Of a stretch of DNA of 64,000 nt, positions 1-64,000 are shown one piece after another. The notes under the pieces are model-generated. The model ran no database searches. It was given only the letters and a program-made list of their open reading frames with translations, and was not told the origin of the DNA. A program made the translations under genes and the position numbers. The DNA is from Octopus vulgaris (lineage: Eukaryota). The DNA is taken from assembly GCA_951406725.2 (NCBI GenBank), contig OX597822.1:4836001-4900000 (forward strand), written 5' to 3'. How positions within the stretch are numbered: the stretch's first letter is position 1; each line of letters opens with the position of its first letter.

Positions 1-401
1 CTTCTGTGTGTTACTATTTTTCTGTGCTTTTTCTGTGTTAGTATTTTTACATATTTTTTTATTTCATATATTTTTGAGACTCATTGACTCAGATAGCTGG
101 ATTTATGATTTCCCTAGGGGAATTCTGTTCATAAATATTTAAATTAGGAGTATTTCTTAAACTGTTAGCTGCACATTTGAACAGCTTAAATCAAATTTAG
201 CCCATGTAACAGGAACTGAGAGGGATATTGTGGAACATAATTTGACATTATTTTTGAATTCTGCATGCAAAAACGTATAGGATACAGGTATTCATTTCCT
301 TGAGACAAATTCTCTGTTGACCAGTGTTATTTTTAATGTAGTTTACAAATCCAAGCATGAAAACGTTACTCAACTTTGGAGTTTTGGAGACAGACACCCC
401 C

Positions 402-437
<36 letters not shown>

Positions 438-983
438 TGACTGCATAAATGCATATATAAACTTATATATGAATACATACATCTATGTATACATAATACT
501 GAAATGCACATTAAGTAAATACATGCAAACAAATATATTAATATAACAAATTTTAAAAAATAATAAAACCATACAATCAATGCAGCTACAAAAGAAACAG
601 TAAGATGATAGATGTTGATTTTATTAGGTATTTCTGTTTATTTAGAAACCTACAATGAACAGGTCAGATGCTAAACTCTAAATTTCACAGGGTGCAACCT
701 TAAAGTTGACACTGCTCCGCTAAACGTAAAAGATTTCTGTCTCACTATAGGCTAAAAATATACAGTTTTTTTTTATTTTTAAACCTCTGTAACGTTTTTC
801 TCCAAATTTTTTTTCCTCTGCAACATCATACCTTCAGAGCAATGAGACTGGAAGGCTACATTATTATAGCCAATTTTCAGATTTTTTTTACTGTCTTTTA
901 AAAAATGCATATTTTGTGAATGAAAAAACTAGATCCTTAGTTTTGGTCTCAGAGCTAAAGATAAATTTGCTCTTCATTTCAGT

Positions 984-1322
984 ATCTTTTACTTGTTTCA
1001 GTTTTCAGACTACTGCCATGCTGAAGCACTGCCTTGAAGAATGAATTGACTCTAGAACCTTTTTTTTTTTGAAACCAGGTACTTATTCTATTGGTCTCTT
1101 TTGCCAAGCCACTAAGTTACAAGGGTACAAAGGAGCCAACACCAGTTGTCAAGCGATGGTGAGGGACAGACACAAAGACACACACACACACACACATGAC
1201 AGGGTTCTTTGTTTCTATCCACTAAATCCATTCACAATGCTTTGATTAGCCTAAGGGTGGGACTGAACCCAGAACCATGTGGTTGGGAAGCAAACTTCTT
1301 ACTGCACAACAATGCTGGGACC
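984..1322 (-). mobile_element. tRNA-derived SINE, family A (CORE-like), decayed copy
   Basis: Reverse complement matches the copies at 7005-7413 and 46220-46617 (head GGTTCAGTCCCAC, tail CTGAAACAAGTAAAAGA). Confidence 0.75.
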
Positions 1323-1930
1323 TATACTCAATATTTTGCTGTACTGATTCAGAAATTGGTACTGAGCCTTCATTAAATTCATCAGTCTTGTTTATGCTTG
1401 ATTTTTCCCAAATATTTTGGGGCTAGATGGATCTTCTCAAGCACAGGTTCTCTCTAGTCTAGCATGGCATTTCAGACTTTTGTATATCCAGGCATACATT
1501 ATCCAATGTGCCCATTCTCCCTCCCCCCTAAATATGGTATAATATGATTTGGATTCTCTTCTATAATACAAAGCTTAACCCACTGAATGGCTTTGAGGTC
1601 AGGTGGTTTCACAGGAGATACTACACTCAATAGTTCAAGTTCTTATTACAGACGTTGTATTGGAACCTTATTCAAGGTACATACCTTTGCTTGGCTGTGT
1701 ACCTACTTGATAAATTCCATTCTTATTCGAGTAGTCAATGGCAAAGACATTCAATTCTAAAATCAATTGCTCTAACAACACAACGAAACAACAAAAACCA
1801 TAATACTCACATTAGCATCGACAAAATTGATGTGAAATACCCCGAAAGATGGGGATGGAAGCTTTCATTACTGAATGTCAATATGACCTGAGGTAAGGGC
1901 TGTAGACTCAATACAATTATCTAACCATAG

Positions 1931-1961
<31 letters not shown>

Positions 1962-2634
1962 TGCGCACACACACACACACACACGCACACACAGACACAC
2001 ACGCACACACAGACACACACGCACACACAGCTACAACAGAAAGAAAGTGAAAAAGAAAGCAATGCTTCTTACAATTTCTTCTATCAACTGACTACCATCT
2101 TACATATTCTTTATAGCTCCAAAGCTAGAATATAACCCGATCTAAGGCAGAAAGTATTATAGACAAATAATTGAGAACCGATCATAAGTGGATGATGGCA
2201 GATAAATGGAACCATCCAACTAAGTTTTTCTCCCCCAAATTACCTTATTCCAAGCAATATTTTGGTTTCCTTTACGATTTTTTTTTTCCCCACTTTTTCT
2301 TAGCATTTCTCATTATAAATCCCTAATGTGCTGTCAGACAGCTTAGAACATTACCTTTATGATTGCTCTTTCTATAGTAATGCCTTAATATCTGTGTGCA
2401 ACTTGAGATTATCCTTTAACACCTTTACAACATTATTTTTAGTTCTCTTCCCTTTGCCCCACCAACTGTACAACACACAAGAAAATTATGCAGCACTACC
2501 TTTTATAGTGAACTCATCAAAGTAAAATGTGATATTGCAATTGTAATAGGCATTGCATGTATATCATCAATAGTGAAATAAAATATCTGTTAATCTACCT
2601 ATCAAAATATTTAGCTATTCAGTTTTATACCAAA

Positions 2635-3035
2635 CTAGCAGTATCGCCCGGCGTTGCTCGGGTTTGTAAGGGAAATAACTATATAAGCATTTTTAGAGAG
2701 TTATAGCCAAAAGATAGAAAAAAAATGCATTAAAAATGGGAAAAAAATTATGGTAAATTTTTTTTTAAATAGTTGACCCATCGTAGACATTTTAGAGAGT
2801 TACGTCCCTTATATAATAGCGAAAGAAATGCATTAAAATGGAAAAAAATGATGGTAAATATTTTTTTAAATCGTAGACTCATCGTAGACGTGCGCTAATA
2901 CCCAGAAGGGCCCGATATGAAACACGACTATAAGATACCCGGTTTTGGTTAAACTGCACCGCAAAATGTGGGAGTAGTTAGGAATCTAAATCGTAGGAGA
3001 CAGACAGCACACAACCTCACTTTTATATATAAAGA
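2635..3035 (-). mobile_element. Non-autonomous Helitron (~400 bp)
   Basis: On the minus strand it starts TC(TTTATATATAAAAG) and ends CCCGAGCAACGCCGGG (hairpin) + CGATACTG + CTAG. It sits between A and T with no TSD, the canonical Helitron termini. Confidence 0.8.
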
Positions 3036-3683
3036 TTACTGAGGATTAATATCTGCTTAAGAAGAAATGGAAAGAAAATTACAAAGAACAAGCGAAAATA
3101 TTTTCAAATCTGGTTGGTGTTAGGCTTAATCAGTAGAGCATCAGAAAAAATATCTTGTAATACCTAGTTATGTCCCTTAACATTCTGTATTGAAATCTAC
3201 CTCAAGTCAGCCATTCTAAGGTTGATTGAATATGTACCAATCTAAGTACTGACTATATCCTTAAAAATGGTTCTTCTACATGACCACGGTCGAAAGACTG
3301 AAAACCAGTGAAAGAACAGTAAGAGAACAGGATATATACTAAGGAAAGTTTATGATTAGAATTGAAAGACACGTTTTCTTCCATGAGTCTTAGTGCAAAG
3401 TCTTAGCTTGCCAACATGTATCCTTACCAACATGGTGATGGTTTGGAGTGATGTTGGAAACTTACTCTGCATATAATTTTCAAGAAAATGTTCCATGTGA
3501 CTTGACAGTGAAACTAAAGCGATCCATCTAAACTAGACCTGGCCACTGCAGCAAAATCCTGTTTCAATAATGGTAGGCAGAATACAGTATACTACAGGTT
3601 AGCTTCCACAAAAAAACAAATGGCTGCTGACTAGCAGAAAGGTAGTTGCTGATAAAAATTAAAAAGTAGAAACCACAACTTAC

Positions 3684-3830
3684 CAATTTGGATAAGAAAG
3701 CTGTACGTTGTACTTCTTCAAATGAACGGCATTCATTCCAGGGACTTCAAACTTCCAGATTGATCGAACATATAGGATTAGTCTATTTGTGCCACCAACC
3801 CCAGATAGAAAGATCTTGCTGGTAATATCC
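3684..3830 (-). CDS. Candidate internal coding exon of an unidentified host gene (147 nt, phase 2-2)
   Basis: Acceptor ttttctcttcag|G and donor TTG|gtaagt. Length is a multiple of 3 and only one frame is open (DITSKIFLSGVGGTNRLILYVRSIWKFEVPGMNAVHLKKYNVQLSYPN). Non-repetitive; no homology recognised. Confidence 0.4.
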
Positions 3831-4077
3831 CTGAAGAGAAAAATAAACATACAAATATAAATGAATGTATACAAATGCATGCGTGTGTTTAATGTGTAGA
3901 TATAAGAGATATTTTTTGTCACAGTTTCATACAAGTTGAAAATATAGAATTGGTTAAGATTCCGTGTGTGTGTGTGCATGTGCACATGTATGCTGTTGGC
4001 AATTAGTTGGAACGGTGTATATGCTGAGTTCGAAAGAAAGTCAAGACTGAAATTCAAGGCTCAGTCATTTATCACTG

Positions 4078-4124
<47 letters not shown>

Positions 4125-4783
4125 CAATAAATAAATGTATGCATTTATCATTTGTAAATGCAGATGCTCTTACACACATATTTTAAAATATAATAAAAAT
4201 AAGAGGAGAAACTGCCATTTCACCAAAATTTTTTTTTTTTCCTATTTCATTTGATGAAAATTCAAAGAACTAAAATAATGGCTACTTGCTGCAGTCTAGT
4301 TTAGTGCAAATTGCTTGAAGTTCAAAGAAAATTTTACTTTCAAAAATCTATGCTAAGTTTTTTGGCACATGAGTAGGTTTTCTTTTAGGTAATAAACACT
4401 CTTTTCTATTTTCTCTTTTCTTTTTCTTTTTCTCCAGTAAACTTGGAGTAATTTTGCTTCATCTTCTAGCCTCTTGGGAATGGGAAGCTTACGAGAAAAG
4501 ATAAGCCTAAACTAGTAAGCAGAGAGATTTAATTATACTGAGATGAAAATTCAAAACTGTATTACGTAATGGTTTCAAATCAGAAAACACCAGTAATGCA
4601 GACATGAGAAGGATGATGAGGACTGAATAAAGAAGTGCTATAGACTGTTGGAAATTGATAGCTAATGGAAATGTGAGACGGGACAAACTTAGGATTGGTT
4701 AGATTAAATTAAATGAAATATGAAAAAATTGATGTATCATCTAATGAAGATAGTGATAATGAGAATAACACTAAGTTTTTCTT

Positions 4784-6354
4784 ATCATCATCATCATCAT
4801 CATCATTGTTTAATGTCTGTTTTCCATGCTGGCATGGATTGGACAGTTTGACTGAGGTCTGGAGAGCCAGTGGCTGCACCAGGCTTCAATCTGATCTGGC
4901 AAAGTTTCTACAGCTGGATGCTCTTCCTAATGACAACCACTCTGAGAGTGTAGAGAGCACTTTTTACATACCACCAGCACAGGAGCCAGTCAGGCAGGCC
5001 TGGTAACTATCACGTTCGGATGGTGCTTTTTACGTGCCACTGGCACAGGAGCCAGTCTAGGGGGTACTGGCATCGGCCACATTTGGTTGGTGCTTTTTAT
5101 GCGCCACAGGTATGGGAGCCAATCAGAAACACTGGCCCTGGCTATGATATTGGTTTTACTTGACTCAACAGGTCTTCTCAAGCATGTCATATCGCTCAAT
5201 GCATCAGGGGTATTCTTAGCAGGGCTGGACATGCGTGGCTGCGATCTTACTTTAGTTGCTGTCTTCTCAATCACAGCATATCTCCAAAGGTCCTGGTCTC
5301 TTGTCATTGCTTCTGTCAGGCCCAATATTCAAAGGTCATGCTTCTCCACCTCATCCCATGTCTTCCTGGGTCTACCTCTTCCACAGGTTCCTTCTACAGT
5401 TAGGGAGTGGTACTTTCTCACACAGCTGTCTGTCTTCATTCATATGTAACACATGACCATACCAGTGCAGTCACCTCTCTTGCACACCACATTTGATGCT
5501 TCCTATGCCCAACTTTTCTCTCAGGGCACTTTACACTCTGCTGTGTATGCACACTGACATTACACATTCAGCGGATCATACTAGCTTCATTTCTTTCAAG
5601 CCTACGCATGTCCTCAGCAGTCATGGCTCATGTTTCACTGCCATGTAGCATGGCAGTTCACACATGCGTCATACAGTCTACCTTTCATCATGAGTGAGAG
5701 GCTCTTAGTTTCCAGCAGAGGTGGGAGCTCCCTGAACTTTGCCCAGGCTATTCTTACTCTAGTCAATACACTCTCAGAGTAACTGCCCCCACTACAGACT
5801 TGGTCGCCTAGGTAGCAGAAGGTATTAACTACTTCTAGTTTCTCCCATTGTCATGAGATGGAATCTGTTTTCTGTACATCTTCAGTGTTTATTGCTCCAG
5901 TGCATCTGCCACACACAAAAACTATTTTCCCAGTTAACCTTCCTTTGATATTGCTGCACCTTTTATGTGTCCATAGGTTACATCAGGTATATCGTATGAA
6001 CTTGCTGTCCATGCCTTTTCTACATCTGCCTGAAGAGGGTTGTGATTTGACGGCCTTCCTACTTACTAAGGCTTTGGATTTTGCTAGTTTAAACCTAAGG
6101 CCCTTCAATTCTAGGCCTTGCTTCCACACCCTAAACTTCGTCCCCAGTTCTGGCAGTGACTCGGCTATTAGAGCAAGATCATCAGCATAGAGAAGCTCCC
6201 AGGAGCCGCCTGTCTTGAATTCCTCTGTTATTGCCAGGAGGGCTATAATGAATAAGAGAAGGCTGAGGACTGATCTTTGATGAACCCCTACTTCTACTTG
6301 GAATTCTTCACTATAATTGTTGCTAACCCTCACCTTACTGACAGCATCCCTGTA
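4784..6354 (-). mobile_element. 5'-truncated RTE-clade LINE (decayed RT C-terminal half, 3' UTR, (ATG)n tail)
   Basis: ORF 5983-6408 contains GVHQRSVLSLLLF and ELLYADDLALIAES (RT motifs). ORF 4990-5325 has the RTE-like C-terminus DQDLWRYAV. (CAT)n tail at 4784-4807. Confidence 0.85.
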
Positions 6355-6675
6355 ATGAAATCCGATTTCAGCTGAATGGGAGGGAAAGTAAGAAGTTGTG
6401 ATATTCATGATTTCATAAAGTAAATTGGTTACAAATGAGAATTAGTAATTGCATCACACAGTTGGTTTTATCACACAGTTGGTTTGCAGTAGACTTACTG
6501 CAACATGAAAGCATCCAGCATGAATATGTTAATAATGATATTACCATCAGCCTGGGCTATGGTAGAAGATGCTTGCCTAAGGTGCCACACAGTGGGACTG
6601 AGCCCCAAAACCTAAAATCATGTGGTTGGGAAGCAAGCGCCTTAACCACATAGCAATACTTTCATACACATGCAT

Positions 6676-6709
<34 letters not shown>

Positions 6710-7004
6710 TTATATATAACTGTATACTCACACAGAATATTTATTAATATTGGCTATTTTCTTTGAAGTTTTACCAATACTGGCTTTCCAAAACACTGCT
6801 AAGCTGAAAATTTCCTTCTATACAGTAGTAATATATGTAGCCAGTTGATATAGTAAGCAAAACCACAAAAGTGGTGTGGGCAGGAAGGAGAAGTCAGTGA
6901 TGTAGTGGGTTTGTATATTTTACACAGAATGAAAGGAAGCTTTTCCATTCATAGAAGATCAACAGTGAAATGATGGATTAATATGAAACATGAACCCTAA
7001 ATCT

Positions 7005-7159
7005 AGGAGTGGCTGTGTGGTAAGTAGCTTGTTTATCAACCACATGGTTCCGGGTTCAGTCCCACTGTGTGGCACCTTGGGCAAGTGTCTTCTACTATAA
7101 CCTCGAGCCGACCAAAGCCTTGTGAGTGGATTTGGTAGACGGAAACTGAAAGAAGCTCG

Positions 7160-7200
<41 letters not shown>

Positions 7201-7413
7201 TGTGTGTGTTTGTGTGTCAGTGTTTGCCTCCCTAGCATTGCTTGACAACCGATGCTGGTGTGTTTATGTCCCTGTTACTTAGTGGTTCGGCAAAAGAGAC
7301 TGATAGAATAAGTACTGGGCTTACAAAAGAATAAGTCCCGGGGTCGAGTTGCTCGACTAAAGGCGGTGCTCCAGCATGGCCGCAGTCAAATGACTGAAAC
7401 AAGTAAAAGGGTA
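7005..7413 (+). mobile_element. tRNA-derived SINE, family A, near full length
   Basis: A box TGGCTGTGTGG, B box GGTTCAGTCCC, CORE-like ACCTTGGGCAAGT, internal (TA)n/(TG)n; many copies in the window. Confidence 0.85.
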
Positions 7414-7535
7414 AAAGAGTATTCCAGAAAGATCTCAGCCATTTCTCCCAACAATAAGGATTCAATATCACAGTAGAACAGTGAAGAGAATGAGTGAACT
7501 TTTTAGATATAACATTGCATTTAGCTGATACCATA

Positions 7536-8200
7536 ATTAGTATTGAGTCTTTTATTCAGTGCAAAGAGTACATAACTGCACAAATATATAAAAAAAACAA
7601 GCAACATATTCTTTCATATTTTACTGGTTTCAATCATTAAACTGTGGTCATACTGGGGCACCACCTTGATGGGTTTAGCTGAACAAATTAACCCCAGCAT
7701 TTAGTATTTTTTTAAAAGTCTGATATATATTCTATTAGTCTCTTTTTGCCAAACTGCTAAGTTATAAGATATAAACAAGGTGCCAGGTGGTGGGACTGAT
7801 TCCAGAACCATGTGGTTGGAAATCAAACTTCTTACTACACAGCCATGCATTGTGTGTGTGTGTGTGTGTGTGTTTGTGTGCATCTATTTGACAGATTTGA
7901 TAATAATTTGTGGTGTTTGTTTCAGCTCTCTGCACTCTCAGTTCTGGTATTGGTTTGTTTATATCTTATAACTTAGCAGTTTGGCAAAAAGAGACTAATA
8001 GAATATATATCAGACTTTTAAAAAAAATACTAAATGCTGGGGTTAATTTGTTCAGCTAAACCCATCAAGGTGGTGCCCCAGTATGGCCACAGTTTAATGA
8101 TTGAAACAAGTAAAATATGAAAGAATATGTTGCTTGTTTTTTTTTTATATATTTGTGCAGTTATGTACACTTTGCACAGAATAAAGGACTCAATACTAAT
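7536..8200. repeat. Local inverted duplication; arms 7536-7778 and 7955-8200
   Basis: The ~243 bp arms are reverse complements with few mismatches and include ~85 bp of non-SINE flank as well as a SINE 3' half. Confidence 0.9.
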
Positions 8201-8407
8201 CCAGTTGGGGTCAACATTGCATTTCAGCCTTTCAAAGTTGATAAAAACATACCAAGTCCATCACCAGTCTAAGATAGCACATTGATGGAACTGCTACAAT
8301 GTCACACTGCATGCTTTGTAATACTTGTGCTGGATCTTTGTGTTCTGAGTTTCAAATCTCACCCTACTCTACTTGGGTGGTGGTCTTCCACTCAGTTTAG
8401 TACTCCC

Positions 8408-8711
8408 ACGCCATCCAACCAAAATGCAAGTATATGGGAAACTACCACCTGTGTCATCTCTTGTGAAAGGTAAGAGAGTCCAGTTTGCTGGACATTGTTG
8501 TAGAGCTGAAAAAGAGTTAATTTCTACTCTTCTCCTCTGGAAGCCATCTACTCGCGATACCAGAGGGCGCACACTCTCCTACCCTGATGTAATATCCAAG
8601 GATACAGGCATCCAGCAACAGGACCTCCGTAATGCCATGATGGACCGTGAAGTCTGGCGTAGCATGGTAAATTCCATTGTCTCGACCACGGTTGAACAAT
8701 GATGATGATGA
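8408..8711 (+). mobile_element. 5'-truncated LINE 3' end (RTE/RTE-X-like) with (TGA)n tail and 11 bp TSD
   Basis: Peptide RVQFAGHCCR...MMDREVWRSMV; (GAT)n tail; TSD TTAGTACTCCC at 8397-8407 and 8712-8722. Confidence 0.8.
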
Positions 8712-8867
8712 TTAGTACTCCCCATTTACACCTTAGGTGTCTTTAGTCGAGTTCACTCTGTTGCAAAAATGTGGGCTAGATTTCCTGTTTGAGGATACTT
8801 TTCTACCTCCTACTCACCAGCCTCAGAGGCCCTGAAATGGGTTACAGTATTGGTTAATCTTCTGACT

Positions 8868-8900
<33 letters not shown>

Positions 8901-11155
8901 ATCCTTGTGGGTTCAGTTGTATTTTACAGCTGAGAAAATTTTTCAGATGAGTAAATACTATCAAGTATGGGGCTGGTTGAAATTCAACTTTTTAAGAGCA
9001 AAACCAACCAGCCGCTCACTATGTATGGGATTCAGCCTTAGATATTTAATCATGTACCAGATTTGTTTGTGGAAAATAAGTAGTGAGAATATAAGCTAAG
9101 AATTTATAAAAGATAATCATGATGCAACATTAGCAATAATAGTAAAAAAAAAAAGAAGCCAAAAACAAAAAAACAAAAACAAAGAAGTTTAAGGTAAAAA
9201 CAAACTTAAAGCAAAAATAAACTTTTAAGATAAAGATATCTAGGTAGAGAAACCGCTTCAGAAAGTGTATCTCCAGGGAGTAGATGAAGAGGATATTGAT
9301 GCAGGCACTGCGGACTTGTGTTTGTGATATTTGTGGGAGGGAAGAAAGAAAGGAGATGAAATAATCAAGTAAAGAAGAAAAGATGAAAGGAAAAAGTTTA
9401 AAAGAGCTGATAGCCTATACATGGTTCAAAGACAAGTGATTGATAATGTGCTGCCTTTCATTAGACACTAAACATGTTTTACACCAGGGATATCATCTCT
9501 GTTTAATATATTTTACTTCAAACTAAATCGAAGATAATAGAAAATGGAATAAAAATGGAGTTATTTTGGATGTTAAACTTTATAACTTTTCATATCAGTG
9601 CTATAAAAAATAAACTGATACATAGCCAAAGAACTAAAAAAAGAAATTGATTTTCATTATACACATATGAGTGTACATTTGCATTCTATAAAAAATTGCT
9701 ATTTGTGAGTAAATCATAATTAAATTTATTATTTTCCTTTTTTACCCATTCATTTTGCTTTAGTTTCATGGGTGGAAAGGACATTTTGTTGCTGAAGTAA
9801 TCATTTTTATAGCTGGATGCTCTTCCTACAGCTAATATTTCAAACTACAAGTAAGGAATCTAGTAGTATTGTTCAGACAAACTGGAGCAAACAGTATTAT
9901 GTGCCTTAATATGCCAGGGGTGTAAACTAAGTATTATTAAATATTTTCTTTTTTTACTGAAATGGAAATGATCTTCGAGAAAACATCACACATTAAAAAT
10001 ATCTACACAGAACCATCGAAATGTTTGGCATTTGTAACCAACTTTCCAGTTGCATCCCTCAAGTGATTAGTGTATTTTATGCTGTCGACAATAATAATAG
10101 CATTCATAATCAAATCAAATTTTTTTCAGTGTTGCTGGTTATATTGATGCGGATTTTATTATTGGTAATAAATATAAAGAAAAAATATTAGGAGTCTATG
10201 AATTAATGTCTCAAAAAGAAAAGAAAAAGAAAGGGAACATTGCAAATGATATTGCAAACAAAAATAATGTTGATTAAGAAAATGTAAGGGATAATAAGGA
10301 AATGAAAATAAACCACCAGTTTTCATTGTTTCTATAAACTGCAGAAGTGAAAAGAAAATAAACTATATAAACATCTCAAATTGGAAACTAATGATAAAAG
10401 GACAATGAATGATAGAACTACTTTGGGTATCTGTGTTATATAAATTTGCTGCTGTTGAGTGCATGATCAATAACTAACAATTTATTGATTCAGATAAGTT
10501 TTAAATAACCCATGAAAAATATAAAGAGAGAGATGTGCAATCTTATTTTGAAATGTGGATCTATGACACTTAGCATCTGTAAGGGTTTCTTGGTTATTAT
10601 TAAAAATGGTAATATTAAAAATGTCATTAAAAGTGTTAATAATAATGCTTAGCAGTATTTTGTCCATCTTTATGTCCTGAGCTCAAATTTGACCGAGGAT
10701 GACTTTGCCTTTCATCCTATTGGAATTGATAAGATAACTGTGAATCAAGTACCGGGGCTAATGTAACTGTCTTACTCCTCCCTTCAAAAAGCACTGGCCT
10801 TGTGCTAAAATTTGAAACCATTACTAAAATGTTAAAACACTAAAACTGAAACTGAGAAATTTCTTACATTCTGGAGGAATGTAAACTGTTGGAGAAACTT
10901 TTAACAATTGTTGCATTGCCAAAGATTTATCTACATATGTATATTTAAAAAAAATTATAAGTGATGAAGTAGTACAAATGGTAAGCTTCATTGAATCAAA
11001 TCTGCTTATATGAAGATTATTTCATATTTTATGTGAAGAAATGTTTGTTTTGCCCAGAAACTTAAAGATTATTCTGAGGCAAAATATTTGTAAGGTTTTG
11101 TGAGATTCTTAAATTCAAATACTCCATAATAAAGGTTAATATCTATGGCAATTAA

Positions 11156-11375
11156 CCCTTTCATTACTGTATTTATTTTGAAATGCTCTGTGTTTCTTTC
11201 AGTTACTTTAGATATAACAAACAATTTAGTTAAATAATTTAGTTATCATTCAGCTAGTGTTAGGAACATAACTTGTGACTAAGGTTTGGTGGAAGATTTT
11301 AATTCCAAACTTATGAAAACAAGACATTTGTACTCAGAGCTAGGGCGAATTTCAGTTGGGTTGGTAACGAAAGGG
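11156..11375. mobile_element. piggyBac-type MITE
   Basis: TTAA on both sides; termini CCCTTTCATTAC ... GTAACGAAAGGG. Confidence 0.8.
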
Positions 11376-11610
11376 TTAACCCATTGCTGATGAAACTGGT
11401 ATATCATGGAGATAAAACTTTCTAAGTTAGATTAAATACAGCTTTTGCTACAATAAATATAATTGTTTTATAATATGAAAAAATTTCATGATTCAAGAAA
11501 AAGAAATTGAGAAATTTGGTGCTCTATAAAGCAAAAAAATAATTTTTTAATCAATGGAGGAGGGAAAAATAACCTTGGTTTTTGTAGTAATTCCAGAGAA
11601 ATGAGACTAA

Positions 11611-11815
11611 CACTTTAACATTTAAACCAGCCATCTGTCTATCTGTTTATATTCAAACTGATTAGATCTAGCTTCTCACATCTACCCTACAATGCCATTC
11701 TAAAAATAAAAACATCACCAAAATTTTGAAGCAGTGAGATAATGCATGATTAATTCAAGATAATGTGAATAAATAAGCATTACATTTGACAGAATAAAAT
11801 CTGAATGCTAAAGGG
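11611..11815. mobile_element. piggyBac-type MITE, second family
   Basis: Ends GCTAAAGGG-TTAA; the same family recurs at 41683-41901. Confidence 0.7.
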
Positions 11816-12234
11816 TTAAAGCAGTAGGCTCACAGTTGACATCTGTAGAATAATTCTGGGAGTAATAATTGGAGGAAATATTTAGTAGAACCAGGTGATT
11901 GGACACAGCAGTGATGAGGAAGAGAAAGATTAATGTTTTTGTAGAAGCTCTTGAAGAAGCATATAGAGAAAACAACCAGTGCCTATTGCATATTGGTAAA
12001 TGAAACCTCGACAATGAATGGTCCTGCAATGACAGATTTATTTTGTGTAATTGTTTCAGTTATTGGACAGCAGCCATGCAGTAGCATCACTTCAAAGTGT
12101 CCCAGTAGTTATTTTTTAATATTTTTAAACCTGGTGCTTATTCTATTGGTCTCTTCTGCTGACGTTAAGTCCTAAGTTACAGGCATGTAAACAAACCAGT
12201 ACTGGTTGTGAAGTGATGTTGAGGAACAAACATA

Positions 12235-13868
12235 CACTGGCCAAAAGAAGTTTAAGACCAATGATGACAGTTCTATTCCTTCATTAATATTTTTTTAACA
12301 AACCTGTATAAAATTATTTTACTTTTTACAGTTTATGTAAATATTTTTCCTTTTTTGAATAATGATATAGGCATTATATATCTTTCTACAATTCGAATAA
12401 TTTTAATGCGCAATTAATTCAAATGATTAGAAATTGTTGGCAAAATAAGCTTAAGACCATACGTAGATTATGCAAATTAATAAACCAAATGGGTGGTCAT
12501 ATTGTTGGTCGTACTGCACTGTTTTGTTTAATAATCGAGTATTTTTACACATTAATTCGCCGTGGGAAAGCATCGTAGCATCAACTGAGTTACGAGATCT
12601 GAGATGATGTTGCTTCGGCAGCAAAATGTGTCCTTCATGAACAATTAGGAAGCAATTAGGATGCAGCAAAACATGCTTGTGTTCAAGCATGGAACCTTTA
12701 CCAAGCCACTGGCCAATACAAAAATCGGCAAAGAACGGGCGCTCCAAGAAAAAAAAAAACAGTACAGATGGATCAGCAAATTCATAGGCTCTCTGAAGAT
12801 AATCGAATGCTAACAACAGTGGACATTTGCAAGCAATTATCTGATGAAACTGACATCAGCTTTACATCACAAACTGCCTGAAAGAATTTGGGCTGCGTGG
12901 TCGGATTGCCCGAAAGAAGCTGACCATTTCTGAGATGAACTGGCAGAAGTGGATCAAGTTTGTTAAAAGCCATATTGAATGGATGGCTGAAGACTGGTCA
13001 AAAGTTCTTTGGAGCGACAAATCCCACTTCTGCATCTTTGGATCAGATGGAAAGACTTATGTTAGATGCCATCCAGCTGAAGAATTCCATCCTAAGTATG
13101 CCAAGAAAACGGTGCAAGCAGGACATGTGTGTGTGTGTGTGTGTGTGAGTACTGGTGTGGGCCGCATTCAGCAGCTCAGGTGTTGGTCCAATTGTTAAAG
13201 TTGATGGCAGACTGAACAGTGTAGGCTATCTGCAATTAGTAATTGAAAATGAGCTGGCATATTTAAATAATCTATTTTCCAGCATGACAATTGCCCCATT
13301 CATAAGGCTGGGAAAGATTTTCCATGTTTTGAGCACAATAATATGGTGGTTATTAAGTGGCCTCTAAAGAGCCCAGATTTGAATCAAATAGAAAATATGT
13401 GAAATTATGTTTCTAAAAGAATTCATGCTAAAAGACTCAGTAAATTTGTCTCAATTACTTAATTTTATTGAAGAAATATGGCAGAACATTCCAAGTGATT
13501 TTTGTGCTCATTTGTTGAATTCCATGTCCTGTTGTTGTAAGGCCATAATTCAAAATAATGGCTATGGAACTAGATACTAATAATAAATTTTTATTCGTTG
13601 ATCATTTGTACCATAAATTTTCAATCTAAGCAAAATAATGTTGGTACTTTCTAAAACTTATTTTGCCAACAATTTTTAATCATTTGAATTAATTGCGCAT
13701 TAAAATTATTCAAATTATAGAAAGATATATAATACCTATATCATTCGAAAGAGAAAAAAATTCTACATAAACTGTAAAAAGTAAAATAATTTTATACAGT
13801 ATTGTTAAAAATAAACTAATGAAGGAATAGAAATGTCATCATTGGTCTTAAACTTCTTTTGACCAGTG
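12235..13868 (+). mobile_element. Full-length decayed Tc1-family transposon with ~215 bp TIRs, nested in a SINE
   Basis: TA-CACTGGCCAAAAGAAG...CTTCTTTTGACCAGTG-TA; TIRs ~12235-12449 and ~13657-13868. Transposase motifs WSKVLWSDKSHF, FQHDNCPIH and WPLKSPDLNQIEN, with stops and frameshifts. Confidence 0.92.
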
Positions 13869-16254
13869 TAGATATAAGTATATATACCAAATCTACCAAA
13901 TCTGCTCATAAGGTTTTCGTTGACCCAGGACTATAGTAGAAAACACTTCCCCAAGGTGCCAAGCAGTAGGACTGAATCCAGAAGCATATTGGTCGGGAAG
14001 CAAACTTCTTACCAGACAATCATGCCAAAAGGCAATGTAAAATTGTAAGAGATTGTGAGACCCTACATTTGTAGTTGAGTATTTTAGCTGTGTTACTCAG
14101 AAGTAGTATTGCACACATATTTCTTTAATAGCTACATTGATTATGTTTTGGTGCTTTTGATGGAGTCCAGGTGGTGATGTTTTATTTGGAGGATATTTTG
14201 AGATCTTTGTTTATGGAAACAGAGAATGTAGTGGAATGTATGTAAGGAGTGAAAGTGCTATGATCTTCACAAGATTGTGGATGATTAAAAGATGTTAGAC
14301 ATAAGGAGGAAAGGCTAATAATTAGCAAGTTCAGAAGTGTTGATCTTTAGAATAAGATATATTATAGTACATACTATATCCTATATTGTTGTAGGAAATT
14401 GAATTTACTTTGATGTATGATGTTTGAGAATAATCAAAAAAGAAAAAAACACACCATTAGAACTGATAACCTTGCTCAGGTGTGCCAAATCCAATTAAAA
14501 GTTGGCTCCCAACTTTTAATGAATTTGTAATTCTAATAAAGTCCAGTAAGTTGGCATTAGTATTTCAAATAAAGAAAAAAAAAACAGTGGGCCTTCCTAA
14601 GTCACATGCTCATAAGGCTGGTTTCCTGGATTACTCACTTCTTGCCAGCTGAGTGGATTGAAGCAATGTGAAATGAAGTGTATTGCTTAAGAACACAATG
14701 CATCACATGGTCCAGGAATTGAAACCACAATCTTATGATCATGAGTGGAATACTCTAACCACTAAGCTACACACATCCACAGTACCAGTATTTACCAATA
14801 TTTAAATACACCATAACCATTCTCCAGCTTCAACCCAAGCTCTAACCAATTTAAAATGTTTTCCCTACTTTGGACCTCTTTGAATATTCATAGCAGAATG
14901 GCATATCATGAATTTGTGATTCAGTGAGATGAAATCTGTGAAGCCCATTCTCAGCATGACACCAGCAGTGCTGGACTTAGGACAAATGAGGACCTGTGCT
15001 AGTTAAGTTATGAGGCTCCTTATTTGGACAACCAGGTATACATGCTTGAGAAATTCATTGTAAAAAATATTTTGGGCAGGAAGATGGCTCCACCCACTGG
15101 TCAATGGGGATCTGTGCTGAAGTACACCTAAGCACAATGGTAAATCTGGCACCGGGCATCAGTTTTTATCTATCTGTCTTATTTGGTCTGCTATTGGCCT
15201 GCATATCTCAAACCATCTATCCATAGCACAACATCATTTTAACCTCTATTTTCCCATGTTTGCACAAGTCAAATGAGAGTATGTTGGGGCAGTTTCTAAC
15301 AATTGAATACTCTTCCTGTTTCCAAGTGAGATGATAATCTCCCAATCTATCAAACAACAAAAAGCCTGGACATATTTATGCAGAGGAATAGAAACAAATT
15401 CTGTGTGAATGAGTCTTTTACTTACAAAGGTTGTACAACATATGAAAACATGTGAAAGAAGCTTGGACTTGCTTTGCAGTTGACTGCAAACAAACAGCAT
15501 CAACTTCAAGTCCATTGTTTACAACCAACAAAAACGTGAAGAAACACATACGCACTCACATACACTCACACACTAACACACACACACACATGCACATTCA
15601 CATAAACATGCAAAGTCATGTGCACACTCACATGACACTCACATATAAATGCACAGTCACATGAAACTCATATACACATGATGGGTAAATGTTTCTCTCC
15701 ACTAATTCCACTCACAAAGCTTTTATCAGCCCAGGGTTATAGTAGAATATATTTGCCCAAGGTGCAATGCTGTGGAACTGAACCCCAAACCATGAGGCTG
15801 GGTAGCAAATTGCTGAACCATAGAGCCATACCTCTGCTTGGAGCTTTTGCATTTTCATCTAACAGAAGCTAATTATGAAACATGAAGTAAAATACATTGA
15901 TTGTTACAAATGAAGCTAATCGATTGTGATGGGGGTAAAGACTATGTAGTAATAACTAACTTATTTCCTAATTTTCATCAAAAACAGGAATCTACAAAAT
16001 CTTCTTGAAAAAAGTCTTTGACTGAAGTTTGGGTCAAAATACTCTCATCAAGTTTAATAAATAACGTGAGTGCTGTTTCCACTTTAAACAATTTATTACT
16101 GCAAGAGTGGCTTTTCATATGAAATAGCATACAAGAAAGAAATTCTGAAATTCAAACTCATTGCATGAGTTGAAGATTCAGTTTTAAATGTTTCCCTAGA
16201 TATTAAATTTTTTTTGCCAACAAGTGAGTTATCACTTACAAGATAAATAAATAA

Positions 16255-16532
16255 ATATATGTACATGTATACACAAACACAAAGATAACTATATATATCT
16301 ATATATATATACATACAAAGATAACTATATATATATATACACACACACAAAGATAGATATATATCTATATATATATACATACAAAAATAAATATATACAT
16401 ATACACACACACACAAAGATAAATATATATCTATATATATATATATACATACAAAAATAAATATATACATATACACACACACATACAAAGATAAATATAT
16501 ATATACACACAAAAATAAATATATATATATAT
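16255..16532. repeat. Compound minisatellite (~30 bp units of ACAAA(G/A)ATAA + (TA)n + (CA)n)
   Basis: Visible repeated units. Confidence 0.8.
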
Positions 16533-17029
16533 AATGCAGTAAACAGGCCGCTAAAAAATAATTCGAATACACATACAAAAGAAGTAGTCATCTCGTTAAA
16601 ACCTAAAACTTGAAGCAATATGTTAAAAAATAAATAAATTTAAGTTGTTTATTTAAGATATATATATTTTATTTTATCACTTTATGAGATAAATCTCTCT
16701 TCTTAAAATCAAGTAAAAATTTGGAAAATTATAAACTCCAAATCCTTGAAAAGAAGGATTTGACAGTTTTTTGTTTTTTTTCTTTGTTGTTATTTGAGAT
16801 TAAAATGTAAAAAAAAATGTTTTACAGCTAAAAATGTTTAGAGAAATACTGTTAGAGACAAAGATTTGAAAAGAGACAACAAAAGTGGTTAGAAAGACAG
16901 GGTTGTTTGTTTGTACAGCCCCAGCTAAACCTTTATTGATCAGATCTGTGATCAAAGATGATTCCATCTGTCACCACTCAATAGTTTTAGGGTTATCTAG
17001 GATACATTATTCAGTTTTATCATTTCATC

Positions 17030-17425
17030 TTTTATTTTGTCTCAGTCATTAGACTGTGCTGATGCTGAGGTACCACCATGAAGAAATGTTTGTCAGATGA
17101 ATCAACCCCAGTATATTTTTAAAACCTGGTACTTACTCTATTGATTTTTTTGCCAAACTGCTAAGTTACAGGGATGTAAACACAACAACACTGGTTGTCA
17201 AGTGGTGGTTAGAGGACAGACAGGCTTATATATGTGTGTGTGTGTGTGTGTGTGTGCATACACACGATAGGCTTCTTTCATTTTCTGTCTACCAAATCCA
17301 CTCAAAAGTCTTTGGTCAGCCTGAGGTTATAGTAGAAGACACTTAAAAAGGTGCTATGCAGTGGGAATGAGCCCAGAACCATGTCATTAGGAAGCAAGCT
17401 TCTTACTCCACACCCATACCTGTGC
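17030..17425 (-). mobile_element. tRNA-derived SINE, family A, decayed
   Basis: Similar to the reverse complement of 7005-7413. Confidence 0.7.
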
Positions 17426-20400
17426 TTTTTGTCCTTTTTCCCTTTAAAGATTGAAGAGGTTGATGGCTGCAATTTCTGGCAGGGTAAGTGACCATGTAGA
17501 GGCTTCCCTTGTTGGAAGATAAAAGGTGGAGAGTGCTGAGAGATGAATGAACGAAAGGAAATATTTAGTAAATTATCTCTTTATATTAGTAACGAAGGTA
17601 TATGTTTATCCACATTTAAATGTTGCTCAACACCCCTTCAAGAGAGACATTGCTCAGATCTACAAAAAGCAATGTATATTTTTGTTTATATACCAACATT
17701 ACTAGCATTTCACTCTTCTACTGACAACCTCCAGGCAAAATACAAAGACATGGTATAGTATTATTTATGTACAAATAGCTTAGCTATTATGTATAAATTT
17801 AGACATTTGCTGGTAAGTTATTAACAAAAAATATTTTCTTTTTGCTTATGGATGGATGATTTATTGAGCACATACTTTGTGCTCAATAAATATCCTTGAA
17901 ATGAATAAGGTAAATTAATTTTCAGCAAGGATATATTGAAGCAAGAGTAATAATGTACTTCATCAAGAAAGCAGAGCATTAATGGTACTAAAGTAGTGTT
18001 ATCACTGCTTTGGAATCACTACATCTTTGACTTTATTCAATGTACTTTAATGTTTAATTTACCTAAATTGAAAGGCACACACACACACACACACACTCAT
18101 GATGAAAGTTATTTGATGGACGTTTCCATTGGAATAAATTATATAATCAATTTCGTGATTTGTGTTGATTCAGAAACCAATTTAGGAGATTATACTGATA
18201 AAGAAAAAAATATATGTTAAAAAGGAAAAAAAATCTGTACCAGAAAACCTTAAAATGAAAATCAGTCATAAACTGATTGGTGCTTCTTCAATCAGAACCA
18301 ATTTATAATGATTTCAGCCATAGGGTTGATGTTCAAACTACAGTATGTGCACTACAGTGAACTAAAAAGAATCAGAACCTAGATTTGTAAGATAAAAAAG
18401 AATAAAAAAATGTCCATACAATTCCTGAAACAAGATTTGAGATGATTATTTCACCATTTAATAAGCTAATGCTTCCCTAACTCCTATGGTCAGACCTTCA
18501 AAAGGATAGTGAAGTAGTTAATAATAGTATATTAGAGTTGAAGAAAATGATAGACATAAAAAAAAATGTAAAACTAAATTGATGTAAGATTTACATGCAG
18601 TCAAAGAGAGTTTAAGACTAATAAGGTAATTTGCCAAAATTACAGAGAGCTTGGAGAATTGATCCTCAAAAATTGCCTAATCCACAGTGTTGAAGAATAA
18701 AAGAATCAAAGACTTGTACTATTGTGGATCAAGAGAAATAATTATAACCTCAAGATTAAATAATGATAATATTAATAAACCATAAAGAAAAAGAAATAAA
18801 ATATGAAAAAATCTTTGAAATTCTTTTTTCTTTATAATGTTCTATTTAAACAATATCTATTTCCCCAGGAGATAAATGTACGGGGGATGAGGGTAAAGAA
18901 AATCCTGTGTGTGCATGTGTATAAGTGTGAATTTTGTTTCAGAGGAAGCCATACTACTTTACATCTTGTGAGGAAAAGCAAATAATTCATGGGCCATACA
19001 TGCTGTTGTTTAGTACCAGGTAAGACCTGGTCAAGTAGACTGATCATCAAGTATATTTCTTTCAGATACAATGTATCTATGACTATAATAGGCAACATTG
19101 TTCTTTCTTCAAGGTAGTTTGAGAGAAATTTGGCTACTATTTCTGTCAGGTTGCATGGCTGCACTGAGATGCTTTCAAAGACTTTGCAGGCAAAACTTAA
19201 TTTTTGAAAGGCAGATGATGATGATGCTGCCACCGATGCCACTGTTTTAATGTCTACATTTCTATGTTTACATGGGTCAGCTTTGTTGCAGTAGATAATA
19301 CAGCAAAAACTGTTAAACCATTACATGTCAAGTGTTAACACTCACTAAAGAATGGGCATATGGATTTACTTGTCCTATTGTATATATTCCCATCAGACCT
19401 GCCTTTATTTTGGCTATTTTTCTCATCTCCTTTAGGATGCAGTTGAACATTGTTGATTGACAGAGTAAAAACTGAATTCAGCTTTCTCTTTTTTTTTCCA
19501 GCATGAAGCATAAATTGTTAAGGAAAATTGACAATGTCTTAGCCAAATACTATATAAATATTGCAATTCATAAATCAACTTGGTTCTTGTAAAAAAAAAT
19601 ATGATATATAAGGTGTGCTGGAGGTAGGGTGAACAGAATATAAGAAAGTCAAAGTAAGACATTTTGATTTCTTTGGTATAAGAAATTCTTTAACTATCAC
19701 TTTACCCTTCCCACTCACCATCTTCTATCCTTTGCATACCCTATATGATGTTTTCTAAGAGCTACCTGACACCTAATTCTAGGTGCTAGGGCTATGACAT
19801 CATATTCACCTATATACATTAATCCTTTAGAAACCAACCGGATTCAGGATGCCCTTGGTTCTACAGTTCGGATATCTTAAAAATAAGAGATCTAAATTAA
19901 AACTTTGCAATTAAAATTTCGTTTAAGTTATTTTACTACATTAAACATTATTTTCAAAATCAATTGAAAAGAATTAAGTTTATTTCTTTAAAAATTTGGT
20001 AACAAAAGTTTTAAGCTGTCTCCCAAAGTTACATACTTAACTGTAGTTGATAAAGGTATTATATAAGTAGTAATAGTTTCATTTCCCCTCGTATGAATCA
20101 ATATGTTCCATTCTATGTGGAGGCACGTAGTCTAATAGTTCATGTTTGGCTTATGATCAAGGTTGAAGGTTCGATCCTGAACTGACTGATGTCCTGTGTC
20201 TAGAAGCAAAGCATATAATTTTATATTGGTCAAGTCTACTTAGCAGAAAAGGAGTACCAGCCTGGAGTTCAAGCAATCTTCTGTCTCCTCCAGCTGTTCC
20301 TTTCTCGATGTTCTGCAGGGTCAAGGGTCAGAGAGCTCAGAGAGTTTCTATTTATGCCCACTTAAACATGAATAGTGCTTCTGTTGCTAATATATATATA

Positions 20401-22189
20401 TTTTTAGAGAACTCCTATGTTTGCTCACAACCACATATGCATTTAAAGCAATCAACAAAAGTGTGGTGTAAGCTACCAGATCACACTTGCTTGTGAGTAA
20501 TAGTTAAGCTCTTTTTTTATATGTTATATATCCCAATCTACACCCTGACTTGCCAATAGCAACAGAAAATCTACTGAACAAGCTCGGTGTCAGTAACCAT
20601 TATATCCTGCAGATGCATGAGCCTGTTGACTTGGAAATAATTCAGTTTGAAACTGTGGAGAGAGAGTGAGAAATACAACATTCATTCAGTTGTTATTTAC
20701 GTGTGTCATATAACAAATAAACAAGTAACTAAATCAAGTACTCCAGTATGGCCATAGTCAGTTGACTGAAACTTGCAAGACAGTGAAACAGCAATAGCAA
20801 ATTTAGTATTTCTTCATATTCCAGTATGGTAAATAAACTATTCCATGTCATTATTAACTGCAATCTATATTTGTCTGTTGGACATAATGTAACATACTGG
20901 CCTTGTTAGAGATATTACTGCAGGAAAATACACACAGAGTCAATGAAATGTCATATTGAGAATTTCTGACATTTCCACTGTCTCCTTTGTATTTATCTGT
21001 TTATTTACTCTTTTTTTCTTCTTCTTTTTATTCATTTTACTAATTACATCGTTGCTTTCTGTGTAAACCAATACTGACGAGACCTAGTGGTGACTGAAGT
21101 CAATAAATTTGCCAGGACGATTTGTCATGCACGCTCTGAAGACATATATTGCTTCAAAATTACAGAACAAATTGCTTTTCCTCTTAACTGAGCAATCAAG
21201 TAATTATTGCTACATAAGATGAGAGATATATTAATTAATAAGCAAAGGAAATACTCTAAAGTAAAAAAAAAAAAGGAAAAGAAAAATACAAGAAAAAGAA
21301 ATGAAAAACAAGCAGAAAAAGATGGGTAACTTAACAGAAATGTTATTAAAGAGGAATGAAAAGACAGATCTGACGTAATATTAGAGTAATACTGAAATTG
21401 GTTGGTTGCATCAGAACGTGAAGAACTAAAAGGAATAAGAGCTGACAACCAATTGTTATTAGAAGCTATCAATACATATGTATAACACGCTTACACGCAT
21501 AGACACAGAAAGACATACATAGACGCACACGTGCATGCATGCACATACACACACATCACAAGAGAAGGGAAAGAAACAGCATGTTCTTTCTTTCTTTCAG
21601 AGAGGTCTGTCTATTTGGTAGATCTTAGGAAGTCGATATTGGATATTTTAATTTTATGCTTCTCTTATTTACTTCTGCCGTTCTGTTATTAGAATTAAGT
21701 TTCATGATTGTGCAGTTATTTTTAGAGGTGGTATGATGTTGGTGGTAGTGGTGAGCTTGCAAGTGGTATTGGCATCGGTGGAGTGGCACTGGTGGTAATT
21801 GTGGTATTGGTGGGTGAGTGGTGCTGGTGACAACAAGGTGGGTGAGTGGTGTTGGTGGCAGCAATGGTAGTGAATGATGTTATGAGATGTAGCTATCAAT
21901 AGACACATGCTTGTACTGGTTGTGTTATTATTAAATTTACAGAGAGTCTGTGATTGATTACTTCGAAAGATGGGTATAAATAACGTTTTACAGTTTATCG
22001 TTTGAGATCTTACACGTCTAAGTTCAAATTTCACTAAAATCAGCAACAGTTTACAAGTACAAACCAGTCCTGTATTGGTATCAAATCAAATGTACTTTGT
22101 TATTTTATGAATAAAAAAACCAAAAAACAACAAAAAAAGAAGTAACTTGTGACTAAAGCAATAATAATAATTCTTTCTCATTATTAGTA

Positions 22190-22390
22190 AGGTGGAGAGC
22201 TGGCAGAATTGTTAGCATGCTTGGCATTTCATCAGTCTTTATGTTCTGAGTTCAAATTCCACTGAGGTTAACTTTGTCTTTCAACCTTTCGGAGGTTGAT
22301 AAAAAATGTACCAGTTGAGCACTGAGGTTGATGACTTTGGCTTAGCCCCCTCCTCCAAAATTGCTGGTCTTGTGCCAAAATATGTAACCA
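22190..22390 (+). mobile_element. tRNA-derived SINE, family B, decayed
   Basis: Similar to 33683-33911 (GAGCTGGCAGAA...GAGTTCAAATTCC). Confidence 0.7.
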
Positions 22391-22415
22391 TTATTAGTAA
22401 ACTATTTTATAGTAG

Positions 22416-23240
22416 GGATCCTTGTGGTTTTTGTCTCTGTTTTGTTCCAATTGTTTTCAAATTTGGTATATGGGTTAAGTTTTGTATACTAATTATGAAA
22501 ATGAAATTCATTTTTTTCCTATAAATCCATAATTAAAAAGTTATTAGTCTTTAAAATTTTCAAAATTTGGGTATTTTAGCCAATCAGAAGCAAGTATTTT
22601 ACACATCCTCGTGGTGAAAAACTGTTTCCATCATAACCAAAGATGCTGCACATGCGCACAAGGAGGAGAAAGAGATATGAGAAAGATAATCTACTATAAT
22701 AATACTTATGTTTTTCTCTGTCACAACATAGGAATGAAAAAGGAAGGAAAGGGTGATGACAAACTGGTAGTGGGAGAGTTTCAGCTCTGTGTGAGTATAT
22801 GTAAGTAAAAGGGAAGTATGAGTGGTTGTGTGTGTGTGTGACGGTCAGTTTTTTAAACTAATAAATGTTTGTTTTAAACAATGCTTTAACTGTTATTTCT
22901 AGCAACTCTTGTTGGTTTGTTTGTTTGTAGCTTTTATACAGCTAATTTGCTTGTGAATGTTTTAATATTAACTTCATTCGTGTATATTTTAATGTTTTGA
23001 CTGTTATTTCTAGTAATGTTTTGACATGCTGATGCACAACTTGCCTGATGATGGAAGAGGCAGTAAATGTGCTGTTTTCTGATTGGCTGAAAATTATCAA
23101 ACTTTGAACACCTGTAACATTTTTGCAAAATTTCTCTGGAATAAATGAATAACAAATTTGAATTCAGCGTCAAAAATTAAATCTATATGATACATTAAGA
23201 CATTTTTTTAAAGATAATTCTAAACACTGACAAAAGATCC
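22416..23240. mobile_element. Non-autonomous TIR element with 8 bp TSD (Merlin-like)
   Basis: Direct repeat TATAGTAG at 22408-22415 and 23241-23248; termini GGATCCTTG ... CAAAAGATCC; internal inverted blocks AGCCAATCAGAA / TTCTGATTGGCT. Confidence 0.65.
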
Positions 23241-23299
23241 TATAGTAGTGACTAGGAGTCAGTAGCCTAACACTTAAAGTTCTCCTGCCTTTCTCTCAG

Positions 23300-24330
23300 A
23301 GTCAGATCTACCTAAAAAGGGAACACTATTCACATATTTGGACATGTTCTTCCTAATAAATACTGTCCACTCTTGATAACAGAATCAAATTAGGCAGGTG
23401 ATGTCACTTCAACTGCTTTACCATCAATAGAATGTTTCAAGTCTGACTTTTTTCTATTATTATTTCCATGGAAAGTGCTTAGATAAGCTTCATTCCCTGG
23501 TCCCATTAGTTTAGGAATTTTCCCATCGGAACTCAGTTTGCTAAATTTAGCAAAGTGCATCTCTACTGCTCCCTGGATGCTTTATGAACATGTTGCAAGG
23601 TTGATACACAAAGCATCATTTTCTTTAGCACAGTTGAATTGTGGAATAAACTCACATTCTATTATTTTTCTGATGAATATGACCTTGATCTCATTAAATT
23701 TATGGTTAACGAGTACTTTGCTTAATGTGGGTTCCCTTCATTTTCATATTTATATTGTATTTTTTGATAACCATTTTATTTGCTCCTTTATTGTAATCTC
23801 ATTTATTTTTAATGTCATTAGTTATTTTGTCAGTTTTTTTATCACTATCTCATCCTTTTGCATCTAAATCTTTTATCAATTATTTTACTGCCATCTTTTA
23901 TTTGTTATTTGGAGTTGTATAGAGTTTTCATGGCATTAATCTACTCTCCAGCCTTTTAATAACCCTCTGCCTAGAAGGTGTCTGTGGCCCATGCTTGGGG
24001 TGGTTTCATGTACAGAAAAAAGATCTGCATCTAGAACAGCCTTTATCTGTAGACTGAACTGGTTCCAGCTAACCCTTGAACAGAGTGTATTTGATACATA
24101 ATTGTCCTTTTCGAACAGTCTTTATCCATACCTTCAATAGTTTCTTTATCTTTTTTTTATTTGTAGCCCAAAATATCTTTAGCTGTAGCTGTAACACTTG
24201 GTATCTGCAGCTGTGGCTTTCCTCTATAGCTAAAATGGCTTATCTGTATCTTGAACAAAGTCTGAAGCTAGAATAGTCTGTGTACATAGCCAGAATAGTT
24301 TGTACCTATATTTTGAATAATCTTCATCAG
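23300..24330 (-). mobile_element. Decayed LINE coding fragment, probably the pre-RT region of an R4/Dong-like element
   Basis: Minus-strand coding-like, K/R-rich translation with stops (e.g. QTPSRQRVIKRLESRL). Clade assignment is tentative. Confidence 0.4.
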
Positions 24331-24648
24331 CAGGGTGAATATTCTTTATCACAAGCACAAACAGAACACAGCAGAGATATATTTTTAGGGTTGATTTCTC
24401 ATTAGCTCCCTTTAAATTAATACATTTTGAAAAGCATCCAAGTCACACCTTTCAATATAAAAACAAAAAAAGTGTATTAACTATAAATAATCGAAAATCA
24501 TTTAACAATATTTCTTAAAATAAAAATATAACTTATCTTGTCAAAGGATTTTCATTAACTATATATTCTTCATATAGTTATTTGATAATTAATATAAGTT
24601 AAGATAAGTACATTTATTCTATTATTATTTTTTATTATTTATTATCTT

Positions 24649-24764
24649 AGACCTGATGAGTGATTATATTTTTAAATAGAATTTTAATTCGATTTAATTT
24701 TGAATCCAATTGATTTTATTATTATCAACTATTTGAAAATATAGCCATGAAACGTGCATAGTCT
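24649..24764 (+). ncRNA. Type I hammerhead ribozyme motif with long stem II
   Basis: AGAC-CTGATGA-[GTGATTATATTTTTAAATAG...CTATTTGAAAATATAGCCAT, ~20 bp stem]-GAAA-CGTGCA-TA-GTCT. Confidence 0.7.
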
Positions 24765-25017
24765 TTTTAATACTATTTACTATTTATTGTAGTTTATTGA
24801 TTTTAAATTAGGTTTTTTATAGCATATGTTTTCTATATGGTGTGAATAACATCTTTCTTTATTGAATTGTTTAATAGTGGTTTTTCTCTAAATTATATAC
24901 ATATATTATATATTGTGAAATTTGATTTAAAATTGTTAAATCGAATTTTTCCCTGTAAGTTTTGGAATTATATTCCCTACTATTATTATTATATATGTAT
25001 GTATATATATATATATA

Positions 25018-25269
25018 TTGGGTTGGTGCATAATTATTGCAGCTTTTTTTTCAACAAATTTTATTCAACAAAAATAATAACAACATGTAACAAAAACATC
25101 TTTAAGTGATTATTCCAGAGCATATTCACCATCTACTTCATTTACTGCTTCCCATTTGCTTGGCAGACAGTCAGAGCATCGTTCAAAGATGTTTATATCA
25201 AATATTGTTATTGCTTTTGCTGCAGAAAATTTGTTGAAAAAAAGCCACAATAATTCTGCACCAACCCAA
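25018..25269 (-). mobile_element. Internally deleted mariner (MITE-like)
   Basis: TA-TTGGGTTGGTGCATAATTATTG ... CAATAATTCTGCACCAACCCAA-TA; retains a transposase C-terminus (LPSKWEAVNEVDGEY). Confidence 0.85.
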
Positions 25270-25320
25270 TAAATACATACATACATACATATGAAATGTT
25301 TATATTTTATATATATATAA

Positions 25321-25353
<33 letters not shown>

Positions 25354-25355
25354 TG

Positions 25356-25391
<36 letters not shown>

Positions 25392-25897
25392 CATTTATGT
25401 GTGTATGTGTTTGTTTCATATATATATATCAACTGATAGACTTAACTGAATTTCAGTTAAAAGATGGAAATCTCTCCTTGCTGTTTTGGACAATATCGAG
25501 TAAACACAGAAGACTTTAAAAAACACTCCCTAGTTGTGAGTTTATTTAGAGTGTGTGGAGCAAAATGTCAGGAGAGGCCTGAAGTGATATGAAATATTTA
25601 GACTTCCCAACATGAAAAGAGATAGTAGGAGAGAAACACAACAATAATTCTTTGCATAAAATAAATTATTTAAACCACATCCAAGCAGCAGACCATTCAG
25701 GCAACACTTGCTTTAGTGTTGACAGAGACTAACAAAAATATTCCTTTTCTTTTGCTTTCTTTTTTCATTCATTTATTTATTCATAGTTTTGATGTTTTTT
25801 AAGTTCTTCAAAGTTCTTTAACAATTTGGTATCTTCTAGATGGAATTAATATATTTTTTTTATATCCATTTGCTTTTTGTTGCCATTATTTTAAACA

Positions 25898-25929
<32 letters not shown>

Positions 25930-27099
25930 CATATTATTCTTCAGTGTGGCAGTTGCAACAACAGTTTTTTTGTGTAGTTTATTTGTTTACTTGAATAGAA
26001 GATAAAGAAAAGAAAGAAAAGAAACAAAAAGAAATGGAAAAAAGAAAAACACATTGCCCTGAACAGAATACTAATATAGCTAATACTAGCCATTCAGATG
26101 GTGGCTGTTACAAATGGAAAGGCTCAGATTAGCTACGAATTTCATAAATCTTGCCAAAAACTTATGACAACAGTTACATTGATTTAAAAAAATACAGAAA
26201 ATATATAAAAAAGAAAAATATAACTACACTGTTTATAATGAAGAGAAGAAAAGTACTCAACACAAAGTGCTGGATATAATTAAATTTGATTATTTGATTC
26301 CTTATGTTGGTTATTGAAATTCCATGATTTTGTGTAAGAGACAGAGAGAGAGAGAGAGACCCTTAAAACATTCAAGACAGTACTACGACCTCACTTTTTT
26401 ATTATCCAGTCCAGATTTTGTGAGTCATATACTAAGATACACAAGGTAAAGTGGTAATTCACACAACTGTACAAATTCTTATTAAGAAAGATTTTTTTTC
26501 AGGAAGGGAAGTAACTCTACTTCATTTAATAAAGGTAATTCATATCTGAAACCAAATCATGGCTCAAATTTCTTGCTACACAAGTTCACAATTTTAAAAC
26601 AGGCACTGGAATATGCTTGTATTTCTTTGTATGAAAGCACAAACATTTCTTCTTTTATTTTCAGCACACAGCCAAGTCTAGTATGGGTCTTAAGTTTCTT
26701 GATAGAGTTTGGGTGAGGGTAGCTATGGCAGCCGTTGTAAGCCTTTGCAACAATATTTCATTTCATTGTAAGACTGCATTCACCACTAGCTTTTAGAAAC
26801 CAAGAAGATTTTAAAATGTAGCATTCCTCTTACTTCTGGATCTAAACAAATAGGTATGCTGTGTTTATCTAGCTTTAAAAATGTTCTCAGTTAACCTGAT
26901 ATACATCTTTACCATGTACATACATGTACATACAGCTTTTTATTTTATATACACACACAATGTTTCTTGTGAGTGAATTGGGTAGATGGAGACTGAAAGA
27001 AGTCTGTATTTATACATACACACACATACATATATATCATCAGCACTGTCATAATCATTAACATCTGCTTGCCATGCTGGCATGGATGGATGTATGTAT

Positions 27100-28070
27100 A
27101 TAGTTCAAACTTATAGAAAAACAAAGACGAAGACAGGTGTATAAACAACAAGCCAGTGTATGAGTTTCACACTCTTCGACAGAAAGGAATAAGAGGAAAT
27201 AAATGGAGAGAGAATGAAAAACATGTTGTGTTCAGTGGTCCAACATGGCAAATGATTGGAAAAAAAAGAGGTTGAATGAAAGGAAGACAATAATAAAGAG
27301 AGGTTGAATGAAAGGGAAATAATTCATGGTGATCTCAAGGGGAGGTGCATTTGCATGTGTACGTATGTGAGAATAGTGTGTGTGTAGCAGTTGATGTGTG
27401 CTTTTCACGTGGTGTGTGTCACTGTGACCAAATGGTGTGCATGTGTATAGTGTATGTATGCGAGCAAAAGTTATCTTTGCCTATGTGTGTTGCATGTTGT
27501 GTGTATGTATATGTGTATATATTGTCTGTGTTCAGGTATTATGTGCTTGTGTAGGGGTGGGAGTCTGCATGATGGTATGTGGTTGTGTACTGAGTTACAA
27601 ATGGATGTAAACAAATATTAATTCCATTTAGAAGATACCAAATTGTTAAAGAACTTTGAAGAACTTAAAAACAGTGTGTGTGGCTGCTCATATAGTGGTA
27701 TGTGTGATGACACTATTGAAGATTGTGTGTGTGTGTGGCTGATGGTGTGTTGTGTGGCTGCTGAGAAGTGTGTGTGGAGTAGGAAGGTGTTGTGGGTGTG
27801 TGTTATGGTGTGTGAAGTAAGTGATGAGTTGAACAGTGTGTATGGGTGTATGTATAATGATGCATGTTGTTGAGGTGGGTATATGCAGGTGTGTAGGTGG
27901 AGGATGTGGAAAGTTAGTGGGAATCCGTTGGGATTGGTGTTGTATAAAGAGAGGCAGTGAGGCAGGTGTCAGATGAAGAGAGAAGGTAAGTTGAGCCCAT
28001 GTGGTGCAAAAGAATGAAGAAAGAAGATCAAATCCTGTTCATGGCAAAGGTGGGAATCTGGATGGCTCTC
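27100..28070 (-). mobile_element. 3' end of an old Penelope-like element (GIY-YIG C-terminus + CA-rich 3' UTR)
   Basis: Peptide HEQDLIFFLHSFAPHGLN* matches the E..LIF.L....P.GLN C-terminus of PLE GIY-YIG endonucleases; abuts (TA)n. Confidence 0.65.
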
Positions 28071-30149
28071 TATATATATATAGGGAATATATATATATAA
28101 GGAATAATAAGGACTGTATGTATGTATGTATGTATGTATGTATGTACGTACGTGTGTATGTATGATGTATGTATGTATGTATGTATGTATGTACGTATGT
28201 ATATATGCCATTATTCAGTTTTATTTCAAGATTTCTTGCCAATAAAGAACCAATTTCTAACCTAGATCCAAGGCTCCATTGGAATTTCAACATCAACAGC
28301 AATGTATTTTTGTATGTACGTATGTATGTATGCATGCATGTATGTATATGTGTAGATTGGTATGTTTTGTTTCACGCATGTCTTCTCATGCATATACACT
28401 TTAATGATGAACTTCTGTAAAGTTTTACAGACTTCTACAGTTCCAGCTTTCTCCCTTTTGGTTTTGAGAAGCCTAATTTCTTAAGATTGGTATTTAAGTA
28501 AGTATGCATGTACGTATGTACGTATGTCTCAACTCTCAGTACTGAGCCCTCCTTCAGCATCGAATGATTCATTGCTATTTTTAAACTTAGATCACACACA
28601 CACACACACACACACAAACATACAAACACAATACTGTTGTTAAAAACGTAGTTGTTTGAAAGATAAGAATATTTTAACAATGAAATAAACAGAAATGTCA
28701 TAAGTCTATGAAAACTAAAATATTTTCGATACTGAAAACGGATATATTATCAAATTTTAATGTAAATGCAAAGATAACTTTTCTTCACAAATCAACAAAC
28801 ATGCATTTATATAAGCACACAAACACAAGTTTATGCATTTATGGTGTGCATGTGTATTTGTACGTGTGCATGATTTTGTGTTATAAGATGAGGGTGGTGA
28901 TTTGCAAATATTTTATTTGCTTTTAAGAAATTAGTAGCTCTGGGAGTATTCCAAACATTCATTTTCTTTTAATTAAGCAGAAGGTCAATTTATTTGGGTG
29001 GTAAAGGTTTAGTTTTGCAGGCAACCCACAGTATATTACTGTTACTTATTACTTATTTGATTGATACTGCAGGGATAAGCATTAAAATCGATTTTATCAA
29101 AGCTGAGGTTTGCTTTATCATTTATCTCTTTAAAGTCTATGTCTCTAAATCTTGAATTTTGTGTGTTTCAATAATCTACAGAATTCTTTTCTGGCACATT
29201 TTAGTAGGTTAGTGTAAGTTATATTTCACTTGATAAAAGCTTGTTACTATATATCATCTTGTATCTAGTTTACTAGTAATATTTTGTAATCTTTTATAAG
29301 TGTTCACTTCATTTTGTATATATTTTTTTCCCTCCCTACTCTAAGATGGAATTATAGCAAGATCATACGAAAACTGCAAATTAGAAAATTTGTAGTTTCC
29401 TATAATCTTGCTATAATTTCTCAAATGATCATATTCTGTAATATATGACTTTGATCTTAGATAGTAAGCATTTGTCCGTCTTATGTTATCAGCAGAGTAA
29501 TCATTAATCTGTCATCTTGCAAGAATAACACTCCTTCATCACTCGATTTGCTAATTGGTTTCTGTGATAGTTCTTCTTCTGAGATCTGAAATCAGTCAGT
29601 AACTGGTTTATAAGCTAATATATACAAATCAACTAAAAGGTTCTGAACTTCACAGAATCTTTATCTCCTATACCTATAAAGTATAATGACAAATATTTAT
29701 TTATTTCTCCAGTGCACTGATGTGATAAAGTTAATTTCTTGACCATCAATGATCAGAAATATCCCTCCATGGGTGATGACCCCAGTTGCTGTCAGTGAGT
29801 AGGGAATAGGAATTGTGAGAAGAAGAAGTTTTCAAGGGCTTTAGTGGAATATAGACTATAATAAATACTATTTTAACCCAGGTTGCAAATTTCAGTAACA
29901 AAGAAGCTTACCAACAACACTATGGCACTCTCCACATAAGAACATACTTCAATTTATGTAATGTTTTTATTGAATTCAAGGTAATGATGGAAAGCATAGC
30001 CCAAAGGGAATAGAATGCAGTTGATAGAACTAAGAAAAGGAAGGAACTTGTACTTTAGATTAATTAATATTTACAATTTATGCACCATTTCACAGTAATT
30101 GGTTGTAGGATGCAATTACTAACCACTGTACACTATTCTTTTATTCTTA

Positions 30150-30545
30150 TAATTGTTTCAATCATTTGACTGCAGCCATGCTGGAGCAGCACCTTGAAAG
30201 TTTTTAGTTGAAGAAATTGACCTCAGGACTTATTCTTTGAAAGCCTAGTACTTATTCTATCAATATCTTTTACTGAACTGTTAAGTTACAGGGACATAAA
30301 CACACCAGCATCGGTGAGCAAGTGATGGCAGGGGGACAAACACACATAAATACTCTCTCTCTCTCTCTCTCACACACACACATACACACATAATGGACTT
30401 TTTTCAGTTTCCATCTGCCAAATCCACTCACAAGGCTTTGGTTGGGCTGAGGCTATAGTAGAAGACACTTGCTCAAGATACCATGCAGTGGGACTGAACC
30501 CAGAACCATGTGGTTGGGAAGCAAGCTTCTTACCACACAGCCACA
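30150..30545 (-). mobile_element. tRNA-derived SINE, family A
   Basis: Reverse-complement match to 7005-7413. Confidence 0.8.
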
Positions 30546-31077
30546 CATACACCTATGTCTATATTTTCACCTGAACTTTCTATATACATATAAGTGGAAG
30601 TAGTTTAAGAGCAAACATTATCTGCGCTGTTTATTAATGCAGAAAGATTGTTATATATGAAGAAGGGCTTTGATAGTGGTTCTACTTAAAATAGACAAAT
30701 CTGTTTTGGTTGCTGATCAGTAATCCTAATTTTCAAGGATTTCAAGCCTCAGCTACAGTTAATGCTGCCACTGTGTTGGGAGGAATATGTGTATTTTGTA
30801 TTGTTCTGGAGAAAACTAAAATAATAATAAATAAATATCCACCCTATTTCATCCAGGTCTAAACAGTGACGTTGTTTTAGTTGACAATGAATTTTGTATT
30901 TACTGCCAAGTAATACAGTTTCTCCGTATTGCATGGCTTGGCAATTCAGCATAATAACTAGGCATGTTATACCCATGGAAATAAAAATAGTAGAAGTGTA
31001 ATATAGTATGGTATGGGACATGTTGCAAACACTGATTGATAGAAGTAAGTAGCGGGACAGGTGGTAGACATAGTGGG

Positions 31078-31113
<36 letters not shown>

Positions 31114-32261
31114 GAGAGACAGTGCTTTAATGAGGTAGATAAGAAGATAAAAAGTCAGCATATTAGAAATACATGTCAGTGGTGGTCTAAAGAGATACGT
31201 AAGGCAATCTGAGAGTTGATAAGAAGATAGGCTGAAAGGTAGAAATGTATGTAGAAAGTGGTGTATATTAAGGTAGATAAGAGAGACATAGAAAACATTC
31301 TTGCATACAGATGCACAAGTACATTGATACAGGGATGTATATAAGATGGACAGAGAAAAGACACGAGATTTATATAGAGAAAGATGAAAAAGGCAGCTGC
31401 AAAGAGAAGCTATACAATAATAATGAAAGTGTGATAAAGAGGAAGGAGAGAGAGAGAGATTTCAAAATTGCTGTTTCTAAAAGGAATTACTTCTCTTTTA
31501 TTCTGCTTTTTGAAGCTGAAGATTTTGATTCACACCAAACTGAGTGAATAACCACAATAAAAGGAAGCAAAAACTGTTTCTAATCTATGACCACATCGAT
31601 GAAATATTCCTGTAGATCTGTTGATATTCACATATAGACTGAATTATTCATTATTCTTTTGCCATGATTGTGAAGAAAGAAAGTGAAAGAGAAACAAGAA
31701 GAAATCAGAGGAAGTGAGAGAGAGAGAATAATAGATGAAAAGAGAACGACGGAAATTAAAAGAAAAAAAACGAAACTGAGTGATAGAAAGTATAGTAAAT
31801 GAGAAAATGAATGAGAGAGAAGAAAGAATGAAAGAGAAGAATGAAGGAAATGACGAGAAGAGAAATTAAAGTAAAATAAATGAATCAATGAAAATAAAAT
31901 GTGAAAGGAAAGAACAAAACAGTTCATAGAATTAATATAACTTTCAAAAGCAACAACAATAAATTAATTCAGAAATTTTCCGAAACATTGAGAATTTTTA
32001 AATGGGAAAAACATATAAAATGAATACATCTATAGAAGTATGTGGGTGTATCTATTCATACTTGGATATATATATATATATATATATACATACACACATT
32101 TTAAATCATTCATATATGCATGTGCACACGTGGGTGTGCAAGAATATGTGCATATATATATGTATGCATGTATGTATGTATGTATATATATATATATATA
32201 TGTATGCATGTATGTATGTATGTATATATATATATATATATATATAATATATGTATGCATG

Positions 32262-32307
<46 letters not shown>

Positions 32308-33227
32308 TATATATATATATATGCATGTGTGTATGTATGCATGTATATATATATATCATCATCATCATCACCATCATTTAACATCCATTTTCCATGCTGA
32401 TGTAAACTGGCCAGTTGGACAGGTTCTGGTGTGCTTCAGGGATGAGCTGAGTTCGGTGTCAGATTTGGCTCAGTTTCTAAGGCTGGATGCTCTTCTTAAT
32501 GCTAAAAACTTTACAGTGTGTACTGGATGTTTTCATCCTGCTGCTGGTACTAGTGAGGTTACCAAGTAACTTGGAAAACAGGAAAAAACACAAGGGAAAA
32601 GATTCTACTGAGTGGTGGGAGTACCTGAGAGGAAGAGGTGGGTTCGTGCCAAGTACTGAAAGGCTAAGGTACGATAGAGGGACAAGCATAGGTGTCTTGC
32701 AATAAAGGAAGTACATGTCTACTCCTCATAACATAAGGGTGGGTGGAAGTAGATGGAAGGGGATAAAGATGGTAGTGATGGGGTGTGAGAGCAAACTCTC
32801 AAGGTACAAGAAGGTGTGCATGAGATGATACAGACAAGGGATCAGAGGGAGGTGGTAGTTACATAAGAGAAGGGAGAGTAACAGATGGTTAGAGATAAGG
32901 GTAGAGATGATATTTCCATCAACTACAACACCACCACCACCACCACCACCACCACTTCCACCACCACCACCTCCACCACCACCACTATTGTTCATCACTA
33001 GAGTTGAGGTGTGGTTTATGGGAAATATCAGTATGGAGAGCGAATGAGGTGAGCACAATAGAAGTGGCTCAGGAAGGAGGACAGATCAGAAAGGAGATGG
33101 ATGATGTGCAATGTGTAGGAGCAATGGGGAGGGGATTCATATTATTTATTTATTTATTTATTTATCTAGTTTCAGCTCACTAGCTGTGGCCATGCTGGGG
33201 CACCGCCATTTGAAAAAGTAGGCTTTC

Positions 33228-33298
33228 CTATTCGCGTGGAACTCGAGCCAACATCCTTTTGTTAACGCAACTAAGTGTGTTACCATTACACCAGCGAA
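33228..33298 (-). pseudogene. tRNA-like pseudogene or SINE head
   Basis: Minus strand has an A box TGGTGTAATGG and a B-box-like GGCTCGAGTTCC at tRNA spacing; stems are imperfect. Confidence 0.45.
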
Positions 33299-33630
33299 TT
33301 AGCACACACACACACACACACATGATAGGCTTCTTTCAGTTTCCATCAACCAAATCTACTCATAGGGCATAGGCCAACATGGGGCTTTAAGAGAAGACAC
33401 TCAACCAAGACGTTAATCAGTGTGGCGGAACCTGAAACTTGTTAACTACACAGCAACAACTGTACCTATATGATGATGATGATGGTGATGATGATGATGA
33501 TGATGGTGATGATACATGCACCTATATATATATAGGTGTATGTATCATCTATGTATATCGACTATGTATATACATGTATGTATTTCACACACATGTTTAT
33601 ACATAGACGTGTGTGCGTGTGTGTGCGCGC

Positions 33631-33663
<33 letters not shown>

Positions 33664-33682
33664 TATACACATATATATAACA

Positions 33683-33911
33683 AGGCGGTGAGCTGGCAGA
33701 AACGTTAGCACGCCGGGCGAAATGCGTGGCCGTATTTCGTCTGCCATTACGTTCTGAGTTCAAATTCCGCCGAGGTCGACTTTGCCTTTCATCCTTTCGG
33801 GGTCGATAAATTAAGTACCAGTTGCGCACTGGGGTCGATGTAATCGACTTAATCCCATTGTCTGTCCTTGTTTGTCCTCTCTGTGTTTAGCCCCTTGTGG
33901 GTAGTAAAGAA
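33683..33911 (+). mobile_element. tRNA-derived SINE, family B, young CpG-rich copy
   Basis: GGCGGTGAGCTGGCAGAA head, B box GAGTTCAAATTCC, central GCCTTTCATCCTTTCGGGGTCGATAAA domain. Other copies near 10645, 22190, 53630 and 53980. Confidence 0.8.
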
Positions 33912-34414
33912 ATACACACACACACACACACACAAAAACACATATATACATAATATACAAATCATCATCATCCTCATGTTAGTGTCCACTTTCCCATGCT
34001 TGCACAAGTCAGACAAAATTTTTTGAGGCAGATTTTCTCTCTGGATACCGATCATGTTGCCAATATATTTCTACAGAATACTGGAAATGAATGACACTGC
34101 TTGTATGACAGTGACACTCATTTACAACCGTCACAAAATATCTAAAACAAGGAGGCTCTCTCTTACACACATACACACGATAGGTTTCTTTCAGTTTCTC
34201 TCTACAAAGTTTCAGTCAGCCTGAAGTTATATCGTAAAATAGTGAACTATCTTCATTTTGATAATTCTAAATTTTTTATGAAATCACATAAAATCTGTAA
34301 CATACAAGATATCTGAATGCTAAATTCATCAGGTGAAGGATCTTGAAATCTTAACCAAGCTTAAATGACAGCTACAAGCATTTACATACAATCATGTCTG
34401 TCTATATATATATA

Positions 34415-34472
<58 letters not shown>

Positions 34473-34479
34473 TATATAT

Positions 34480-34718
34480 CATCATCATCATCATTTAGCG
34501 TCCGTTTTCCATGCTAGCATGGGTTGGACGGTTCTACTGGGGTCTGTGAAGCCGGAAGGCTTCATCAGGCCCAGTCAGATTTGGCAGTGTTTCTACGGCT
34601 GGATGCCCTTCCTAACGCCAACCACTCCGCAAGTGTAGTGGGTGTTTTTTACGTGCCACCTGCACAGGTGCCAGACAGAGGTGGCACAACGGCCACGAAC
34701 GGATGGTGCTTTTACGTG

Positions 34719-34721
<3 letters not shown>
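34480..34721 (-). mobile_element. RTE-derived 3' end fragment with (ATG)n tail
   Basis: Same sequence family as 4784-5100, 45700-45885 and 48218-48385. Confidence 0.75.
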
Positions 34722-34788
<67 letters not shown>

Positions 34789-34842
34789 GTATATATATAT
34801 ATGTATAGATAAGAAAGTTTGTTTGGTAAAGCACGTGGGTGA

Positions 34843-37465
34843 ATATATAAGAAAATAGTAAAGTGTGAAAAAACGACAGAAGGCTTAAATGTTAAAAGAT
34901 ATATATATTTGTGTCAAAATGTCTGGAGAATATTGGAAAAATTTTTTTCCCTTTCCTTAAAATGACATAATTTTTAAATTTTTAAAGAAATTACCGGTTT
35001 CGCGTGTAGCTTTTCAAATTTCTTGTGACGTTATGTTTATATTGCATGGATTTATCGTTGTTTTTATTTCCAGGAGATTTCTAAATAAGGGGAGGTAGTG
35101 AGTGATTTTTTTCCGGTGTAGGGGAGATAATCGCTTAAAAAATTTTTTTCCCATTTCCTTGTTAATTTCTCTGTGTCATCAGTATGTTCGGATGGTTGAG
35201 TCTGGGTTTGTACTTTTCAATGAAGAATGTTTCCTTGTTCAGTCTCATTTGTGTTGATGATCCGAAAGCACATTGGTAAAATGGGAAGATTAAAAATTGT
35301 GGCAGTAGTTGCTTTGCGCATTTCTCAATGTGCTCACTAAAAGGTATCATTCTATATTCTGGGAATGCAATCTGTTGTCGATGCAGTGTGCATCTGCGCC
35401 TGAGTGATAGTCCCGTGGAACCCACGTAGTCTTGGTGGCAGCCCGAGCATTTAATAACATAAATTATGTTTTCAGAGGCACAAGTAAAGTTAGATTTGAT
35501 CTTAAATTTCTGTCCTTCTTTAAAGAAGAATTCTGATCCTTCCAATAGGTTAGGACATGTTGCACAGTTCGATCTACCACATTTTTTTACTTTTGCATCC
35601 GTAATTTTAGAAGACAATTTTGCCTTTGTGAGAATCTTTTAAGTGATTTAGGCTGTTTGTAGCTTTTAATGATTTGGTGTATGTTTAGAATTTCCCTTAA
35701 TTTTGGGTTTTTATGAAGTATTGGTAAATTCTGGGTGATGATGGTGAAGGCTTCTTTGTTTCTGGGGTTGTATGTAGATATGTAAGGTAGTATTTTCGGG
35801 GAAGGTGTGTTGTTGTGTTGAACTTTTCTTAAAGTTTCTATGTTGATTTCTGTTGCACGTCTGATCCCATCCTCTATGAGTTGAGCTGGGTAATGTCTGT
35901 CAATTAGGGTGTTTTTGAGTTCTTGCAGTCTAAAGTTCCTGGTATTTTGTTCTGACACTATTGTGCATATCCTTCTTGCAAGGTTGAAGGGTATGTTTGT
36001 TTTAGTGTGTCTTGGGTGGCATGAATTAAAAAGAAGGTATTGTTTGGCGTCTGTGGCTTTGTAAAAAATGTCTGTTTCTATTTTAAGGTTAATTTTTTTA
36101 ATTAGTATATCCAAGAACGGGAGCTCCTTTTGGTTGTATTCCATTGTGAACTGTATATTTGGGTTTATGCTGTTCAATAGGTTTTTAAATTTTAGGAGTT
36201 TATCTATGTTTTCATTCCAGAGAATGAAACAATCGTCTAGGAATCGTTTCCAATTCTCTTTTATGTATTGAGAGAGGAGTTTCCAAAGATTGATAGAGAT
36301 TCCTGGTAAATGATTATTTCCATGTATCCCATTGTTAAGTTCGCAATGACTGGTGCTGCCCTTGTACCCATAGCAATTCCGGATTTTTGACGGTAAAATG
36401 TATTGTCAAACATGAAGTGGTTATTGTGTAGGATGAATTCAATTGATTTAGTAATGAATTCCTTACTGATCCTTTTTGGTATTTCTTCCGGAAATTGGTC
36501 TAACCAGAATTGTATTGCCTCCAGTCCATAATTATGAGGTATACTGGTATACAAGTTGACTACATCAAATGAAACCAGGATTGTTTCTTCCTTGGTTTTT
36601 TTTGGAAGGTGGTTTAACATATCTAAGTCATCTCTGATATGGCTATCGATATGTTTAAGGAAGGGTTTCAAGAGGATGTCCATAAGTAGACTTAGTCTGT
36701 GTGTTTCACAGGTTGGGCCAGCTACAATGGGTCGTAGTTTTAGGTCCCCCGGATTAGGTGTGTGTATGTATGTCTTTGGTGATTTTTTAATGGTTTCATT
36801 TATAATTTGACTTTTATGAATTTTTGGCAGACCATAGAAAAGGCTAGGTTTGCATTTAAAGTTTGTTAGGAAATCAATCTCTTTGGTTGTCAGTTCCTTT
36901 TCATGGGTTTTAATTAGTGAAGATAGAGTTTTCATTATTTTTTGTGGGGTGTAGTTGGTAATTTTTTCATAATGTAGGTCTTCATCAAGCAAGGAAATTA
37001 CAAGATTTCTGTAGTATGATGTATCCATTATTACAACTGCATTTCCCTTGTCCGCTTCCTTAATGGTTATATCTTCATCATTTTGGAGTTCTATCAGTTC
37101 TTTCCATTGTGTATTGTTAAAATTTGGGTTAGCTTTCTGTTTATGTATAGTATGGTAGGGGAAGTTCTCAATGTGGTTACAGAATTCGTCAAGATCTTTA
37201 TTTCTTCCTCTGTGTGGGATGTGTTCACTTTTGTTCTTGACAAGTGATTCATCTTCAGTATTGAAACTGTTTGATGCTTCTGCTAGTCTTAATTTTCTGC
37301 AAAATTCTGTTATATTATCCTTGAGTTCATTTAGGTTTGCTCTGCGTGGAGTTGGTGTAAATTTGAGCCCTTTTGCGAGGATGTCAATTTTTATGTTAGA
37401 AAGAGGTTTGGTTGAAAGATTGATTATCTTCGGTTTTTCCTTATTACTAGGTTCCAGCCTGGGTT
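34843..37465 (-). mobile_element. Penelope-like retroelement (Neptune type), left and longer copy: N-terminal domain, RT, thumb, Cys linker, GIY-YIG
   Basis: Motifs IINLS..LAKGLKFTPTP, FYGLPKIHK, LRPIVA, LVSFDVVNLYTSIPH, QKSGIAMGT, RFLDD, CGRSNCATC, IIYVIKCSGCHQDYVGST. ORF ~37465 to 35162 with two 1-nt frameshifts. Confidence 0.95.
34985..35024 (-). ncRNA. Minimal type I hammerhead ribozyme (U3-A8 variant), left PLE copy
   Basis: Exact reverse complement of 39572-39611. Confidence 0.8.
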
Positions 37466-39753
37466 CTAACCCAAATTTTAACAATACACAATGGAAAGAA
37501 CTGATAGAACTCCAAAATGATGAAGATATAACCATTAAGGAAGCGGACAAGGGAAATGCAGTTGTAATAATGGATACATCATACTACAGAAATCTTGTAA
37601 TTTCCTTGCTTGATGAAGACCTACATTATGAAAAAATTACCAACTACACCCCACAAAAAATAATGAAAACTCTATCTTCACTAATTAAAACCCATGAAAA
37701 GGAACTGACAACCAAAGAGATTGATTTCCTAACAAACTTTAAATGCAAACCTAGCCTTTTCTATGGTCTGCCAAAAATTCATAAAAGTCAAATTATAAAT
37801 GAAACCATTAAAAAATCACCAAAGACATACATACACACACCTAATCCGGGGGACCTAAAACTACGACCCATTGTAGCTGGCCCAACCTGTGAAACACACA
37901 GACTAAGTCTACTTATGGACATCCTCTTGAAACCCTTCCTTAAACATATCGATAGCCATATCAGAGATGACTTAGATATGTTAAACCACCTTCCAAAAAA
38001 AACCAAGGAAGAAACAATCCTGGTTTCATTTGATGTAGTCAACTTGTATACCAGTATACCTCATAATTATGGACTGGAGGCAATACAATTCTGGTTAGAC
38101 CAATTTCCGGAAGAAATACCAAAAGGATCAGTAAGGAATTCATTACTAAATCAATTGAATTCATCCTACACAATAACCACTTCATGTTTGACAATACATT
38201 TTACCGTCAAAAATCCGGAATTGCTATGGGTACAAGGGCAGCACCAGTCATTGCGAACTTAACAATGGGATACATGGAAATAATCATTTACCAGGAATCT
38301 CTATCAATCTTTGGAAACTCCCTCTCTCAATACATAAAAGAGAATTGGAAACGATTCCTAGACGATTGTTTCATTCTCTGGAATGAAAACATAGATAAAC
38401 TCCTAAAATTTAAAAACCTATTGAACAGCATAAACCCAAATATACAGTTCACAATGGAATACAACCAAAAGGAGCTCCCGTTCTTGGATATACTAATTAA
38501 AAAAATTAACCTTAAAATAGAAACAGACATTTTTTACAAAGCCACAGACGCCAAACAATACCTTCTTTTAATTCATGCCACCCAAGACACACTAAAACAA
38601 ACATACCCTTCAACCTTGCAAGAAGGATATGCACAATAGTGTCAGAACAAAATACCAGGAACTTTAGACTGCAAGAACTCAAAAACACCCTAATTGACAG
38701 ACATTACCCAGCTCAACTCATAGAGGATGGGATCAGACGTGCAACAGAAATCAACATAGAAACTTTAAGAAAAGTTCAACACAACAACACACCTTCCCCG
38801 AAAATACTACCTTACATATCTACATACAACCCCAGAAACAAAGAAGCCTTCACCATCATCACCCAGAATTTACCAATACTTCATAAAAACCCAAAATTAA
38901 GGGAAATTCTAAACATACACCAAATCATTAAAAGCTACAAACAGCCTAAATCACTTAAAAAGATTCTCACAAAGGCAAAATTGTCTTCTAAAATTACGGA
39001 TGCAAAAGTAAAAAATGTGGTAGATCGAACTGTGCAACATGTCCTAACCTATTGGAAGGATCAGAATTCTTCTTTAAAGAAGGACAGAAATTTAAGATCA
39101 AATCTAACTTTACTTGTGCCTCTGAAAACATAATTTATGTTATTAAATGCTCGGGCTGCCACCAAGACTACGTGGGTTCCACGGGACTATCACTCAGGCG
39201 CAGATGCACACTGCATCGACAACAGATTGCATTCCCAGAATATAGAATGATACCTTTTAGTGAGCACATTGAGAAATGCGCAAAGCAACTACTGCCACAA
39301 TTTTTAATCTTCCCATTTTACCAATGTGCTTTCGGATCATCAACACAAATGAGACTGAACAAGGAAACATTCTTCATTGAAAAGTACAAACCCAGACTCA
39401 ACCATCCGAACATACTGATGACACAGAGAAATTAACAAGGAAATGGGAAAAAAATTTTTTAAGCGATTATCTCCCCTACACCGGAAAAAATCACTCACTA
39501 CCTCCCCTTATTTAGAAATCTCCTGGAAATAAAAACAACGATAAATCCATGCAATATAAACATAACGTCACAAGAAATTTGAAAAGCTACACGCGAAACC
39601 GGTAATTTCTTTAAAAATTTAAAAATTATGTCATTTTAAGGAAAGGGAAAAAAATTTTTCCAATATTCTCCAGACATTTTGACACAAATATATATATCTT
39701 TTAACATTTAAGCCTTCTGTCGTTTTTTCACACTTTACTATTTTCTTATATAT
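37466..39753 (+). mobile_element. Penelope-like retroelement (Neptune type), right copy; inverted duplicate of 34843-37132
   Basis: ORF pieces 37171-38262, 38184-38639, 38639-39133 and 39052-39435 reproduce the left-copy protein, with three 1-nt frameshifts. Ends in (TA)n. Confidence 0.95.
39572..39611 (+). ncRNA. Minimal type I hammerhead ribozyme (U3-A8 variant), right PLE copy
   Basis: AAGAAAT-TTGAAAA-GC(TACAC)GC-GAAA-CCGG-TA-ATTTCTT: perfect 7 bp stem I, 2 bp stem II, palindromic stem III (ACCGGT). Predicted cleavage after 39604. Confidence 0.8.
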
Positions 39754-39770
39754 ATGTATATATATATATG

Positions 39771-39849
<79 letters not shown>

Positions 39850-40022
39850 TTCAACTCCATTCTTTCATTTATTTGTATAAAAAAAAACACACAAATTTCC
39901 ACATGAAAGCACGTGATCTCTGCCCTTGGCATGTAGCTTCAACCGTGTTATTCTGACGTGAATTTGCTACCCAGGTATCGATTAACCGAATTATCCATAC
40001 TAAGATAATTCATTCAACTACT

Positions 40023-40091
<69 letters not shown>

Positions 40092-40636
40092 ATTTATATA
40101 TATATGATATATACTAGCTTAAAAGCCACACTCTCTGTGGACTTTGAAGCAGAGGTCTAATTGGGCCCGCAGCCCCAAACTGAAGAGAGCTAAATTGCAT
40201 GACTATAGTATGTCTATAATGACTATGTGCCCCAGTGGTGTTTGATCAGAGGTTAAGGAAGGATGAGAATTAATTCTGTAATGCAATCATTCTACTGTTC
40301 CAATCCCAAGTTGAATTCCAACTATTGGCCAATTTGTCTCAAAGTTCATATCTCGACGTAAAATTAATGAAGCAGATGTCATTTATCTCCCCCTTGATTT
40401 CTGACATCATCTGATAAATACTAATCAAGATGGTGTGAATCAGTCAAGGTTTACCTGCTAGAAATAGCAACCCAAATGTTTTTAAATCAGATCCCAATGC
40501 TGGATGTTTGAGAACTAAATGAAGGGCAGATTTTCAATCCCAGAATCATCCTGATTCCAAAACAGTATTATATGTCTATGTAGAGCAAATGTAGTCAGAG
40601 ATACAGGGGTTCCAGACGGACTGACAGAATTTTGCT

Positions 40637-40682
<46 letters not shown>

Positions 40683-41682
40683 CACACACACATACATACA
40701 CACACACACATTAATATTGAAGTGAGAATGAGTGCTCAACACCGCATTGGTGGATAAGTATTCATTATTCATGGGGTAATCAGACTACCATTGATTTCAT
40801 GTTGAGAGAGATATATCTCAACAATTATTCAAGTCTGCACCTTGGGATGTTGATATTTGTCTCTATCTTTGACAAAATACAATAAAATCATGTGAGATCC
40901 CATGAAATCACATGAGATTTTAGAGTAAACAAATCAATATGCATCTCAAAGGGGAACATCTCCTGAATTATTATCTCTTTTGTATTAAATTTGAATTTTA
41001 TAAATATTAAGTTTGGAGTTTGAATTTTATGTGCACACGCACACAAAACCACACCTGTATTATGCGTATTTAGTAGTTCGTATTTGCATATATAAGGCAC
41101 ACACACACATATATATATATGTATGATGTGGTGGAGAAGACCTCATCTGAATCTTGTAGCATGAAAACAAAAGTAATGGTATAGGTCAAAGAGATTGAAA
41201 TATGTCTGAAGTTGTCTCTTTTTTGCAAAAACAGATGAGACTCATCTTCTTCTAAGCAGATAAATTAACTTTGAGGAATTTATTTTTAATTTCATCAGAT
41301 TATTTCCCTTACTGCATTAGGTCAAGGATTTCTTTCTCCAACTCGAAGGAAATTTAAATTAACAAATTTTTATATATGCCTGTAAGTACATTACTCTATG
41401 ATTTCAATATTCAATTTCATGCTATTGATCCATTTGATTTATTTTCCTTGGCACACGTTTTCATTAAAATTGTATTTTTACTTCCTTGATCCTAAGCTTT
41501 GCTTCATAATTGGAGTTTCTTCTCAAATTCTTCAATAGATTCAGCTATGAGAATTAAATCATCAACACACAGGAGTTCCCATGCACATCTAACTGCTTTT
41601 AAACTTACTTCAATCATATAGATTGAACACACTCATATGAGTGTATATTCATCTAATACTGATATACATCCATCTATATTAA

Positions 41683-41901
41683 CACTTTCGCATTTAAACC
41701 GGCCAAACCAGGGCCAAATATTCTACATGTTTTATATTCAAACCAGCCAGATCTAACCTCTCACACTTACTCTTTATGTCACTCCAAAAATAAACAATCA
41801 CATCATTAAAATCTCAAAGTTACAAGATAATGCATGATTAATTCAAAACAATGTGATTAACTAAACATTACATTTGACAGAACAATCTGAACGCTAAAAG
41901 G
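41683..41901. mobile_element. piggyBac-type MITE, same family as 11611-11815
   Basis: TTAA flanks on both sides; internal similarity to 11611-11815. Confidence 0.7.
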
Positions 41902-42228
41902 TTAATAATACTACACATGTACAACAGACTACAATAAACTTATGTTCTTTTTTTTTTTGTACTTATGTCAATAGTAAGTGTTGTCTTTTACTATATTGTA
42001 TGCAGCTCATAGGAAAATGGAAAGATTAGAAAGCTGCTTGAAGAGAAGTGATAGGGCAAAACTTTAAAAAACAACATTAGAACGTTGAAGAAGCTTTCTA
42101 ACTACACAGATACGTTGGCATTGACTGAAACACTTCCGAGGTTATTGTTTATGAATATAAATGAAAACATTTAAAGAAAAGATATATTTGTTTACATACA
42201 TGAATGTATGAAAATTTGTGTGTGTGAT

Positions 42229-42291
<63 letters not shown>

Positions 42292-42426
42292 CAGAGAGTG
42301 TATTTATGTAAGTATGTACCAATATTTACTTTTCTGAAGTAATTCCTCTTTAAGATGTTTTCCATCAAATACATGATTATACTGTAGTTATAGTGTTGTG
42401 TAAACACACAACACAAACCCATATAC

Positions 42427-42461
<35 letters not shown>

Positions 42462-43338
42462 TGTATGTATATTCATAAAAATGTGTATACTAGTAGATAG
42501 TCATCTTAATATACTGCAGGGGAAAACAAATAAACACAAAAAAAAACCCCAACAAAAAAGCTATAATAATTAATAGAGAAAGTGAAAGAGAAAGTATAAG
42601 CAAGAGAGGAGAGGGAGAGGGAGAGAGGAGAAAGAGAAAACGATGTGAAATGATTCAAATATCAAAGATTACTCCTGGCAATGTTAGATTCTATTTCAAC
42701 AGGTTGGAATCAATTTTTTTTCTTCATAAGCTAAGACAAAGAAAAAGAGGTCATCAGGAGAATGTGTTGAAACAAAATCTGACGTTATGGAAACAGAAAA
42801 ATTCTTCCATCCATGATTTCAATGATTAGAAAAATAATAAATTATAAAACAAAAGAGTCATTAGTTGGTCATGCAGAATGTTCACATGATGATGATGATG
42901 GTGATCCACATCATCATCATCACCATCATCATAAACACGAGATCCTGTCCATAATAAGAATTTCTAACATAGGCACAAAGTGTCCAGTTCAGAACCAGGG
43001 GCTTTCTTACTGAAATTGGCTCCACTACTTGACAGTATTTAAAAAAAAAAGAATTTCTTTACCCTTACCCACCACACACATCACCCAGAAAGATAAGACT
43101 TTTGTTTGATGTTCTAACAATTCTGCCAATCCACCACTCTCATGACCAAGACAAAATCATATTGTATAACATTGGGGCAGACATGGAAAGGGGAATTAGT
43201 ATACAAATGATTCAAATGATCTAAATAATTAACCAGGGGCATATATTTATTTCATTAATTGCCCACAGGGGGCTAACTATAGAGGGGGCAAACAAGGACA
43301 AACAAATATAGAGGGGGCAAACAAGGACAAACAAGTCG

Positions 43339-43384
<46 letters not shown>

Positions 43385-43386
<2 letters not shown>

Positions 43387-43657
43387 GTGAAAATTTTAAT
43401 AGTTTCACTATTAAAACTGAAAGTATTATCTCTCATTACAATAGAGATGTTATTGTTTCACTTCTTTGACATAATACCGAAATAGTGTAAGAGAAAAGGG
43501 ATTGCTCTGGGCTCGCATTAGGCAAGAAGGTGAATGTATTTTGGCCCATGGACCCTAAGTAAGGCATATATGAAATTTGAATGAAATCTGTTGGGTAGTT
43601 CTTGAGTTTTAGTGATGCACACATAGACATGCATTCTCAGTTTTACATATTTAGATA
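43385..43657 (-). mobile_element. 5' portion of a non-autonomous Helitron-like element
   Basis: Right end TTTTACATATTTAGAT resembles the 5'-TC end of 2635-3035; the 3' CTAG end was not found. Confidence 0.45.
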
Positions 43658-44052
43658 TTTGAGAGGCTTCTCTTAGTTTCTATCAACCGAATCCACTCGT
43701 AAGACTTTGCTCAACCTGAGGCTATAGCAGAAGGCACTTGATCTAGATGCCATGCAGTGGGACTGAACCTGGAACAATTTGGTTGGGAAATAAGTTTTTT
43801 GACACACAGCCACGTCTGCACCTGAGACGGGCCAGAGGTAAATTGACTTGATTAAATTAAATTTAATTTAATTAGGCTGGTTTGCCAAAAAGTACGTCGA
43901 AACAATGCATTGTCCAAAGATGATTAGGGTAAATGTTTTTTTAATTTTCCTTTGATTTCTGAATTACTACTTTTTAGCAGTTTGAGTTTGGCTGCTCTTT
44001 CTGGTGAGTCGAATGGCCTATCAGGGCCATTCCTTAATATTGTTGAAATATA

Positions 44053-44088
<36 letters not shown>

Positions 44089-45314
44089 ATTAAAAACGGT
44101 CCTTCAGCGACAACACACCTTGATAAACTCAGTGGCTACTAATAACTTCTGGCCACAATAGACTGAGAGGATGCTCTTGGAGCCGAGAATTTGAACTTAT
44201 GGAGACAATATTTACGTATCACCAGAGGAAACCCAACTAGCTCTCATAATACAAGGAAATGGTTGCATAATGAAGTACCTGCATGCCGGAGAACTATGTT
44301 TTGTAGAAACAATTGTAGTGATTGAAAATAAATATCCAACCATACACTTTCTTGTTGACTCCAAATTTAAACAAAAAATTTTTCAATTATCTATCCATAC
44401 ATAACAAAAGCCCAAACACAAACCTGGAACTATGTATAATGCTACTACTGGATAGCACACACACACACACACACACATATTTCTATGCTACAATGGACAG
44501 CTTTCTAAAATCTGAACACACATGATTTATTAGGGTTGATAATTTTTGTTAAGCCAGGAACTACCCGGCTTTAAGCCACTACACCAACCCGACTACTCTA
44601 CTTCAACTGAAACTAAAAATTAAACAGTAATAACCTTAGGCAATCTTCCCAACTATCCTATTGAAGAGAAAAGAGAAAGACCACAGCTTTCACCAGTTTC
44701 TCATTGCATAAATAAATAAATAAATAAATAAATAAATAGACCTTTTGCTTCCCTGTTCTAAGGTCAGAGAAACTGGGAATTGGTATGAAAAGATTGTCAT
44801 GATCGATCAAATGTGTTAACATCATTTACACCTTCCCTAACATAGTTACAATTAGAGCCATTGGAAATTTGCCATACTGTTAGCAATCATTCCCAGTTCA
44901 ACTAGTTTTTAGAACACTTCTGACAGCATCATCATATTCAACATTTGGATGAGTTTTCAAATAGTTGGGTCGATAATGTATCGGCCTCTTGACAGAAGTG
45001 TCGTGAGTTCAGATCTAATCACTGCAGCTGTAGTTTGGGTAAGGCAATGTTAGTTATTCAGGTCCACTTTCTTGACAAAAGAAGAAAAAAAAAAGACCTT
45101 AAGAATACATATTCCTTTAATCTTTTACTTGTTTCAGTCATAGGACTGCAGCCATGTTGAAGAAATGCGTTGTCAGGTTAGTCAAAGAAATTTAAACACC
45201 AGTTTACTTTGAGCGCTAATTCTGTCACTTTCATTTGCTGAACTGCTAGGTCATGGGGACTTACACCAACATCAGTTGTTAAGTGGTGGTGGGACAAACA
45301 CAAAAACACACATG

Positions 45315-45885
45315 TGTGCCAATCTCTAAATGTGGAAGGAACCTGTGGTAGGGGTAGACCCAGGAAGACATAGGACGATGTGGTGAAGCACAATCTTCAA
45401 ACTTTGGGTCTCACAGAGGCAATAACTAGTGACTGAGACCTTTGGCGATATGCTGTGCCTGAGAAGACCTGTCCAACCAAGTGAAATTGTAGTTGTGGAT
45501 GATGCTGGTGTTCTGTAACTGGTACTTGTGCTGGTGACACGTAAAAAGCACCTTTTGAGTGTTGAGTCTCATAGAGGCAAAGTGGCTGAGCTCCTTTTGA
45601 GTGTTGGGCTTCATGGAGGCAATGACCGAGACCTTTGGCATTATGTCATGCTTGAGATGAAGACCTAAAGCCAAGTAAAATCGCAGTCATGGCAGATAAC
45701 AGTGTCACACCAGTGGCACGTAAAGCGCCCATTACACTCTCAGAGTGGTTGGCATTTGGAAGGGCATCCAGCTGTAGGAACCATGCCAAATCAGACTGGA
45801 GTCTGGTGCAGCCTTCCAGCTTGCCAGCTTTGGTCAAACTGTCCAACCCATGCCAGCATGGACAACGGATGTTAAATGATGATGA
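45315..45885 (+). mobile_element. RTE LINE 3' end, same family as 4784-6354
   Basis: GTCGRGRPRKT coding tail, 3' UTR and (GAT)n tail. Confidence 0.75.
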
Positions 45886-46219
45886 TATATATAAATAATA
45901 AACATACACACACACGCATACGTGACAAGCTTCTACATAGTTACTGTCAGTTAAATTCACTTACAAGGTATTGGTCAGCTTGCAGTTACAATAGAAAACA
46001 CTTATTGCCTAAGGTGCCATGCAGCAGGACTGTACACAAAATTATGTTATTGCAAAACAAGTCTTCTAATTACATGGCCAGCACCTATTTACATACACAT
46101 ATATGCACACATACACACTCAATGGTTTGGGAGTGAAGGGTTAAAATGATTTTAAACTGAAAAATAATTTTAGTTGGTTTACTGAGCTGAGATCAAACCT
46201 TATACAAAAACAAACTATA

Positions 46220-46617
46220 GGCGCAGGAGTGGCTGTGTGGTAAGTAGCTTGCTAACCAACCACATGGTTCCAGGTTCAGTCCCACTGCGTGGCATCTTGG
46301 GCAAGTTTCTTCTGCTATAGCCCCGGACCGACCAATGCCTTGTGAGTGGATTTGGTAGATGGAAACTGAAAGAAGCCTGTCGTATATATGTATATATATA
46401 TATATGTGTTTGTGTGTTTGTGTGTCTGTGTTTGTCCCCCTAGCATTGCTTGACAACCGATGCCGGTGTGTTTACGTCTCCGTCACTTAGCGGTTCGGCA
46501 AAAGAGACCGATAGAATAAGTACTGGGCTTACAAAAAATAAGTCGATTTGCTCGACTAAAGGCGGTGCTCCAGCATGGCCGCAGTCAAATGACTGAAACA
46601 AGTAAAAGAGAAAAGAG
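46220..46617 (+). mobile_element. tRNA-derived SINE, family A, full length and young
   Basis: GGCGCAGGAGTGGCTGTGTGG head through GAAACAAGTAAAAGAG tail. Confidence 0.85.
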
Positions 46618-47189
46618 TATCTCTCATTTGTAATCTCAAGCATTATCAAGTTTCCAAATACAGGTGAAAATTCGAAACAAAATAAAATGTCAAGTTGTAC
46701 AGAAAAAGAGGACAACACATAAGTTATGTCATATTAAGTTACATTCTGTCTGTAAAATGATCGTGTCTGCAATTAACTAACGATCCTTGTCAGAAAATAT
46801 AAAAAAGAGAAAAGAGAACAGCTGTATAAGATAACTGATGAATAAATGGCTCAACAGCTTCTTTAATGACTTATCTCTGTCAGAACCAAAATGCTCAACA
46901 TCGCTTCATTTCCTTCATCAAAGAGACTGAAGTCAGAATGTCATTGACCGTTGTGCAAAAGATCAATAAATCACACACGATGGTGATGATAGGAGTAGTA
47001 TGAGCACAGCATTTTGTTATTTCTCTGAAGATTGATAATAAAACTACAGCTTAAAAGGCAATGAAAAACAGTTGTAGACTCCAGAAGGACACAGAAGGAT
47101 CCGGTTGCATGCTTACTGTGAATACAAATTATGCTTTCAGAAGTTCGGGCACACTGTGTTAGCTTAGATAGGCAGGTCTTTTCAAGCAC

Positions 47190-47770
47190 TACACATCACT
47201 AATTGTCCTATTCCCTTGTCATCTCCTCCGTGAGGCTCAACATCCTGAGATCAGCCTTCACATCTTCAACCTATGTCTCCCTCTTCCATGTACAGAAAGT
47301 GATTGGTGTTTCCTTACACAACTATTCTTATCCATACATATCACATGACCAAACCAATGCAGTATCCTCTCTTGCACACATTTGATTTCTCTTACACCCA
47401 GTTTTTCTCTTCACACATAATGTACTTAGTTGTTCATAGACACTAACACTGCACATTTTGAGGAATATGCTTGCTTCATTGCTTTCTAATCTTCGCAGGT
47501 CCTCTGCATTTAGGGCCTATGTCATGCGACCACATAGCATTGGAGTTTGTACACAGGGATCATAAGGTTTGGTTTTAGCCCCTGTGAGAGAAACCTTTTG
47601 TTACCAACAAAGTTAGTAGCTCCTTGAACATTCTCTAGCCTGCTCTTCCACTGGCTACAATACTTTCAGAAAATGTTAAGTTACCAAAGTAACAGAGACT
47701 ATCTGCTACTTCTAGGGATACTCCTGGACAACTGAGAGCATTGATTTCCCATGCACCCTCAGTGTATATC
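47190..47770 (-). mobile_element. Decayed RTE LINE fragment
   Basis: Similar to 5290-5900. Confidence 0.65.
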
Positions 47771-49029
47771 ATTCCTGTACGTCAGCCGTATACAAAATCT
47801 GCCTTCTCTACAGACCATCTGACCATTGTTCTTATCATCTTTCCATTCATATTTACTTCTGATTGCTTCCGTTCCTGCCCACTGTCCACTACATTCATCT
47901 TTACACATATGATTACCATTACCCCATGCTTATACCCATATCCCACTCTGCCTCCTTACTTGTCCCTGCTGGTTCTTTTGAACCTTGACTCCCTTCTTCT
48001 TATCTTCTGGACATATTACCATGAGAATATAATCCAGCACTTCATCCCCACCACATATTTTTTGCACCAATCCAATCACTCCCACCCACATATCTAAAAT
48101 ATGTAGTAGCATTGATTTATTTATCATCTGACCTTTTAATAAAAAACACATCATTATCAAGCTGTGTCAACAACAGAACTAGCATTTATTGTCAAAGAGT
48201 GCAAACATTGTAGTATTTCATCATCATCATCATCATCATCGTTTAGCGTCCGTTTTCCATGCTAGCATGGGTTGGACGGTTCAACTGGGGTCTGGGAAGC
48301 CTGAAGGCTGCACCAGGCCCAGTCTGATCTGGCAGTGTTTCTACAGCTGGATGCCCTTCCTAACGCCAACCACTCCGTGAGTGTAGTTATTATTGTTATT
48401 ATTATTATTATTATTATTATTCATTTTGTTCAACGTGTAGAAGTACGTATGTGTTCAATATTGTTTTATTCAATTTTAGAAAAACTGAAACATGTCATGG
48501 ACAATTCTAGAACATATTGAATTTTGTGCATGACTTTTGGCTCATCCTATATGTATGTATATGTATGTATGTATGTGCGTGTGTATATATATATATATGT
48601 ATATGTATGTATTTTGGCCTGCTGACTTAGTCAGTAGGGTGGCCTCATTAGAAAGCTAAAACGATGCAAAGTGCATTGTGACTAGCGATGTATAACAGCA
48701 TTCAACAGTCTGCTCAATCACATGATCATGTGATATATATGTGTGTATGGGACACTGCCTTTGTGTGTGTGTGTGGTGGGAGGAAGAAGGAGCATACGGT
48801 TTAGGTGTATATATGCAAGTTTGTCTGGGGAACAAGAATGAAAACATGTTTGCATGATTAAGTACGCACGTGCGTGCATGCGTGTGTGCATGTATTTGTG
48901 GGTGTGTTAGTCCATATTGATTGCCATATTTGCGTATAATAAAACAGTATATTTTATTATAAAACAATGTACATCTGTTGACCATAACTAAATGAATGCC
49001 ATCACTCAATAGATGAGCTTAAGAAGGAT

Positions 49030-49530
49030 CTGATTATGTTTTCGAAGATCTTAGTTTTTTTTATTAACTTAGATGCAAATCTATCAATAGTGAATTTCTT
49101 GCATCTTACCCCGAATCTATCTAATGGATTATATTAACCCACAGCAAACTCTACAAGACTCTGAATTATATAAATAAATTTCCTAATCACCACCTTTTAA
49201 CATAAAAATAAGGTTAGCATCATATTAAAATTAGCTGGCTTATCTGCTAATGAGTACATTTTAAAGAATTAGTCAACTTATTAAAATGAGACATTGGCAG
49301 ATTGTGGATTTAAGGATAATGTGCATTTCATTAACTGCAAGAATAACATGAAGAATAGACCTATAAATATTGGTTGGTGTAATCCACCATTTAAAATTAA
49401 AGTAGCCACTCATATAGCTAAGACGTCTTTTGTTTAACTGAAGAAGGATTTCCCCTTGAAAGAGAAAACCTGTAAGATTGTATTATTCTACCAAATCAAA
49501 TCGCAAACAAAATATTATCAGCATTTGCTT
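49030..49530 (+). mobile_element. Ancient Penelope-like element fragment (RT thumb region)
   Basis: Broken translation IVNFLHLT.NLSNGLY ... NYINKFPNH ... NIGWCNPPFK.KVATHIAK, similar to the PLE motifs VNFLDVT and IIWFNPPF. Confidence 0.65.
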
Positions 49531-49784
49531 GGAGCCTGAAAGAGTAGAACATTCTATATAAAATATACCAAGACTTTTTGACAAAGACCAGATCATTTAA
49601 TGGAAATAAAAAAAACATACAATTTAAGCACTACTGAAATAATAGATATGATTTTGGTTTATAATCATAGGATTTTTGAGACTTACTATAGTCCAACTGT
49701 AATATATATATATAAATTTTAAATATTACAATGCAATAGTATCACTTTCCAGCCAAATAAAGCACCATACAGGTAGAATTATAA

Positions 49785-49867
49785 ATAAGAAGTAGTGGTA
49801 CGACAAGGCACCAATGTTTGCTGGAAATAGCAGTCAATAACATTGGTGCCTTGTTGTACCACTATTT

Positions 49868-49872
<5 letters not shown>
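49785..49872 (+). repeat. 34 bp-stem hairpin, pre-miRNA sized
   Basis: Arms 49785-49818 and 49839-49872; the only two non-Watson-Crick pairs are G-U on the plus strand. Confidence 0.85.
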
Positions 49873-49913
<41 letters not shown>

Positions 49914-50933
49914 GAGAGGAGTTTACAGCGTGCTGTGACCAGCGGTGTCAAATGAACGCCTGACGGACTGGTCGGTCAAGGTGATCAAGGTGATATATAT
50001 ATTTATATATATATATATGTACACAAACACAAATGAACAATAGCTATTTATATATGTCACTATAACATTGATATTCTCTATTTCTTTTGATGACCTGACT
50101 TTGAAGAAAGGACACTGTGATATTAGAGTCTGAAATGTTGCCACATATATTGCCCGTTTCCTTCAATTCCCAATTAGCATTCAAATTCTGGTAAGATAAT
50201 ATGTGTGTGTGAACACACACACACACACACAAGTACATATGCATATTTATGTATGAAGTCTATGTATTTATCCCTGTATGTATAAATACGTGAGAAAGAG
50301 GAATTACCTCAAATATACTCAAAAGAAGGAGCAGCTACTAAAGTCGCTGGTTATATGAATAATATAGCCATTAAGGACATCGAGATAAGGAAACCAGCTG
50401 ACCCATCAAGACTCAAGTCAGTTGCAGACCTCATCAGATAATACAGAGATGTGTCATACCCAATAACTAGTGAAGCGGTATAATCGTCAACAATTACAAG
50501 GCAAAGGAATGCATTAGAAATTAGCAAATTTAGAAGTATCAAAGAGATGGACCAAGTTATGAAAGTATTAGAAAAAGAATTAACACAATTGATTAGGAGG
50601 AGAATTCATTTGGCTGTCTCTTCACAGAAAGACAACTACAAGAGAATATTTTAGCTTTGAGTAATCCTCTTTACTGAGCATATGTTTTTGCATGTGTATC
50701 AACACACGCATATATATATATATATGTTTATATACACACAACTATACATATACACACACGCATATAAATATATATGAATATATACATATATAAATACACA
50801 CACAAACATATCATCATTGCCATTTAATACCTACCTTCCATGCTGGCATACCAATATGTATGCATGTGTGTGTGTGTGTGTGTATGTGTATATATATATA
50901 TATGTATGTCTACCTATCTATCTATATACTCAA

Positions 50934-51009
<76 letters not shown>

Positions 51010-52186
51010 TTTTCAATGATTGTTTCAACCTTATAAAACTTTCTATAATATATTGAGCACTAAATTTGAAAGAAGTCTACTTTGATTGAACCAAATTCAG
51101 TAACGATAAAATCTCACACAAATATATATATAATTTATTATCAATTATCATCATCATCATCACCATCACCATTTGTTGAGGTCGATTTTCTACAGCCAGA
51201 CGCCCTTCTTATTGCCAGCTCCTGATTCCAAGTACGATTATATTACACCATGACCAGACATGTTTTTGAGAAAGATTGGAAACAAAACATCAGTGGTATG
51301 ATGGTGGCACTTGTTTACAACTATTGTGCAATGTCAAGACAAGGAGACACAACCATACACACACACATGTATACATGTGTGTGTGTGTGTGTGTGTGTAT
51401 ATGATAAGACATATATGATATGATGAAACCGGTCTTATTTTATTAAACATTCTCTAAAATATACTTCCCTGCCTTTTCCAACTTTACTTACTTTTTTTAC
51501 TATAATTTTTTTATTTCTATGGGCTCTTAACCCCTTTTCAACTATGTATATGTGTGTGACAAACTTTTAATCAGACAAATCCATTTACAAAGCAGGCATT
51601 GGTTGGCCCTGGCTATAATAGAAGACACATGCCAAAGGTGCTATGCAGTGGGACTGAACTTGAAACCACATGGTTGGAAAGCAAAATTCTTAGCGACACA
51701 GTGGAGTGGTGCCAACCCCTATATGCATGCCAAATGTGTGTGCGTGTACAGAAATATATATATATATATGCATGTATGCTGTGAGTGTGAGTGTGAGTGA
51801 GTGTAATGTATATCTCTGTGTGTTTGTGTGTTGTACACACAGACACACACACATACGCATTAATAAACACATAGTGACAGACAAATTGATACTTATGTTG
51901 CTATTAGATATTTTGTGTAAATGATATGTTACTTCTTTGTTGGCAACAGAATCAATGATGATGATAATAATAATAATAATGATAATAATGATGATGATGA
52001 AATAACTGTCTTGATCTTAGAATTTCACCTCAGGCCAAGGAAACAATGCTTTTAAGACTGTATTCTTCACAATTTGAGAGTATTATGGATTGACTAGAAT
52101 AAATATATTCTTGATGTTTGGAATCAAAGTTAAGCAGAGAATAATGAACTGTTGTTTCCCTGTTCAGATAAATAAATAAATAAGTA

Positions 52187-52226
<40 letters not shown>

Positions 52227-52321
52227 CTCTACCCAAAAAATGAAAACACAACAACACATACATATAAAATATGGAAGGAAAATAACATAAATATAGACTT
52301 GGATACAGCAACGAACCCTAA

Positions 52322-52505
52322 ACACCAGGACTTACAAACACATATAACATACAGAAAATTGCACTACTAGGCACTGCACACATCCTACGCAGAACACTTT
52401 CCATACAATAACTATCAGAGCATCACAACAAATCACAGCACATACCCAAGGCACACAGAGCTGTGCTCGGTAGTGAAGTGAAAGCACGCTATAAAAATAA
52501 AACTA

Positions 52506-52510
<5 letters not shown>
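52322..52510 (+). mobile_element. R4/Dong-clade LINE 3' end adjoining (TAA)n
   Basis: Translates YNIQKIALLGTAHILRRTLSIQ*, the typical C-terminus of restriction-like endonuclease LINEs. (TAA)n arrays lie on both sides; Dong elements target TAA repeats. Confidence 0.8.
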
Positions 52511-52552
<42 letters not shown>

Positions 52553-52784
52553 TAATAATAATAATAACAACAATAATAATAATGATGATGATGGTTTATT
52601 GCTGAAGATGTTGGAGTGTGGGATTTACACTGAGTAAAGCAATATTAATAAATAAGGAATAACAATAAAGAACAAGAAAATCAGAAGAAATGATCACCCA
52701 GAATAGAAGCTGATCATGCAGAATAATCCAGAGTCGCCCACCCAAAACCTAAGATTGTCCTGATATACTAAAAAGCAAGGGTTT

Positions 52785-53195
52785 TAAGCACCCCATATAA
52801 CCCCTCATAACTTTTTTTTTGAATTTTTAGAAAATTTTTGTGAATTTGTGTTCTACACATGGGGATTTATATGACTATGAAAAAAAAAAATCTTTTCTAT
52901 ATTTTTAACCCCCATAAAATCTAAAATTTCCACTCATTTCTGAATTTTTAAAAAAATCAGAGTTTAAAATACAGATAGGCCAAAATGTTGATCAAATCCC
53001 GGCAATGGACCACTAATTGTGTTTACGGGGAGAAGAATATAGAAAAATATCAGCTGAATCGCCCTTAAATTACACTAAAAGCAAATCTTTTTTCTCATAA
53101 TCATATGAATTTCTCTGTCTAGTATACAAATTAATAAAACTTTTCTAAAAATTCGAAAGAATAAAAATGTTATGAAGGGTTATATGAAGTGCTTA
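52785..53195. mobile_element. MITE with ~110 bp imperfect TIRs
   Basis: TAAGCACCCCATATAACCCCTCATAAC ... GTTATGAAGGGTTATATGAAGTGCTTA. Confidence 0.75.
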
Positions 53196-53911
53196 CACCA
53201 GTATTCTGCCATGTTCTTAAACCAGAATTCTTCCATGTTCTTAAACCAGAATTCTTGTAGTTCTTATCACCAGGCTACAGCTACATATTTAGAGTGGGCC
53301 TATGCTACATTAGTTTTCTCACATTCACTGTTCATAGATTTCATTGGAGAGAAGATCTAGTTTTACTTTTATCAAGTGATTCTTGAAAGAGTTAACAAGG
53401 GCTTGGTATGAGAAGAAAAATTTGGTATTTAAACTTTTCTACCATGTTCATGACACAACTCCCTAAGCTATAAAATCCAAACAGAGAAAGTCAAGGCACT
53501 CTGGTTTGCTAAAGAAAACTAAGTCATCATATATTAGTCTTATAATAGTCCTATATTTTCAGTTGATAGTCTTCACTTAGCAGCAACTTTGTTGAAATTC
53601 TATATAATAATAATAATAATAATAATAACCCTTTCTACTGGAAGCACAAGGCCTCAAATTTGGGGGAAGGGATTAAGTCAATTACATCGACCCCAGTGCA
53701 TAACTAGTACTAATTTTATCGAAAGGATGAAAGACAAAGTCGACCACAGTGGAATTTTAACTTACAACATAGTGGCTGACGAATACTGCTAAGCATTTCA
53801 CCAGGTGTACTAGCAATTGTGCCAGCTTGCTGGCTTACTAATACTACCACCACCACCACCACCACCACTGCTGCCGTCGCCACCACCACCACCACCGCTG
53901 CCGTCGCCACC

Positions 53912-53942
<31 letters not shown>

Positions 53943-54196
53943 ATAATAATAATGATAATAATAATAATAATCCTTCCTATTGTAGGTACAAGGCTGGAAA
54001 TTTAGTGGGATGGGGCTATTCAATAACATTGCTCGTGGTGCTCAACTGGTACTTATTTTACAACCCCAAAAGTATGAAAGGAAAAGGTGACCTTGGCGGA
54101 ATTTGAACTCAGAATGTAAAGGTGGATAAGTTGCCGCTAAGCATATTGTCCAGTGCGCAAATGATTTAGCCAGCTTGCTGTCTTAATAATAATAAT

Positions 54197-54620
54197 AGAT
54201 CATCTACTGGGACATGTGTAATAAGAAGTATGGATTTCAATCAGAACACAAGTGGTATGAACATGCAACTGAAAAAGTGACTGAGAATAATGCAGTTAAA
54301 ACTCTTTGGGACTTTCTGACCAAACAGATCATGTCTTAGAGTATAACAGACCAGCTATATTGGTGTTTGAGAAGAGGGAATGAATTTGCTACACAAGTGA
54401 TGTGGCCTATCCATTTGATACAAGAAAACACAAGAAAGAAGAAATTAACAGGGTAGACATATACCAGAACCTGAAAAGAGAGATAAGTGAACTGTGGGGT
54501 TGCAGAAAAAAGGTCACACCAACTATCAGTGGACCTTTAGGAATGGTGAAACAGAAGGTCAAGAAGTGGACAGAAATGATTGGTTTATGGAGTTCATGGA
54601 AATGGACTGCCTGTTAGGAA
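54197..54620 (+). mobile_element. Decayed R4/Dong-like restriction-like endonuclease domain
   Basis: KWYEH.TEKVTENNAVKTLWDF..QTDHVLEYNRP...DVAYPFD...YQNLKREISELWG; follows a (TAA)n run. Confidence 0.8.
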
Positions 54621-54659
54621 TGATGACTTGTTATGCAAGAGTAGCCTTACGTAAATTCC

Positions 54660-54693
<34 letters not shown>

Positions 54694-56337
54694 TTTGCAC
54701 ATAAGGAAAAATGAACAATTTATTTTTATACAATTTATTCATTGAAATAAATTGTTTAAGATTGCTATCTGCATAAACAAACAATAGTCAGGTTACTCAT
54801 GAAAAAACCCATAAAAGCCACGGGAGCCTGGTCAAAAGGCGGGTAGAGTGCCCCTTTCTCCTTTTATATTTCCTTTTAATTTTTCACAGGTGTATCCTCA
54901 GAATTGGTCCGTTCATACTGGCCATACGTGGACTTTTTTCAAATGGACAAAACCCTTTGTAACTTTCGTCCTGTGTTTTGTCCCTTTATGTTTTATATAT
55001 ATATAATGCGTGTGTGTGTGTGTATGTATGTATGTATGTATATAAAATTAATATAATCAGCTAGGCACAGTGTGATACCATAAAGGTAAAATTCAATTGT
55101 CACTAAGTGTGACTAAGGGTGCTGATGCACCGACATTGCAAGAAATAAGAGTTAAAATATTCTTTATGCAGCAGGAAGAGTGCAGATATGCATACACACA
55201 TATGCTGACAGAGGAAGCAACTGCCCCATGCTGACTTGAAAATCCTCAGACTAAACATCTAGTGTCGTTTATTCTGTAGACATCATCAGTAAGGACTGCT
55301 GGAACAGCATGTGTTTGGCTAATGCAAACAACATCCATTCACACAAAATTTCTGTGAATGCATTCAAGTTTTTATGTTTTTCTTACTCTCTTTCTCTTCT
55401 GACTGGAGTGTGTGTGTGTGTGTGTGTGTTAATGTCTGTTTGTCTATCTATCTATCTATCTGAATAGTATTGTCAAAAGATTCATAGAAATGTAGATATA
55501 AAATTTTTTCTACACACCTACAAAGAAAAACCCATTCCTCAAAATACCTTCATTACAATGTTGTCTTTTGTTCTGTAAAATATGCTAATTTTCACACTTA
55601 ACTATGTACAACGTTGTACATCTACTCAGGGATCTTCTCACAACAAATATGGTGAAATTTATGCTCTGCTGAAGAAGTCTAATAAGGCCAAAACATATTG
55701 AGAGTTGTCTCCTATAAATAAGGAAATAATTGAAATAACTTTAACTATTGACTAATTTTGTCTTTTCTTCCCTGTCTAAATGTTTCTAATTACTTTATTA
55801 AGGCTCATTTCTTGATAACACTACCTTGACTATTGTTTGTTTATGCAGATAGCAATCTTAAGCAATTTATTTCAATGAATAAATTGTATAAAAATAAATT
55901 GTTCATCTTTCCTTATGTGCAAACTGACATACAGACAGATGCATGTAATAGCATCACACACACAAACTCATTAAACTCATTGTCTCTAACATATAAGAAT
56001 CCTCATTACACAACCTGTTATAAATATCCTCATAAATATATCCATATATATATTATCAACAAAAAAAACAACAAAAAACAATGTCAACAATTTCAAAAGG
56101 TAAAACATTCTTTAAACTAAACTTGATGGAAAAAAAAAAAAGAAAAATATCCATCCTCAAAGACATTTAGCCATGACAGTCCTGTCTTCTATTCAGGCAT
56201 TTTGTATCTTAGATTTCATTATCTAATGTGTCCTTCCTTTCTAAAGACAGACTGAGAGAGAATTTTCAGCTATTTCTAGCAATCATGTAGAGGCTCCTTC
56301 ATTGGCTCAAGTGGAGTTTTAGATTGGTGGCAAAATA

Positions 56338-57248
56338 TTGGGCTATCCCATAAATAATACGTTTTTTTTTACACTTCTTTTATTTTTCAAAATCAAAATA
56401 AACAAATTTCTTTTTTATTCTAAAATATATTCTCCTTCATTTTCTACAATGCTCTTCCATCTATCTTGTAGACTTGTAAGGCCCCTCTTCCAAAATTCAC
56501 TTGTCTGTGATGAAAAATACTCCTCCACTACTGTTTTGACCTCATCTACAGAATTCATATTTTTTCCTTCTAAATAATTTTGAAGACTGTGGAATAAATG
56601 ATAATCAGATAGGGCAATGTCCAGCGAAAATGGTGGGTGGGGCATCATTTCCCATTCAAAGTGCTCCAGCTTTTGGAATGTCATCCTCGCTGTATGTGGC
56701 TGAGCATTATCCTGATGGAAGAACACCTTTCATCTTGAAACCAAGATAGTCGTTTTCCGATGGCATGCAGGTGTTGATGATTGGTTGAGTGACCAAATCC
56801 AAGCTTCTCTGCCAGTTCTTCAACAGTTACGATGGGATTTTGCTCCACCAGGATTTGCAGGATCTCCTCATCAAGCTCAACAGATCTTCAAGGATGAGGC
56901 TTGTCTTCTAGGCTGTAATTTCTGGAAACACTATTCACACTGGCTTACACTTGGTGCCCAGTCCCCATATACTGCATTAACATTCCTTGCACATTCTGCT
57001 GTGTTGTTGCCTTTATTGAAGCCATAAAGTAAAATATGCCAAATATGCTCCTTTGTCATGTCCATTACAGCTTTGAAAATATAACTGTTAAAATCAAACT
57101 GCACTCTTTAAAACTTGCACTAAGAATATGCACAAGGTAAAATTACTACCTGCTTTTATAGCAAGGTGTTGCAGGTAGTTTATCCTGTCCCCCTCCAACT
57201 TTTAGTTCATGTAATCGAAAAAACCGCATTATTTATGGGATGACCCAA
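56338..57248 (-). mobile_element. Internally deleted mariner (DD34D)
   Basis: TA TSD; TIRs TTGGGCTATCCCATAAATAAT / ATTATTTATGGGATGACCCAA; motifs HQDNAQPHTA and HPPFSLDIALSDYHLF. Confidence 0.9.
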
Positions 57249-57733
57249 TAGATTAAACTGCTGACAAATCACTTATATTATAGATACCTAATAATGGTAT
57301 CTAGCTTATACACAAGTGTTGTTGCTGAAAGGGACAAATATATATTGCACTGCTTATACTAGCAGAGAATATCTGGGTTTGAACTGCTGATGTCAGTCAG
57401 CTGCCCATTTATTGAGAGCTACATAATATTGTAACAATCACAAAAAAAAAAAAAGAAAAAAATCTGGTCAAGTGGATTCAGGTTTTGGACAGTGAGATAT
57501 TGTCAGTTTTAGCTAAGCTTATTACTTTTAACCCTTTTGACATTTATTCGGACCAGCAACCCTATTGATCCCACCATTTACCATTCTTTATACATGATCT
57601 GAAGCAAATGCAATGTTTCAAAGAATCGGCTCTTATCAACTCTACTAGCTGGGAACTGACCTGGAATCAGTATTAAAAAAATATTTCCAAGCTTCTTTTC
57701 ATTTTGATATGTGTGTGTGTGTGTGTGTGTGTG

Positions 57734-57774
<41 letters not shown>

Positions 57775-58540
57775 CCATAAAATACATGTTTTTTTTAAAC
57801 TTTTTCTTTTTTGGTGGTAATGTTATTTGGTCCTTTGATGTTGGTGTGTTTTCTTTGATACTAGATATCCCTAGTCTTGTGAAACTTTGCTTCAGCACAA
57901 AGAGACAAAGGAACAAGAGTAATTAACAACTTTAGGTGAGCAAGCTCTGTGACCAGAACAAAGCAGTTATGATAAAGAAGTAAGTGGCTATAAAAATGGT
58001 TTGACTGGAAACACAAAGCTGTTAAGCATCGGTTTAGGAAGAGGATTTAAAATTCTGTCACTCTTGAGATATTTCAAAGTGAGAAACATGTTACATTCTA
58101 AAAGGAATGAAAGATTGGTTTGCTTCACTACTCAGTCTGCTGTGGATAATGTGACACAGAGATAGAACTGTATCAAGAAGAAACAAGACCCAAAATATTT
58201 TGTTGCGTTTCGGTCTTAAACTGATAGGAAGTTTGTTAAACTTCTCATAGTAGTAGATTTCATTTTACTCCTCTTTGCCATGTAAATAATATGATTGAAA
58301 GCATAAAAATAGAACATGGAAAATAAAGATACATAGAATGGCCTGTCATATTTTATGAAGGATTCACTTGAAATATTTCACAATGTATATAGCTCCCAGG
58401 AAATTATATTGGGGGAAAAAAAAACCATCAAATGTCTTGACACTTCTGAAACAGTGTTTAGCCATTAATGTGTGATTAACTCTATTGATTTCAGTAGAGT
58501 GAGAAATAGAAGTAGTGACAATTCTAACATAGAGGCAATA

Positions 58541-58571
<31 letters not shown>

Positions 58572-58785
58572 CTAACATTGGGTCATAATGTATTATGGAG
58601 TTGATTGTGACCATAGGTCACAAATTCCCTTAATACATTATGATCTCCTACAACCATCACAATCCATATAACAACCTCAGCTCCATAAACTGATGTATGG
58701 TCATAAAATGTAAAGATAAAAACCAGACTGGCTGATTGAAAGAGTTGGCACTTCTCGCTCAGAATGACTTTTACATATACATAAC

Positions 58786-58848
<63 letters not shown>

Positions 58849-61221
58849 TGTGTTCTGCCTTTATAGAAAACAACCAAAAAATTGCTTTTTTCACTTTATA
58901 GAGCCCTACATGTAGTTACATATAAAAGCAGGGGAGGATTAACTTATATTATTACTAGAAAAAAGAGTGAAAAAAATCTTTTTTAGCATAAACATAATAA
59001 TAATGATAATAATAATAAAGATAGTAAAAATAGGGAAGGCAACAGTAATAAATAAGAAGAGAATAAATAACACAAACAACCTAAATAAAAAAACAATTTA
59101 TGTGTGAATTCACTGGAAATAGAAGTGGAATTGCTGGTTCAGAGGAGGAATTTCATTTTTTTTATTTTAACTAGTAACAAGGATAAATTTTGTAAGAATT
59201 AGTTATAGTAAAGAACTTTATAAGAATGTGGAACAGAAAACGGTTTACTATTTAAATGCAGCAGAATAAAAAAGTTTCATAAAAGAAATAAAATCAGATT
59301 GTGCCGGGCCCCCAATTGCAAAGTTTCAATTTCCAAATAAGGCAGTGCATTTTATTCTTGAGTAAAAGATTCCCCATTGTTCCTGTCTACTTTAGCTACA
59401 AATACGAATCAGCAACAGATGGAGGTGAGGGTTAACTCTGTGAAGGACTAATGTCCCATTCAAGGAGTAAAGTTGTAATCTGTTGCTTACACACCATGGA
59501 AACTGGGATAAGATCCAGCCAAATAAATCTGCTGGCTCATGACAGACTCATTTACTTATGATGCTGACGTTGACCAAGTGGTTCTCATAATGTTATGCTA
59601 TGACCATATCAGATTTTGATTAATATTTTCATTAACTTCCAAATATGAACACTAATGATACCAGTCATATCAGACAAGTTGGTAGTAAAATGGGAGAGGG
59701 AGACGCTATTATAAGAGTAAGCACTTCTTTTGGTAGAGAACAAAGCTAGTTGCAGGAGTCAACAGAACTGACACCAAACTCTTGCTAGTACTTGATGTAT
59801 TTCCTTTGAAACATTAATGGTATATAAAGTTAGCATCATCCAGCCTGTGTATACACAACTTATATAACAAGCATATGGTCTAGTGGTTCAGGAGTTGGAC
59901 TCATAATTGTGAGATCATGGTTTCAGTTCCCAGACTGAGTGGTGTGTTGTCTTCTTGAACAAAGTCCTACATTTTACGTTGCTCTGCAATAATTTTATCT
60001 GATGTATGGCACACTTGTGCACCTGTACAGGCACGGTTGATCTGAGGGAGGAGTTTTTTCACTATAAATAAAGCATCAGCATAGTTGTTCAGCAAGAAAT
60101 TGTGGAACTCTTATCTGCCGTTTAATGACAGGAAAGTCTATAATATATGTATATGTAATAGGTGCAGACTTGGCAGCATGGATACAGAATTTACTTTGTA
60201 ACTATGCAGTTTTGAGTTCCAGCTTTTTATGAGAACCTTGTGCAAGTATTTTCTACAACAGCTTCAAGCTGATCAATATCTTGCAAGTGAAATTAGTAAA
60301 CAGAAGCTTATGAAAACCCATCATGTGTGTTTTGTGTATGTGTGTACAGATGTTGACACTTCACATCTCTGTCTGAGTGGTATGATGTTTATATTCACTT
60401 CTGAAAACCAGTGAAATGAAAAATATCCCTTACTGAAAAACAATTAAAAATTGTCAACAGGAAGGGCATCTGACTGTAAAATGCAACTCGAAAAGGTTTC
60501 TGTCCAACCCATGCTAGCATGGAATAAAATGGACATTAAACTAATGAATGAACAAGTGAAACAAAATCGACCAATGACAATACCAGAAAAGTAAGAGATA
60601 TGAGAGTTATAATTAGCTCCATCACAAAAGAGTAATAACAGCAATAACAACAAACTGTAATAACTAGCATCAGGCCAAACATAACAATAAAACAATACTC
60701 TACACTTGTGAGCCATTCAGAAGTGAACCTGATGCTACAGGATGGAATTTGTATGAAACATGGAAATAACAGCAACAACGCAAATAACAACAACAACAAC
60801 AATAATGATAATAATATCATCATCACCATCCTAATACAAACAATATTTGTAATATTAAATATTTTTACATTTGTTTTCTCCCAAGCTAGCATAAGTTAAA
60901 TTGTTTTTCAATGGTTGCATGAATTGTTGCAGCAAGTGTTTTGTTTTTACAGTTGGATGCTCTGCCAAATGGCAACCATTCAACTGTGAAGTAGGAGTGA
61001 TGCTACCTATTTTCCAGTTGAATTGGCTGAGCCAAGTAAAATTAATAATATACCTGGTTGAGCAACACACACACTTAAAAAACACACAGACAGACAGAAC
61101 CTGATGCAAGAAGTGAACTGTTGAACAGAGAGTTTATTGAAGGTAAACTTGGTTAGAACATTAAATACAATAAGGAAATATATAAAAGCCTATATATGTA
61201 TGTATACGTTGTGTGCATATA

Positions 61222-61532
<311 letters not shown>

Positions 61533-61631
61533 ACATACTTCAATATCCATACATATCTTACATCTATTTTCTTTCCTCCACCTCACTCTCTATTTTGTAT
61601 CACATCTAAACTAACTATGACTTAACCATCC

Positions 61632-61681
61632 TCTCTGATGAAGGGATATAATTAATAAATATCCTGGAAACAGCTGTAAGA
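61632..61681 (+). ncRNA. Type I hammerhead ribozyme motif in a TA-flanked island
   Basis: TCT-CTGATGA-A-GGGATAT(loop)ATATCCT-G-GAAA-CAGCTG-TA-AGA; intact canonical core and palindromic stem III (ACAGCTGT). Confidence 0.7.
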
Positions 61682-61755
61682 CCTTCTATCTATAAATGTT
61701 CTAATACCTACACAGCCTTGTTTTTTTTTATCTCATTACGCAAAAAATTCTTATA

Positions 61756-61804
<49 letters not shown>

Positions 61805-61805
<1 letters not shown>

Positions 61806-62134
61806 AATCTTAATAGGTTGTACCACACCTTGATCTGAATTTTGCCCCTGACATTATTGCCAAAAGCCTTCTGAATCTTCTGGATGGTTTGAGCTTGAGT
61901 ATCACTAAGCTTTTGGCAAAATTTGATAAAGTATCTCTGCTTGATGTGTTCAGTCAAAATGAAAACTTGATGAGGGCGTGCTACACATCTGTACTCTAGG
62001 TGTAACAACTGGGGACTGACATGGTCCACTGGTATGAAAAGAGTGGTGTCACCTTCCAACCAAAAGATTTTGCCCACATGGCATTAGTTTTTGCAGGAAA
62101 AAAATAAAGATGGATACTTTTTGAACGCATCTCA
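61805..62134 (-). mobile_element. Mariner 5' fragment (TIR + HTH-coding start)
   Basis: Peptide QRYFIKFCQKLSDTQAQTIQKIQKAFG...IKVWYN; terminus TA-TGAGATGCGTTCAAAAAGTATCC. Confidence 0.75.
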
Positions 62135-64000
62135 TATGTTTGCTTGCAAGATTTGCATGAATTCGCATTCATTATTTTAATGTCTACTCGTATATTTAAC
62201 TCTTTCCTAACACATACAGATGAAAAATATACAGAGAGGCATGTGACATCATATAAAGGCACTCACATAGACGCCCATAACTTTTTACAAGAAAATATCT
62301 TAACATTATGATAGCCTAGCAAAGTGGATATTTAATAACTTTGTGTTTCTAACCAAACCAAATAATGGCTATTTCTTTATTGTAAGCTGCTTTCTTGTAG
62401 TCATACAGCTCTGTAGCCCATTTGTCTACTTTTCAAGTAAGTTTTCTGAAAGCTATTTAACATTGGCTTTGCACTCTTCTTTACATGTGTGTGAGTGTGT
62501 GTGCGTTTGTGTGTATATTTATGTGTGAGTGTGTGTGCGTTTGTGTGTATATTTATGTGTGAGTGTGTGTGTGTATTAGATTCACAAGACATGGATTAAC
62601 AATAAGTTACTTTTTTTCCAGGACATAATTTTTGATGTCATAAACTCAGCTAAGTGCATAAATAGCCACAAACAGAAATGTATTAACACATAAACCAAAT
62701 ACACTGATTTCCTTCTTTGAAAAAAACCTTCTAACCAATTGTATTACTTACATCATTTGCATCTTCAACAATAAGTAATTTGGTGAGCAGAATAGATTAG
62801 ATGTATCATTCTGGTAAACTAATATAATAGGAGTAGCAAAAAAAAAAAAACCCAAAAAAAACAGTCTATAAATTCTTAGAATGGTGTAGCAGAGGATTTG
62901 TTATTGTTTTAAAGGAAGAAAATGAACTTCATGCAGAAGTTCTTATTTACAATAGATTCATAGTAATTCTGGTATCCACCTTGGGGCTATTTTCTCACTA
63001 CCATACAACTTTTCAATAAAAACAGCTCAAGTGTAAGCCAAGATTCCATTATCAACACTTTCCTTTCATTCAATAGCAGAGAGATAATAGTAAAAATTTA
63101 GAAATAATAGTAAAAAAAAAATGTGTGTGCATGCGACAGAGTGTATGTGTATACATACACAGATACTGTATGTATGTATGTATGTATGTATGTATGTATG
63201 TATGTATGTATGTATGTATGTATGTATGTATGTATGCATGTATGTATAAACAAATATAATTAAAAGGAGGCATAGTGTAAGAAATAAATGGAATTGTAAA
63301 GTTTCAATGTTTCAAAGAGCAGTAGCATATTGTGAGAGGGTTCTTTAGGTAAATGGCAAGCTAGGAGATGAAAATAGGGTAAAAAAGAAAAGAAACAAAA
63401 AGAAAGAAACAAACCCATCCTCATAGAAAGTCAGAAGACTCAATTATAACAACTAAGATCAAACCTTACATAAAAAAAACCCTAAAAATTCTCCTTATAA
63501 TAACAACAACCACACAAAAGATATTTTTGCTGGGAGGAAAGTTCATTTAGTGTATACATACAGGTAATATTTTGACTTGTAACTTCGATATTTTAATGGA
63601 GAGAAGACATTTTAATTTGAGAGGATGATTGCTAAGTTTTCTGTCAGAGCAGTGAATTGAACAGAGTAAGTAATTAAATATACACAATCATTGTCATCAA
63701 CTCAACAGTGATAATAATAATGCTGACCATTGTTGTGAGGCATATTTAGTTAGATTAAAGCATATGAATATACTCAAAAAGCACTCACCCATTATCTATA
63801 AAAGTTGAAATAATTTCTCTACTTATAAAACCATACTCTTAATAAACCTTGATTCAATAATTCAATCCTTGTTCACCTGAAAATATTTTTAGCTATCATC
63901 TATCAATTTATGATGCCATCATGTTTGATAACAGTCGATCAGTACTGAAGCAAACGTAACAGAGAATATTTCAAAAGAGCATTATTTTCATATAAGATAT

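Follow-up and report, generated by a model that had tools for sequence, protein, structure and literature searches.

LINE-1 twin priming starts from two target ends on a single RNA, with microhomology joining the products. The internal position taken by the second primer varies, so that the inverted part does not contain the 3′ end again. Among the Penelope-like elements (PLEs), the protein of Poseidon_Ac (PAc) from the green anole cuts and extends both strands of the target; its reverse transcription begins at two sites, one at each boundary of the tail, and a dimer is predicted for it (PMC11167929). In the same in vitro work, no strand difference in the start site was observed, and the start site was not homologous to the cut DNA. 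The origin of the inverted structures and tails of PLEs is named as an open question in section 15 of PMC8557442.

The window analyzed here is a stretch of 64,000 nucleotides from Octopus vulgaris (contig OX597822.1, positions 4,836,001 to 4,900,000 of the forward strand), and it holds a recent, young, 5′-truncated head-to-head insertion of an abundant PLE. Hundreds of such loci exist, and this one alone has little weight; the family is young and abundant enough to test where the inverted structures and tails of PLEs come from.

Anatomy of the locus and of its element

The features of the locus are collected in Table 1, in which S denotes the short (untailed) and L the long (tailed) 3′ end of the element. 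The inverted arms of about 2.29 kb described in the sequence-only reading were confirmed: the alignment of 34843–37132 (−) with 37466–39753 (+) contains 0 substitutions and 6 single-base indels, all of which sit in homopolymer runs of at least 3 bases. Both 3′ ends had been placed in (TA)n, and (TA)n does lie on both sides, but the left copy first runs 39 nt past 34843, and the true extent of the insertion, including this left tail, is 34804–39753. The resulting tail asymmetry is the informative feature of the locus, and it had been missed. Similarly, the description of the 333-nt spacer as extra 5′ sequence of the left copy holds for 329 nt but not for the 4 nt GGTT, which match neither arm; the mini-palindrome TGGGTT-CT-AACCCA is present as described.

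Table 1. Features of the head-to-head insertion, in coordinates of the window
Feature	Position	Strand	Remarks
Left copy	34804..37461	−	unit 1338–3993; 5′-truncated; ends at the long (tailed, L) 3′ end
Tail, 39 nt, between the S and L 3′ ends	34804..34842	−	left arm only, element-derived
Right copy	37466..39753	+	unit 1667–3954; 5′-truncated; ends at the short (untailed, S) 3′ end
5′ RT-frame sequence of the left copy only, 329 nt	37133..37461	−	most of the spacer
Junction insertion GGTT, 4 nt	37462..37465	.	inverted copy of 37468–37471; makes the mini-palindrome 37460–37473
Left (TA)n target run, interrupted	34721..34803	.	
Right (TA)n target run, interrupted	39754..39849	.	
3-nt duplication TGATGA, right arm	39416..39421	+	
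3-nt duplication TGATGA, left arm	35176..35181	−	
Minimal type-I hammerhead motif, U3-A8 core variant, 3′ UTR, right arm	39572..39611	+	predicted
Minimal type-I hammerhead motif, U3-A8, left arm	34985..35024	−	predicted
C-x4-C-x2-C linker and GIY-YIG endonuclease with CCHH, C-terminal part of ORF2	35162..35638	−	PF01541, E 0.0037, under the curated cut-off

The left copy has neither ORF1 nor the frameshift site and keeps nearly all of the RT-EN frame, which is interrupted by two single-base homopolymer deletions; the coding part of the right copy carries three. The copy at this locus, without ORF1 and the slippery site, is probably dead. The two flanks are different sequences, the TGATGA duplication matches exactly only twice in the genome, once in each arm of this insertion, compared with 567 matches for the normal form, and the shared arm length ranks 8th among 89 simple two-armed loci.

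The family unit is about 4 kb long, bears an endonuclease, and comprises two ORFs. The RT and GIY-YIG frames expected of a PLE with a Neptune/Nematis-type linker were found, with a PLE-type RT followed by the GIY-YIG domain, as in C-terminal endonuclease PLEs. In the intact copy L035, an 811-aa frame matches RVT_1 at 30.9 bits (cut-off 29.6) and GIY-YIG at E 0.068 (below cut-off), and PF01541 is present in many homologs. The translations contain IIYVIKCSGCHQDYVG, later His residues, and EADKG, in agreement with the definition of CCHH (two cysteines between GIY and YIG) plus DKG given in PMC8557442, and the linker CGRSNCATC follows the zinc-finger-like pattern CX2-5CxxC of the RT-EN linker that is common to Neptune and Nematis. 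Endonuclease-bearing PLEs are further marked by partial tandems (pLTR), an inverted 5′-truncated copy, and a facultative tail of 30–40 nt. All three occur here: 14 two-armed loci have an exact tandem join of tail to unit start, two arms are common in the family (see below), and the tail measures 39 nt. On the basis of motifs and (TA)n preference, the family would be assigned to Neptune (or Nematis). S ends have a median pure TA run of 34 nt and L ends one of 29 nt, as measurable at 107 of 124 loci and with element-derived TA counted in. Target-site duplications are unresolvable in (TA)n: the flank matches seen among 107 loci, 3 direct and 3 inverted, were all either low-complexity or located in flanks that were repetitive already.

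Instead of the single-ORF arrangement regarded as canonical, two overlapping ORFs were found in all 11 full units examined, and an ORF1 set apart by a frameshift with a pseudoknot is mentioned in the legend of Fig. 1 of PMC8557442. The heptamer U UUU UUA lies in phase in the ORF1/ORF2 overlap of all 54 genomic copies matched and recurs in 4 of 6 relatives (36–45% identity), while a fifth has U UUU UUG; ORF1 homologs terminate near F-L. These features suggest a two-ORF PLE with a putative programmed −1 frameshift at a conserved slippery site. A simple H-type search for a pseudoknot 3′ of this site yielded no candidate here and, in 9 relatives, nothing beyond the level of shuffled sequences. ORF1 matched no Pfam family, and its all-helical model (pLDDT 76.8, built from 6 sequences) matched nothing in the PDB at E ≤ 0.001. 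The predicted hammerhead was recognized by our own descriptor, which has a single hit in the unit and none among 2000 shuffled 3′ UTRs; Rfam gave no family at gathering score and did not report it. The U3-A8 variant has been described (PMC4209133), and C3-G8 versions are found in relatives L231 and L240.

Outer ends across the family

The sequence-only reading had proposed a survey of how often the family lies head-to-head. The survey covers 171 loci in all, of which 115, on three chromosomes (C1–C3), have an exact S or L end as their anchor. Two arms are present at 81 of the 115 anchored loci (78 S+L, 0 S/S, 0 L/L, and 3 with one unclear end), the other 34 being one-armed, and at 129 of the 171 loci (124 S+L, 1 L/L, 0 S/S, and 4 unclear); the single two-tailed exception is locus L056. 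The head-to-head layout is thus the family default, and it is already published; a quantified rule of one tail per pair was not found in the literature. When ends are paired by their coordinates only, 39 head-to-head pairs result from 75 S and 79 L ends, and every pair is S+L; exact ends number 316 S and 326 L genome-wide. The one-tail rule is kept in each of 5 ascertainment groups and in 5/5 older loci (<95% identity). Independent choice of the start site is ruled out by these counts, and, since 124 of 129 pairs have one long and one short outer end, both cut ends likely start copies at two fixed points.

After the survey, the best-supported reading is the one that the sequence-only reading had favored, in which the two ends of a single (TA)n cut both act as primers. 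In the form that we prefer, at a probability of about 0.6, reverse transcription is primed by these ends at two positions of a single RNA, 43 nt from each other, before end-joining of the two cDNAs.

The earlier worry that the palindrome is an assembly artefact of fold-back chimeric long reads is largely removed, because the one-tail asymmetry fits the family rule and cannot be produced by a folded read. In favor of an artefact, no substitution separates the arms, their only differences are homopolymer indels of a type that a long-read consensus produces, and the junction is absent from contigs of 4 public runs: in 3 of them, the contigs diverge at 37461 into the full-length element, and in the fourth, the contig stops at 37461. 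These are contigs only, with repeats skipped, in which no contig crosses the junction and no empty site occurs, and they carry no weight either way. Against an artefact, the outer ends differ by the tail exactly as at 124 other loci of the family, the flanks differ, the arms of other loci have diverged (213 differences in 83,214 nt), and older loci keep the same rule; an artefact here would be very surprising.

Alternatively, both cDNAs may start at L, with the endonuclease trimming one arm at the internal TA run (the S site) during resolution, as in the published “EN-mediated resolution” of Craig et al. 2021 (PMC8557442). The S site is a short TA run, i.e., the target sequence of the element, and the lone L/L locus could be the untrimmed case. 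However, exactly one arm would have to be cut in 124 of 125 classifiable loci, and the purified PLE protein begins cDNA directly at both tail boundaries (PMC11167929); trimming is considered improbable.

Arm lengths, shared variants, and junctions

The sequence-only reading had kept cDNA fold-back as its alternative. In its plain form, self-priming on one template (cDNA, or antisense RNA per Arkhipova et al. 2013) makes one arm the template of the other, which has been proposed for palindromic junctions in the Discussion of PMC3846280. On such a route, every tailed arm should contain its untailed partner. The reverse is seen at many loci: the 5′ end of the S arm lies beyond that of the L arm at 28 of 51 simple end-anchored loci (by >10 nt at 24 of them) and at 51 of 87 simple loci overall; plain fold-back on one cDNA is thereby excluded at these loci, i.e., for about half of the insertions. 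Most junctions also have no notable palindrome. As a general route, plain fold-back is contradicted and is thought highly unlikely, although it could account for a minority of loci, including the present one, which it fits as well as two-ended priming does: S is nested in L, a snap-back-like palindrome lies at the junction, and the arms share a duplication that has no other carrier in the assembly.

A more elaborate version combines both ideas. Both cut ends would dock, one at S and one at L, but only one reverse transcriptase would run far, after which its cDNA would fold back at a microhomology and be copied as far as the end docked at the other site, from which the tail would come where needed; the shorter arm would then be a DNA copy of the longer. 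This would account for the one-tail rule, for either arm being the longer, and for variants that are private to a locus yet present in each of its arms (the TGA duplication of the present locus and, of 4 further variants tested, the 2 that lack a third carrier), and it fits the excess of near-coincident ends as well as the palindrome at this junction. On the other hand, 11 of 50 insertion-free junctions are blunt, the loops at L090 and L093 are shorter than 3 nt, and most loops would comprise hundreds to thousands of bases. Arm-private substitutions are even (37 in the shorter and 36 in the longer arm), a weak point against it because later mutation dominates. On balance, this version is regarded as unlikely, and separate priming of two cDNAs is preferred.

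The two arms of a locus have common ancestry: within-locus divergence is 2.6 substitutions/kb, compared with 15.9/kb across loci (minimum 11.4 in 200 shuffles), a pattern in which the same RNA is indistinguishable from the same source locus or from later arm-to-arm conversion. Private variants shared by both arms were rejected as decisive for fold-back: loci that fold-back cannot have made carry 15 of them in 33,045 nt, and loci that it could have made carry 11 in 17,196 nt. Across the genome, a third carrier is absent for 2 of 4 such variants checked, and the other 2 have one each. An origin by copying of an earlier palindrome is ruled out by the junctions, all 132 of which are distinct.

ADAR marks were likewise rejected as proof of one RNA, as the 44 private substitutions that arms share, 8 A>G and 9 T>C among them, show no editing signature. 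No public run listed as carrying the sequence is recorded as RNA. As a side observation, in run X2, guessed to be RNA, a depth-3 contig over the join of tail to ORF1 carries 5 A>G changes, 4 of which never occur and 1 of which occurs once among 156–265 genomic copies; this contig is not used as evidence because its join is missing from this locus. The double-stranded RNA and the cruciform that had been suggested as consequences of the palindrome are speculation. The former is unsupported because Pfam finds no host exon in the window (for 107 frames of at least 75 aa, the sole matches were fragments of a Tc1 transposase and of an RT and one low-complexity match, a search that short exons would escape), the junction is spanned by no run, and arm-shared variants have no A>G excess. 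The latter is unsupported as well, because the 333-nt center is non-palindromic, which disfavors cruciform extrusion.

The junctions are consistent with joining of ends. Microhomology of at least 2 nt is seen at 24 of 50 insertion-free junctions, compared with 16.5% simulated; of 74 junctions that map cleanly, 24 carry insertions, and for insertions of at least 8 nt, a local match of at least 6 nt exists in 21 of 22, a figure that comes without a computed null. The 5′ ends of the arms fall within 25 nt of each other in 11 of 51 loci, whereas 2.4 were expected (0/5000 permutations). At a hotspot (unit 3755–3790), both ends are found in 7 of 89 loci and one end in only 4, and the junctions there include blunt joins and loops of <3 nt, beyond hairpin priming. 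Hammerhead cleavage was rejected as the cause of this hotspot, as the ends lie at unit 3762–3785, upstream of the predicted cut near 3805.

Proposed paired priming and known systems

In the preferred reading, both ends of a (TA)n cut would each prime reverse transcription at one of two fixed start sites, 43 nt apart and probably on the same RNA. Both start sites terminate in UAUAUA, which may pair with the cut (TA)n primer; folding predicts a hairpin spanning both start sites, yet this region is no more stable than shuffled sequence (z −0.49). The reverse transcriptase that makes the tailed copy would have to displace the other cDNA, and the two cDNA ends are likely joined by host end-joining, presumably microhomology-mediated.

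A broader proposal, which we hold tentatively and at slightly less than even odds, is that paired priming is obligate in PLEs: two reverse transcriptases would act on one RNA, one per tail boundary, each UA-primed by one end of the (TA)n break, with the rear enzyme displacing the front cDNA and the host joining the cDNAs. Given the anole in vitro data (PMC11167929), obligate pairing and UA pairing are, biochemically, proposals. If paired priming is true, each one-tail head-to-head copy would be the product of a single reaction, and one-armed copies would be cases in which one primer failed. Moreover, the two in vitro start sites become a concrete prediction of one start per DNA end on one RNA, which is assayable because the genome holds copies with both frames open.

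Compared with the insertion unit of endonuclease-bearing (EN+) PLEs, as presented in PMC8557442 and for Pen2a_Av in PMC3846280, the one-tail pattern is counted here and is nearly absolute (124/125 classifiable loci); in addition, the longer arm may be either of the two here, and the inverted one can cover most of the RT-EN frame instead of the pLTR alone. With C-terminal EN+ PLEs of the Neptune (or Nematis) type, the octopus element shares the C-x4-C-x2-C linker, the GIY-YIG domain with CCHH, DKG, the (TA)n preference, and the minimal hammerhead; it differs by a separate ORF1 joined via the U UUU UUA site. Like PAc, it has two adjacent RT starts that delimit the tail, an AT-rich target, both target strands apparently cut and extended, and a hammerhead motif in the pLTR (PMC11167929). 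Unlike PAc, which has a single ORF, a start site non-homologous to the target, and no observed difference between strands (PMC11167929), the octopus element has two ORFs, and both of its ends lie in target-like TA runs and are paired one-to-one. Finally, unlike in LINE-1 twin priming, both arms hold the 3′ end and the two starts are fixed, with a palindrome as the result.

Anatomy of the window locus

The inverted repeat proposed by the sequence-only reading is borne out, in that six single-base indels and no substitutions separate its arms (34843-37132 and 37466-39753); against a majority sequence built from 11 full units, the indels comprise five deletions and one insertion, all in homopolymer runs. 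That reading overlooked a tail of 39 further element bases ahead of (TA)n in the left copy, as well as four junction bases that are foreign to both arms and repeat the start of the right arm in inverted orientation. In the long young arms of the family, homopolymer runs hold 66 single-base deletions and nine single-base insertions within 190,713 nt, a count that sets aside four zones of the 3' UTR rich in homopolymers; given this pattern in the window and in the long young arms, the frame breaks of the window copies are probably consensus errors. The locus is a genuine, ordinary family member, and both arms lack ORF1 and its slippery site.

Element copies and other repeats in the window
Feature	Window position	Unit position	Remarks
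Left copy	34804-37461	1338-3993	
Right copy	37466-39753	1667-3954	
Small inverted pair	7579-7717 / 8017-8155		139 nt, 96%, 299 nt apart
Inverted pair	12233-12363 / 13740-13870		
Inverted pair	54670-54795 / 55822-55947		
Very abundant short repeat	34478-34720; 4793-4954; 48226-48387		first copy directly adjoins left TA run
Other element fragments	5983-6441 (-); 12854-13195 (+)		another reverse transcriptase; a Tc1-type transposase

Over the short repeat beside the left TA run, contigs are hundreds of times deeper than over the element. The read-through dsRNA suggested earlier found no RNA support at the locus, whether in run contigs, in shared arm variants or in the Pfam search of the window. 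Cruciform extrusion would be disfavoured by the 333-nt non-palindromic centre. At another family locus (L057:5081-5341), one depth-3 contig of the public run X2 bridges the join of tail and ORF1 and carries, in a 49-nt stretch, five A>G changes that genomic copies almost never show, which hints weakly at A-to-I editing of family RNA.

The full element and its reading frames

A comparison of 635 nt of one arm with the 2.8-Gb genome returned 1182 candidates, and the 40 that were scored are each ~100% identical. The full unit spans ~3997 nt, and full units, with the ORF1 to RT-EN arrangement that the window copies lack, are exemplified by two other loci (L057:5178-6552 and L035:1868-5503). ORF1 (451 aa) overlaps the RT-EN frame in the -1 frame, is predicted to be all-helical in its N-terminal part, has no Pfam or PDB match, and is present as fragments in Octopus vulgaris gene models, in keeping with an octopus-like host. 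The RT-EN frame comprises 811 codons with its first ATG 190 codons in; its RT lies above and its GIY-YIG match below the Pfam cut-off, and a CCHH pattern and a C-x4-C-x2-C linker are evident in the translation. A minimal hammerhead motif with a U3-A8 core, a variant described in PMC4209133, is predicted in the 3' UTR. Relatives of this animal retroelement (L305-L353) also appear in contigs from marine samples that are filed under bacterial genome bins, probably as host DNA carried into those bins.

An in-phase U UUU UUA heptamer, similar to the HIV-1 site, lies within the ORF1/RT-EN overlap in 54/54 copies matched. Among 36 of 123 related loci, hand-picked for having upstream sequence, the six closest (36-45% identity) have in-phase U UUU UUA in four cases, U UUU UUG in one and a broken site in one, and some in-phase heptamer occurs in seven of the other 30. 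ORF1 is homologous in two of the relatives examined, and in four ORF1 homologs the C-terminus lies close to F-L. As a rival to frameshifting, ORF2 could start at a CUG codon a few codons 3' of the heptamer, which aligns with the called starts of several homologs.

One tail per palindrome

The 171 loci mapped comprise the window locus, 70 loci found by three similarity searches and 100 found through exact 3'-end patterns. They have two kinds of 3' end, each terminated by a short TA run: the untailed S end at unit 3954 and the tailed L end at unit 3996-3997, with 316 and 326 exact matches genome-wide. Three chromosomes hold 75 S and 79 L ends, among which 39 pairs lie head-to-head at distances of up to 12 kb, 39/39 being S+L; two further end neighbours at 10-11 kb were rejected as separate insertions. 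Fetching every end there gave 115 loci, in which decayed copies are under-represented because each is anchored on one exact end; 34 are one-armed and 81 two-armed, the latter comprising 78 S+L, three with an unclear end and none homotypic. Across all 171 loci, with older neighbouring fragments hand-trimmed at three (L108, L139, L140), 129 are two-armed (124 S+L, one L+L, four unclear), and the rule is kept in every ascertainment group and in 5/5 older loci. Independent choice of start sites was thus rejected, as it predicts about half of pairs to be homotypic and almost none are. A literature search, mostly of papers outside subscription, found neither a quantified one-tail rule nor an explicit paired-priming model.

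The sole two-armed locus with both outer ends tailed (L056:1164-8709) has a tandem left arm, and two L ends (L135:6325, L154:5117) enter (CT)n instead of (TA)n. Subfamily-specific duplications in the 3' region (L102, L106, L122, L125, L133, L154), of ~50 nt near unit 3604-3653 and 37 nt near 3839-3875, lie in both arms where covered; one locus (L071) has the same non-TA sequence in both flanks as direct and inverted copies. A stem predicted over the tandem join at L057:5095-5210 would put S in an internal loop and L in the apical one; the folding predicted for this region is no stronger than that of shuffled sequence.

Candidate routes (paired priming, fold-back) and junctions

All 132 junctions differ (132/132), and the palindromes therefore formed anew at insertion. 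Both arms of a locus come from one source, because they differ by 2.6/kb within loci versus 15.9/kb across loci; diagnostic sites are concordant in 491 cases and discordant in 51, mostly at homopolymer edges. The simplest model is that two enzymes would prime as a pair on one RNA and the two cDNA ends would then be end-joined, given the survey counts and the in vitro facts for an anole element in PMC11167929, where both strands are cut and extended, two start sites bound the tail and the protein is a predicted dimer; the lack of strand preference of those start sites counts against it. The 5' ends lie within 25 nt of each other in 11/51 loci versus 2.4 expected by chance, and unit 3755-3790 holds both 5' ends in seven loci and one in four, the pattern that two enzymes reaching the end of one RNA would leave. 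A hotspot at which the two arms of short insertions stop together (unit 3762-3785; window ~39560-39585 and 35010-35035; 7/89 loci) coincides with the motif TAACGTCACAA, also found 5' of the hammerhead in a relative (L231), and may mark where an RNA starts within the pLTR of partial tandems.

Plain fold-back on cDNA or antisense RNA (the latter version in the Discussion of PMC3846280) demands that the tailed arm contain the untailed one. It is possible at the window locus, where the L arm contains the S arm, the junction palindrome is snap-back-like and a 3-nt duplication is carried by both arms and by no other copy in the assembly (2 matches versus 567 to the normal form). In 28/51 simple loci, those of two segments only, the untailed arm reaches further 5', contrary to that demand. 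Private variants common to both arms are also found at loci closed to plain fold-back; such variants may therefore reflect a source absent from this haplotype, the RNA itself or subsequent conversion. A hybrid of twin docking and fold-back from either arm survives, contradicted among the tests made by blunt and loopless junctions alone. Junctions mapped cleanly in 74/87 simple loci, 24 with insertions, 11 blunt and 39 with microhomology, the last above its simulated level. Complex junctions with extra internal element fragments in either orientation (L118, L038, L044, L053, L170, L180) suggest repeated template jumps while joining. Contigs of four public runs, in which repeats are skipped, contain neither the window junction nor an empty site. 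The family-wide one-tail rule renders the PLE integration mechanism directly testable, with L1 twin priming as the comparison for two-primer insertion.
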